A DNA stretch of 60,805 bases, filler included, from Sluysia triapertura (Eukaryota): assembly GCA_046118255.1 (NCBI GenBank). It is 4 parts of 4 records of this genome, joined end to end, with 100 filler letters (N's around TTAATTAATTAA, not from the genome) between each part and the next. Parts side by side here need not be neighbours in the genome. Positions count along the whole stretch, not along the records: positions 34,645 to 47,640 come from JBJNIA010065960.1; 3 more parts are not named here. One strand, given 5' to 3'. The translations under genes and the position numbers were made by a program. The notes below the pieces were generated by a model. That model saw only the letters and a list, made by a program, of their open reading frames with translations, was not told the origin of the DNA and did not search any database. Numbering within the stretch: position 1 is the first letter of the stretch; the number at the start of each line of letters is the position of its first letter. Below, in pieces: positions 1 through 60,805 of the stretch.

Positions 1-72
1 GGGCTGATAGCTCAGTGGTAGAGCATTCGCACTGCGCATCGAAGGTCCCGGGTTCGATCCCTGGTCAGTCCA
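1..72 (+). tRNA. tRNA gene with Ala-type body (G3:U70, A73) and irregular anticodon arm; atypical tRNA or pseudogene
   Basis: Acceptor stem GGGCTGA(1-7)/TCAGTCC(65-71), D-stem GCTC/GAGC, T-arm CCGGG-TTCGATC-CCTGG. A box and B box are intact, and a TTTT Pol III terminator follows at 73-76. The anticodon arm TTCG-CACTGCGCAT-CGAA has one extra nucleotide, so the anticodon is ambiguous (TGC at 33-35 or GCG at 34-36). Confidence 0.7.
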
Positions 73-83
73 TTTTACGAAGT

Positions 84-700
84 CTAACAATACGAATCGC
101 ATGACTTGCTCAATAACAGATTCAGCAGCAGATTTTTATTCAGAAATTCTAGATTGATTTGTTTGAATTCCTTAGCAACACTTTCAATTTGACTTATAAA
201 TATAAATCGCTTTAACAAATCTGAATCCTTCTTAACCCAATCACCCTGATGATCAAGAGCCAAATAAAAATTTCTTTCAGTACGATCTTTCCACACTAGT
301 TTAAATTTATCATGTATTTCGTCCCATTTCTTTGATTTTTCTTGCATTCTTGAAATTACTAATGGTACAACATTTCGAGGTGGATATCTTAATCCTTCTA
401 TAATACTTTCAGCAACGTCACCATATTTTCTATAAATAGCCTTTCTCATTAAAACTGCTGATAAAGCCCCTAATGAAGCATCAAGTTGAAATTTTGATTT
501 CTCTTCTTTCGTTAATAACTCCATTCGTTTTTGAATTTCTAAAAATGAACCAAGAGCATATTTATTTATTTTTACATATCAACTTCATATATTTCATCTT
601 CTAGTTATTTCATTTTTGTTCATTTATATATTTTTGACGTTATTTCAGACCATTCTTCAGAATTCATTGAAGTTATGTATACTTATCTTATCATTACAAT
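84..700 (-). pseudogene. SIN3: SIN3 corepressor fragment (HDAC-interaction domain); intact 146-aa ORF at 84-524, decayed upstream
   Basis: The ORF reads EEKSKFQLDASLGALSAVLMRKAIYRKYGDVAESIIEGLR..VVPLVISRMQEKSKKW..FKLVWKDRTERNFYLALDHQG, colinear with the SIN3A HID ([28 protein letters not shown]..LDHQG). Upstream, LEDEIYEVDM (cf. CEDERFELD) is still recognisable but has stops and a frameshift. No PAH domains are present. The 5' limit is approximate. Confidence 0.8.
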
Positions 701-1179
701 TCATCATAGTCCCCTATCTCAATTCCATAATAACGTTTACCTTATCTGTCATCCTGAATCTTGAAACTTTATATCTACCTTTACTTTTCACTAATCCCAA
801 CCAATTGTTACTTGTAATTTTGTTTGCATTAACAGAATTGATATTGTTAATTAAAGTGTTGAGTAAATTCTTAAATTTTTATGATCTTACAATATTGAAA
901 TCAAGTATATATTTATTAACTTATTTATTTTAGTAAAACATCAGCAACAAAGTTTAAGTAAACTCGTTTAAGTGATTAAATTATTCATTTTATTTTGTCT
1001 TAATAGATAACTTAATTTTTAAAATTAAAAAATATTTTTAAATTTCGAAATTTACATTTTAACATTTTTTATAAATTTTAACATTTATAAAGGTAATATT
1101 TAATTAGAATTTTTTTTAACGTTAACAGTATTTGTTTTAATTTCTAAAGAATATTTACAAAAATTGAAATATATTTAAT

Positions 1180-4100
1180 ATGGCTTCTGGTAGGAATTGG
1201 AGTACTGGCGGATATGGATCATATAATCAACTTTTGCGGCCGACATATATGAATTATACTGGTGAACGAAAGTACAATGCATACGATGATAAGTAAGTGC
1301 AATTTAATGTTTTTCGTTACATATTTATAGGAGATATTTAAGTCATTATAAAAGTTAATGAATTAATAATTCTCCAATATATAAATTAAAGATGCTTAGT
1401 CGATATTGGATGTTTCAGAATTAGAATGAATTTGTAATAATTTAAATATGTACATGTTTGGAACATCCATTATTGAATATGTGTTATAACACTCATATCT
1501 TTATTTACATGCGAATATTTAGGCGTAGCAGAAAAGATTTTCAAAGCGATCGTCGTGACCGGTACAGCCCAAATAAAAGGCGCTCGCCATATCACCAACG
1601 ATCATATGATGAACACAGTGCTTCTTTTCGCAAAGATTCTCGAAAACCACCCACTCATCACAGCGGACGTAATGAAGTTAAAGCGCCCAGGGTAACTTTT
1701 GATGTCAAAGAGTTATCTACAAGTGATGTGAAAAATCGTTATCAAAACCGTTTGCATGTTCCTTCGGACTTTTTCTTTGCTAGCCTCAGATGGCAAGAAG
1801 CATTTCCTCTGTATCGCCCAATGAAATTAGCCAATGATTGTGAGTACCAGGTGAGAACTATGACGCTTGAGGCGTAGAATGTAGAATACTTTATGAAGTC
1901 TTGAAATTTTCTTGATTCTGATTGTTTAATATGAATTTTTTTTAAAGTTAATTAAATATAGTTAATGTTAATTTTTAATTAGTAATCATTTCTAATCTAA
2001 ATGAATCTATATATTTTTAATGCGTATTAAATTTGAGTCTTTTAGATAGTTAACAAGGAAGTGGATGTTGAAGATATTACTATAAAGAATGAAGCGGTGC
2101 TGGATCCAGAAGATGTCGATTCTAAGTATTCAGCGAAGGTTATGATGTTATCAACGCCATCATTAACGGAATTATTTAAGCGATCTGTTAAAGCAGTAGA
2201 GTCAAAAATGGATACTTACGGTAAATGCATTCGATTTGTCGTTGGTATAAAAGGAAATAAAACAAATGAACCTGTTCCTATTGGAGGTTATTGGTCACCT
2301 AGTTTAGATGGCGCAGATCCTGAAACTGATCCTAATGTACTTATACGAACTGCAATAAGAACATGTAAAGCACTTACTGGACTTGATTTGTCTAAATGTA
2401 AAAAGTGGTATGGTTTTAATACATTATGTAATTGAACAATTATAAATAAAATATAATTACCTATAGCTCTTAAATGCAAAACTATAGCATGAAGGTTTGA
2501 AATATATGCAAAACACTATAGATGTTTGTAAAATTAAGTAAATACTCAATGAACTAAGCACATGGATGTGAGCAAATGAAATTGTGACAAATTTTACTGT
2601 AGATTATGTCCACATCTTAAATGACAGAGTAAATGGTAATTTATAATTTTCACTATAAACTGAAGGAAATGTATTAGAAAAATTTTAAAAATACAACACT
2701 ACATAAATAGTTAATGAAATATTTATATTTCTGTAAATCTATTTATATAGACACTTGAATTAAACAAGAAACGTATTAACGGATAAAGGCAATGAATAGA
2801 AATTAAATAAAAGATCATACATACGATTTTCATGGTAAACTTCTGCACGCGAACAATTCGATAGTTATAAAATTATTTAGTATGAAGTTTTATTTTTGAT
2901 TTTCTTTATTTAGGTATAGATTCATGGAAATTAATTATTACAGACCTGGTGATACTTCAGAAGAATCTGAAAATAAAATGGATCAAGTACCTGAATTAAA
3001 AGAAGATAAAGTTGAGACTGTAGTTGTTTTTATTCCTGATATGAGTACAGCATTGCCAAATAAAGAAGATTGGGAATCTGTGAAACAAAAATTCTCAAAT
3101 AAACTAAGTAAGTTAATTCCACAAGAAGAGAAAACAGAAGACAAATTTGAAGATCTTTCAAATGCTGATGTGTCAATGACTTCTGATAAAAATGAATCAA
3201 AGAGTGATATGAAACCAGAAAATGACGAAGATTTTGCAAATATGAAAGTGGCTGAATTAAGAGCTAAGTTATCCGAAAGAGGATTAGATACTAAAGGTGT
3301 GAAAAATGTTCTGTTACAGCGTTTAACTGAAGCTGTTGAAAAAGATAAGGCTAATGTAGTGGAACAGACTACAAAAAATGAGGAATCTTCAACCAAAGAA
3401 GAAATGGAAACTGAAGAAAAAAATGAAGATGGTGAAAAGAAAGAAGAATGCAAATCTGAAGACACTAAAGATAATGAAATAGTTGATGAAAAACCTAAAA
3501 TGACAGATAAGGAAAAGGAAAGGTTAATTAAGCTTTACACCCTTCCCGATAAATCATCATTTTTGATTCAACCAAGTACAAATGTAAAAGATAATAAATT
3601 TGATTGTGCTATTATGTCATTAGATTCTCTATTGGAATGCAGACAAGATGATCAGAAAGAACAGGTATACGAAATGGCATTATTTGCAGCACAATTTAAC
3701 GAAATGGTTCAACGAGATGCAGTGTTTTATATTTATAGGTCTTTATTAAATATGGCTGAAATAAACACAGAAAATGATGAACCAGAAGCAAAAAAAGCTA
3801 AAATGGACAATAAAATTATTCGTAAAACTAAAATGATACCTGATATGCATTTACATTATAGCTTTTCTTTATTAGATCCAGATAATACTGGTTACATTAG
3901 AGATCATGTATTGGAATATTTTATTCATGATTTAGGTTTGAATTTATCGCGATCACAGGTTAAAAAATTAATCAATAAAATACCTAATCGTAAAGGAAAT
4001 TTGATGTATAAAGAGGTAATAAATCGAGAAATTGTTGAGGGTAGTGTTGAAGATATTGCAACATTGAAGAAACAAATTGAAAATGTTAATAAATTAGCTG

Positions 4101-4594
4101 AATTGTCTCAAGGTAATAAATCTTTCTTTGAGGAAGGAGAATTAGATAATGTTGCCAGAGATGGAATATTAGAAATTATGGACAGTTTAGATAATGCCGT
4201 ATTTAAAAAACATTACTGTGAATTGCAGCTTTCAATGTTAAAAGATGAAATAGGTTAGTTTTTAATTTTTTAGAATTATAAATATTTAGAAAAATTAAAA
4301 AACATCCAGGATCAATCGGATTCTGTAGTTAATGATCTTCGTGACAATATTCAAAAAACAAAAGAGAAGCTAGAAACCGAAAAACAAAATTATGAAAAAT
4401 TTAAACAACATATTACTGTTTATCAAGAACTGTTAAAAAATGCTAGTGAATTAATGGGCGTAGTTGTTGACAGCATCAACAATCAATATGAAACCGAACG
4501 AAAAATCAAAGAATCTGAAAAGGCGGCAGTGGAGGAACTTCGTAAGGAAGAACAAAAAGAGCAAGAAAGTAATGAAAATGAAGAAAACAATTAA
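1180..4594 (+). CDS. CCAR1: Cell division cycle and apoptosis regulator 1 (CCAR1/DBC1 family); exons 1180-1292, 1523-1850, 2046-2407, 2914-4253, 4290-4594; 815 aa
   Basis: All four introns are GT-AG and phase-consistent (2448 nt in total). Motifs: RYQNRLHVPSDFF, DBC1/Nudix-like PIGGYWSPSLDGADPETDPNVLIRTAIRT, spliced CKKW-YRFMEINYYR, SAP domain MKVAELRAKLSERGLDTKGVKNVLLQRL, EF-hand-like FSLLDPDNTGYI, and a C-terminal coiled coil. In-frame TGA at 1165-1167 just before the ATG; AATAAA near 4772. Confidence 0.92.
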
Positions 4595-5896
4595 ATGTTT
4601 TATTTTGAATTGTGTATACATTCTAATCATAGTTGTAGTATTTTTTACATTGTCTGTTAACATTTATTTATAAATATAATTTTTAATTATGTATTTGTTG
4701 AAAGAATTGGATAATCGTTGGTCTTGATTTTTTACTAATCTTATTGAATATTGTAAGAAAGTTAACCATTTAATAAAATTTTAATTGATATTTATGTAAC
4801 TTTTAAAAACATTTTTGAGAACTTTATTAAATTTGAGTCTTTAAATATACCTATAAATGGTAATGTTGTATGATGTAATTAATATCTTTGTAAAACGTAA
4901 TTATTTGTGATTGCATAAATTTGTTTTAGATCAAATATAATTTGTAAGGTATTGCACATTTTATAACTGCATTTACATAGCATTTTAAAATCGAGTGTAA
5001 GCATTTTATTTGCATGTGTGCAAAATAGTTTTACATAAGTAAATGACTTATGACATAATGATGCATAGAAAAACCTATTATTTTTAATCTGCCTTATTGT
5101 ATAAAAATGTGTAACTATGTCATAATTTGACAAAATTACGAGACCCTCAGTTAGTCAAATGCTAATGATAACTTTAAATTACAAAGAAATTTACCTCTAT
5201 TTCAAATCTTGTTTTAAACAAGCTCACATTATGTGATGAACTTACTAATTCTGCAAAATGTGCTACCAATACAAGTTGTTATGAAAGGGGTGTTTCTTTA
5301 ATCGAAGTAATTAGTTTGTAATCAAAATCGTCGATTCGTGTTTTTATTTTATTAATTTATTTAGAAAATTTTAGTCAAATTTGTGTTAGTCCTCTTATTC
5401 ATGTTGAATAAATTTTCTTATTGTGCCCACTCACTTTTTACTGTTTTTACTTATACTATTTTCTATATTATCTTTTTGTTAACTTTTATTAATTTGATAT
5501 AAACTTGTCTTTACCAAATTTATTAAACCTTTTCACATCAAAATCACCAACATTTATCATAAACAAAACACTAAACAAATTACTCGATTAATTCAAATCA
5601 TGAACATAATTATAATTGATTGTTTATTGTTATCATAATTTCTATCACAAATATAATTCTCATAATAATGTAATATTCTATTAATTTTATTAACATTATC
5701 ACATTGTAATTTTAACCTCAATTGTCAATTATAGTCAAATTACTTTACCTTTTAACACTCTTTTTGTTTGTATGCATGTGTATATGTATGAACGTTTATA
5801 TACATGTTTATTGTTATTCACTTTTCTTTTACATTTTATCACTAAATTATGTTTTATCATAGTGATTAATTAAATTAAATCGAATTTATATATATC

Positions 5897-6166
5897 TTAC
5901 GCAACCCTTGTAATGGTGTTGTTTTTCAAAAATAATTAATGATTACGCAACCCTTTTTATGGTGTTGCTTGTCGAAAAATATTATATTAAATTAATCAAA
6001 GACACGACGTGTGATGTAAATATTTATTAGCAAATGTACTTAAAAACTATTGACAAATATGTATATATATGTATGGTTATAAAAATAATGATTTTATGTT
6101 ACTCAACCGGAGTTGGTACCTTATTAGTTTATGATGAAAGTTACGCAACCCTTTTTGTGGTGTTGC
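5897..6166. repeat. Three copies of a ~26-bp hairpin motif TTACGCAACCC-loop-GGTGTTG(C)
   Basis: Copies at 5897-5921, 5943-5968 and 6141-6166. A related CAAC/GTTG hairpin lies at 6100-6118. Confidence 0.8.
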
Positions 6167-8248
6167 TCAAAACAAAAAACGAATTTTAAGTAAATTTTAT
6201 GATTCCCAAATGGCGAATCAACCTTACAAATAATTAAAATTACTTGTTCATGGATTTTGATACTTGACAAGAAAAATTCTTGAGATCTTAATCTTCTATA
6301 AAATTGCCTATTGAGATTTTAATCTTCTGAATTCGAAAAAACTGCCGATTTACTAATTCTAAAAAGATGTGTCAGAAACTAGACTATTTATATTACTTTA
6401 TTGGAAGCCATCTTGGCTCTTTATTAAATTAATGAAATTGATAAGATAAAACCAATTTGATTTTTAAAATATTAAAAGTTTATTTTATTTTTTAAAATGA
6501 TAATTCTTATTAAAATTTAATAAAAACATTTCTTTAACTTTTATTAAAAATATTTAAATTAATTTTTTATTTTTTGTAAATAAATTAATTTTTATTTTTT
6601 GTAAATTATTTTGTTTTTTAAAATATAATAATAATATTAAAATTTTTGTAAAATATAATAATAATAAAATAATAAATAAAATACAAACATATACACAGAA
6701 CACAATGTTGAAAAATGTTAATTCTAACATTGTCTTTATACAATCTCACTTTAAAATGATTACTTATACAATTTCAATTTAAAATTGATTGTTTGTTTGT
6801 TACTAAATTTTGAAGTTATATTACCTCGATATAATCTCACTTTAAATTAATACAAAAGCATTATGATGATTAATAATGATTTTTATTGTTATAAGTTAAA
6901 ATGATTAAAATTAAAATTACAATGATTAAAATTAAAATGAGTGTTATTTTACAAAAATGATAAATGTTAATTATTGGTAAGTACCAACATTAAAAATTTT
7001 CTATATAAATGATTAGTAGCCTAAAATAGTTATACTGATAGCATAAAAATAATTACAATATTTTTGGAACAGTTATTCTTAACACAAATTTTAGTTGAAG
7101 TTAATCTGACTGTTTTGGTAGTTTCAAAGCTTATTAGACAATTATTAAAATACAAATTTGGGTTTTTGATAAGCCCAAATGTTTACAAAAATTTCAAAAA
7201 ACATAAAAATTTATATTTGCCAAAGGATACATAAAACTTTGGCATTTAAAGAGTCATTGATCTAACAAAATAGATAGTTCTTGAAAACGAGGGGACCTTT
7301 TTGTTCACAACATTGGTCTTATATATTTTAAGTTTTGCCGTTTTAAAGACGGCCTAAAATACAATATTTAAAAGGTAAAATTTAAATAAAATCAAAATAC
7401 GCCTATTCAATATAACTAGTTTTACGTTCAATTTTTTATGCATTTGATAAAATTATTATCGTTTTTTAGTTATTTTATTTGAAGGGATTGATTTAAGTTA
7501 AATTATCTAACAGCAATAGTTTACGAATCGATTAATTTACAAATTATTTTTACTGACGTCTCAATTAAAATATGCTTAATTTAGCTGAGACTTAAGCACT
7601 AAACCCTATAGAAATGCCTATATTCATTTGAGACTTTAACTACAGGCAAATTCATATAAATTCTTATCACCTTGTTTGTAAGGTTTAAAATTAATGTAAA
7701 CTCATCAGTTATATTTGATTTTGGATGAGCAATAAAATGCATAATATGTTATAATTAAAAATAAAATATAAAATTATCAAAATTTACAGTCTAAGTCAAT
7801 ATATTAATAGACTTCGAAATTTTTATCTGCATTTTAATTTATTTATAGCTAATTAAATATTTAAGTTCAATGTGCAGTAAATAAAATTTGTAATAAACAA
7901 TGTTTATTTAATTGTAACTAAGTATTAAATATTATCTATTTTTATTAATCGTTGAAACAATTTTAACTTATGTAAAATTAATTCTGGCTTATATTTTGTA
8001 ATTTAGAAAATTAATACTACAAATGAAAATTTCATATCTATTTACCACTTAATTATTACTGTTTCTTTATTTGAAAATCATTATTATTTGAATTAAATTT
8101 GATCTAAATTATGCATTTTTGGATAATCATTAATTATGAGTAGTTTTTTAAATTAATGTTTTTTCATTCAATTTCCTCTAATTTTAAAAACTAACATGTG
8201 AAAATCATTTTTCAATCCATAACATGTCAACGCTACATTTTTTGATTA

Positions 8249-8420
8249 TGTTAGGTTGTCATCACAACCTATTAAAATTATTTAAAAATCAATTAAAATG
8301 CTTTATAAATCTTTAAAATCACTTTAAAAATAGTTATTTTCCAAAAAAGAAAATTAGCTCTAAAAATAGAATAGAAGCTTCTAGAATGTTTTAGAACATT
8401 CCATCGATTTTCATTGGCAT
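8249..8420 (+). repeat. Dispersed repeat starting TGTTAG(G/T)TTGTC(A/G)TCACAACC (possible solo-LTR end); inverted copy at 38648-38765
   Basis: 8249 reads TGTTAGGTTGTCATCACAACCTATTAAAATT; the reverse complement from 38765 reads TGTTAGTTTGTCGTCACAACCCCTTAAAATT. Both copies are followed by a TTCTAGAA-rich block. A TGTT start is LTR-like, but the other end was not defined. Confidence 0.45.
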
Positions 8421-10389
8421 GAGTTTAATGAAACTCGCCATTTTTATTTGATTATTATTTTAAAGGATCGGATTTTTAGTGCATTTTTAAAATCTACGAA
8501 TCCTGTGTCAGTTCCATGTTAAAAGTAATTTATTTTTAATAAGACACTTATTTATTTTGTTTAAGAAAAGTAATATCCTAAAGTGTACTTAAAGTCTCAA
8601 TTTTTTCATTAAAGTGTAAGGTTTCCCGATATATTGAGGGGTAAAATACAGGAAAAATCATATTTAATCATAAGTAAAAGAGTAGTCATTAGTTTTAATT
8701 TTAACAAACTTTTGTAGAATTGAGTTTTATTCTATTTTTATCACTCTTTAGATTCTGTAATATTTAATAGTTAATATAAGTTGTGAATTTTGGTTTTAAT
8801 TATTATACGATAAGTTGGACACTCATTTACTGAGGATTAGACCTTCCATCATTAAATTTGTAAAATCATATTATCATTCTTAAAGTAATTACTAAATTAT
8901 TTAGCTACAGAAACGCCAACGATTCGTTGTAAGACGTTTACTATAACCGGACCCTGTAAAAAATTATTTTGCCGTAGGTTAAGTGTTAGTAAAACCACAG
9001 CAATTAAATAAATATCAAATTCAGAATCGTTCCTTCACAATAATTAATTCTGTTTGTTTCTAGTTTATCCGATTATTCTATTATAAATTATTCATTGTTA
9101 ACTCTGAAAATTAATTACAATAATCTCAGTTAATTTAAATTGCAAAATTTCCATTTTTTATTAACACATTTTACTCATTGAACAGATTATCAAAAATAAC
9201 TAAATTAGTTTACAAAACGTACTTTAATTAATTTAACAAATTTACTTTTATCAATTTTACACTTTAAACATATTTTAAGGTTTTCGAAGCCTTTTTATTA
9301 TCTAAGCAACCATATTTATTTATTATCAATTAATCATCTTTCTTAAAATTTTATCATTATTATTACAATTATTATTAATACCATTATCAATGGTTTCATT
9401 ATTAGCTATTTTATAAATTTTATTAACTTTATAATAATTTGTATTATTAATTTTATTTACTTTTATATTTAAATTAAAAACGATAATTATAAAAACAATT
9501 AAATGAGTTTCAATCTCAATATATTATAACTGTACCACAATAAAAATCAAATAATAATTAAGTCAATATAACTCAGTCTTTTACGACAGTTAATTATTCA
9601 ATAAAATAAAATTCAATTATAATACTCAATCTCAGGGGTTTCACAAGACAAATAAATGTTAGTACCCATATAATACAATAAATATACAATCAAAACTCAA
9701 GACTCAACTAACCGCAAATAATAGGGCTTAAAAATAAAATTTAGTCCGATTTCCAAAGAACTGTAAGATTCAATCAGTGTTTACCACTAATATATTGAAT
9801 AAGCTTCCTTACAGCAAAAGTATACAATTTTCTTTTATTCTGTTTGTGTTAAATGACAGAAAATGTGGTTCTTTATATAGTGTTTGAATAATTGCTAGGA
9901 AGTCTGAAATTCGACTTAATTATTGTGCACTTCGACAAGACATTCTTACTTCCTAGAATCGGTTTTATGCCCACCATTTTATTAATCAAATATGAACATA
10001 AATTTCCGGCGAATTTCCGTCTTAATATTATCTAGCAATTATCCAAAGATAATGAGTTTTGTGGTAAACAAACTTTTATTAAATTAAAATTAAAATTTAA
10101 GATCATAGTTTTAATAATATTTATTGATACAATAATAAATTAAGTTAAATTGAATATTATGAGAAAACTGAATTTTTAGAATACTAAATTTTGATTATAA
10201 ATTTTTAACTATTTAATTTTCAGTGTGTTTTATTTTATTATTATTTATTTTTATCATTTATTTTATTTTAAATTTCTTATTAATTATAAATAAATTTTAT
10301 AAATTAAGTAAGACTAATAAATTAAATAAAAAAATTTTTTAATAACATGATTAAAATATTGAAAACACAATACAGAAATTAGAGTTAAG

Positions 10390-10874
10390 TCAGTATGATT
10401 TAGGATGAAAAATGAAATATTTGGAATTTTCATTGCCTTCTGAAATAACTACTTTTGAATTAGAAACATCATGATGCGTTTGATATAAAGTATGACTGTA
10501 ACTTTTATTTTCTGCATTGTTATTGTTACTTACACTAAATGACAGTGAGAAAGATCTGATATTATTTCGAACATTAACAAATACGCGGTTCATTGAATTT
10601 TTTTAAACGTATCCTCATAACAACGTGCAAAATTATTCCTAACAGAAACATAATTAATCCAATTTTATTAATCGAGTTCATTTGGTCACCATTAATCGTT
10701 GTTGCTAGATATAAAACACATATTTCCTTTACGATGTATATGAAATAACAAGATATTCAGAACATTCGAGGCAAAATGCAACTAAGGCTCCAGATACAAG
10801 AATAGTTAAATTATACATTAATTCTTCGTAATCAGAAAAACCAAATAAGTCTTTAGTTGATACTATTTCAAGTC
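10390..10874 (-). pseudogene. SLC35C2: Orphan last exon of an SLC35C2-like nucleotide-sugar transporter, with an internal deletion and frameshifts
   Basis: After an acceptor (ttatttag|10874) it reads GLEIVSTKDLFGFSDYEELMYNLTILVSGALVAFCLECSEYLVISYTS, then in a shifted frame KEICVLYLATTINGDQMNSINKIGLIMFLLGIILHVVMR. This is colinear with SLC35C2 ([23 protein letters not shown][SLTLSIAGIF, missing here][36 protein letters not shown]). ORF 10390-10593 is probably the frameshifted tail. No upstream exons were recognised. Confidence 0.75.
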
Positions 10875-13800
10875 CTAAATAAAATAATATATTAATTCAT
10901 AGTACATTTTACACATGAAACTTTTTTATATTCCTCGTTATTGTTATTACATTATTTTACATTATTTATTACATTATTTTATGCTTTATTGTCTCAGGTA
11001 AACAATTTCTTTTTTATTAACATGTTTACGTATGTTCTCACATTTATTTCTTTTAATACATAATCATTTAAATAAATATCTGCAAATTTATGAAAAAAAT
11101 ATATAAATTTAACAAATAAAACTTGATTCGAGAAAAAAAATATCAAAACAAATTAAAAGTAATTTAAAATAAGATAGGATTGAAAAGGCAATTGTCAATT
11201 TAGAAGTTTAACATATTCATTTTCTTTATAAAAAATCGTTGTTACGACCTTATACAAAATTAATTTATGGGTAAGTAAATATGTTATCGAATTATTATTG
11301 AGACAATAATACATAAATTAAGGTGTTGATATAAACAAATAATGATTTTGATTGAGAACCACAAATGCATCAATTAATGTTACAAATTATTGTTTAAAGT
11401 ATTATTGGTAATAAAGGAATTGTTTCTTAGGTAATAGATGAATACTTAAAAACTTTAAATTTAAAAATTATATTGTTATTATTTAAATTAATTAAATTAT
11501 TTAATTAAAGATCTTATGAATATAAGTGAACTAAAATTGATGTCATTAGAACGAATCAAAGATTAAAAGAGAATTCAAAAGTACTCAAACTGCAAGACAA
11601 TATTCAAATGTTATCAAAGTCGCATTGGAAGTAAAATATGCTATTGATAAAATCATAGTTACTTTTGATAAAATTAAAATATTTAAACTAATAAAATTTT
11701 CTTTAAAAGTACAAGTTTTTACTTTTATTTACAAAGTCGAAGAATTTGTGCAGCTTCAGCGATTGTCACAATTCCTATCAAAATTCAAAGTAACGCAGTT
11801 ATAGTTGATGCTACCGCAATTTGTTATAAGCATTAAGCATCATGAACGTTTGTTAAAATGAACCTATTTCTAGTTGTCAGTCGATTACTTATAATATACT
11901 GTAGTTTCTTCAAATATGGCTCTTGGTTTTTATTATTTGTTGATAATGGAGAAAAGGGTAATTTCAAATCAGTCAGCAAGAGCACTAGAGTCAATTGTAA
12001 TTTTTGAAATTGTTAGGTACAGTAAAAGGTTCCTGACAAATGAACTTGGAAGTAAAAAGTAGAAGAAGCACTATATCTAACAATGTAACTTGACAAAGCA
12101 GAAATATGTTGTCACTAACAAATATTAAAGGTCGCACATTATCCATGATTACTTATTGTATTAAACTTTGCATATCAACTTTAATTCGAAAATCCTAAGT
12201 TTATGTTATAACTACTTCCTACGTCTTCGTATATATACCTTATACACAAGTAATGCAATAATAATCTTATTGTAACGTGCGCTATCACAAAAATTATTTC
12301 GTTTTTTTTATTAACAGGATTAAATTAACAATAACTCATTTGGTTCATTATGAATAAATTGATTAGTTGGTTATTCATTATTGTCATTAATTTTTTAAAA
12401 AATCTGTTCAAGGTTATTATTTGAATATATTTGAATAATTTAAGTTGAAACTAAAGGTTAATAAAATTTGTAAGAAAAACTAAAAATTAATTGTCAACAA
12501 TAAAGAGATTTTTTTCACAATTAAAAGTCACTGTTATTTTAAGAACATACGTTCGATTTCACTGCGATGTCTGAATTTTTTATTCATTCTTCATTTTTTG
12601 TTTTAAATATATTATTCATTAGATTTACTATTTCATTATTATATAATAAAATTTTTATAAAAACTTAAGTACATATATATAATATAATATAATATAATAT
12701 GTAAATAATATAAGTATAGTAATAAGTATTTTTAATGAAATTCACATATAAAATAAAATAACCTTCAAAATATGCAGAAAGAGGTAACAAAGTTAAAATC
12801 ATCCATGGTTGTATATGGTAAGACATATCAATAGGATTTTGTAAACCTAAAACAGAGTTTACAATATTAAATGAAAAATGTCCTGTTAAATAAATAAAAC
12901 AATGTGCTTAATCATAGCAGAATGCAAAACTATAGAAAAACTAAATTTTTGTTTAAGTTATAATAATTTCATTTCTAGAAATTTAAAGTTAGGTAAAATT
13001 TCGATACTGCTTTCGTCCTTCCAAAGAGTATATTTTAATTGTAAAATAAAAAAATATCACGAATTTTCTAACAATTCCTTGAAAATAGTTTTCGATGAAA
13101 TCATTAAATTACCCTCATGATCTTTATTTATATAAATTAATAGATTTCTAGGTAAACGAACTTTATAAATCTAAATGATAAGTGAAATTATTTTGTTGCT
13201 TTTAGGATATCTCTGTGATTAATTTTATTATTATTATTGGTCTCTGATTTCATTCATTTTCGATTCTAATAGCCTTCATTCACTGGTTTTGTTCCTTAAA
13301 CGAATACTTTTTTAGTATAAACAAATCCATTAAGTATATTATCTATACATTTATTAAGAAACCGAAGTCGCAATTTTTATTAAAAATGAACGGAAGTCTT
13401 CGGAATATTTGCTTATTTCTGGAAATTTTCTTGCTGACAATTCACCCAATTGATTAATATCTACAAATCCACCAAGAGCTTTCGGGCTTATGTGGAAGTG
13501 CCACCATCAATCGCAAATATTACCAACTTCGCTTATTTATTACAAAGAAATAATTATGTCAAATAATTATAATCAGATTATGATACAAAGGAACAATTTT
13601 TTTGCTATTATTTATTTTGTTTTTGAAAAAATAGAGGTAGAAAAAAACAAGTTTTAATTCTTAAAGGTTTTAGGGTTAAAGTCAATTAATTTTCTATTAC
13701 TGACGAGAATTCATTATTAAAAATTAAAAATAAATGACATCGAAAATTTAAATAAAAGAATTAACTTTGCATAATTTTTAAATGATCAATATGCAAAATG

Positions 13801-16800
13801 ATAAATCATAATAATATATCAATCTGTCCTGACTAAGAACAAAATAAGGTACAAAATTTCGTGGACATAAATGCAATTAATCATAAACATTATTATAATG
13901 TAGGAAGAAATAGTTGAAAAGGGAATCACAAAAAATTAATAATTAATGGATTTCGTATGAGCCATAAGAACAAAGTTCACATTTATTTTCTATAGTACAA
14001 TTTAGTTAAGACTACTATCATTTAAAAATAAAAGCTACTTATATTAAAGTAATGATGACGATATAGATCTGGGTAAGTTTAATCCAAGAAACTTAAATAA
14101 CGAAATAATTGTTACAGAATTCAGGGTCATTAAGCTTAAATCTATTACCATTATTAATAATAAAATTCCTTTTAAAATATAAATTCAGCTAAACGTAAAA
14201 CTAAACCCCCACCATATAAGGTAAAATCAGGATCACGAAATCCATTGCTTAAAAACCAAAAACAAATATACATGAAAGCCATTAATACAGCAAAGAGAAA
14301 AACGAAATAAATATTGAATTGACTTATATTTGATATAAACACGGTTACATTTTAAATAAAATTCCAAAGCATTAGTAACGATATTATAAACAATTTTAAA
14401 TCCACCAGAAAATTCCGGATTTATAAGAAAAACCTAATTTTAAAAATCTGATAACTCATGATTATAAAACTTTAAATAATATTTAGGAAAAGATAATTAG
14501 AATTCAATATATTAGTAATAGAAAAATAATTTATAAATACGAAAATTAGAATCTGAACTACTTTATTGATGATTATATGAAACATTATAATTATCATTTC
14601 ATCATAATCAACTTTCGAATTGGTTTTATGATGCGAAAATTCACCCTACCAAAAAATATTACATGATTATTAGAAAGGACGAAAGAAAAAAACTGTTAAT
14701 TTATTGTTTTCATTATAAACAAATTTATTTAATTATTGTTTTAACGAAATATACCCAAATTGTCTATAACCAACTATACCCAAATGGTAGTAGAAAAACA
14801 CATTTTGTATGTAAATTATTATAAAGGAATAAGTTTAAAAATAACTTTAATAAATTATTGAGTCATTAAGAAAAGCAGGATTAACTCAAACTGAACTTTC
14901 CAGACTTAAAAATATTAAAATAATTATTGGTTTCAATAAAAAATGATCAAACAGACTACCAAAAACCAATAAACCAATACCGAGAAACCAATAAACAGGA
15001 TAATTTTAATCATTTATTCACTAAAATAGCAAGGCTACAGGAAGTGACTAATTTTTATAACTAAAATTTGTTTCATTAGGTGGAAATCAACATACTCGAA
15101 ATTTAAATGTGCATTATTTAATTACATCTAAAAATCTTATATCAAGAAGTGTAATTAAGTTTTTCCACATAACAAATTGTATTTAATAGTTGCTTTTCAC
15201 GATATAATAAAAATTACAAAAAAAATATAACCATGTCCTGGTGATACACATATCTACTAATATTCTTATAAACAATATACTAAATAAGATATTAATTAAT
15301 TATGACTAACTTTAAAAAAGTTGTAGTTAATCTTAATAAAGTCAAACAAGTTAAACAATTAATTTCGATTGTTGCAACAAATAAATTTTTAGCATTCACT
15401 CGATAAAGTTTTGAATACTATTTCAAAAGATACTAGCAATGAAGATAATATTATGTTTATTAATGGTATTTCAAACAAATTAATAGTTGTTACATTTTAT
15501 ATTTTAAATAAAGTTTGTAAAAATTTAATTACTATTTATTTAGATTTCGTGATTTTTTATATTTTCATTGTCAAGATTTAAAAGAACTTTGTGATTAAAT
15601 GACAAAAGATAACATTAAGATAATTTTTTGTAGTGTTTATGTATACAACTGTGAAATTGAGACTTGCTTTAAAATATGAACATAGCATTACCTTAATTAA
15701 CGATATTAGATATTTTAAAGTTACTAAAGATCATTTTAATGATCTAAATTCTTTAACGACACTAAAAGAATAATTCAAAAGTTTTTGTATACAATGTCAA
15801 ATTAAACTAAAGATTAATTTAAGAAATAGATTCAAAATGTTATGCCATCCAAAAGTATTGTGATAAATTTATGTTTAAATGTGTATTTCAGATTCAAAAC
15901 TTAGGATTATAAGAATGAATATTGTTGCAGGTACACAAGAAATCAATAGCTTTGCCATCAGTGATCACCGCTTATTTTATTTTGTCAAATAATTACAGGT
16001 TTATTATTAGATTCCATAAAGTTTCAATTTGTTTCTGTAGTCATGATTTCAGCATCCAAAACTGCGAATTAATATTCATATTTTTCAAAGTAATCAGCGA
16101 TCTTAAGTCATATTTTAAAAACTATTTTTCCAAAAACCTTAAAACGTAAGAGTTTACTTTTTATTTAAGGAAGGACCTTACACCCATAATTTAATTTACA
16201 AGCACCATAAGTGCCATAAGCACTTGAGTATATTGAATAGTAAAAACTTTAGTTACTTAATTTTTGCATTATTAAAATTTAAACGTGCCTTTTATTTATT
16301 TAATGAAAAACATATATTAAATCAATCACCTTAAAATTAAAATAGATAAATAAATTTTTGGCTATAGTATGGTACACATGAAAAACATTATATAAGAATG
16401 TGCTTTTTTCATCATAACAAAAGACTAAATTTTAATTTTTCTAAAAATAGTAATAAATAATGTAATATATAAATTTAAACACACCATTTATATAATACAT
16501 TCTTGTATTACAAATCAGTGAATCGATATTTAAACTTGGCAATAGGACTTTATTGATCTATATTCAGATTAAGTGTAAGTACAATATCCTAGTTTTAAAA
16601 TAATGTATAAAGTAAACACTAAAATTAGTTTATATTAAAGTTAAAATAAAGTTACTTTAAAATTAATCTTTCGAAGCATTACATATGGTTTAAAAAATTT
16701 TACATCGTTATTCTAATATAGTAATCATTTAAATAAATTCCTAGTGACTAGAATCCTTTGTTTTGAGACTTTGAAAGAGAATTTAAATTCTCATTGCATT

Positions 16801-17134
16801 TCCAACTCTTACATAAGAGACAAGTTAGAACTACTATTTTTTGGATATATTTAAAGTTTTGAATTTATTAAAGAAGTTTGAACAATTTAAGTCATTAAAT
16901 AAATTTCGAATAATTTTAAGTGAAACTTAAAAGTTTGAAGTTCAAGTATAATTTTAAAGGAAGTAAGAATTGTCCGTCTTAGTAAAGAATATTATTTTGA
17001 TCTAAGTTCGTGAATAGTTTTAGATGGAGTAAAATTGATTAATTTATAATAAATTATTATCGTTATCTGAAGTAAGAAAGTATTAACTTGCACAATGCAT
17101 AATAAAAACCTAAATACAATAAGCCCATGCATTA

Positions 17135-17234
17135 NNNNNNNNNNNNNNNNNNNNNNNNNNNNNNNNNNNNNNNNNNNNTTAATTAATTAANNNNNNNNNN
17201 NNNNNNNNNNNNNNNNNNNNNNNNNNNNNNNNNN
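17135..17234. other. Artificial contig spacer (N44-TTAATTAATTAA-N44)
   Basis: An exact 100-bp block carrying a 12-mer with stops in all six frames; identical blocks occur at 34545 and 47641. Confidence 0.97.
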
Positions 17235-18031
17235 TTTTGCACGAAAAATTTTATTATCAATGTTATTATCAATGTAAATTAATTAATTACTGCATTTAAA
17301 GCAGAACATAATTAATGTTTATATTTAAAGTTTTTTAAAAAAAATGGAATTTTTAATTAACATTTAGATTATTTAAATAAAAATTTAAATTAAAAATATT
17401 AATAAATCGTACTAATGTAAAATTAATGTTGAAATGACAAGATCGTTAAAAGTCATTGTTAGAAACATGCAAGCGATCTTCTGAACTAAAATAATAATTA
17501 TGGTGGAAAATGCGTAAATAAATTTGACAAAAATGCAAGATTTTCTTGATGTTCTTTTTCGGTTACTAATTTATTCAAAAATCAAATATAAGTAATAAAC
17601 TCGACACTGAAATTGGTTTTTATTTTAGGTTAGATTAAACAAATCAAATGTTAATTAAAAGAATATTGTACTTAAGTCTATTCTTATTACATATCATTTA
17701 AACTTGTACCATTTTTTGTAGATAATCAAAATTAATTAATTCATTCTTCTAGCTAATCACATTCTATGTTGCAATATTGCTCTAATATTGTTTAAATATA
17801 ACTTGTTTGAGTTGTAGATAATATGTAGGATGAGTTTGTTATTGTTATATATAGAATGTATTATTGAATAACGTTGTGAATTGCTTGATTGTAAAGATTA
17901 GGAGTTACATAATGTGTGAAAGAGATTTAACTTGGGAATTATATTAACTATATTATGAGTTTATTGTTTATTACACGCTGATTCGGTAATATAATCAGCC
18001 ACCACAAACATGAACTGTAATGCTTCTATCG

Positions 18032-18900
18032 CCACTAGCAGTGGAATTAGATGCTTACCTGCAATACTCTACTTTATATCAACACACGAAGACTTTAAAA
18101 ATGAACTACAATACGCATGTATAGCTGCAAACGATCAATCAGCGGAGGTATTCTCTCATTAATTTCTGGAAATTTGGAACAAAAAAGCACCGGTAGATTT
18201 GACCTCACTGCTTCATAACTTCTACAGTTTGATTATGTCAAAAGAGGAATTGTTTGAAAAAATATTTCCTAATATAAGAATCACGATTCGCTGAGTGAAC
18301 TAGCTCTTCTTGCGGCAGGAACAAAGACGTTGAAGAACGTAACAATAATATTCAGTCTTAACAATAATTAAAGTGAAACAGTCACAGAATTGCAGAAGCA
18401 GAATTTTTGAATTTACTTGATTTTCCAGGGATACATCGCACACACTAAGGTTGAAAATCGGCGTTCCAATTATTATGTTACAAAACCATCCAAAACTTTG
18501 CAATCGCATGTTGTAAAAATTACCGAATAAGCTCTTAGAATCTTTCGAAGATAAAGATAACCAATGGCAATTCCAACAAAAATTAGGGTTAATCTTTAGA
18601 ATTGTGCGGTTTAGATCTAGACACTAAATCTAAAATTAAATAGTTTAAATAATATTTAATCGCTCAAATAACTTATTAAAATATTGGGAAATTGATGTCT
18701 ACTTTTAATTAAAATATAAATTAAAAAAATAACAATAGAAATAATAATATTACTATTCAAAATAACATTTATTTACTTTTTCCAACATTGTGGTAGTTAT
18801 AAAGATTCCATTTTGGTAAAAAAATTGTGTAATTAATTAATAAAGTTGAAAATAAAGCTAGCGAATAAAAATAATCGTAGTAAGTCCGCCAACGTACTAG
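18032..18900 (+). mobile_element. Helitron remnant: decayed PIF1-type helicase C-terminus and a candidate 3' CTAG|T end
   Basis: Disrupted frames give NDQSAEVFSH*FLEIWNKKAPVDLTS..SKEELFEKIFPNI, EFLNLLDFPG, LRLKIGVPIIMLQN.PKLCN and SLELCGLDLDT (18032-18625). These follow the Helitron RepHel helicase motif order. CTAG at 18897-18900 is followed by T. Confidence 0.85.
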
Positions 18901-19039
18901 TCTTACCGGTTAGGGCTAGCCGTTGGATTTTGAAAAACTTAATTGTTATAGAGGTTAACTTGTTTTAACTAAAATTTTCTGGTGATTTTATTATTAGAAT
19001 TAAGTCAATAGTTTTACAAATGATTTAGATTTAATCAAA

Positions 19040-19230
19040 GTAGATTTTAATATGGTTCTTAAAAGTGAACCGGGAAAAATAGTATGTAATTTTAATTTGG
19101 TTCTTCAAAATGAGTCACAAAAATTTAAATCGAGATTTTAATCCGGTTCCAAAATGAACCACAAACAAATTCAAATTTAATTGTTAATAATAAAACCGAG
19201 ATTTTAATCAAATTCTAAAATGAAACTCTA
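19040..19230. repeat. About four degenerate 45-65 bp tandem units (GATTTTAAT..GGTTC..GAACC)
   Basis: Units start near 19043, 19088, 19134 and 19200. The best-preserved units carry a GGTTC/GAACC mini-hairpin. Confidence 0.6.
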
Positions 19231-20050
19231 GGTAAATTCAAATTTAAATGATAATAACGAGATACTAAATTAATATGAAATTATATTAAATAAAATGAGG
19301 TTACGACAAAATAAAATAGATACAAGTTTAACAAGATTATTAGAAAATAACCTTAGAATAATGTTTAAAAAATATTTTAATTAGCTACTTTATTAAAGAT
19401 TAGCTTTATTAATTCAAGAGATTTTACGTGGAAATTTAAAATATGCAAAGTTAAAAATTGCAAAGTAATCTTAATTAATTAAACTAACGATAAAAATGCA
19501 ATCTTTTCGATTTTAGGAAGACAATTCTGGAAGGTGGATTGGTTTTTGATAATTGATGTCAAAAATCGTTATATAAAATTTTAAAGAATTTTAAAGGTGC
19601 ATTTATCTGCGTGAGTTTTGGCATAGTGCTTCATCTTAAATATTAGAAAAGTGGCCTTGAATGTCAATAGCTATTTTAAATAACTATTTTAAACAAATAT
19701 AAAAATTTATCAAATTTTCACTATTCAAAAAATCAGATTAATTATTATGTTATTAAAAAAATGATGATTAAAAATAATTTATAAATATAATTTAAAATTA
19801 AATTTATAATCCGAAATTAAGTTTTTTTTATTTAAATTTATTTGAATGAACTAAAAATCAATAAAATCAATATCTTACTCTACGTACAAACTTTATTACT
19901 GTAACAATAGAACATATGAACTTTGTTACATTAAGATATAATAAGTAAAATGGATGATTTAGGTAAAATGGTTTCCTTAATCGATTGTTATGTCTAGATT
20001 ATTAATTATTAATTATTAATCATTACTAATTTTATCAGAAACCAGTAACA

Positions 20051-21216
20051 ATGAAACGCAAAAAGCGTTTTATTCCAAAAACGCACCACAAAAGAACATA
20101 TCGATGGAAAGTTTTATTAAAAGAACGAAATTGGATAAGAAAGAAACCAATAAAGCCATTTAAATATAATATTTGGTTGCAACTGCATCGTAAAAAAAAT
20201 TAAATATTTTAAAACGAATTTGGTTAATACATAAAAAACAATCGAATTTGGTCTTACAATTAAAAAGAGAAATATTCAATATTTGGAAAAATGGTTTGGA
20301 ATGTTTGGAAAGAATCCATTGGCAATTATGGATTAAACATATCAAAGATATTGACCATAGTAAGTGGATTTCAAGAATCAAAACTATTATTAGAGTTATA
20401 CACGAAAATAATATAGATAGTGTGAATATTGTATGGAAAAAATGGTGGAATACTTTAGTAAAGTGGTATAAACAATGGTTGGCTATGTATACAAATAAAC
20501 AAATAAATATGATATGGCGATGGAAAAAATTTGTTAATTGGTTAATAGAAAAGGATTGGAAGGTAAAATTATTGAAAGTAACCGGTATTGATCATCAATT
20601 ATGGATAGGTAGATTAGAACGTATCATTTGGATAATAAACAATCGAAAATATAATGAAATTTGTGATAAACTTTGGGAAAATTGGCGTGATAAAGTTGAA
20701 GCATGGATTCGTTTAATAATACACAATAAATTATCGATTTTAAAAAATGATCGTAAAGATCATTTGATTTTAGTATGGAATAAACGTTTAAGATGGGTTT
20801 TGACACATAATGTGGAAATGTGGATTAAATTCGGTCATAGATTTGATGGTATTCGACAGCAAGCCATGGAATTTTTAACTAAACTCAAAGAAGGTATTAA
20901 AAATTTAGATGCAGATATTTTAGATCAATTGAATGTAGTATCAATGTGACAACAAATAAAAAATAATGTTATATATGAAATAGAACATAAGTCAGAAAAT
21001 GAAAATGTTCATGTTTATATGAAATGGCTAAATCGATATCATACAGTCAAAGTTATGAATATAGATTACGTAATATCTCAGACTAAAAGCAGTGAATTAA
21101 GTAGTTCATTAGAAGGTATGGAGCATTTGTTAAAATCAAAACATTTTCAAATAAATTATGATCATCAAATGAATGTTTATTACGAAAAAATAAATAGTGC
21201 CATCGAAAACCGCTAG
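20051..21216 (+). CDS. Trp-rich helical repeat protein of unknown function; interrupted by a 1-nt frameshift in an A8 run (~20192-20199) and an in-frame TGA (20947-20949)
   Basis: The core ORF 20248-20949 has 21 Trp and no Pro in 233 aa, with a ~79-aa internal repeat (IDHSKWISRIKTII / IDHQLWIGRLERII). The frame from ATG 20051 joins it if one A is added. The same frame stays open past the TGA up to TAG 21214-21216. Confidence 0.6.
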
Positions 21217-21287
21217 CAAAACTGAACAATATAAAATTTTGATTTTTAATTATATTTTACTTACTTACAATAGTGAGTAAGTGAATT

Positions 21288-21590
21288 ATGAGTAAAAATT
21301 ATAAGATACCTATTTGCTTGTATAATAATTTATGTATAATTATAAACTCTGAAGTTGGTGAGTTAAAAGATTTGTTGAATTCATGTTTGAATGATGATGA
21401 AGCAGATTTGATAAGATACATTGAGGAATCATTAAAGATGCTTTATTCAGAATTAAGAAAATTATCTCCGAACACAGTTTCTAGTGAAATAAATAATCAG
21501 AAAATAGACGTTGATTTTAATTACATTTTAACAGAAAGTAAGAATAGTAATATTTTTGTCTTCTTTGAATTGGAATTGTTTAAAAACTGA
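21288..21590 (+). CDS. Hypothetical 100-aa ORF, possibly a further segment of the disrupted upstream gene
   Basis: Protein-like helical composition (SEVGELKDLLNSCLNDDEADLIRYIEESLKMLYSELRKLS). It lies on the same strand between two longer ORFs. No homology recognised. Confidence 0.35.
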   Translation: MSKNYKIPICLYNNLCIIINSEVGELKDLLNSCLNDDEADLIRYIEESLKMLYSELRKLSPNTVSSEINNQKIDVDFNYILTESKNSNIFVFFELELFKN

Positions 21591-21655
21591 TTATTGTGAT
21601 AAAGCTAACATATCCATGCCTAAAATTATAAAATAAAAATTTTATTAAATGTATA

Positions 21656-22699
21656 ATGAATCGATACACGTTCAATGTTTGGATACGCATCTCGTTAAAA
21701 TTGGTTCTAACAATCTTTATGCAGAATTTGTCAATATTACAGTCGTTTTGGTATAGGAGTAAAGAGCTCCTCATCACGGCATCACTATTTGGTCTAATTT
21801 TAGCAATATGCCTCGGTTCTTCTACGAATTTTTCGCATGCTTACACGACATTATATGGTTTGAATGAAAGATTAAGATGTTTACATAAAGCACGTAGTGA
21901 AATTGAAGTTATTGTCATGAATGCAATGGAAATGGAAGTCACTGCTCCCTATGTTAATGTAATAGCAGCACTTACTAAATGTGGAAGAAAGGACGATTTG
22001 TTATTTAATATTATGCATGATCATTCTATTCAAAAAAATGGTTCGTTATTCAATGTTTTAATTAGAGTTATTGTTGGTTCTGATATAGTTGTAAAATTTT
22101 TTAAAATGGATGTTGTGTTGTCGTTTATAAATCATTCTATTTCATATATAAATGTTATACTAACAATCGCTATAGTATTAGCATATTTAGTGGAAACCTC
22201 TCAAACGTTATTTCGTGGTACAATTATGGCACGTCATCAATTATTAATTATATTAGTTATTCACCTCATCTACTTGGTGTTATGTTCCTCTAAAACAAAA
22301 AAATGGATACTATGCGACATTATCTCGCCCATAGATGATGGTTTCTTCGAGACGATTCTGAAAGACGCAGACAAAGCAGAAAATGAACAATTTATAAGTA
22401 AAGGTAATAAACATATGTATATTATACCAAATATGTACATTAGTGTTGATTCATTTTTTAACCTTTTTCTTAATAAACTACTTTTGATAAATGTTGTAGT
22501 TGAATACATCAAGTCGGATTATTTTGTTTTTTCTTTATGCGTGTTAAATATTTATCTATTATTAATAAATTTGGGCCTTAAGCTCCTTTTAGCTAATAAT
22601 TATATATTTGATAAAATTTGTTTCCTTTTAATTAATTTTTATTCTAAGAAAGATAAATTTTATAAATTAATTGAAATAAAATTGCCCTCAACACTTTAA
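21656..22699 (+). CDS. Hypothetical multi-pass membrane protein (347 aa, intronless)
   Basis: 347 stop-free codons in very AT-rich DNA, with several hydrophobic stretches (LLITASLFGLILAICLG; INVILTIAIVLAYLV; LLIILVIHLIYLVLC; FVFSLCVLNIYLLLINLGL). Family not recognised. Confidence 0.5.
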   Translation: MNRYTFNVWIRISLKLVLTIFMQNLSILQSFWYRSKELLITASLFGLILAICLGSSTNFSHAYTTLYGLNERLRCLHKARSEIEVIVMNAMEMEVTAPYVNVIAALTKCGRKDDLLFNIMHDHSIQKNGSLFNVLIRVIVGSDIVVKFFKMDVVLSFINHSISYINVILTIAIVLAYLVETSQTLFRGTIMARHQLLIILVIHLIYLVLCSSKTKKWILCDIISPIDDGFFETILKDADKAENEQFISKGNKHMYIIPNMYISVDSFFNLFLNKLLLINVVVEYIKSDYFVFSLCVLNIYLLLINLGLKLLLANNYIFDKICFLLINFYSKKDKFYKLIEIKLPSTL

Positions 22700-25600
22700 T
22701 TGTTTTTTATTAATTCATGATTAATAGTAGATGAAAAATAATGTTTATGTTTTTTCGTTAATTAATTAGTAATTAGTTTTGAATAATGTCTATTGATTCG
22801 ACATAAATTATTTCATATAAAACTTTATGAATTATTGATACGATCTATTATTAATAGACTTTTTTAAGCACTATTCTAAATTTATATTAAAAATCAAATT
22901 TATTTTCTAAATATGTCTTAAAAATTGAAATTATTAAATTAATTTATAATATTATTTACGTTATAATTTTATTTACAAATATTATTTACATTTGTATATT
23001 TTACACCATCATCATCACTTAGTCATTCAACTTACAGAGATTACAAACTTTACCATTAAAGATGATAAAAACTAACAAAATCAAAATGAGAATCGACACT
23101 ATAGTGCAAGTGGAGTGATGTCAGACACATTCAGAATCAGATCATGACAGATAGTGAAGCTAAGTCATATCCTAGTAAAACAGATGGATTTTATTGCAGA
23201 ATCTCTGATGAAGGTTCCAAAGTAGAAGTAACAGTTCCTAATATTTTTGAAAACGGTGTATGGAAGAGTATTGATTGAGATTCAGTTAGAACGGAAACAT
23301 AAACAAAAGCTAAAAACACAATCTATTAAGGTTGAAAAAGTTTTAAAGATAGAAAATAACAAAGAAACAGGAATACCTGGTACTTCGGTTAAATATGTTA
23401 CTTCAAAACAAAATTAATTTTTTAAGCGTCAGTTATAAACAATACCAAAACAAAACTTCCCTTATCGTTATTAAAGCTAGAACCGAAAACACCAAAAGCT
23501 ATACCAAAATTTGACATTTTATTGTCGTCCTGTGGTCAAATACTCAACACCAACTTTTCTTAAAAATAATGATGAAGTTTCGTTATTACTAAAAGTTGTA
23601 TCTTCAAGTAAACGACATTATTTAAATGATGTTTGTTTAGTGAAATATTCGTCGAATGTTTAATGATTTCGCGATCTCGAATGCTTCGGGGAATGCTGAA
23701 TATTTTTAGATAAGGTTTCTTACGTAGGTTTATAGTGAGTTGAATACTTGCTCCGGGTTGTCATCGATATCCTAAGGTTTTTAATAAATTAATATATGTG
23801 GCACTTACTTCCATTTACTTCCCTATTAATATTTTTATTATGGACTTAAGTGATTCTACGATACTTTGATTACTTGATTATCTAATAATATCTCACGTAG
23901 CAATTCATAACCATCTCAGTGGCTTTACTAAAGTTTTATACATCAAATTTACTTCTATTTAATCATGATTTTATTAGACACAGTTTTGACTAAATTTAAA
24001 GTCGATTTAAGACCTGGAAAACATGTAATTTAACTTTTATTTTTGTAATTAAATCAAAACTATCATAATAAAAACAAAATGGACAGTAAATTCAATTTGA
24101 TAATACATGTAACGTAAAAATAATATAATATAAAATTAGTTAAGAAGTTCTTGATTTTTATTTCCAAATCTAAATTAGGTACCATTAATTTTGTCCAACG
24201 CTTTTCTATATTTATCTAATTGTTTTTTGATTAATCTTTTTGAGAATAACGGTACTTTATTCCTTTTAACGTTTTCAGTGATAGCCTCTTTGTCGTTTTC
24301 GTTTGTATAACCTTTAAATTTACTTTCATCTATTTTGATTTCCTCGATAGGTATAATAATCAACTTAACATCCAGCTTTTGTATCATTTTCATATTTACT
24401 TTATTATTAATTTGTTCTGTTTCTATTTATTCATCAAATTAACAATTATTATTATTATTAAAACAAATATTATATTTATCTTATTTTAAAACTAATATAT
24501 TTATTTTTCTTACATAAAAGAAAACTTATATTCATATGTACAAAATTTATAATTAACATTATTGATTATTTTTGGTATAAAAATAACAAAAACATTTTTA
24601 CATTATTAACATGTATAAAATAATAAAATTTTTAGTATAATTATTGATTATTTTATTAACAAATTTTTATTTTTATTATTGAAATTTTTTATGATTATGA
24701 TTATTATTTTATTATGGTAACAACAACAATAATAATAATAAAAGTAAAAATGTTTTATTTACAATTATAAGTACATAATAATGATTTTGTGATGATTTTG
24801 CTTAATCTGTCTTTTCTCGGAATAGACATATACCAGTTGGGGCTAGCCGTTGGATTTTAGAAGTAAACAAGTGTAGGAGGTCAAATCGTAATTTTAATTT
24901 AGATGAATCACTTTTATTAGTTCACATTTTTTTGTGAAGAAGTTCCTTTCAAAAGCAATTGGGAATGATGAATAATGTAACTTAAAATTGTTTGAAATAA
25001 TTAGAATATTATTAGTTACAATTTTACTTGAAATCCGTTGAAATAATTTGTAATAGGTTCAATTTACGCTTCCGATAAATGTCGGGGAAATATGCTCTAG
25101 GTACTATAAAATTTACTGGCAATTCTCTTAAACACAATTAATAATGAAATTCATTAACAATAAAACTTTGATTCGAAAGTCTATTATATATCACAAAAGG
25201 TAAATACAAAAATTTATATAATGATATAAATAAAAATTTTGCGCTATTAACCTATTTAGTTAATATTCAAAAGGGTAATTTTAATAATGCTTTTGAGAAA
25301 GAACCTTTAAATGGTTCTACAAATGTATATCAATAATTTAAGTGGATTTTACGATTGTACACTTAGTACCAACTTAACAAACGAATAATTAAACACAATA
25401 TTAGTTTTCTATTAATGATGGTTTTCTATTAAAGATAGATTCCACGAATTCTTTCTTTTACGATTAAAAAATTATTTTTGATTAAATTGGAAATTGTGTG
25501 TTAACTAGTCAATTTAGTTCCTATTTATATGGATTTTAGAACCAACCTTGTTGACTTTATTTTATTTTTTGAATAATTTTAATATTTAAAAATAATTGAA

Positions 25601-27329
25601 ACGATATGTCTTTTAGCAAAATGATTAATTATTAACAAAATGATTAATTTTAAAAATAATCACATTAAAAAGTTTAAATATTCCAGAATTAAGATTTTTA
25701 ATGAATTAATGTATATTAATATAAACACAATTATAATCAGTAAATATTAATGTCACACACAATAAAAATCAATTTACAATAGTGATAATAAAATAATAAA
25801 TAATTATAATTTGTAAGACATTATATATAAAATTTATGCCAAATAAACATAAATAATCTCTTTCAAGAAGTGATTCAGTCTTTGTTTTATCATCTAATGA
25901 TTCGGTAAAAGCCCTGATTTTAGTTATTCAATAGTGTTTTACAAGCTTTCATTATCCTGACAACAGTGGCTTTAATAACGTAATTTAAAATTCTATCAAC
26001 TATCTGATCCTGAACTAGTGCCCTAGTAAATTTAATTAGATGTTTACATCAAATTTGAATTTTGATGACCAGTTCTTCCCATGCGATGTATATTATTTGA
26101 ATAATGTTAATATTATATATTATAATATTGTATCCATATTTATTTATGGCTATTTACAATTGGTATTAATTTATTAACATAACATAACGTTTCGAATGTA
26201 ATATTTAATCTTCAAGTTTGGGAAAAGTTGTTATTTATGAAATTATGCACTATCATACTTTTGAAAATAAATTTTAATAAATGAAAATTTATCTAATTTA
26301 ATGAATAAAAGTAATTTTTGTTAATTTTGAAAAGTATATAAGTACATAATATTACTATTTATAATAATTATAGTAGAGAATAGTATAGCATAGTACAGCA
26401 GTACAGTAGTATATTATAGTATACTAAGTATAGTAGTATAGTATATTATAGTAGTAGTAATAGAAGTAGAAGTAGTACGTAGTTCACTTCAGTATTTCTG
26501 AACCAAAATGAATAATTTCTTTTTAATATTTCATAATCTTCCAACGATTTAACATTATTTAGTAAGCTGGTGATAAATTTTTAGTTATCTACGAATGCCC
26601 CATTAATTTATGCTGTATTTTTTAAAATTTATTTAGTATTTGATTAATAAGGTTTATATCGTAATTTAAGATTTAATTTAATTTTAATAAATAATACATT
26701 ATTTATTAAGGATACTTCCGTCTATTATTACCTTATTGACATATTTTCAGCAGGGTTTCGATTATACTTCTTATATAACGTTAGTTTTCAATATTTATGT
26801 GTAATTTTGATTATTTAATTTTATATTACTTTTTTTACATAAAATATTCTTATTATACTTTATGTAATTCAAGTAGCGTTACAGGAAATATCAATTAATA
26901 ATTATGACAATTTCATTTGAGTTTGAAAAAAATATAAAAATATTTATTATTAGTATTTGAATTTTTAGAATATTAGTTATAACTCAAGAAGCTTGAAAAT
27001 CTTACAACTGAAGTTTGCAATTGCTTTCTAACAAAATATATGAGTTACTCAATTAAAATTAATTAACTATACAGATAATCATACACTCGTTAACAAACGA
27101 AGACAACAATAACCACTATCACAAATTAACTTAATGAATTAAATACAGTAAACACGTTATCATGTATGTTATCATGTTATCATATATTGGAAGTGAAATA
27201 AATGTATAAAATATTAAAGACAAGTTTAATAAATAATCTGATTATAGATTATTTTCAGCCATTTCCTTTGGCAGATTATATTAATTAGTGATAGAATATG
27301 TAGTATGATCGAATATTGCGAGTATTTAA

Positions 27330-27506
27330 CACGTTCGCTACCAGCGTCGCAAATGTGTGGCGTGTTTACCTTATAAGTATTATTTATTAACAATAGTGCA
27401 ACACTTTATAGAAAACTGATAAGATAGACACGCCACACATTTGCGACACCGGGCTTAAAAGCAAGAACTGATATGTCGCATATATTCAATGTTGGTAGCG
27501 AACGTA
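27330..27506. mobile_element. piggyBac-type MITE (177 bp)
   Basis: TTAA on both flanks (27326-27329, 27507-27510). TIRs CACGTTCGCTACCA / TGGTAGCGAACGTA match 13/14. A perfect 20-bp internal inverted repeat GTCGCAAATGTGTGGCGTGT / ACACGCCACACATTTGCGAC is placed asymmetrically. Confidence 0.85.
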
Positions 27507-27931
27507 TTAATAGCACATGTATAATTTAGCAAAAATTGAATGTTTAGTTAATAAAAATGTCGAATATTAAATTATTAGTTAATACCGAACAAGTGAAACG
27601 AATACTGTCACTATAAATGATTGAGAAGGAATAACCAAATTATTTATTAGATTTAATAATAAAACAAGAACGATTATATTAAAACAGATACAAACTAATT
27701 GGTATAAATAGCAATTATTATTTGAATGCCAGTTTTTTTTGAAACTACTTATGTTTCAATATCACCAAATTTTATGTTGATAAATGTACTATTTAAAATT
27801 GAGGCTATAATTTACTTTAATTAGGATCGTGCTTCAATTATATATATATTTTTTTTCAAACAACTTCTCAAGTTCTGCAGAAATCTTTATCGTGCCTATA
27901 TTATTTAACCATTGTCATTACATTCTTGTAA

Positions 27932-28074
27932 CGGGCATGGCTAACAGTTTTTGCCCCCGGGTTGCATTGGAAAAGAATATGTTTTCCTCGTCCGACAAAA
28001 TATTAAAGAAGTTTAAATATTATGCTCGCGAGCGGCATAAAATATTTACGAGGTCTGAGTGTTGGCCATACCTG
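27932..28074. mobile_element. hAT/Charlie-like MITE (143 bp)
   Basis: Imperfect TIRs CGGGCATGGCTAACA / TGTTGGCCATACCTG (12/15) bound a GC-richer island. The TSD is poorly preserved. Confidence 0.55.
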
Positions 28075-28285
28075 GTTTAGTATATAATTAAAAAGGTGCA
28101 ATAATAAAAAAATTAGTCACCACATTTTCAAATTACAATTAAATCCTAAATTCATATTTATTATTTAATTACAGATGCATACCATTCGTTTTTCTTCAAA
28201 ATTCGTCTCAATCTAAGGTGAAGTTTGCATTTACAAACTATATATTTGAAATTATGACGATAAAATGTAGATTTGTAGTTTAAAT

Positions 28286-28491
28286 CAGTGGTTTCAAACT
28301 CACATTCTGAGCATTTATAAAGTATAGCATATTTATGTTTATAAATAAAGTATTTGGTTAAAATTTAATCACACCTTTAGATAACTAGAAAATATCAAAA
28401 TAACAACTGAAAAATAATCACATTGGTCACACGATTTTATTCGCGTTACCAAAAATAAAATAATGCAGCAGTCCTTAGTTTGAAACCATTG
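28286..28491. mobile_element. hAT/Charlie-like MITE (206 bp)
   Basis: TIRs CAGTGGTTTCAAACT / AGTTTGAAACCATTG match 14/15. The 8-bp flanks GTTTAAAT / ATGTAAAT match 6/8, consistent with a decayed hAT TSD. Confidence 0.75.
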
Positions 28492-29197
28492 ATGTAAATA
28501 ATGTATTGATTTTTTTGAAATTTTAAATGAAACATTTTAAAAACTTTCATAACAAATAAATGAACTCATTATAAACTCATTTTAACACATATTTTTTTAG
28601 ATCAATTCGATTTTAAAGTATCATAAATTGTCAAAATAAAGACATCGCAAATATCTGTGTTATTTAAAAGAACGCGAAGTACATAGATCAAATCTTGATA
28701 AAGAATTATCGAGTTCAAAACACTTTGTTTCTGATTTGTCTTTCTATCTTTTATGGGCACAGTATCATCTTTTATTAGAACTATTTGTTGCTTATTTTAA
28801 ATTTTTTTCTTATTTTTGAAAGGTTCGCAAAATTATTTTTTGACTAACTTCCTAATAAATTCATTTATGATCATGTTAGTTGTCATCACCTTATAATAGA
28901 AGATTCGACTGTTCATCATTACTTTAATTATAATGTCAAAAACATTTCATGAGTCACTGACTTGAAGTTACTTTACAAAAGTACAGTTGATTCGTAGCAT
29001 CAAGATAATCAACGTCACCTTTATTTTAATTGTACTATAGGGCCATTTCCGAATTTATTTTATGACCATTCATAGTAATCGGATTAGAATTCATAGTAAA
29101 TTACAATATCATATTATTGTTTATTTTCGCTTGATAAGAATCGGTAAAAAAATTTCCATTTGTACATTTATAAAATTTACTGGTCTTATTTTCTATT

Positions 29198-29340
29198 TCA
29201 AACATAGAGAATATGAGGAATTTGTTATCACAAAAACAAAAGAAGGAAGCCAATGGTGAATTAGTAAAAGATTATCTTTAGTGGCTTTGCATTCATTAGA
29301 ACAAATTCTCCAAGTGAAGTGTCGCAGTTCTGAATGGAGA
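29198..29340 (-). mobile_element. Possible remnant of an L1/Tx1-type non-LTR retrotransposon zf-RVT region
   Basis: LRHFTWRICSNECKATKDNL, then in shifted frames FCFCDNK and PHILYV, resembling FLWR..HN.LPTKDNL..C.FC..HILF.C. The match needs two frameshifts. Confidence 0.3.
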
Positions 29341-32300
29341 ATATATATTATTCTTTATTGTGAATAAACATCTGGATCTTTTGGTATTAAATCGAATACA
29401 TTTCATAATTCTCTGAAATTTAGTTCCTGACATTATTCCAAGATATCACTTGAGCGTATTTTCTATGCTAAATTGAGTCAATGAATTCTTTAATATTCTC
29501 AACGGTGAATACTTTGGTAATACAGTATATTTATTTGCATCTTTCAAAATATCATTTAGTATTTGGGTTTGAACAAAAGGCCTCAGATATCAATGGCAAA
29601 TATCTTAAGTCTAGGCTTTGGAATGAACAGATTTTGGTTAATGATTCTTCGAAAAGTATTCTTAAGTAATTGAGTTCCATCTTTACCACACACTGTGTGT
29701 TCTCATTTTCCTTAGTATATTACCTTACTCAGTTTGTTCCATGTCTGTCTTGAATATTTTCAACATAGTTTCGATTTTACCCACTGGAAGACTCAGTATC
29801 ATTTACATTAATATTTCTTAGGATGTTTAATGCTATTTAGCAGCGATTCCTGATCTTCTTGGCTATTTAAATTAAGTAATGTACAAATTTATAAATGATT
29901 ACAATAAAGTAAGAAAAAATTATTTTAAAATAGAATAAAAAAATTATTAAAATATTCATTCATAACAATTTCTTTTCGTAAATTTAATTATTTATAATTT
30001 GAAATCAATTATCACATAAGATCATTAAAGTCGTTCCGTATTACTAGTGCTAACCTTCAGGAAATAATTTAAAAAATTATGTAAAATACAACACAATGCG
30101 ATCGGGATTTTGTGTTAGTGCGTTATGGCTGGATTAGATAATTATTGAAAAATGTGTGAATTTTATTGCTGCAAAAAACATTGAATTTTTTTATTAAACA
30201 TTTATTTTCTTATCTTAAAATGTATTCTTCATCGTTACTATAAAAAATAAACGCACTTTCTGTGTTTATTAGCTCGGGAAAAGAAAAAAATGAAATGGAA
30301 AGTTTTAATCAATAAATAATTTAATGAAATAAATAATGAAGACTAATAATGTTTTAAGGTGTGATAGCGCTTAAAGCATTTACCTGTACTGTAACGTCGT
30401 CTAAGCACACCAATTACGTCACTTAACTAAAACTAAAATAAAAATTATGTTTTGTAAATTTGCTATTACACAATTTATCGTTATTATTTTGAATTGTTTA
30501 TGCTGAACCTTCGTAATATTACGTATAAGAAGGGCAACAACAAACCCATGTAGCCTTATTTTTCTCACCCATCTATAAAAAACGCGCTCTATTAAAAGTT
30601 TGGGAATGCGTTAACATCTAAAATGTTAATATATAAAATGTTTATTATATTCCAAAAATAGATTGTTTGCACGAATTACAATAACTTTTATAAATTAAAT
30701 TTATTAAATAAAGTACATTATTTCGAACTGTTGCACCTAATTTTCTAGAACACAAAAACCATCAGTCTTGTTGAACTTCAGAATTTTCAATTTTTAATAT
30801 TTTACTTAAAACATGAAAACACTTTCAATTCTTGATATAACTGAAATTCAAAATATTAAGATGCAGTCATTTTATTCAAAATGTCTAGGTTATTTGAAAC
30901 GTATGTAGTTTATGTTTCACCTAAAATTTTTTCTAATCATATTTTCCGAATTAACGTTTGTAATTCAGCCATATTGAGTTACGTGAAAATTCAAATAAAG
31001 TGAAAATTACAACAAAAACATGATGGATAATAATTTTGAATTAATTCTTGAAAGTAAAGAAAGACCAGGAAGAACATAGTTTTCTAACAAAGTTGGAGAA
31101 AGTCAAGCCTATATTGGAAACATGTGTTTCATGTAGGATACGTATAGTTTTAAGAATTAAGAATTGGTCGGGATGTAACGTGATTTAGTGTTAAATTGGG
31201 TTCATGAATAGTGACATTAATTTAAATTTTATTTACCAAAAACATTGTTTACTTCCGGGTTAAGATTTGCAATATGTCTATGACAGAGAAAAATAAAAAT
31301 TTGTAGTTAAATTTCTCTTCTAAAGCGAATATGAATCTCTCTTTTAAAATCATTATTAGATTAATATAATCTGCATGACATTTGATTTGAAAAGAAAGCT
31401 AGATGTGGTTGTACATGTTGTACCTGACAAGTCAAATAAACATGAATTTTTTGCCACTCCTATGATCTTTATCATATGGATTTTGGATAGTTTATATCAT
31501 TTAATTTTATGATTACGTTTAGAAAGTCGCAATAGTTTAATCTTTAAGTCTGTATGGGTACGATATCCAACATTTATTTCAAAACAACCTAAGTCATATA
31601 TACGAAAAAATTTTCTAAGATCATTGTTTTACAAAAAGTATTTATTAACACATTGTAAATAAAATAATTAACATAAAATTCTGCATATTGAGATGTGTAT
31701 ACATGTTTTGTATTTGTTCGAGAAACGATTTAACATGCAGATGTCTAAATTATCTTCACTTGGGCTGAATTGTAACTATTTGGTTTATAATTTAAGAAAA
31801 TAGATGTACAAAAACATTCTTCAAGGTTCCAATATTGCGACATAAATAATCATGTAGATAAATTAATCTTTATGAACCTGGCCAACAATTTATATGACAT
31901 AGCTTTTGTTTACGATTAATACGTGGTATACTTGAATGAAATGTTTTTGAATTTGATAATGTTGAATGCGACATTATTATGGTAGGATATTGTGCACTAA
32001 TGATGTTATCAAACTTGATAATTGGTACATAATACCTTCATATGCACGAATTATGGTCTGGCTAACTCCGTCACATTAGAAACATTGAGTCTGAAGCAGG
32101 ATATAATAATCATATTTACTAGTTCGTCTAAATAAATGTAAGCCAATAAATCTCTCGTTAATTAAAAGTTTAAATGTAGCTACTCGAGTAAAACTAAAAT
32201 TCTTTTAGTAGAAACACGATGAGCCACTTTGGCAATTGGATTTAAAGTACGAATAGTTTGAACAGCAAGTTGTTTTACTTTAACACAGGTATAAACAGTG

Positions 32301-33200
32301 TAAACCCAGTTTAAAAACCTTGGATTGTAGTGAATTAAGTAGTTCAGTAAAACTGGCAACGTAATTAAGTAACTTCAGAATGCAATTTTGTTGTACGTTC
32401 GGCTATTGCTTGCTTTACATACTTTCACAATTTACCTCTTTATAGCATATATCAGTATTTACGATACAAATTAAAACTTTAACTGTTCATTTCTTGACAA
32501 TTTCGTCTGAATACAAAATTCTTCAGTGTTCTACAAACTATTAAGTAAGTCAGATTGTCTGAGGCATTTAAAAATACATAAAATGCTTTCGATTGCTTTC
32601 TAAGACGGATGTATACAATTCACTTTAAAGAATAACTTACCAATGATAACTTTTCGATGTTAATAGATAATAAAATAAATTTTGTTTCTTCGTGATATAT
32701 TCTTATTGTATATTTTCTAAAATTTAGAATTTTAAACAAAGAAGATAAGTAGATTCATTAAGTGGTGAATTTACTAATAAAAGAAAGGTTATTTTTTGAA
32801 AAGTTACAGTGAAATCTAGGTTATTATGCTATATTTACGGTGAAAGTCTCAATACAATGAACAAATAAAGCAGTAAAGAAATATTCAAAAAATGAAGCAA
32901 TACATATAAAAATGAATGCTCATTATGTACAACTATTAAACAAAATATTAAGGTGTTTAACAATTAAAGTATTTCGGTTTTTAATGAAGACAAGGTTCTC
33001 AAATCGATTGAAATTGAGTATCAATATGAAGAAAACGTATCATTGAATATTAGTAAGATATTTATTAACAAAAAGTTGAATATTAAACATGGTGTTTTAG
33101 ATTTGTTCAATCACGTAAATTAGTGGAGCATATTTTACAAGATGGTAAAAATTTATTGCGCTCTTTAGGTACATAATTATAATATTCATATGCCACAATA

Positions 33201-33201
<1 letters not shown>

Positions 33202-33261
<60 letters not shown>
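33202..33261. repeat. (TTA)20 microsatellite
   Basis: Perfect trinucleotide run. Confidence 0.95.
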
Positions 33262-33267
<6 letters not shown>

Positions 33268-33710
33268 AATTATTTAAGAATTACCATCAACAAAACATTG
33301 TCAAATATTCAAATCTATTCGTCATAACAATATTTATTGTTCTGTCTTTATTATTATTATTTCTATTCGGTCATTTCTACGAATATAGAAAATATAAACA
33401 AAATTGCAGTTTTTATGGATTCGAACTAATGGAAGATCTTCGTAAAAAACAAAGAAGAATATTTTGTTTTATATTTTCTATTATATATTCCTGGACTGCT
33501 AGTTAGTTGTCTTTTTTAATTTAATTAACTATTTTTTAAAATGAATTAGTTTCACAAATTAAAAACGGCGAATTCTTTTATTAATGGATCAAATTTTTAA
33601 GAAACTAGTAAATAGTATTAATATTTAATTTTTTGAAAATTGAAATTCATTTCACCCATTTAGAAGCTAAATTTAAGATACCATTTTTGTAATATTTCTT
33701 GTCTTTGTAT

Positions 33711-34544
33711 TCAAAGCTGCTTTTTGGCACAATTCCCTACCGCGAAGAAAATGCTCCATATGGGCGTGGTTGTTTGATGGTTATTTACAATGTTATGATG
33801 ACTATGTGTCACAAGGTATTTTAGGTGTTTAGGTAGATGAAAAGATATGTTTGATTTGTGTTCATAGTCGAATTCTATGTTGTTCTTATTTATGTGGTTA
33901 CATCTGGATGAATCTATGAGTGCTACAGTTACCTTACGGTATAGAGTTAATTTGTGATAACAAAGTAGTTTATGAGAAGGATTACCTAGGATTACATTAT
34001 TATTTGATATCAAGTTGTTATAACACTGTTTATGATAAACGTCTATCGGAGACGCGTTACAACTTGAAGTCAATTTGTAGATAACTTCGTTATCTAAGAC
34101 ATTCAATGACAACATATAAAATTCTAGGATTAAATTATTAAAAATTAAGTCATAATTATAAAGACATTGGTCTGATACATTTATTATGATTACATTAATT
34201 TTAAAAAGAATATACATATGCCTGGGGCTCTGCCTCATTCGTATCTTCTTCCTCATTGATCGGTGCGTAATTCTATAATTAAAATAATAACATATAAGCA
34301 GATCAATATATAGATAAATAGTGTTAGTATGAAATTTATTACCTCTAAACAAAAGCTGGTCTTCGAATGTATCGTCCGGTGTTGACTCATTCAGCATTAA
34401 CTTGAAGCAGCCGGTAGGTTGGTTGGAGTCGAAAAATGTAAACTGGTAGCTTACGACATCATATTTACAATTAAACATTCCGCTAAAATTACTGGCATCG
34501 TATTTGCAATCAAACATTTCTCTAAAGTTACTGGCATCGTATTT
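33711..34544 (-). CDS. Hypothetical protein (5'-partial, at least 277 aa) with N-terminal 13-aa tandem repeats
   Basis: The frame is open from the contig end. It starts KYDASNFREMFDC-KYDASNFSGMFNC-KYDVVSY (39-bp repeats), and the body is Asn/His/Cys-rich. No family recognised. Confidence 0.45.
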   Translation of the reverse strand, partial: KYDASNFREMFDCKYDASNFSGMFNCKYDVVSYQFTFFDSNQPTGCFKLMLNESTPDDTFEDQLLFRGNKFHTNTIYLYIDLLICYYFNYRITHRSMRKKIRMRQSPRHMYILFKINVIIINVSDQCLYNYDLIFNNLILEFYMLSLNVLDNEVIYKLTSSCNASPIDVYHKQCYNNLISNNNVILGNPSHKLLCYHKLTLYRKVTVALIDSSRCNHINKNNIEFDYEHKSNISFHLPKHLKYLVTHSHHNIVNNHQTTTPIWSIFFAVGNCAKKQL

Positions 34545-34644
34545 NNNNNNNNNNNNNNNNNNNNNNNNNNNNNNNNNNNNNNNNNNNNTTAATTAATTAA
34601 NNNNNNNNNNNNNNNNNNNNNNNNNNNNNNNNNNNNNNNNNNNN
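34545..34644. other. Artificial contig spacer (N44-TTAATTAATTAA-N44)
   Basis: Same 100-bp block as at 17135. Confidence 0.97.
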
Positions 34645-37539
34645 TTAAATAGAACTAATTATAATTTATTAGAATTAAATTACTTAACGCCCTCCACAAC
34701 GTTGACATAAGATCGCTAATAATTATGTAACATTTTATTTAGTGTTAAATAGTAAAGAAAATGATTTCCAATTTTAAATTATTTTCCATTAATGTGGTTT
34801 AGAATTCAGAAATTGGATTAAACTCGACATTAAAATTAAATTTACACTAAGTTTCAAAAAGTAATTAAGCTTATGAAATATTTTATCAGAACCTACCCAC
34901 ATAAAGACAGAAAAAAACTAATAAATATTATTTAGAATATTAATTTCATACTAAGATTTTACTACAAAGAAACATCTAAAGTTAAGTTCTCTTATAGTTT
35001 TCAATTAATCACAAAGTAATTAGTGATTATTTTATCTTATACCATAGATATAAGTTCAAATTCAGCACCATTAAAATTCATAACGTAATTTATAATACTG
35101 TCAGGTCGTCATTTGCCATTTTGTGATCTTCATCATCTTATAATTTTTTGAATTCTTATCATATTATGATTTTATGACATTTTATGATTTGGTCAAACGA
35201 TATTTTATAATTCAATTATCTATAATAAATTTTAATCTAGATTAATATTTAAATAAATTTAAAATAATATTTGTAAATTAATAATAATAAAATTTTACAT
35301 TTCATAATTATATATGATAGATTTTAATCAATATTTACAAATTAATAAAAAAAATAATAAAATATTTGTCAGCTGTTTATCTTAGAAACTATAATTTATT
35401 ATCATATCTATGTACATTAGAAACTATTGTATTGTCATATGAAAATAGTATACAAATAAATAAAATTGTCACAAAAATTATTAATAGAATTTATCTAAAG
35501 TTATAAAAATTTTCAATTAACGACGATTTTAGTTTTCAACCAATATTGTCTGATCTGCAGAAAATTTTATAAAGTCATCAGAGAATTCTTATTCACAACG
35601 ATTTCTTTTGATCATTGTTACTTTGCTGAGGAAAATTTTAATATTGTTAAAATAAGTTATCGTCAGTTCGATTTATTTTAAGACTTGACGAAATTTAATT
35701 TTGTTGAAAAATCTACATTAAATTATAAATTAAAATTTCCATTCAATTATTTAAATTGATTGTAGTAAATTTCACTTATAAAATTGTTAAGTCTGGATTA
35801 ATAATTTTCGGTTATTAATTTCTGCAAAATCTTCTAACAGCCGTTTTATTATTTTTAATATTATTTAAAGTTTGTAAACCTTTATAAATGCTGTATACAA
35901 TTGTTTATTGTTAATATAAATTATTTACTTGATTTAGTCCTAAATAAACAAATCTTACATATGAATAATTCATATATATTTAATTTTCATTTAAAGTTTA
36001 GCATACATATTCGAATAAAATATTAACTATTTAACTCTCTAAAGCAAAAAAAGAGAAAAATAAATATTCATTCTTCCTATTTCAATTTAGCAAATCTTTC
36101 TCGTATTTTGACCTTCAGGTGGTTTAAAAACTTTAATAACTACTATAATTTTTTCCACTTTTTATTTCGTGCAATACAATAAGTACACCGAATAATACAG
36201 AAAAAATAGTATTTTAAACTTAAAATTTTATGGGTCTTTAATTATACCAATTGTAATTTCAAATGATAATTTTTCTCATGGAAAAAATTATTAAGAAAAA
36301 GATATTTAAAATATGATTTTAGAATTTTTACTCTTTCGAGCATAATCTACCTTAGAAATATTGTTTATAAAAAAACTAATAGCTTCGACAATTGAAAGAA
36401 TTAAAAAATATCTACTAAATTATAGGAATAATTATAATGATCTGCGTTCAATGTATTCGAAAAAATTGTATAAAAATAAATTCTCTCTTATTGAATAAAA
36501 AGTTTCTTTTTCCTTAATAAAATAATAATTCGTAAAAATAATAAATGGCAATTGTGATGGCCGGGTTAAATTTGGGTGTTTAAAGTATACAATCGTCTTA
36601 TCTTTAAGAACAATTCTGTTATAAATGACATTACGAAAACTGGGCTTAAGGCCCGTTCTAACTTTTAAAATTTTATTATCAGAAATGAAACTAATAAGCA
36701 TGGACTTAATAAATAATAAATAATAAACATTTAAGTTGTTAAACATTAAAAATCGGCTTAAAGCTTTTCACTTTATTCAAATCATTAAATTTAACTTTAA
36801 AGCAAAGTCAACATAAAAATCCAAGTTGAATTTAAAATGAAACTTGATCACACAGAGACTGATGAATAAAAAATGTCATTAACATATAAATGTTTAACTT
36901 TAAATTCTTGCACAAATAAAATTGTAATTCTAATTTCTGAAGTAAGAACTCTAAAAATTAAAAAAGTATAACCTATAATTTCTAAATCAACAATAATGAT
37001 ATGTCCGGTTCCACGCTGATGCATCAACAGTAGTTCGGGCACTCTCGCAACAAATTGCTTATCGCTTTTGAATTTTCATAGCCAAATGTCTAATCATTTT
37101 GCCAATGGGAAACAAGAATCGTGTAGGTTCATTTGAATACAACATTTTAAAATGACGTGTAATAGCATTGATAACATCGAAGGATTCGTGATGAGTATTT
37201 ATCTGAAGTTATTACATTGTATAGATCCGATTCTGACATTAAATCAATGTCTTCAAAATCTTCTAAATCTGCTTTATCAGTATGTCTTGAGATAGTGTCA
37301 ACATATAATCTGTAATGCTTCAATATCCATCAGAAATTTTCTTACAAATTAGCGATGTAAGTATCATAAAAATTCAGAAACAGTTGATTTGTTTGAAAAT
37401 TTTTTAAAATCGCAAATTTTTTACTTTTATGATCATTGTCTGTTTTCATACATTTTGTTTAATAAAACAAAAACGAAAACAATATAAATAATTTAAGTAA
37501 TGCAACATTTTAAGGATGTAATTATAAAATTAAATGAAA

Positions 37540-38004
37540 TTAAAAATTAAAGCTGATTTCTTTTATTATTATTTTCATTAATTTACTCCTATTCAGTATT
37601 TCAACTTCATTTTTCATCAACAGACTTGTATTTGACAGGTTTGAACCTAGATTTAATTTCGTACCAGATTTTATTAAATACTTAACATTATCGTACCTGT
37701 GCCTGTAAATTGCTAGTGAAAATGTTTCAGCTGCTTTTATACATTTTACATCTAAGTAGTGAATATTTATGTTTATATTATTCATAAAAAGATAGAGATC
37801 TGAATTAAAATCTGTATCACTATTTATTTTATCAGAATATAAAGAATATTCCAGAGATGAAACATCTTGAGCAAAATTTAAGCTATTTCTTATTAAATTA
37901 AATGTGCAATCCGTATTTTTATTAATAGATACTTCTCGTCTATTTAATATTTGTTTTGCTACACATTTTCTTTTGCGATAAATTTCAATTAATTGGTTAG
38001 GTTT
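37540..38004 (-). pseudogene. 155-codon open frame with one ankyrin-repeat-like segment (exon or gene fragment)
   Basis: The frame is open for 73 codons upstream of ATG 37785. ETFSLAIYRHRYDNVKYLIKSGTKLN resembles the ankyrin consensus TPLHLA...G..EIVKLLL..GADVN. Confidence 0.3.
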
Positions 38005-38890
38005 TTAGCATACTTTGTCTATTCTTTTTTATCTCATCTTTCGTTTCTAAATACCTTATAATAACAGCTTGACTTTCTATTCGAGAAGTAACCTTATCTT
38101 CAAAAAAACACGATGAATTGAATTATAAAATGCCTTACTATTAACATGCTCTGAAAAACGAATATAATTATCCAGTTTTTATCTATAAATGTATTATAAA
38201 CATACATTAAACATTAAACTTTTGAAAGCTTCTTGAAGGAAAAATTTCTCTAACTACACAAGGTGACGGACTTATTTCTCAGATGGTTTCGTAGTAGGCT
38301 AATAATGTTTATAAAATATTTTTCTGTCATATTCCGTCATTAAAAAGTATTAGGTAATACTATCTAAGGAAAAGATACAATAATAATACGATTTTAATGC
38401 AGATATGGGAGGCGATATCAGCTATATCACCTGATACTAGCATGATTAGTTGCCACAGTTTATATATATTTATCATTCTGTTTTAGATGTTATCGTGTGT
38501 AAAAATGTAGCGAGATTGGAATGTATATGAAATATTTGTAATTAAATTTGTTGAGAATATATGAATAACTGGGACACCACAAGAAGAAATTTTGTTATTC
38601 AATAAAAGTGATATTCACGTGAAGCTAGTATTTATAGTAGTCAATAACCAATCACACTCAATTAGAATTCTAGAATTTTCCAGAAATTTCTTTTTCTTTT
38701 TTTGAATATTTATTTTCTTTTATGAAAACTCATGAATTTTAAGGGGTTGTGACGACAAACTAACAAAATTAATTCAATTTCACAACCACTTTTTAAAAAA
38801 AGTAATCTAATACGTCACCTCAATAATCCTTTCATTCAAATTAAATAATAATAATACGGAAAATATATTATCTACAATTGGAAAAACTTC

Positions 38891-40490
38891 GCCCGAAGGC
38901 AGTACATAAATAATTATTTTCATATAAAAATTAGAGAATGATCAATCAAAAGGATTAGAATGTAAAATCACATAAAAAAGTTAATAATCAATGTAAGTTT
39001 ATATTATTGTTTTTCTTTGCAGGGTCAGAAGCAGCAGCTGGAACTGGGGCAGGAACTGTAAGTAGAACCAGATTTGGGATTGGTTGTGGAATTGTAACTG
39101 TTGTTGGAACTGGATCCAGAGCAGCAGCACTGCGGTGTAGTTTTTGGTATCGTGAAAGAATGTGATTGTTATAGATGTGGTGTGACATCTTCACCATGCC
39201 AGAAGCGATACCAACCAAAAGTTCATTAATTGCCAGTTTACTGAATTTGAAATGTTTTAGAGTATCAATATTTTCGGGGTTCATTGCGCCAAGATAGGAA
39301 ATCTTATTTTAGATTGAACAATTTTACTAAGGTGTTGAGAAAAGTATTTTAAAGAGTTTTCCTTATGTATATCAGCATACGAATCAATTTTATTAAACGG
39401 TGTTTTGATATCGATAATGCAGAAACAGTCATTGAATTTAAAAGTAAATCAGGTCGTTGCCGTTTGATATCATCTGGAACATTAGAACGACTAGAGAAAA
39501 GATTGCATTCTACATCACAATCAACATCGATATCATTATCTCTAAGAAAGGTTGTAACAGTTCGAAGAGCAAGGTTATGCCGCATTGTAATCAGACTGGA
39601 ATTAAAAGGGAAATGATTAAGAAAATGGGGGGTCAGATTCATATTTGAAGAAGCATCGCCGACAGTTGGTAGGAATATTCATATTCAGATTCTTCCCTGA
39701 AAAGTTTAGGGCTAAAGTGTTGGTTCGTGTTTTAATCAGGAAAAGAAAGTATTATCAGAAATTTCAGAGTTCATAAGCATTCCGTTGTAAGTCGGGATTG
39801 CCCAAGGGATGTAGTCAAAATAGATTGGCATTTTAGGGATTGCCATCGGAAGAAGTGTGATAATCCAGTCAGTTGATGAAACTCTTGGGTGAGATTATCT
39901 TTTTCATCTTTAATAAAAGAGAAAAAAGTAGTTTGTAAAAAAATGTTAATAGAAAACTTTGTCATCAACGAAAGCAAATAAATCTTTGATATTATGTGTG
40001 GATTTAAGTGTTTTGAAGCAATCTCTAACAATTGCTCATAAGGTTGATTTGGACGGGTACAAATCAGGATCAGTAATGCCAGAGAGCCAACTAAGAGTAA
40101 TAATGATATCAGGATTCTTGAAGTATAACTTGGAATCCATTTTTAAGTAATCAAGAGAAAAACAACGAAGGATTTTGTCGGTTGAGGTAAAAATTCGCAA
40201 ATAGTGAACAGCAGTCCTCCTAAGTCAATAATAGTATAAAAGAAATTAATAGAAGTGGATTGATAATGAATTTCAAGAGCAGGTCGTAATAGGTTTCGAA
40301 AACTTCTATCATCTTCATCATCACCAGAACGCATGCGCGCTTTTCCCCGCTGAGTTCGCTAAACTTTGCATATTCAGAATCGGTAGGGAAAACGAGATAG
40401 AATGAAAATTTTAATTGAACGGATTTTCTGAATAGGATGGAGGCGAGAGTAATCTGAAAGGGCAGTTCGAAGCATGGATTCTATTGATAA
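38891..40490 (-). mobile_element. 5'-truncated, decayed non-LTR retrotransposon with restriction-like endonuclease (R2/NeSL/Utopia-type)
   Basis: Motifs appear in order across frameshifts: RT thumb SRLHPIQKIRSIKIFI and FFYTIIDLGGL; knuckle CRRCFFKYES..HFLNH; TMRHN; RLE core RPDLL..IIDIKTPF..KY; ISYLGAMNPEN..L; SHHIYNNHI. Stop at 38988. A GCC-TTCG-GGC hairpin lies in the putative 3' UTR (38891-38900). Confidence 0.85.
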
Positions 40491-40833
40491 TTGCTTTTCT
40501 AAATAAGTTTTAAAAATTAATCCATCATTTCTTCTTCGATAAAAGCCTGATATTCACATGTGAAGATAACTAAAAACAATTAAACGCATAATAACAATTG
40601 TAAATATTGTAAATTATGTTTAAATTATGTAAGTAAATTAAAAATTATTTAAATTAAAAGTTAATTTGTAAAATTATGAAAATATAGAAAATATTAATTT
40701 TATTAAAAATTTTAGTACAAAATTTTAATTAGTAATTTATTTCATTTAATTAATAATTTAGTTATTTATGTCAGAACAGTTAATCATTTCCGAATTATTT
40801 ATGTATATGAAAAATCAGTCACTTATTCACAAT

Positions 40834-40967
40834 ATTTATTTAAAAACGGAAATTATTTATTTATAACGAAAATTCGAAATTTATAAAAATTATTTATTTA
40901 AAAAGCGGAAATTATTTATTGATGACAAAAAATTAGAAATTCATAAAATTATTTATTTAAAAAAGGA
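40834..40967. repeat. ~59-bp tandem repeat (about 2.3 copies)
   Basis: ATTTATTTAAAAA(G)CGGAAATTATTTATT..GAAATT(T/C)ATAAAA is repeated head-to-tail. Confidence 0.7.
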
Positions 40968-43900
40968 TGTTCGAAGACATGTAAATAGACTCGACTTCAA
41001 CGTAGACCGCATAATAATTGTCGGAGAATTATTTGAAAAATTTTTTATATTTTGGTTGTGAAGAAAATTATCAGTGTTACCAGAAAATCAAGATCGTCAA
41101 TTTTTGGTGTTTAACTTGGAAGATATTACCAGTTTAATAAAACGAATATTGGAATCGTCGTGGACTAAACTTTTATCTGGATATCTCTCATTATATGTCA
41201 ATGAATAAGTATGCTATTTAGTTTTAAGTTTTGGCATTACTATTTTTCCCTTAAAATCAACGAAAAATCATTTTTAAATTTTCAACACTCAAGCATTAGC
41301 CTGAGTTAAACTCTAATTTAAACTTTAATAATTATTAATTAAGGATTAATCCTAAGTTTCACACTTCTATAAATATAAATTTGTATTTGATCATTTTCTT
41401 TGTTAACTTAGAATAGATACCTTGTTTTCATACGTGATTTTATTACAAGGGAATTTATTAAAAAGAGAAAAGAAATATAAGTTAAAAGATCTTCCAAAAG
41501 TTACAGAATAAAGAATACTAAGTTAAAATTATAAAGCAATAAAAGGAAAAGTTCGATCAAAAATAATTATCGAAGAATTAATTTATTCTTAAGTAATTAA
41601 TAGGTGTTAGGATTAATTCATTTCTAGTGATTAATTGTTGATAGAATTAATTGATTAATTGTTCCATAAAATTAAGTGATCGGATAAGTTAGATTAAAAG
41701 AAAACATTGACCCTCATTATTGAGATAATTAAATTGATGCAAGATTTAAGGAATCTTTTTCGTAGTTTTTGACATTTGACATCCTGTGAATACGTCTTCA
41801 TGGGATATAAATCGTATATTGCAGGCGGACCCAGAAAATTTAATAATCTCATAATTTTTGCAGACTTAAAAAAGCTGAACACAAATCAATAATCAGAAAA
41901 ACCTTTTCCATTAAAAGTATTTTTCACGTCCGATAATTTCTTACTTTTACTAACATTGTCAATCATTTCGGTGATTGTTCGAGATAATCGTGAACTTCAA
42001 ATATCCAAGATTCTCTATTAATTCATTGGCTACATATTCCTTTTTCATCAATAAACTTTCGAAATAAGAAAAACAAAAAGATCGATAAAACAATTTCCAT
42101 AACCTATTAACCACTTATATTTCTTTTTTAATACTTTTAGTTTATTGAGATATGCTTCATTAACTTCAAAATCTTTCTTTATTGTTTTGTGTTTCCTTAA
42201 TTTCATTTAGAATTCTTTTGCTGTCGTTTTATCATTACTAATTATGCAAAAATAAATATGTTGCTAGGGTTCGCCTACGATGTAAGCCTGACGCGACGCA
42301 TCCGTAGGTTTCATAAAATTCAATTAACATTGCGAAGGTCTATAAAGATTTCAATTGTCTTACTTCTCTTAATTAAAATAAAATCTTATTCGTATTATTT
42401 AATAAAATCCTTTAAAAGTTATTCAACAATTTTTAGTCAATTTATTTCAATTCTCTCTCTAACTAATCGGTGTTTTAGACGTGATACAATGTAAACAGAT
42501 CGCTTACTTTAAATTTTAATATTTAAGTAATACTTAGTGACAATCAATACAAAATGATTTTATGTAGCTTCTGACTTTCAAATTTATAAACTGATGACTT
42601 GACGTTATAAGATAAATGATTTAATTCGTTTAATATTTTATACTCATTAATTTTACTGTTAACTAGATACACACTTTTTATTGATTGACAAAAACTTTAA
42701 TTAATGTAACAATTTCCTTTTTATTTTAAAGATAAATTAAGTATTTATTTACTTTATTTACTTTTACGAATTACTTTTTTAAAATTAAATTAACTTTAAT
42801 TATCTTAACATACTTGTATTTCAAAAATATATCAACTTTAATTATCCTTACAAACTTTTATGTTTTAATTATTTTTGAAAAGCAACTTATATTATATCAA
42901 ACAGGACTAAATAATGAACAATGTACAACATTTCTTCCGTTCCGGTACCGTACTTTCACTCAAGTTTCACAATAATATAATAAATATAATATTATTATTA
43001 TGCAAGATTTTTTACTGTGTTTGATTTATAATTTGAGTCCCCTATATCCTAAATTTATTCTAGTCCGTAGATATCAGAAAAAGTAATTTATAAATTAGTG
43101 GAAGGTTAACAAGTTCATAGTTGATGCTTCAGTACCATTATTAAGTATTTATTTTAGACTCGTTTGTAATTGATTAAATAGGTTTGAGTATATGTGGTTT
43201 CTAAAAATTCAAAACTAATAATTGATATGTTTAAGTGAGAACGAAAATTTATTAAATAAATACTGTGATAATTTTAAAAGATCCTACGCAAAATTAAGCG
43301 CAAAAAAATGTAATAATAAAAAAATAAAATTAAACTTAAGGATTTTCTCATAAATTTAAAAATAAAATTGAGCCAGGAGTTGTAAGCCTAAGTTTAACAA
43401 AGTCGTACCCTAATAAGAATTAACTTATGAATGCATGAATATTCTCATGAAATGGTTCTAAGATGACGCTCGAAAAATAATAATAATTGACAACGATTTC
43501 TGCCAGTTAAATATTAATTACACAAGGATTACTTGTTAATGAACGAGAATGATATTGAAGTACCATGAGCGAAACAACTGAATAAATTTTTTGATAGAAC
43601 TCATTTGAACCTTAAAGATTTGCTTGTGTGAAAAGATTCTACAGCGATTGCAAATGTGGGAAAAAATCATGAAGGGTTAATATTTATATTGTCCAGTTTT
43701 ATTGCTCATAAAAATATTATAAAATATTTTGTTATGTATTAATTATTTTTTACGTCAAATACAATTATAAAATAAATATGAATAAAGAACATTTAAAAAA
43801 TTTCCGCATTTATTTTTATTAATTTCTGTGTTTTCTCTTAAAACTCAACAATTATGGTTAAAAACTGTGACATGATTACAAGTAATTATCAATATGATAC

Positions 43901-46548
43901 GTAAAAAGGGTCCTTAAACAAATGCAAAATGTAACTTATTTCTATAATAACTTTAGAGTTTACGTCTTTATTCAGTTTAAAATTAACTTAAGAATAACTT
44001 TCTTAGTTCTTACAGAATTCAACTGTTAATTGAATTTCTCATTTGCTAACTTAACAAATCTGTACAATATCATCTTTAAACGTTTAGATTAATAACAAAG
44101 AAATAAACACAAATTACGTTTTATAGCTCGACACTTGTAAAAAATATATTTTTGGGTACATCATAACAAATAAATTGATCGATATGATAATGTCTTCTCT
44201 GAAAAATGAAAAATTCTCCTTATTATATTTATCTTTCGAATTCCAATTTGATCAATTCCACTAATAGTTATTCGTACCAAATATAATAGTATATATCCGA
44301 GAATAGAAACTCGCATAAAATGTACATACAAATTGTGTTGAATCTATCTTTTGAACGTTTTATTTGTACGTTTCTTAGTCTTCTTAGTAATGATCATAAA
44401 TAATAAAATTATTTTATTTTATTTTCACGATGTTCACAAAACCATATTTTACTTCCATAAAAATGTTATAATTTTTAATAAATAATGAATTTGAAAGTAA
44501 AAACGACATAAAATACATTTTTTGGTTAGATAATGAAATGATCATTAATAAAATATTTTCGGTTAGGTTATAAAATGATCATAAACTATTTACTTAAAAA
44601 ATAAATATTTGTAAAACTTAAAGACTAATGTTATTTAATACTACAGAAACATCAAAAATGTTGAAATATTTTCAAATTATTTGAACTAATTAAAATATTT
44701 ATATAGACTAATTTTCTTTTTACATTTATTTACAACTAAACTAAGTTTTCTTACAATTATTATATTTACAAATTAAAATTTCTAAATATTTACAGCTTTA
44801 AAATAATTTAAGGTAGAGTTAAAAATTATTTACAATTTCTAAATAATATATATTTCTAATTAATTTACAACTAAAAATACTTTTATTTTTTTAACGTCTT
44901 TTAAATTTATACCTTTTAAGGTGTACTAAAGTATACAGTGCACGATGTATGATTATTTAATGATTTCTAAACATATGATGGAAAACTATATTTACTGAAT
45001 TATGTTGAAATATGCTTTAATATTGTGGACTCATAAATTGTTCGAGTTTGTAGTTGGTTCGTAGGATTAGTTCGTCAGATGAATCGGATATTGTAAAGTC
45101 CGAATTTTCTTTGAATTGTGAATCTGAGGTTAATTTTTGGATTATGTTGCAATCTTGCTTTAATGTTTTATTCTTGTGAATTGTTTGAGTTCATAGGTTA
45201 TTTTTAGGATGACTTTGTATAGTGTACCGTTATTGGTGAATTGTTTAAAATTAAGATGTTTTCTTGAATGAAGCCGCAGATTTCTTGATTGTAATGATTG
45301 TGATGTATGAGTGCAGATTTATTATGTGCTGATTTTGTAATGAAATCATAAATCATGAATTAAGCCATCACGACATAGATTGCTATTAATAAACGTAAAT
45401 GAAACATCACAGCAAGAATATCTTAGTTAAGACTTAAGTAAATTGTACCAAATTATGATGCATTAATATAATTACAAATGATACAATCAAGTTGAACCTA
45501 AATCAATTTAAGGGTTCAAAGATTACAGTGACTTTAATATTAAAGTATGCAAACAATATAAATTTTAATAACATTAGTTTATGCAAAATAATTCAAGATA
45601 TTTGAATCGATTCTAACCATTTAGTAAATTTTGTTATTCATTGTACATTTGCTTTTGCTCTATTTTCTATAAAATGATTTTTCATTTCCTTTCGAGAAAG
45701 AGTATTCGTTTTCACCATTGTTGCAATCAGTTTATTTCACATTATAAATTCAAATTGTACAAGAACCATAACTTTATCCATCACAATATTAATGCTCTTC
45801 AATTAATATTAACAAAAAAGTTGAATTGATAGAATTAGTCTCTACAAAAACACATTTTCGTCCCAAACATTTATAGTCACAAAAATGAAGTAATAAATTA
45901 CAACTTACCAACTGATCTTTTACCGAGTTAACTTTACTTGTTGAGTGCAGTACCAAACTTTCGAAGTCAGTGTTCTGCTGAACTAACAAGGTTGAAATAA
46001 TTAAATAACTAATCATTAAATTCATAGAAATATCGTTTGGTTACACAAATGTATGTACAAATATTTTGCATAAATAATAAACCTTATGAGTAATAATTTA
46101 TTTGTAAACAAAAAATGTAATATAAAATTAACTATAAATAATATTAATATTACAATCAAAAACAGAAGTGTAATGTGAAGTTCAGTAATTCATTACTTCT
46201 CAAATTTAATCAATTATAAATAAAATATAAAACCATACATACAATATAAATATTTAAAATATTAATTGCACAATAATAAAATAAGTATCATGCATTGGAA
46301 AAAAATAAAATAAAATAAAACATTAGAAATGAATAAAAGCAAATATTTTATTTTTTGCAAATAAACAATTTAATGATATTATCAATAAATAATAAAATTA
46401 AATTACAAAATAATTGAATATTGATGACGATAATTTTAAATATTTGTATTTTTACAGATCCAGAAATGACTATATCGACTCAAAAGCGATAACCGAATTT
46501 TACATGTGACAATAGTACTATAAAAATAGTGTTTGCATATGAATTCAA

Positions 46549-47640
46549 TTAGATGGGTTGAGAATAATCGTTGTACGGATAGTTGATTATATTTCTTAAA
46601 TGGATAATTGACAGAATCATTCCCAATATCAACAAACAACCACATATAATTAATACTATAAGAGTTGCTGATGATTTATTCCATAGTTTATCTACAATAG
46701 CATTGAAACAACCTTGTTTATATATTGTACTTTCAACGGCATCTTTGCATTGGTTCGGATTTACAGGTTTACCATCTTCTTTTATGCAGCAAGACAGTGG
46801 AACTTTATCTGGTTTATTATTTTTATACCATAATGTATTTTGGTATGAACGGAAAGCAGAATTATCTTGATCTTTAAACGTACTAATTTCATCAACATTT
46901 TTATTGATTTTATTATTAATATCATCAAAATTATTTTCTTCATAATTTTGATTTACCTTTTTCATAGCTATCTTGCCTCTCAGATCTTTTTCTTTTATAT
47001 TTTGTTGCTGCTGTTCATCATCAACAACATATTTTTGTTCTTTATTTTCTTCTTCTTCTTCAACTGCTTCTGAACTTGGAATTAACTCTAGATCTAGAAA
47101 AGTTGTACAAATGTAGTCAGATATTTGATTGCTACTTTTTGTTTGATCTGCGTACTGACTCAATTCTTTATTTAGAATCTTCTTGAATTTACTAGAGGCC
47201 ATGTCACTGACAGATCTATGAGTCTGAATACTTTCAAGTTGTTCTAAGCACCACTCTAGCTCGTCCAATGTTTCTACCGTTAGTGTTCTTTGATTATCAT
47301 CTAAATCGATTTTTGATTCATCTAGCTTTACCGAATATCCTGATGGATTTAGCACACCAAATCTAGCATCTTTTGTACTTTGGACATTGGTAATAAAGAT
47401 AAAATTAGCACGTACATTTCTCAGACTAGCCAATATCTGCACAAACGGTGTTACAATTAAGTCCTCAGTGTGTATAGGAGCTACAGTGCTTGTTGCTATA
47501 TCATCAGACACAATTAAGGCATGTCTGGAATTTCGTGGTGAAGGACTATGATCATGTTCCAGATACCGGTACAGAAACGACTCTCGACGTTGTGGAATAT
47601 GATGAAGAACGAGTCCTGTTGATGGATTGTCTGGAATTTG
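46549..47640 (-). CDS. Chimeric ORF (5'-partial, 363 aa): PDE4/dunce UCR1+UCR2 fused to tetraspanin EC2 distal half + TM4; no PDE catalytic domain
   Basis: One stop-free frame from the contig end. It encodes GLVLHHIPQRRESFLYR..HTEDLIVTPFVQILASLRNVRANF (UCR1), then ETLDELEWCLEQLESIQTHRSVSDMASSKFKKILNKEL..NQISDYICTTFLD (UCR2), an E/Q/N-rich linker, and WYKNNKPDKVPLSCC..C..IYKQGCFNAI..LIVLIICGCLLILGMILSII (tetraspanin PxSCC, GC, TM4) before the stop. Confidence 0.8.
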   Translation of the reverse strand, partial: QIPDNPSTGLVLHHIPQRRESFLYRYLEHDHSPSPRNSRHALIVSDDIATSTVAPIHTEDLIVTPFVQILASLRNVRANFIFITNVQSTKDARFGVLNPSGYSVKLDESKIDLDDNQRTLTVETLDELEWCLEQLESIQTHRSVSDMASSKFKKILNKELSQYADQTKSSNQISDYICTTFLDLELIPSSEAVEEEEENKEQKYVVDDEQQQQNIKEKDLRGKIAMKKVNQNYEENNFDDINNKINKNVDEISTFKDQDNSAFRSYQNTLWYKNNKPDKVPLSCCIKEDGKPVNPNQCKDAVESTIYKQGCFNAIVDKLWNKSSATLIVLIICGCLLILGMILSIIHLRNIINYPYNDYSQPI

Positions 47641-47740
47641 NNNNNNNNNNNNNNNNNNNNNNNNNNNNNNNNNNNNNNNNNNNNTTAATTAATTAANNNN
47701 NNNNNNNNNNNNNNNNNNNNNNNNNNNNNNNNNNNNNNNN
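47641..47740. other. Artificial contig spacer (N44-TTAATTAATTAA-N44)
   Basis: Same 100-bp block as at 17135. Confidence 0.97.
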
Positions 47741-47915
47741 TTATGAACTTTTTGCTACCAATATTTTGTAATCTATCTCTGCCTACTAATTGTTATTGTG
47801 TTCTTTTTGCCTAATCATGATGACGCTACCAATAATATTAATGTATTTTTGCTGCCAGTAATCATTAGTTGTCAACGGTAGTTGTGTATCAAAATTTCTG
47901 ACATTAAAACTACTG

Positions 47916-47979
47916 ATTGGCTATCCAACCAGAAGCATATAAAAGTAATAGAGAAATTCATTCTGGTTGGATAGCTAAT
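47916..47979. repeat. 64-nt hairpin: 19-bp inverted repeat with a 26-nt loop containing TATAAAAG
   Basis: ATTGGCTATCCAACCAGAA (47916-47934) pairs with TTCTGGTTGGATAGCTAAT (47961-47979): 18 Watson-Crick pairs plus one G:U on the + strand. Confidence 0.8.
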
Positions 47980-48682
47980 AAATGAATAAGATTATAATGA
48001 TGAGAGAACCACTGTCAGTGGTGACGTTAATTAGAATTGTAGTTTAATGAATTAGCCATTGACAGTAGTAGTTACTGAATAATTATCGTTATTTAAAAAT
48101 AAAATTAAAACGATGATAACAATAATATCGAAGTGTTATTATTGTTATTATTAATCGATAAACACAAATTCTTCTTATTTACACGATCTTTCTTGTAACT
48201 CTTTATCTTCTGAACATATTAAAATCTTAAAACTCAATACAATTATTTTAGGATGTAAAATGAAATAAAAAATGTTTTAAATGAATATAGGTTATAGTCT
48301 GGCTTTTAATATGTTCAAAAGGTGATTATACACTGTTGAGAATGTGGTTTAAATCGAATTGTTAAGGATGAAAATTAAATATTTTAATGTGATTTAATGG
48401 TTTAAGATGTTATTGTGGTTTGGATGTTATGGGGTTATGTGTTTAATTGCTTTTAACAGGTGAGGTTGTTTTTAATGGATGTAAAAGAGATAGTTATGGA
48501 AGTGTTCAAATGTTTATAAGTATGGCTTTATGTACAGTATGCTGGTTTAATTTTTAATGTGGTTGAAATTGAATTGTTGAGATGAAAGATGAATTATTTT
48601 GGGTGAATTTTTGGAAATGTGAAATACATTTAAATAAATTTTTAATAAAGTTTATTAAGATAATGGGTTGGCCACCACAACT
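47950..48682. repeat. Diverged dispersed repeat, family A copy 1 (direct copy at 53976-55144)
   Basis: Shared colinear blocks include TTCTGAACATATT, TGTGGTTGAAAT(T/C)GAATTGTT..GAGATGAAAGAT and TTTTTAATAAA..GTTGGCC(A/G)CC(A/G)CA. Confidence 0.7.
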
Positions 48683-50179
48683 ATGATATAGTTTTTCGCT
48701 TCGATTTAAATTTTATTTTATAAACGTTATTTTTAATTATAAATTTGATTCTTTTGCCTTTGGGGCTCTGCATCCAATCAATATTAATTCAATAAGAATA
48801 ACATTCAGTAATATTTATTTAAAATAATAAAAATTTTACTAAATGATTTTGTACAAAAATATTTAACCATAACGATTCCAAATTAAATATTTATCAATAA
48901 ATGTATCTTTGCACAAGAAAAATTAGATATATGAATTTTTCAAATTTATATAAATATTATAAAATTAAATTTACAGTTATGTTATTCAGACAGTATAAAT
49001 ATTTAGTAGTATTTACCTTCAAAATCATTAAATGTTCGTCCAACAGTTTTCGAGTTTCTTTAGATTCTTCGAGATATTATTCAATTGTTGAGATTAATTT
49101 CAGAAGATTCCAGATTAATTAATTTACCAATAATTGTAATCCCCTTTAAAAGTTCTTTTTATATAAATGGATTCACTTTTATTGTAGGTTGTAGTGATTT
49201 TTGAACGGTATATATACTGTTTCTTTTTTATTACTTAAAATTTAATTTTGTCTTAATAATAGTAATAAGAATTACATATATTAAGTTCACTAATAATAAT
49301 TGTTATAGTAATGATATTAACAATATTTTCCAGACAGTAATGAAATAAGTAATATCTTTTGGATAGTAATAGTACTAAATTTTATGTAATATTTTATGTA
49401 ATAATATTTTCGGATAATAAAACTAATAATAAGTAATAATAATAGATAATAGTACTAAATTTTTATGTCTGAATAATTTTATTTTAATATTTTTCTCGAT
49501 TATAATACTTTTAAATTATCAATTATTTATTTAATTAAATTATCCTTGCTGTCGGATCATGCCTCAATCAATTTCGTGTATTCAGATTCTATAATTATAT
49601 TATTCTATTGAGACTTTACTTTAGATTGCGATATTTCGAAAGAAACTTTTATTTTCTATACTTTATTTAAAATACTTCAATTTTATTCTATAATCATATT
49701 TTCAACCCTTTCTCTAAGAAAAATGCAATAAGACTACTATTGTTTTATTAAAGAGAAAATCAAATAAAATAGTTATAATATACTTTAATTATATTATAAT
49801 ATTAAAATATAACAAAAATATTTTAATGAAGACTTATCTCGATTTAATGCTCGAATCAATTGTTCACGATTGTTTTGTCTTCGGAATCGTTTAATGATGC
49901 TACAAGAATAATCCCCCATATACTTTCGATTAGAAATTCTTCTATATATACTTTAAATTCAACAAAACTTCTAAAAGTTCTTATTTTATTTTTAAAATAA
50001 GTTAACCTAATCAAAATATTAACGAATGTAAACTTTAAAACCATTAAAAACTTCGTTTACAAATAAATTGAACATCCAATAAAATTTTTATTTAAAAATG
50101 TTATCAGAATGAGCATGACAAATTTAAATATACTATAGTTATGACGTAAGGTTCATCTAAAATTTCTAATAGAAGCTTG

Positions 50180-50332
50180 ATCAGTTTGATAACTAGTCTG
50201 CCTACTTTAGCATAATTGATTATTGAACAAGAATGATCAGAGCTTGATTTCTTACATGTCAAAGGACTTGGTAGTTTCACAAAAAATTTGAAACTCGACA
50301 TGATTTTTACATATATTAGGACAGCGTAAATA
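50180..50332 (-). pseudogene. Possible B-box zinc-finger (TRIM-like) exon remnant
   Basis: After an acceptor-like tttgttttag it reads ICKNHVEFQIFCET, then in a shifted frame PLTCKKSSSDHSC, resembling the B-box2 pattern C.H....FCETC..L.C..C...H.C. Degenerate. Confidence 0.3.
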
Positions 50333-50819
50333 AAAAGATGGAGTCTTTTGAGCTAAAACAAAATTAATATTTTCATTAAAATATTGCTGAATATAATATA
50401 ATTCAACATATCTTAACATCAAGTATGCAAAATTAAAACAAAACCCATAAATTTAATGAGTTTTTAATGTATTACATGCTATAAACTTATTTCATATGGT
50501 ATGATAATAGGCACAACATTTGCGAAAATACCAATATCACTAATTAAAGATTGAATATGAATTATACTTAGGTAAACTGATATTTCAGTTAAGATAAGAT
50601 TGAAAGTTAATGAATATACCATTTGTTGGGATTGTGCAACTGTGAATTAGGAAATCAGAAAAAGACAAAGAATTACAAAATGAAGGAAAAGTTGATGCGA
50701 AGTGATAGGTGGAGCATAATAAGCATTCTCGCAGTGGGAATCATGAAAGTAAAAACATTTATAATAAGGCTTGTAGCTGAAGAATACTTTAGAGTTTCAA
50801 AGACCTATATAAGGTGTTG

Positions 50820-51400
50820 AAGCTTGAAATGGACTCGGAAAACCTTTCGAAGGTATCAAAATACCTTTGAGCTTGTGAATATGAGATCATTGGTATTCTT
50901 GAAACCTTGATAGGCATCTGAGTTCTTCGAGTAACCTTATAAAGTGTTTGAAATCTTTGGAGAATTTAAAGAAATAAAATCAGTGTTTAAAATAATAAAG
51001 ATAGGTTTAATGCGGTAAAAATTAACATAAATAAGTAGAAAAAGGAATCAGAGAGGTGAAGGTGAAAACATCTAGAGCCTCCTGAATGCCTTATAAAGTA
51101 CTAAAAAAACTTTAGAACCTCAATAAAACCTTTAAGCATAAAATAAAATTAAGTCTATAAATAGATTAATTAATTAAAAATCTTAATTAACTTAATTAAC
51201 TTTTGAATGCGGATTGCTATGTCAAATTTGAAACTGTGTATATATTTGTTTTGAAAAGAGCTTTCAATGAAGGTATGGTTTGACCGAGATAATGCAAGGA
51301 AAGCTTTAATTTTGAGCAAAGTCGAATTTTAATTAATTTTTAGTTATGGAATGTTGAATTTATTATACTTAGAATGATGCAAATGTGATGTATGTGGAGG
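50820..51400. repeat. Dispersed repeat, family B copy 1 (direct copy at 59990-60660); probably a non-autonomous transposon
   Basis: Shared CATCTAGAGCCTC(C/T)TGAAT(G/A)CCTTATAAAGTA, ATTAATTAATTAAAA-TCTTAATTAACTTA and AAAGT(C/T)GAATTTTAATTAATTTT. Each copy is preceded by degenerate GAAACCTT-type minirepeats. Confidence 0.75.
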
Positions 51401-51845
51401 GCAAGAAATACACTAATTTGCAAAATATATTATTTTTATTTAATTTTAATTTTTTATGAAAATTATTTATAACTTTAATTGAACAAAAACATCTCAACGT
51501 TAATTTAATTATCCGTAACAAAATAGGCTTAAGGCCTGTAAAGATTAATAAACTTTAAATAATAACAAAATTTGACATTTTATTATTTATAAACAATAAA
51601 AAACAACAAAACAAGTAAATAGTTAATAATAATAAAACTAGCTCAATTTCCAATAATTTCAATAAACGATTATGTGATGAAGTGTGATGAATTCCCTAGA
51701 TAAGATCCCTTTTGAGACGCTGAGCATAAAGGCGTAGTGAAAGAGACCTTTTTAACGTTATCGATTGTTCTTACAGGTTCTCTTATTGAATAATTGAATA
51801 GTAGCTCCGGTATCAAAAGTGACTGCTTTGATTACTTTCTTCGGG

Positions 51846-53945
51846 TCATTTGTTTTGTCGATTAAAATTGTCTCTGGTTTGATTTTGCACCGGTTGACTA
51901 TTCGATCTTGTCCAGCGGTTTGGTTCTCTATTTATGTTTATAACTTTGTACGGGCCGGTATATCGTGGCTGCAATGAATGAGGATTTTCGATGATCAACC
52001 AAACATATTCACTATCGGTGATACTTTGAGGTATGTATACACGCGGTGAATTATTATGTACTGGTGATTTGTTTAATTCGTTGAAATATTCTCTTAAGTG
52101 CTTAGAGAAAACATTTTGGCAGTGCGGTATCGAATAGTTCGTGTGGTAGTCTTGTGCTTGTACCAAACACGATTTGAGCTGGGGAATATCCGATAGATGA
52201 GTGTGGAATATTCCTCCAACCAAGTAATATGAGAAGTAATGCGTCCGAAAGCGCGCGTAGTGAACTTTTTAGTGTGCGATGAAAACGCTCTATCATTCCA
52301 TTTGATTGCAGATGATAGGCTGTCGTTCTTAATCTGGAGCTTCCTAGATGTTTTAATAAACTGTTTAAAAGCTCAGATGCGAATTGTTTGCCATAGTGGG
52401 TAATTATCCGCTTAGGCACACCAAACATAGCGATCCAATGCGTTACAAGAATATTTGTTATTTCAGTAGATATTGAGCGCATTGGAAACGCTTCCGGCCA
52501 ACGACTATGTCGGTCTATGATTGTCAAAATGTAGGTGTATCCTTTTGAATTTGGAAGTGGACCGATGATGTCCATGTGAATTGTGTCAAAACGTTGACCG
52601 GTTGGAAAATGGAGGATTTCCGGTTTGGTATGTTTGTTTTTACCGCCTGGCAGGTGAGGCATGCTTTGGTCCAGTTTTTAATGTCTTTCCGCATGAAAGG
52701 ACAAATCATTTTAGATTTCAAAACTTCATATGTGGATTTGGCACCTGAGTGCGTTGTGTTATGAATAAATTCGAACGCTTTAATCCTCAGGTTTGGGCCA
52801 AGGACTGGCCATAAAATTCCTGACAATTGGTGATCGAAATATACTCGTAAAGTTGGTGTAGAATAAAACTTTGATATATCTTCTGCTGAAGGAGGATCAC
52901 CTTTTAGATTTTCGATTGAAAATCATCGACTGAAATTCGATGCTACTGATGCCAACTCGTGATAAGGCATCAGTAACCACATTTTCCTCTCCAGGGATAT
53001 GCTGTATATCGAAATTGAACTGGGACAGGTAGCTGATATGTCTTTATTGCCTTGTAGAAGGATTTTTCATGGAGAAGATAAATAACAAAGGCTTGTGATC
53101 GGTTCGAAGTGTTATTTTCACTGGCATTAGCAAGTATTCGAAGTGTTTCACTGTCAGGTTAATTGCCAAAAGTTCACGATCAAAAGCAGAATATCGTGTT
53201 TGTTGGTTGGACAATTTATGCGAGTAAAATTCAATTGGTCGTGGCACTTCGTCGTGATATTGGGTTAAAACTACACCAACTGCTATATTTGACGCATCGA
53301 TTGTTAAAATGAATTTTTCATTTGGTAATGGGAACGCTAGACTCTGCATTTTGGTAATGTGGTCTTTGATTTCTTGAAATGCAGCTAACTAAGTTCCATT
53401 CCAATTTATTATTCGCGTCTTCTTTCTAGCTAATAAAGCAGTTAGTGGTGCTAAGATCTCAGAGAGTTTTGGCAGAAATCTGCGGCAGTTTTTGACTAGG
53501 CCAAGGAAACTCCGCATTTGCGTGAGTGTTTCTGATTGCGGGAAATTCCTTATTGCTTCTGTATGGCTTGGTAATGCCTTCAGAAGAGATCTCGTGGCCA
53601 AAAAATGCTATTTTAGATTGAAAGAATTGGCATTTCTTCGATTTGATTATTAAATTGTGATCTGCCAGCAGTGTTAAAACTTGGTCGAGATGTTGTTTGT
53701 GTGAATTATCATCAGTTGAAGCGATGGTAACATCATCAATGTATGCTGCAACAAATGGTAGACCTTGGAGAATATGATCTATATGTCTCTGAAAGGTCTG
53801 AGCAGCATTCGAAGACCAAACGGCATTCTTGTATACTCGAATAAGCCGAAAAGTGTTGTAACTGCAGTCTTCGCGATATCCTCTGAGTGTACCTAGATTT
53901 GATGATACGCCTTCGCTAAGTCGATTGAAGAGAATATTTTGCACT
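51846..53945 (-). mobile_element. Ty3/Gypsy LTR-retrotransposon pol remnant (RT-RNaseH-integrase), frameshifted, lacking gag/protease
   Basis: RT: KIFSSIDLAKAYHQI..KTAVTTLFGLFEYTRMPFGL, NAAQTFQR, AYIDDV. RNase H: LTIDASNIAVG, YSAFDRELLAI, RTDHKPL. Integrase: H..H..CLTCQ zinc finger, HMDIIGPLP, NGMIERFHRTLK, GPY/F motif PRYTGPYKV. The RT-RH-IN order identifies Gypsy. Confidence 0.93.
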
Positions 53946-53975
53946 AGCTCTGGTTGGACGGCCAATGGAAACACG

Positions 53976-55144
53976 CAAAGAGTTGAATACTAACAAACAA
54001 TTAAATTATACTGTGATGACAACCATAATCAGCAGTGACGCTAAACAATAAATGCAAATTAAAAACGTCAATGCTGATGATGGCAGCTACCTAGTTAATT
54101 GTTTGTGAAAATTGATACAATGATAATAATAATAATAAATAATAATGAAAAATAAAATGATGATAGTAATAATAACAAATACATAAATTCTTTTTGAGAC
54201 TTATACAAGAACTTTCTATCACATCTTCAACTTCTCAACATATTTAAAATTTGAAAATAATAAAGGATACCAATGATAATGATAAAAATGATAATGATAA
54301 TAATGTTATTAATACTAAAACTGCATAAATTCATTGTGATTCTTTAAAATTAACATGATCTGTCTTTATTTCTTTACTTTCTGAACATATTTAAACTTAT
54401 GTAGAACTAGACATCTTTAAATGAAAATTAGTTTGTATTAGTTTTAAATGTATGCTTGAAGTTTTAAGGTGTGATTGTGGTTATAATACTGTATGATTAT
54501 GTGTCGAAAGTTTATGATGAATTTTTAGATGCTAATTAATGTTTTTAATTAAAGATGAACTTGAGTATTGAAAGTTATAATTTAATTATTTTAAAATAAC
54601 ACGAATGTTTAGAATGAATGATAAATGTACATTGGAGTTTTGAATGAAAGTAATGTTTGGTTGTTAGGATTTAATGATAAAAGATCGTGAATTTAGAATG
54701 TTTGATGTGATTTGAAGGTGGTGGTAGTTAATTTCGAATGTGGTTGAAATCGAATTGTTAAGAGATGAAAGATAAAATATTTTGGATGAATTTTTAATGT
54801 AATTTGATGGTATTTAATGTCACTGTAGTTTGTATGTTATAAGGTTGTGAATTTGAAATGCTTTGAAAAATGGAAGTTGATTTTGCTGGATCTGAAAAGG
54901 AATAAGATATAAAAACGGTTGTGACGAATTTTACAAAGTTGTGTGGTGTTGAAAAGAATATGATTTTAATTATTTTTGTTTTCAATTGTGAATTTAAAAT
55001 GTGAGTTGTATATGTTGGGGATGAATGTTATATTGACGTAGGATGTGTAAAAAAGGTATTTCATGGATTTTTGTAAGTATATGTTGTATTTGAAATAAAA
55101 TTTTTAATAAAATGTGTTAAGGTAATAAGTTGGCCGCCGCAGTT
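53976..55144. repeat. Diverged dispersed repeat, family A copy 2, with an internal tandem duplication
   Basis: Colinear with 47950-48682. Blocks 54120-54250 and 54280-54400 are related to each other. The minus strand has a stop-interrupted T/S/N/H-rich frame. Confidence 0.65.
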
Positions 55145-56688
55145 GAATTTTTCATATTTAGAATGATGAAATGATAGTGATTGCTATGAAAAAGTATCCA
55201 AAAGTGAATTTGAAATGTTTATATAAAAGTTTAAAATGGTTTGTTTTAGACTAAGATTGAAAATCAATTGAATTATAAAAACAAAATTAAATTCATTATT
55301 TTTGTGTATGTTAAAAATATTTGTGATGGTTATATTAATGTGAGAAGCAATTTTAGTAAAAATAGATCAAGTAGAGTTAAAGAAAATAATGAATGATCAT
55401 AAATCAATTTTTTTGTTTGATAGATCGTACCGTCTAATTATCAAAGTTGTTATTGTCGGTCGAATTCTCAAATAATGTTCTGATTATTTGTGTCTGTGAA
55501 ATTCGGGAGTGATTGGATGAGAATAAATATAAGGGAGTAATTAAGCACTTTAATTCAGAAGAAAATTTTAATCAAAGAAGATCCATACACTGGGTACAAT
55601 TTTAACTTTTATTGGTAAAATTTTAATTTTTATTAATTAAATTTTAATTTATAATATTCATATATTTTTGAGGATTCCCCTTTATTATTTCAAGTTATAA
55701 TATTCATGTGAAATAAGTAAATACATACAAAATTTCTAGTAAGTGATATTTTATATTTTGCCAGTTGCAACACCATTGCTTTTATTATTATAAAACTTAC
55801 TGTTAATATTGAGATTGTATGGCTAAAATCCAAGCGGATGATAAAAATTTGTATTTGATTTCGTAATTATAAAATTCGTGTTATTAATTCGAATTCAAAA
55901 AAATTAATATTTTGGTTAAATATAGTCAAATTAAAAATTTAATTTCGTTGTTCACTAGTAATATTACTAGTGATTACTAGTATGTGAAAGTAAATCTTAA
56001 AATAATTTTCATATTCGATTAATTTTAATAACTTGTCTATATAAATTAAAACTTCACAAAATTTCACTATAATTGCAGACTCTTATAAATTCCACATACT
56101 TAAAAAATTGACTCAAAATTATATTACAATACACAAATATATAGTACGGATAATTATTCTAAATTGTAATGAATTAATAAGCATTTTTAGGAATGCTTAA
56201 TGATTCAAAATTACAAAGTATAATCACTTTAAATTAAGGCTCAAAATAATTAATTTTTTTTATATACATTAAACTACTTTTGCGTAAGTGATTATTAGTC
56301 TCTGTAAATGACTGTTCAATTATCAGATTTAATAATAATACTCAAATGTAATATGATATTAATCCTTTAAATCCAACATTTTCTAAGATTATTCATTAAA
56401 ATATTTTTCAATTATAATGCATTGTTTTAGTTTATTGAAAGAATTAATAAAATATACTATTTATATAAACAAAAATGGTTAATTTTATGAAATCTTAAAT
56501 GGTTAAGCAAAATATTTCGAATAAAAATATTATAGATTACCATTAAAAAGAAATAAAAATTCATAAAATATTCATGAAAGTTTTCAATACATTTGAAGCT
56601 AATTTTATTCTAATTTGGTATTAAAATTCTATTTGTTATAATATCCATAAATTATTAACACAAATGCATGTCTAATAGCCTCATTTGT

Positions 56689-57788
56689 TTAATGGTCTTT
56701 ATTTAAACGACGCTGTTTTTCTGCTTTTAATCCATCCGCAAATTTTTCAATATCATCAATAGTTATACATTCATTTTTACTTTCTGATATCATTTTTGAA
56801 AATTGACGTTTCAAAGCTGCAACACCTATGAAACATTTACGAATATTTTAAATCATACCTTCAGCGAAAAATATTGCTTGTTCATGTGGTAAACTTTTTA
56901 TTACGTTGGATAATTCATTATCTGATGCAGTTTTTTCTTTTTCTTCAGAGCGTTTCAAGTATTCTGACACAGAATCTGACAAATCTGTTAAAAAAGTGGC
57001 ACCAGGCAATTTCATACAATCTGTACAATGGCACAAATACCACCGCCAGGTTTTATTGTACCAAAATCCCCCAACAGTATATTTAAGTTTGGTTTTATTT
57101 GATAACTCAGACTGCAACTTTTTTAGCTTACACGATTCATTTGGATAATCTTTATCAAGTAATTCATTAGACTGAGCAATGTTGTACACTTTTAACCAAT
57201 TGTTTTTCTCTAAGCACAACTTACACGTGAATTCTTCAACTTCATCTAAATTAATGGTTTCTAACTCATCTTTATCGTCAACTAAATGCTATTAAAATAA
57301 ATTAAATATAATATCGAACCTCCAAATGAAACCAATTTTCACAATAATTACACTGCCATTGATCAAAATAAACCAAATCTTCTGGCTGACTGCAAACGCA
57401 ATATAATCCCTTAAAATTATCATTATAGAGATTTTTTTCATTGGTTTTATCTTTTTCTATTAAAAGAGTGCAAGGATTTTTGAACTTTGAATTCCCGCAA
57501 TCGCATTTAAAATTTCTTTTTGTATACATATCAATTAATTCATGATCAGCATGACAGGAAAGAGAACAGGGATAACAAATTCCAGCTAACTCATTCGTTT
57601 CGTTAAAACATGTTTTACAACTATATATTGCTTGTCGAGGCACATAACCCTATCAAAAAAATTACAATGAAATAAGTTACTTTTGAATATGTGCATTCCA
57701 TATCCCCTTCACAACCTCCAAGATTTCGATTTTCTTCATCAATAATTTCTTTTATACTTACATAGTCTTCATTACTTGAATCAGCCAT
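56689..57788 (-). CDS. UBR7: E3 ubiquitin ligase UBR7 (UBR box + PHD finger); exons 57788-57681, 57649-57320, 57288-56859, 56825-56689; 334 aa
   Basis: GT-AG introns of 31, 31 and 33 nt give a 1005-nt frame. It reads LGGCEGDMECTYSK-GYVPRQAIYSCKTC..AGICYPCSLSCHADHELIDMYTKRNFKCDCG (UBR box), YNDNFKGLYCVC..QCNYCENWFH..CKLC (PHD), WRWYLCHCTDC, LPHEQAI and ITIDDIEKFADGL. Confidence 0.93.
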
Positions 57789-58543
57789 TTAAAATTTTAA
57801 TAAATTTAAAATGATCAAATTAAAAAGAATATAAATATCAAAAAAAATAAATATCCCAATATATAAAATTTATGGTAATTTATATTTTTAAGCATTAAAA
57901 ATTATCTACATAGGCATTTTTTATGAATTAGTATAACTAATTATTTAAACAAATACTTTTTGCGATAGAAACAATAGCTTTATTATGGATCTTGTATGAA
58001 ATGGCGAAAGTCTAATGTAGAAAGTCTTAAATGTCAAAGAATCACTGCCAAAATATTTAATGTTAAATAAATAAAATTTAATGTCAAAATATTATAATTT
58101 GAAAGCAGAACAATTTTTGAAGATCATCTATCCGAGAATCAAAAAACTAAAATTGATTGTGGTTGTTAAACAAAATTAAGTGGTTTTGACAGAAATACAT
58201 TTCTCTCAACCTATTGAATGTGATAACTTTGTTTAAATCTTCTCATAGTAATGCAAATATTTTTAAACTGCCTTGCTACATCTGAAAAATATGCATGTTC
58301 CAAATTCTATTAAGCTTCATTAATTTCTTTTGAAATTCTTCCGCTGGAGTTTAATAAAGTTTTATTTTAGCACCTTAACTCTATAAATTTGAACTAAATG
58401 TTTCTTTAAAATGTTGTAGAACTTATGCTTCCTGACCTTTTCGTGCAACGAAAATGAATGGTAATCCCTTTCGTGTCGGGTTCTAATCTTAAAATAATAA
58501 TAATTATTATTAATTATTATTGCAAGAGTGTATGCACATATGT

Positions 58544-58544
<1 letters not shown>

Positions 58545-58602
<58 letters not shown>
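58545..58602. repeat. (TAT)19 microsatellite
   Basis: Perfect trinucleotide run. Confidence 0.95.
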
Positions 58603-59791
58603 GCTGGGAGTTTTCTTAATTCAAGAAACCTAACTTACAAGCAAAATAATTTACTATTCTGAGTCCGTTTACAGTATTTGACTTACTAATGGCGTACCTG
58701 TAAAAATTACGTGAAAATTGCCTTAACTTAACAATAGTGGGCAAAATCGGCCCCTTATGTCAACTGATACTAAATAGCTTAACAATAATCAAGACAAACG
58801 CTGGCTTATGTAATATTTGAGTTAATGTAAAAATCAAGTTAATAGTATTCGTATGGAAACGTGCTGTTTTTTATTAAATTTAATGATATTATATTGCAAT
58901 CAACGTATTTTCGACTAAAAATATATTTAATTATAAATTGATCATAATGTAAGATAACTATAAACTTAATTTAAGTTACGACGTTAGTGCTAGAACAATT
59001 ATAACAAAAAGCAGGACTCCAAAGTTTTTTAATGTCTTTATTACACAACAAACAAAATTAAAATAAAATTACTATAAATTTGTAAAATTCAAAAAGAGCA
59101 ATTATCAATATCAAAATTATAAATAATAAAATTATAATAAAGATAAAAGTTGAGTTATAATAAAGGTCTACCTTGTAATAATTATTTTGTGATTGCCCTT
59201 AAGGGCCAACCGTGAAAATTAGTATTTTACGTGCAGATTTTAACTCAAAAAATGAGTATTCAAACTATGTGTAACTAACTTACTAGTTTAATTAATAAAA
59301 TTGTTAATCGGCCTCAAGCAATATGGTTCGAATTTGAATTGATGGGTCGAGTTGCTGCTGTTTGGAAAGTGTTATCCCTAATCGAATGTTCGGGATTTAC
59401 ACTACAACTTGGAGGATGAACTGGAAGACTATGAGAACGCGTAATCTGATAATGAATTGATGGTGAATGACAGGATAATATCGATGATGATTTTTTGTGA
59501 TAACTTTGTTTTCTTTGTGATGCCAAAATGGCGCGTTATAATTTTCTTTGATTTCTTTATTTATGTATGTCTTTATATACATATAAAGACATCTTTTAAA
59601 ATTTTATTTAGTTAAACAAATTTCTTTCGAGAAATTTCTTTTGTGTTATTTTTTAAAGTAATTTAGTAATAATTTTAATTTTAATATAATTTGAATAATA
59701 ATTTTTTAAATAGAATAATAACTTTTTTAATAATTTTTTATAATATTTATAATTTTCATAATTTTCATAAAACTAAGATTTTTACACCTTA

Positions 59792-59792
<1 letters not shown>

Positions 59793-59843
<51 letters not shown>

Positions 59844-59857
59844 GTTATTGTTGTTGT
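59793..59857. repeat. (ATT)17 microsatellite grading into GTT units
   Basis: Trinucleotide run; it explains the poly-Ile ORF 59691-59879. Confidence 0.95.
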
Positions 59858-59989
59858 TTTTATTATTGGGATTGTCTAGTTAGTGTGTAGAATTTAAAAT
59901 AAATAAAAAAAATGATATAAAATATCTGAAATATGATAATATAAACATGATTAATTATTTCTAGAGCAAGCGAAATGTTTATAAACATT

Positions 59990-60660
59990 TTGAAACCGAA
60001 GAATACCTTGGAGTTCCAAATACCTTTGTAGGGTATTGAGACCCTTGTGAAGACTTAAACAAGGGTTGGAAAGATGTCTTTAGGGGTAAAGATACCTTTG
60101 AACTTCGGAACCTTGGAATAATTTGAGATCTTGTGGATCTGTTGGAACCTTGTAAAACTCTTGAGACTTTTGAATAACTTTGTGAAAAGTTTGGAACCTT
60201 TGAAATGTTCAAAGATTATATTATGTTAATGATATTAAAGACAAATTTAGTACATTAATAATTGAAATAAAAAGATTCAGAGTGGTGAAGGCGGAAGCAT
60301 CTAGAGCCTCTTGAATACCTTATAAAGTATTTAATAGTTTTATAACCATATTAAACCTTTAAACTTAGAATAAGATAAGTTAAAATAATTAATTAATTAA
60401 TTAAAATCTTAATTAACTTAGTTAATAAAAATTACGTTTGTTTGAATAACTTTCGAATGAGGAATACTATGTTAAAACTCTATTTATGCACATATATGCC
60501 TTAAAGAAACCTTTTTATGATGATAAAGTTTGATCGAATTCATGAGAGGAATGCCTCTATATTGAATAAAGTTGAATTTTAATTAATTTTGAATTAAAAA
60601 ATGCTGAAATTTTCATATATAGAATGTTGAAGTGATGATGAATTAGGTATGGAGTGACAG
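59990..60660. repeat. Dispersed repeat, family B copy 2
   Basis: Colinear with 50820-51400. The GAACCTT/ATACCTT minirepeats at 59990-60210 generate the spurious ORF 59979-60212. Confidence 0.75.
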
Positions 60661-60805
60661 CTATGAAATAGGAGAAACCGAAAATGAGGTTGAAATATTT
60701 GTGAAATGGTTCGTTTGGGAATGAGAACCTTAAACATTTTCCATTAAAAAATTGAGTGTTAGGAATTAAAAATTAATTAAAATGTAAAAACTATAGTTAA
60801 ATTCA

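Follow-up and report, generated by a model that had tools for sequence, protein, structure and literature searches.

An open frame joining a PDE4 regulatory module to a tetraspanin 3' fragment in Sluysia triapertura

One open frame at the edge of a piece of the Sluysia triapertura assembly carries the UCR1-UCR2 regulatory module of a PDE4, an AT-rich spacer and the 3' fragment of a CD63-like tetraspanin gene. The reading that we favour, with a rough probability of 0.45, is that a PDE4 exon is normally spliced onward from 46957 and that a dead tetraspanin fragment lies just inside the intron. The PDE4 exon (UCR1, LR1, UCR2 and LR2) would end at its own 5' splice site, AAG/GTAAAT, and would be followed by 85 nt of putatively non-coding sequence and then by the tetraspanin fragment, probably broken within an exon just past the CCG motif. 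In the order of events that we envisage, a recent rearrangement, either a partial duplication or an insertion, would have set this fragment directly behind the PDE4 exon of a flatworm-like genome, and the junction would presumably exist in the organism and not in the assembly alone. The PDE4 transcripts most likely splice from 46957 to catalytic exons situated beyond the available 12 kb. The tetraspanin part would then be intronic, and the unbroken frame would be fortuitous and not a selected fusion.

The window, that is, the whole stretch of DNA analysed, comprises 60,805 nucleotides, and the frame lies in the piece at positions 34645-47640. Translation of the minus strand from 47640 to 46549 gave 363 sense codons (47640-46552) closed by a TAA, with zero disablements and with both halves in one frame. 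The translation and the Pfam matches confirmed the claim of the earlier note that an intact frame joins UCR1-UCR2 of PDE4 to half a tetraspanin, and the HMM search that it had proposed was positive for both PDE4_UCR (E 1.6e-41) and Tetraspanin (E 1.9e-8). The length of 363 codons had been counted correctly, but it is set only by the piece ending there; the frame is still open at the edge of the piece (47640), so its 5' end is missing, and in-frame Met codons were observed only at residues 147, 226 and 341. The features of the frame are listed in Table 1.

Table 1. Coordinates, in the window, of the features of the open frame.
Feature	Position	Strand	Description
Open frame	46549..47640	minus	363 sense codons and TAA (46551-46549); 5' end lies beyond the edge of the piece
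RRESF, UCR1 PKA consensus	47575..47589	minus	Residues 18-22; aligns with eight PDE4s and 4WZI
PDE4_UCR match	47092..47454	minus	Residues 63-183: runs from the end of UCR1 through LR1 and UCR2; contains the capping-helix motif NQISDYICTTFLD
LR2-like acidic linker	46957..47091	minus	Residues 184-228; recognisably PDE4-like only in its first part (ELIPS...)
Donor-like AAG/GTAAAT, phase 0	46951..46959	minus	Exon would end at 46957 (boundary 46957/46956)
AT-rich spacer, 85 nt (GT...AG)	46872..46956	minus	16.5% GC; 28 codons in frame; two AATAAA
Tetraspanin 3' fragment	46552..46875	minus	Residues 256-363: distal half of the large loop, TM4, tail and native stop
PLSCC motif	46786..46800	minus	Residues 281-285; other loop Cys at 298 and 311
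Hydrophobic span corresponding to tetraspanin TM4	46603..46668	minus	Residues 325-346; Kyte-Doolittle 19-residue mean 3.2

The GC content along the piece was 17-34%, with values of 31-37% in the coding parts and 18-25% in the downstream non-coding DNA. GC3 was 0.26 in the PDE4 half versus 0.23 in the tetraspanin half, a similarity suggesting that both halves are native to one genome. Pfam detected zero matches in ten other open frames of the piece, Rfam detected zero, and a feature search of the ESM Atlas returned no usable match. An exact 12-nt direct repeat was found in the N-terminal part of the frame (47522-47533 and 47628-47639, 106 nt apart) and is probably due to chance. Additionally, positions 38600-40650 of the window have a GC content of 0.30-0.34, versus about 0.22 in the surroundings, and contain a run of open frames of 60-123 residues, mostly on the minus strand and without any Pfam match; this region may correspond to the decayed remains of a mobile element or to a gene that escaped recognition.

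The PDE4 half was matched by Pfam PDE4_UCR (PF18100) over the full profile (1-119 of 119), with 142 bits against a cut-off of 26.9. In the PDB, residues 16-205 matched the autoinhibited long PDE4B structure 4WZI (E 3e-35), and residues 143-193 aligned with the UCR2 of 3G45 and 3G4G. Alignments to PDE4s and PDB entries showed that RRESF, the arginines of LRxVR, the acidic DELEW stretch and the Tyr-bearing capping helix are all kept, and the presence of an intact UCR1 with RRESF and of UCR2, as reported before, was borne out by this motif and by the full-length profile match. When the piece was searched by tblastn with nine full-length PDE4s, a match was obtained at 47640-47092 and nowhere else. 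After ...TFLD the frame continues into an acidic linker whose beginning is like the LR2 of other PDE4s, and a profile made from 77 PDE4 LR2-to-catalytic segments aligned the frame to about residue 230 only, leaving the D.WG.DIF catalytic start unmatched. A catalytic-domain stub in the spacer, where MAFFT had put residues 229-255 under D.WG.DIF, was discarded, since the 77-segment profile gave no alignment there. PDEase_I (PF00233), the domain with the metal-binding His/Asp motifs, was not matched by Pfam in the frame, and a catalytic domain was absent from 34645-47640 by both tblastn and a catalytic-domain HMM in every frame.

The identity of the PDE4 half to trematode and arthropod proteins was 46-58%, the best single match being the PDE4 of Schistosoma spindale (58%), and that to the PDE4 of the bdelloid rotifer Rotaria was 49%. 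In a maximum-likelihood UCR tree of 31 named animals, the sequence of the window was sister to the trematodes plus a cestode (Neodermata), with a support of 100/99, and its terminal branch (0.38, versus a median of 0.3) was ordinary. The DNA is not human; it probably comes from a flatworm, or from a near ally, that stands outside the parasitic group, and given the 49% for Rotaria against 58% for Schistosoma a bdelloid rotifer is an unlikely source. No near-identical protein was found in the public protein collections searched, which evidently do not include the gene models of this genome, and exact look-ups of the frame and of one of the tetraspanin relatives described below (P0121) had no record among public assemblies.

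The statement of the earlier note that no catalytic exons are visible in the 12 kb downstream held for the region analysed (34645-46548), but it carries little weight because the introns of relatives are long and their genes large. The PDE4 gene of the trematode Opisthorchis felineus (L018) spans 72 kb and is interrupted at the equivalent position by a 10.6-kb intron, and that of S. spindale spans 139 kb; with PDE4 genes of this size in relatives, 12 kb free of catalytic exons does not show that the gene is devoid of them, and it means little where the introns of the trematode relative examined reach 10-17 kb.

The region from UCR1 to LR2 is a single uninterrupted block of 228 codons. The same region holds at least four introns in Opisthorchis, including introns of 17, 16 and 2.6 kb, and annelid PDE4 contigs are split after ...DMATSK and after ...TFLG. 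In vertebrate PDE4 genes UCR1 is spread over three exons, LR1 occupies one and UCR2 is again divided among three (PMC2929239). The half of the proposed retrocopy check that compares introns with those of relatives found that at least four of them are missing from the UCR region. A processed copy is thus possible, and the intron-free block, by itself a small point of interest, would be explained either by a processed partial PDE4 copy or by wholesale intron loss in this lineage. Neither a poly(A) tract nor a target-site duplication was found after the 3' end of the tetraspanin part.

The donor-like site stands near a position at which trematode and annelid PDE4 genes have an intron. In O. felineus, an exon with the second half of UCR2 and LR2 is followed by the 10.6-kb intron a few residues before LDQWG. 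The 9-mer AAG/GTAAAT has a chance expectation of about 0.02 occurrences in a frame of this composition; bare GTAAAT is present at three places in the frame, including at 47192 and 46764 within clearly coding sequence. The spacer behind the site matched neither the PDE4 family, with the LR2-to-catalytic profile, nor the tetraspanin family, with its HMM, and it does not recur as a dispersed repeat in the piece, where its best local matches scored no higher than background. Its codon-usage score was ordinary (39th percentile of the open non-coding windows). Its GC content by codon position (9/2/2) is reached by only 1.6% of the open non-coding windows, and this pattern hints at coding periodicity. 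A stretch of 28 codons is open at 9-14% of the positions in the non-coding DNA of the piece; with a factor of 1/3 for the frame match, an open and in-frame spacer would arise by chance in about 3-5% of cases, and such continuity of the frame constitutes weak evidence, as it is not rare given the large scan.

The length of the spacer is 3n+1, and excising 46956-46872 shifts the frame into a stop after 29 codons, by local translation only. In-frame splicing of both parts was therefore rejected: no phase-0 AG was found downstream of the donor, and since removal of the 85 nt breaks the frame, only read-through would yield the fusion. The TTTAAAG at 46872 (phase 1) was also tried as the ancestral tetraspanin acceptor and discarded, because the intron of a related gene, on contig L002, is in phase 0 and lies before FSCCGV. 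Moreover, the two AATAAA of the spacer (46914-46909 and 46905-46900, minus strand) lie 40-55 nt past the donor-like site. If used as poly(A) signals by a read-through RNA, this pair would end the transcript ahead of the tetraspanin part; at 16% GC it is uninformative alone.

The second half of the frame was matched by Pfam Tetraspanin (PF00335) at residues 236-346 (profile 107-221 of 225; 34.7 bits against a cut-off of 32.1), and in the PDB residues 235-351 weakly matched TSPAN15 (8ESV, E 0.004). The elements previously attributed to it were present: PxSCC in the form of PLSCC, the further loop cysteines in QC and GC, one hydrophobic span as TM4, a Tyr-containing tail of 17 residues and the stop. 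The start had been placed at about 46850, and this had to be corrected, as confident homology was found instead from about residue 256-258 (46875-46866). Four of the six loop cysteines of the CC-CC-C-C pattern of tetraspanins (PMC2650405) are kept. The CCG motif and TM1-3, described as missing, were absent from the whole piece by tblastn and by the family HMM in six frames; measured against the four TM segments of a tetraspanin, a single hydrophobic span was found, and no TM1-3 coding sequence in the piece. The cysteines of CCG normally form disulfides with two of the four loop cysteines that remain in the fragment.

Three relatives of this half, P0121 (257 aa, UniParc), P0260 (SRA-derived contig) and P0207 (soil metatranscriptome contig), are 43-46% identical to it. 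In all three the matching region starts directly after CCGV, and no Cys was found in the frame before residue 284 at the site that holds this motif. Their tail (...LRNIIN.Y..YSQPI) is almost identical to that of the frame, and the stop coincides in position. Of the 48 columns invariant across the three, 34 are retained in the fragment, and this, together with four of six cysteines kept, suggests that it belonged to a working tetraspanin until recently. In the related gene on the genomic contig L002, phase-0 introns were observed after TM1, TM2 and TM3 and before FSCCGV; by comparison, the fragment starts 5-6 codons inside the equivalent exon, not at an exon edge, and has zero introns in 108 codons, versus four in the first 147 codons of L002. 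Ancestral tetraspanin introns are in phase 0 (PMC2650405).

Several other proposals on this half were tried and abandoned. Homology reaching back through the spacer, as the equal NY-to-WY spacing and the Pfam envelope from residue 236 had suggested, was rejected because the HMM aligned residues 234-262 at low posterior and with zero identities; upstream of about residue 262 the family HMM gave low-posterior alignment only. An ancient tetraspanin intron right after CCG did not agree with L002, where the intron is in phase 0 and before FSCCGV. Terminal inverted repeats around the tetraspanin part (I1, I2, I9 and I23) reached a local score of 16 versus a background maximum of 15, which corresponds to chance. 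No further significant tetraspanin or PDE4 pieces were found in the 13 kb by tblastn and HMMs. At 38605-38573 (minus strand), 8 kb downstream, 8 of 11 residues match ...LLQNKFSCCGV of P0121, the segment that is exactly what is missing before the tetraspanin fragment; this match is at chance level (tblastn E 1.2, HMM E 4.3).

Some observations were also made on the public sequences used. The ENA metagenome contig L002 (99-1424) contains the 5' half of the related tetraspanin, with introns of 54, 48 and about 780 nt and the one before FSCCGV, and the public gene call on it (P0261) runs straight through both short introns. The soil metatranscriptome contig L001 (100-720) has a 1-nt frame break just before ...SCCGV, and the protein derived from it, P0207, extends past the native stop as though TGA were read as sense.

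The architecture itself was searched for in public data. A word-indexed search of 5.8 billion proteins detected no protein with UCR and tetraspanin, and returned only PDE4s with UCR alone or with UCR plus the catalytic domain. A full HMMER search of 1.84 billion representatives, in which a fusion would have outscored everything else, found no protein matching both parts. A metagenome scan gave 14 loci, all of them UCR2 exons only and none joined to a tetraspanin. The earlier note had not known this architecture from any described protein, and indeed no public protein in the two protein searches shares it; neither a second copy nor conservation of the fusion was found. The ordinary UCR branch and the 34 of 48 tetraspanin columns kept together point to a young junction, and all the evidence agrees that it would be a lineage-specific join of two intact-looking gene fragments of one genome.

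Splicing out at the donor, with the tetraspanin fragment in the intron, agrees with PDE4 homology that stops within LR2, with a donor at the end of LR2 where Opisthorchis likewise has an intron, with a spacer as poor in GC as the downstream non-coding sequence, and with a fragment that begins inside an exon and without CCG. Nevertheless, a random insertion within an intron exceeding 12 kb would seldom fall as close as 85 nt to the exon, share its strand and leave the frame matched and open; the periodicity of the spacer and the bare GTAAAT within coding sequence also speak against it, and the missing introns (at least four) fit a processed copy better than a resident PDE4 gene. Such a copy would be chimeric, either a processed pseudogene or a very young retrocopy, in which template switching, or the insertion of one copy into the other, linked the 5' part of a spliced PDE4 mRNA to the 3' part of a spliced tetraspanin mRNA, with the true genes elsewhere. 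We consider this joint reading to be on the unlikely side. It would account for the uninterrupted block of 228 codons where Opisthorchis, annelids and vertebrates (PMC2929239) have introns, for a tetraspanin part that starts at an arbitrary point within an exon and is intron-free when set against L002, and for the lack of catalytic exons behind it by tblastn and HMM. However, a spliced message would reach the catalytic domain, while the PDE4 homology breaks off at a strong donor-like site that lies close to an ancestral exon boundary; the 85-nt filler is unlike either message, the marks of retroposition looked for after the 3' end (poly(A) tract and target-site duplication) were not found, and intron loss in this lineage would explain the block as well. 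A misjoin of the assembly, in which AT-rich sequence of low complexity some 700-750 bp from the end of the piece would have linked two unrelated loci of one genome, a PDE4 exon with the start of its intron and the end of a tetraspanin gene, appears clearly unlikely. The junction does lie in sequence of 16.5% GC at about 0.7 kb from that end, both sides look like intact working genes up to it, and the 5' half of the tetraspanin and the 3' half of the PDE4 are both absent from the piece; yet the spacer gave only background-level local matches in the piece and is no dispersed repeat there, a cut inside a tetraspanin exon would be unexpected unless the exon boundary differs in this species, and the openness in frame needs the same 3-5% luck.

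The earlier note had proposed a membrane-anchored, PKA-switchable PDE4 decoy. A real expressed fusion, in which read-through of a weakly used donor would produce a UCR1-UCR2 module tethered to membranes by one helix at its C terminus, as tail-anchored proteins are, is improbable. Such a protein might associate with long PDE4 by way of the UCR1/UCR2 helix bundle, or cap and uncap catalytic sites in trans under the control of PKA. In its favour can be counted the 363 codons without disablement and with the halves in a common frame, the retention of all the motifs for UCR function (RRESF, LRxVR, DELEW and the capping helix with its Tyr), the geometry of one strong TM followed by 17 residues, the GC periodicity of the spacer, and the precedent for regulation in trans given by UCR1C, a UCR1-derived peptide that is reported to activate long PDE4 forms (PMC6613170). 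These points are opposed by the absence of any like architecture from the 1.84 billion representatives, the 5.8 billion clustered proteins and the metagenome contigs, by a chance probability of about 3-5% for an open spacer picked from a very large scan, by a strong donor-like site in the middle of the frame, and by a start codon and a promoter that are not in view. Long PDE4 forms dimerise through the UCR1/UCR2 helix bundle, with UCR2 cross-capping the pocket of the partner, and this dimerisation also needs an interface between the catalytic units (PMC6613170; PMC4371794). Action of the UCR module in trans is thus conceivable. The decoy obtained no positive support, as there is no conservation and no second copy and the fragment is cut inside an exon; the alternatives raised in the same note, splicing away at AAG/GTAAAT and a join or misjoin near the end of the piece, fit at least as well.

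The topology of such a protein would also differ from that of a tetraspanin. The TM ends 17 residues before the C terminus, no other hydrophobic window is present in the frame, and the N terminus is off the piece. A lone TM4 after an N-terminal part of 320 residues without another hydrophobic span would insert in the orientation opposite to that in tetraspanins; with a single C-terminal TM and no signal sequence, the loop would sit the wrong way round. Since the loop half would face the cytosol and lack its CCG disulfide partners, it could serve only as an anchor and not as a tetraspanin. A newly born gene of the flatworm lineage, with UCR1-UCR2 tail-anchored by a recycled tetraspanin TM4 and without hydrolase, which would dock on or titrate long PDE4 in a PKA-sensitive way, is decidedly improbable.

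If expressed, the frame would provide the first natural case of a PDE4 regulatory module that is separate from its enzyme and membrane-anchored, a ready test of the regulation of PDE4 in trans by UCR1/UCR2, and an example of gene birth by the joining of fragments; if the decoy were true, it would sit on membranes and regulate the local breakdown of cAMP in trans. As the evidence stands, the frame is more useful as a caution that a young junction or an assembly join can yield two seemingly intact domain fragments in one open frame.

Compared with known systems, the frame shares with long-form PDE4 (Drosophila dunce, C. elegans pde-4, the trematode proteins and human PDE4A-D) the complete UCR1-LR1-UCR2 and the start of LR2, but it is without the catalytic domain and without the introns (at least four) of relatives, and has a tetraspanin fragment appended. 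With CD63-like tetraspanins (CC-CC-C-C) it shares PxSCC, the C and GC cysteines, TM4, the tail and the position of the stop, whereas TM1-3, the small loop, the constant helices and CCG are lacking. The 'dead-short' PDE4A7 is reportedly a catalytically silent product derived from PDE4 and not fused to a foreign domain. Drosophila jingwei is an example of a young chimeric gene, of the kind formed by partial duplication, exon shuffling or retroposition. Young chimeric genes of this type and the stretch described here have in common two unrelated parents, intact-looking fragments, a junction at or near exon edges, restriction to one lineage and an architecture that no relatives share. The UCR1C peptide is, like the frame, derived from PDE4 and without hydrolase activity, and could act on long forms through UCR (PMC6613170). 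UCR1C is a short UCR1-related peptide with neither a membrane anchor nor a foreign domain, whereas the frame of the window carries both UCR1 and UCR2 together with a putative anchor.
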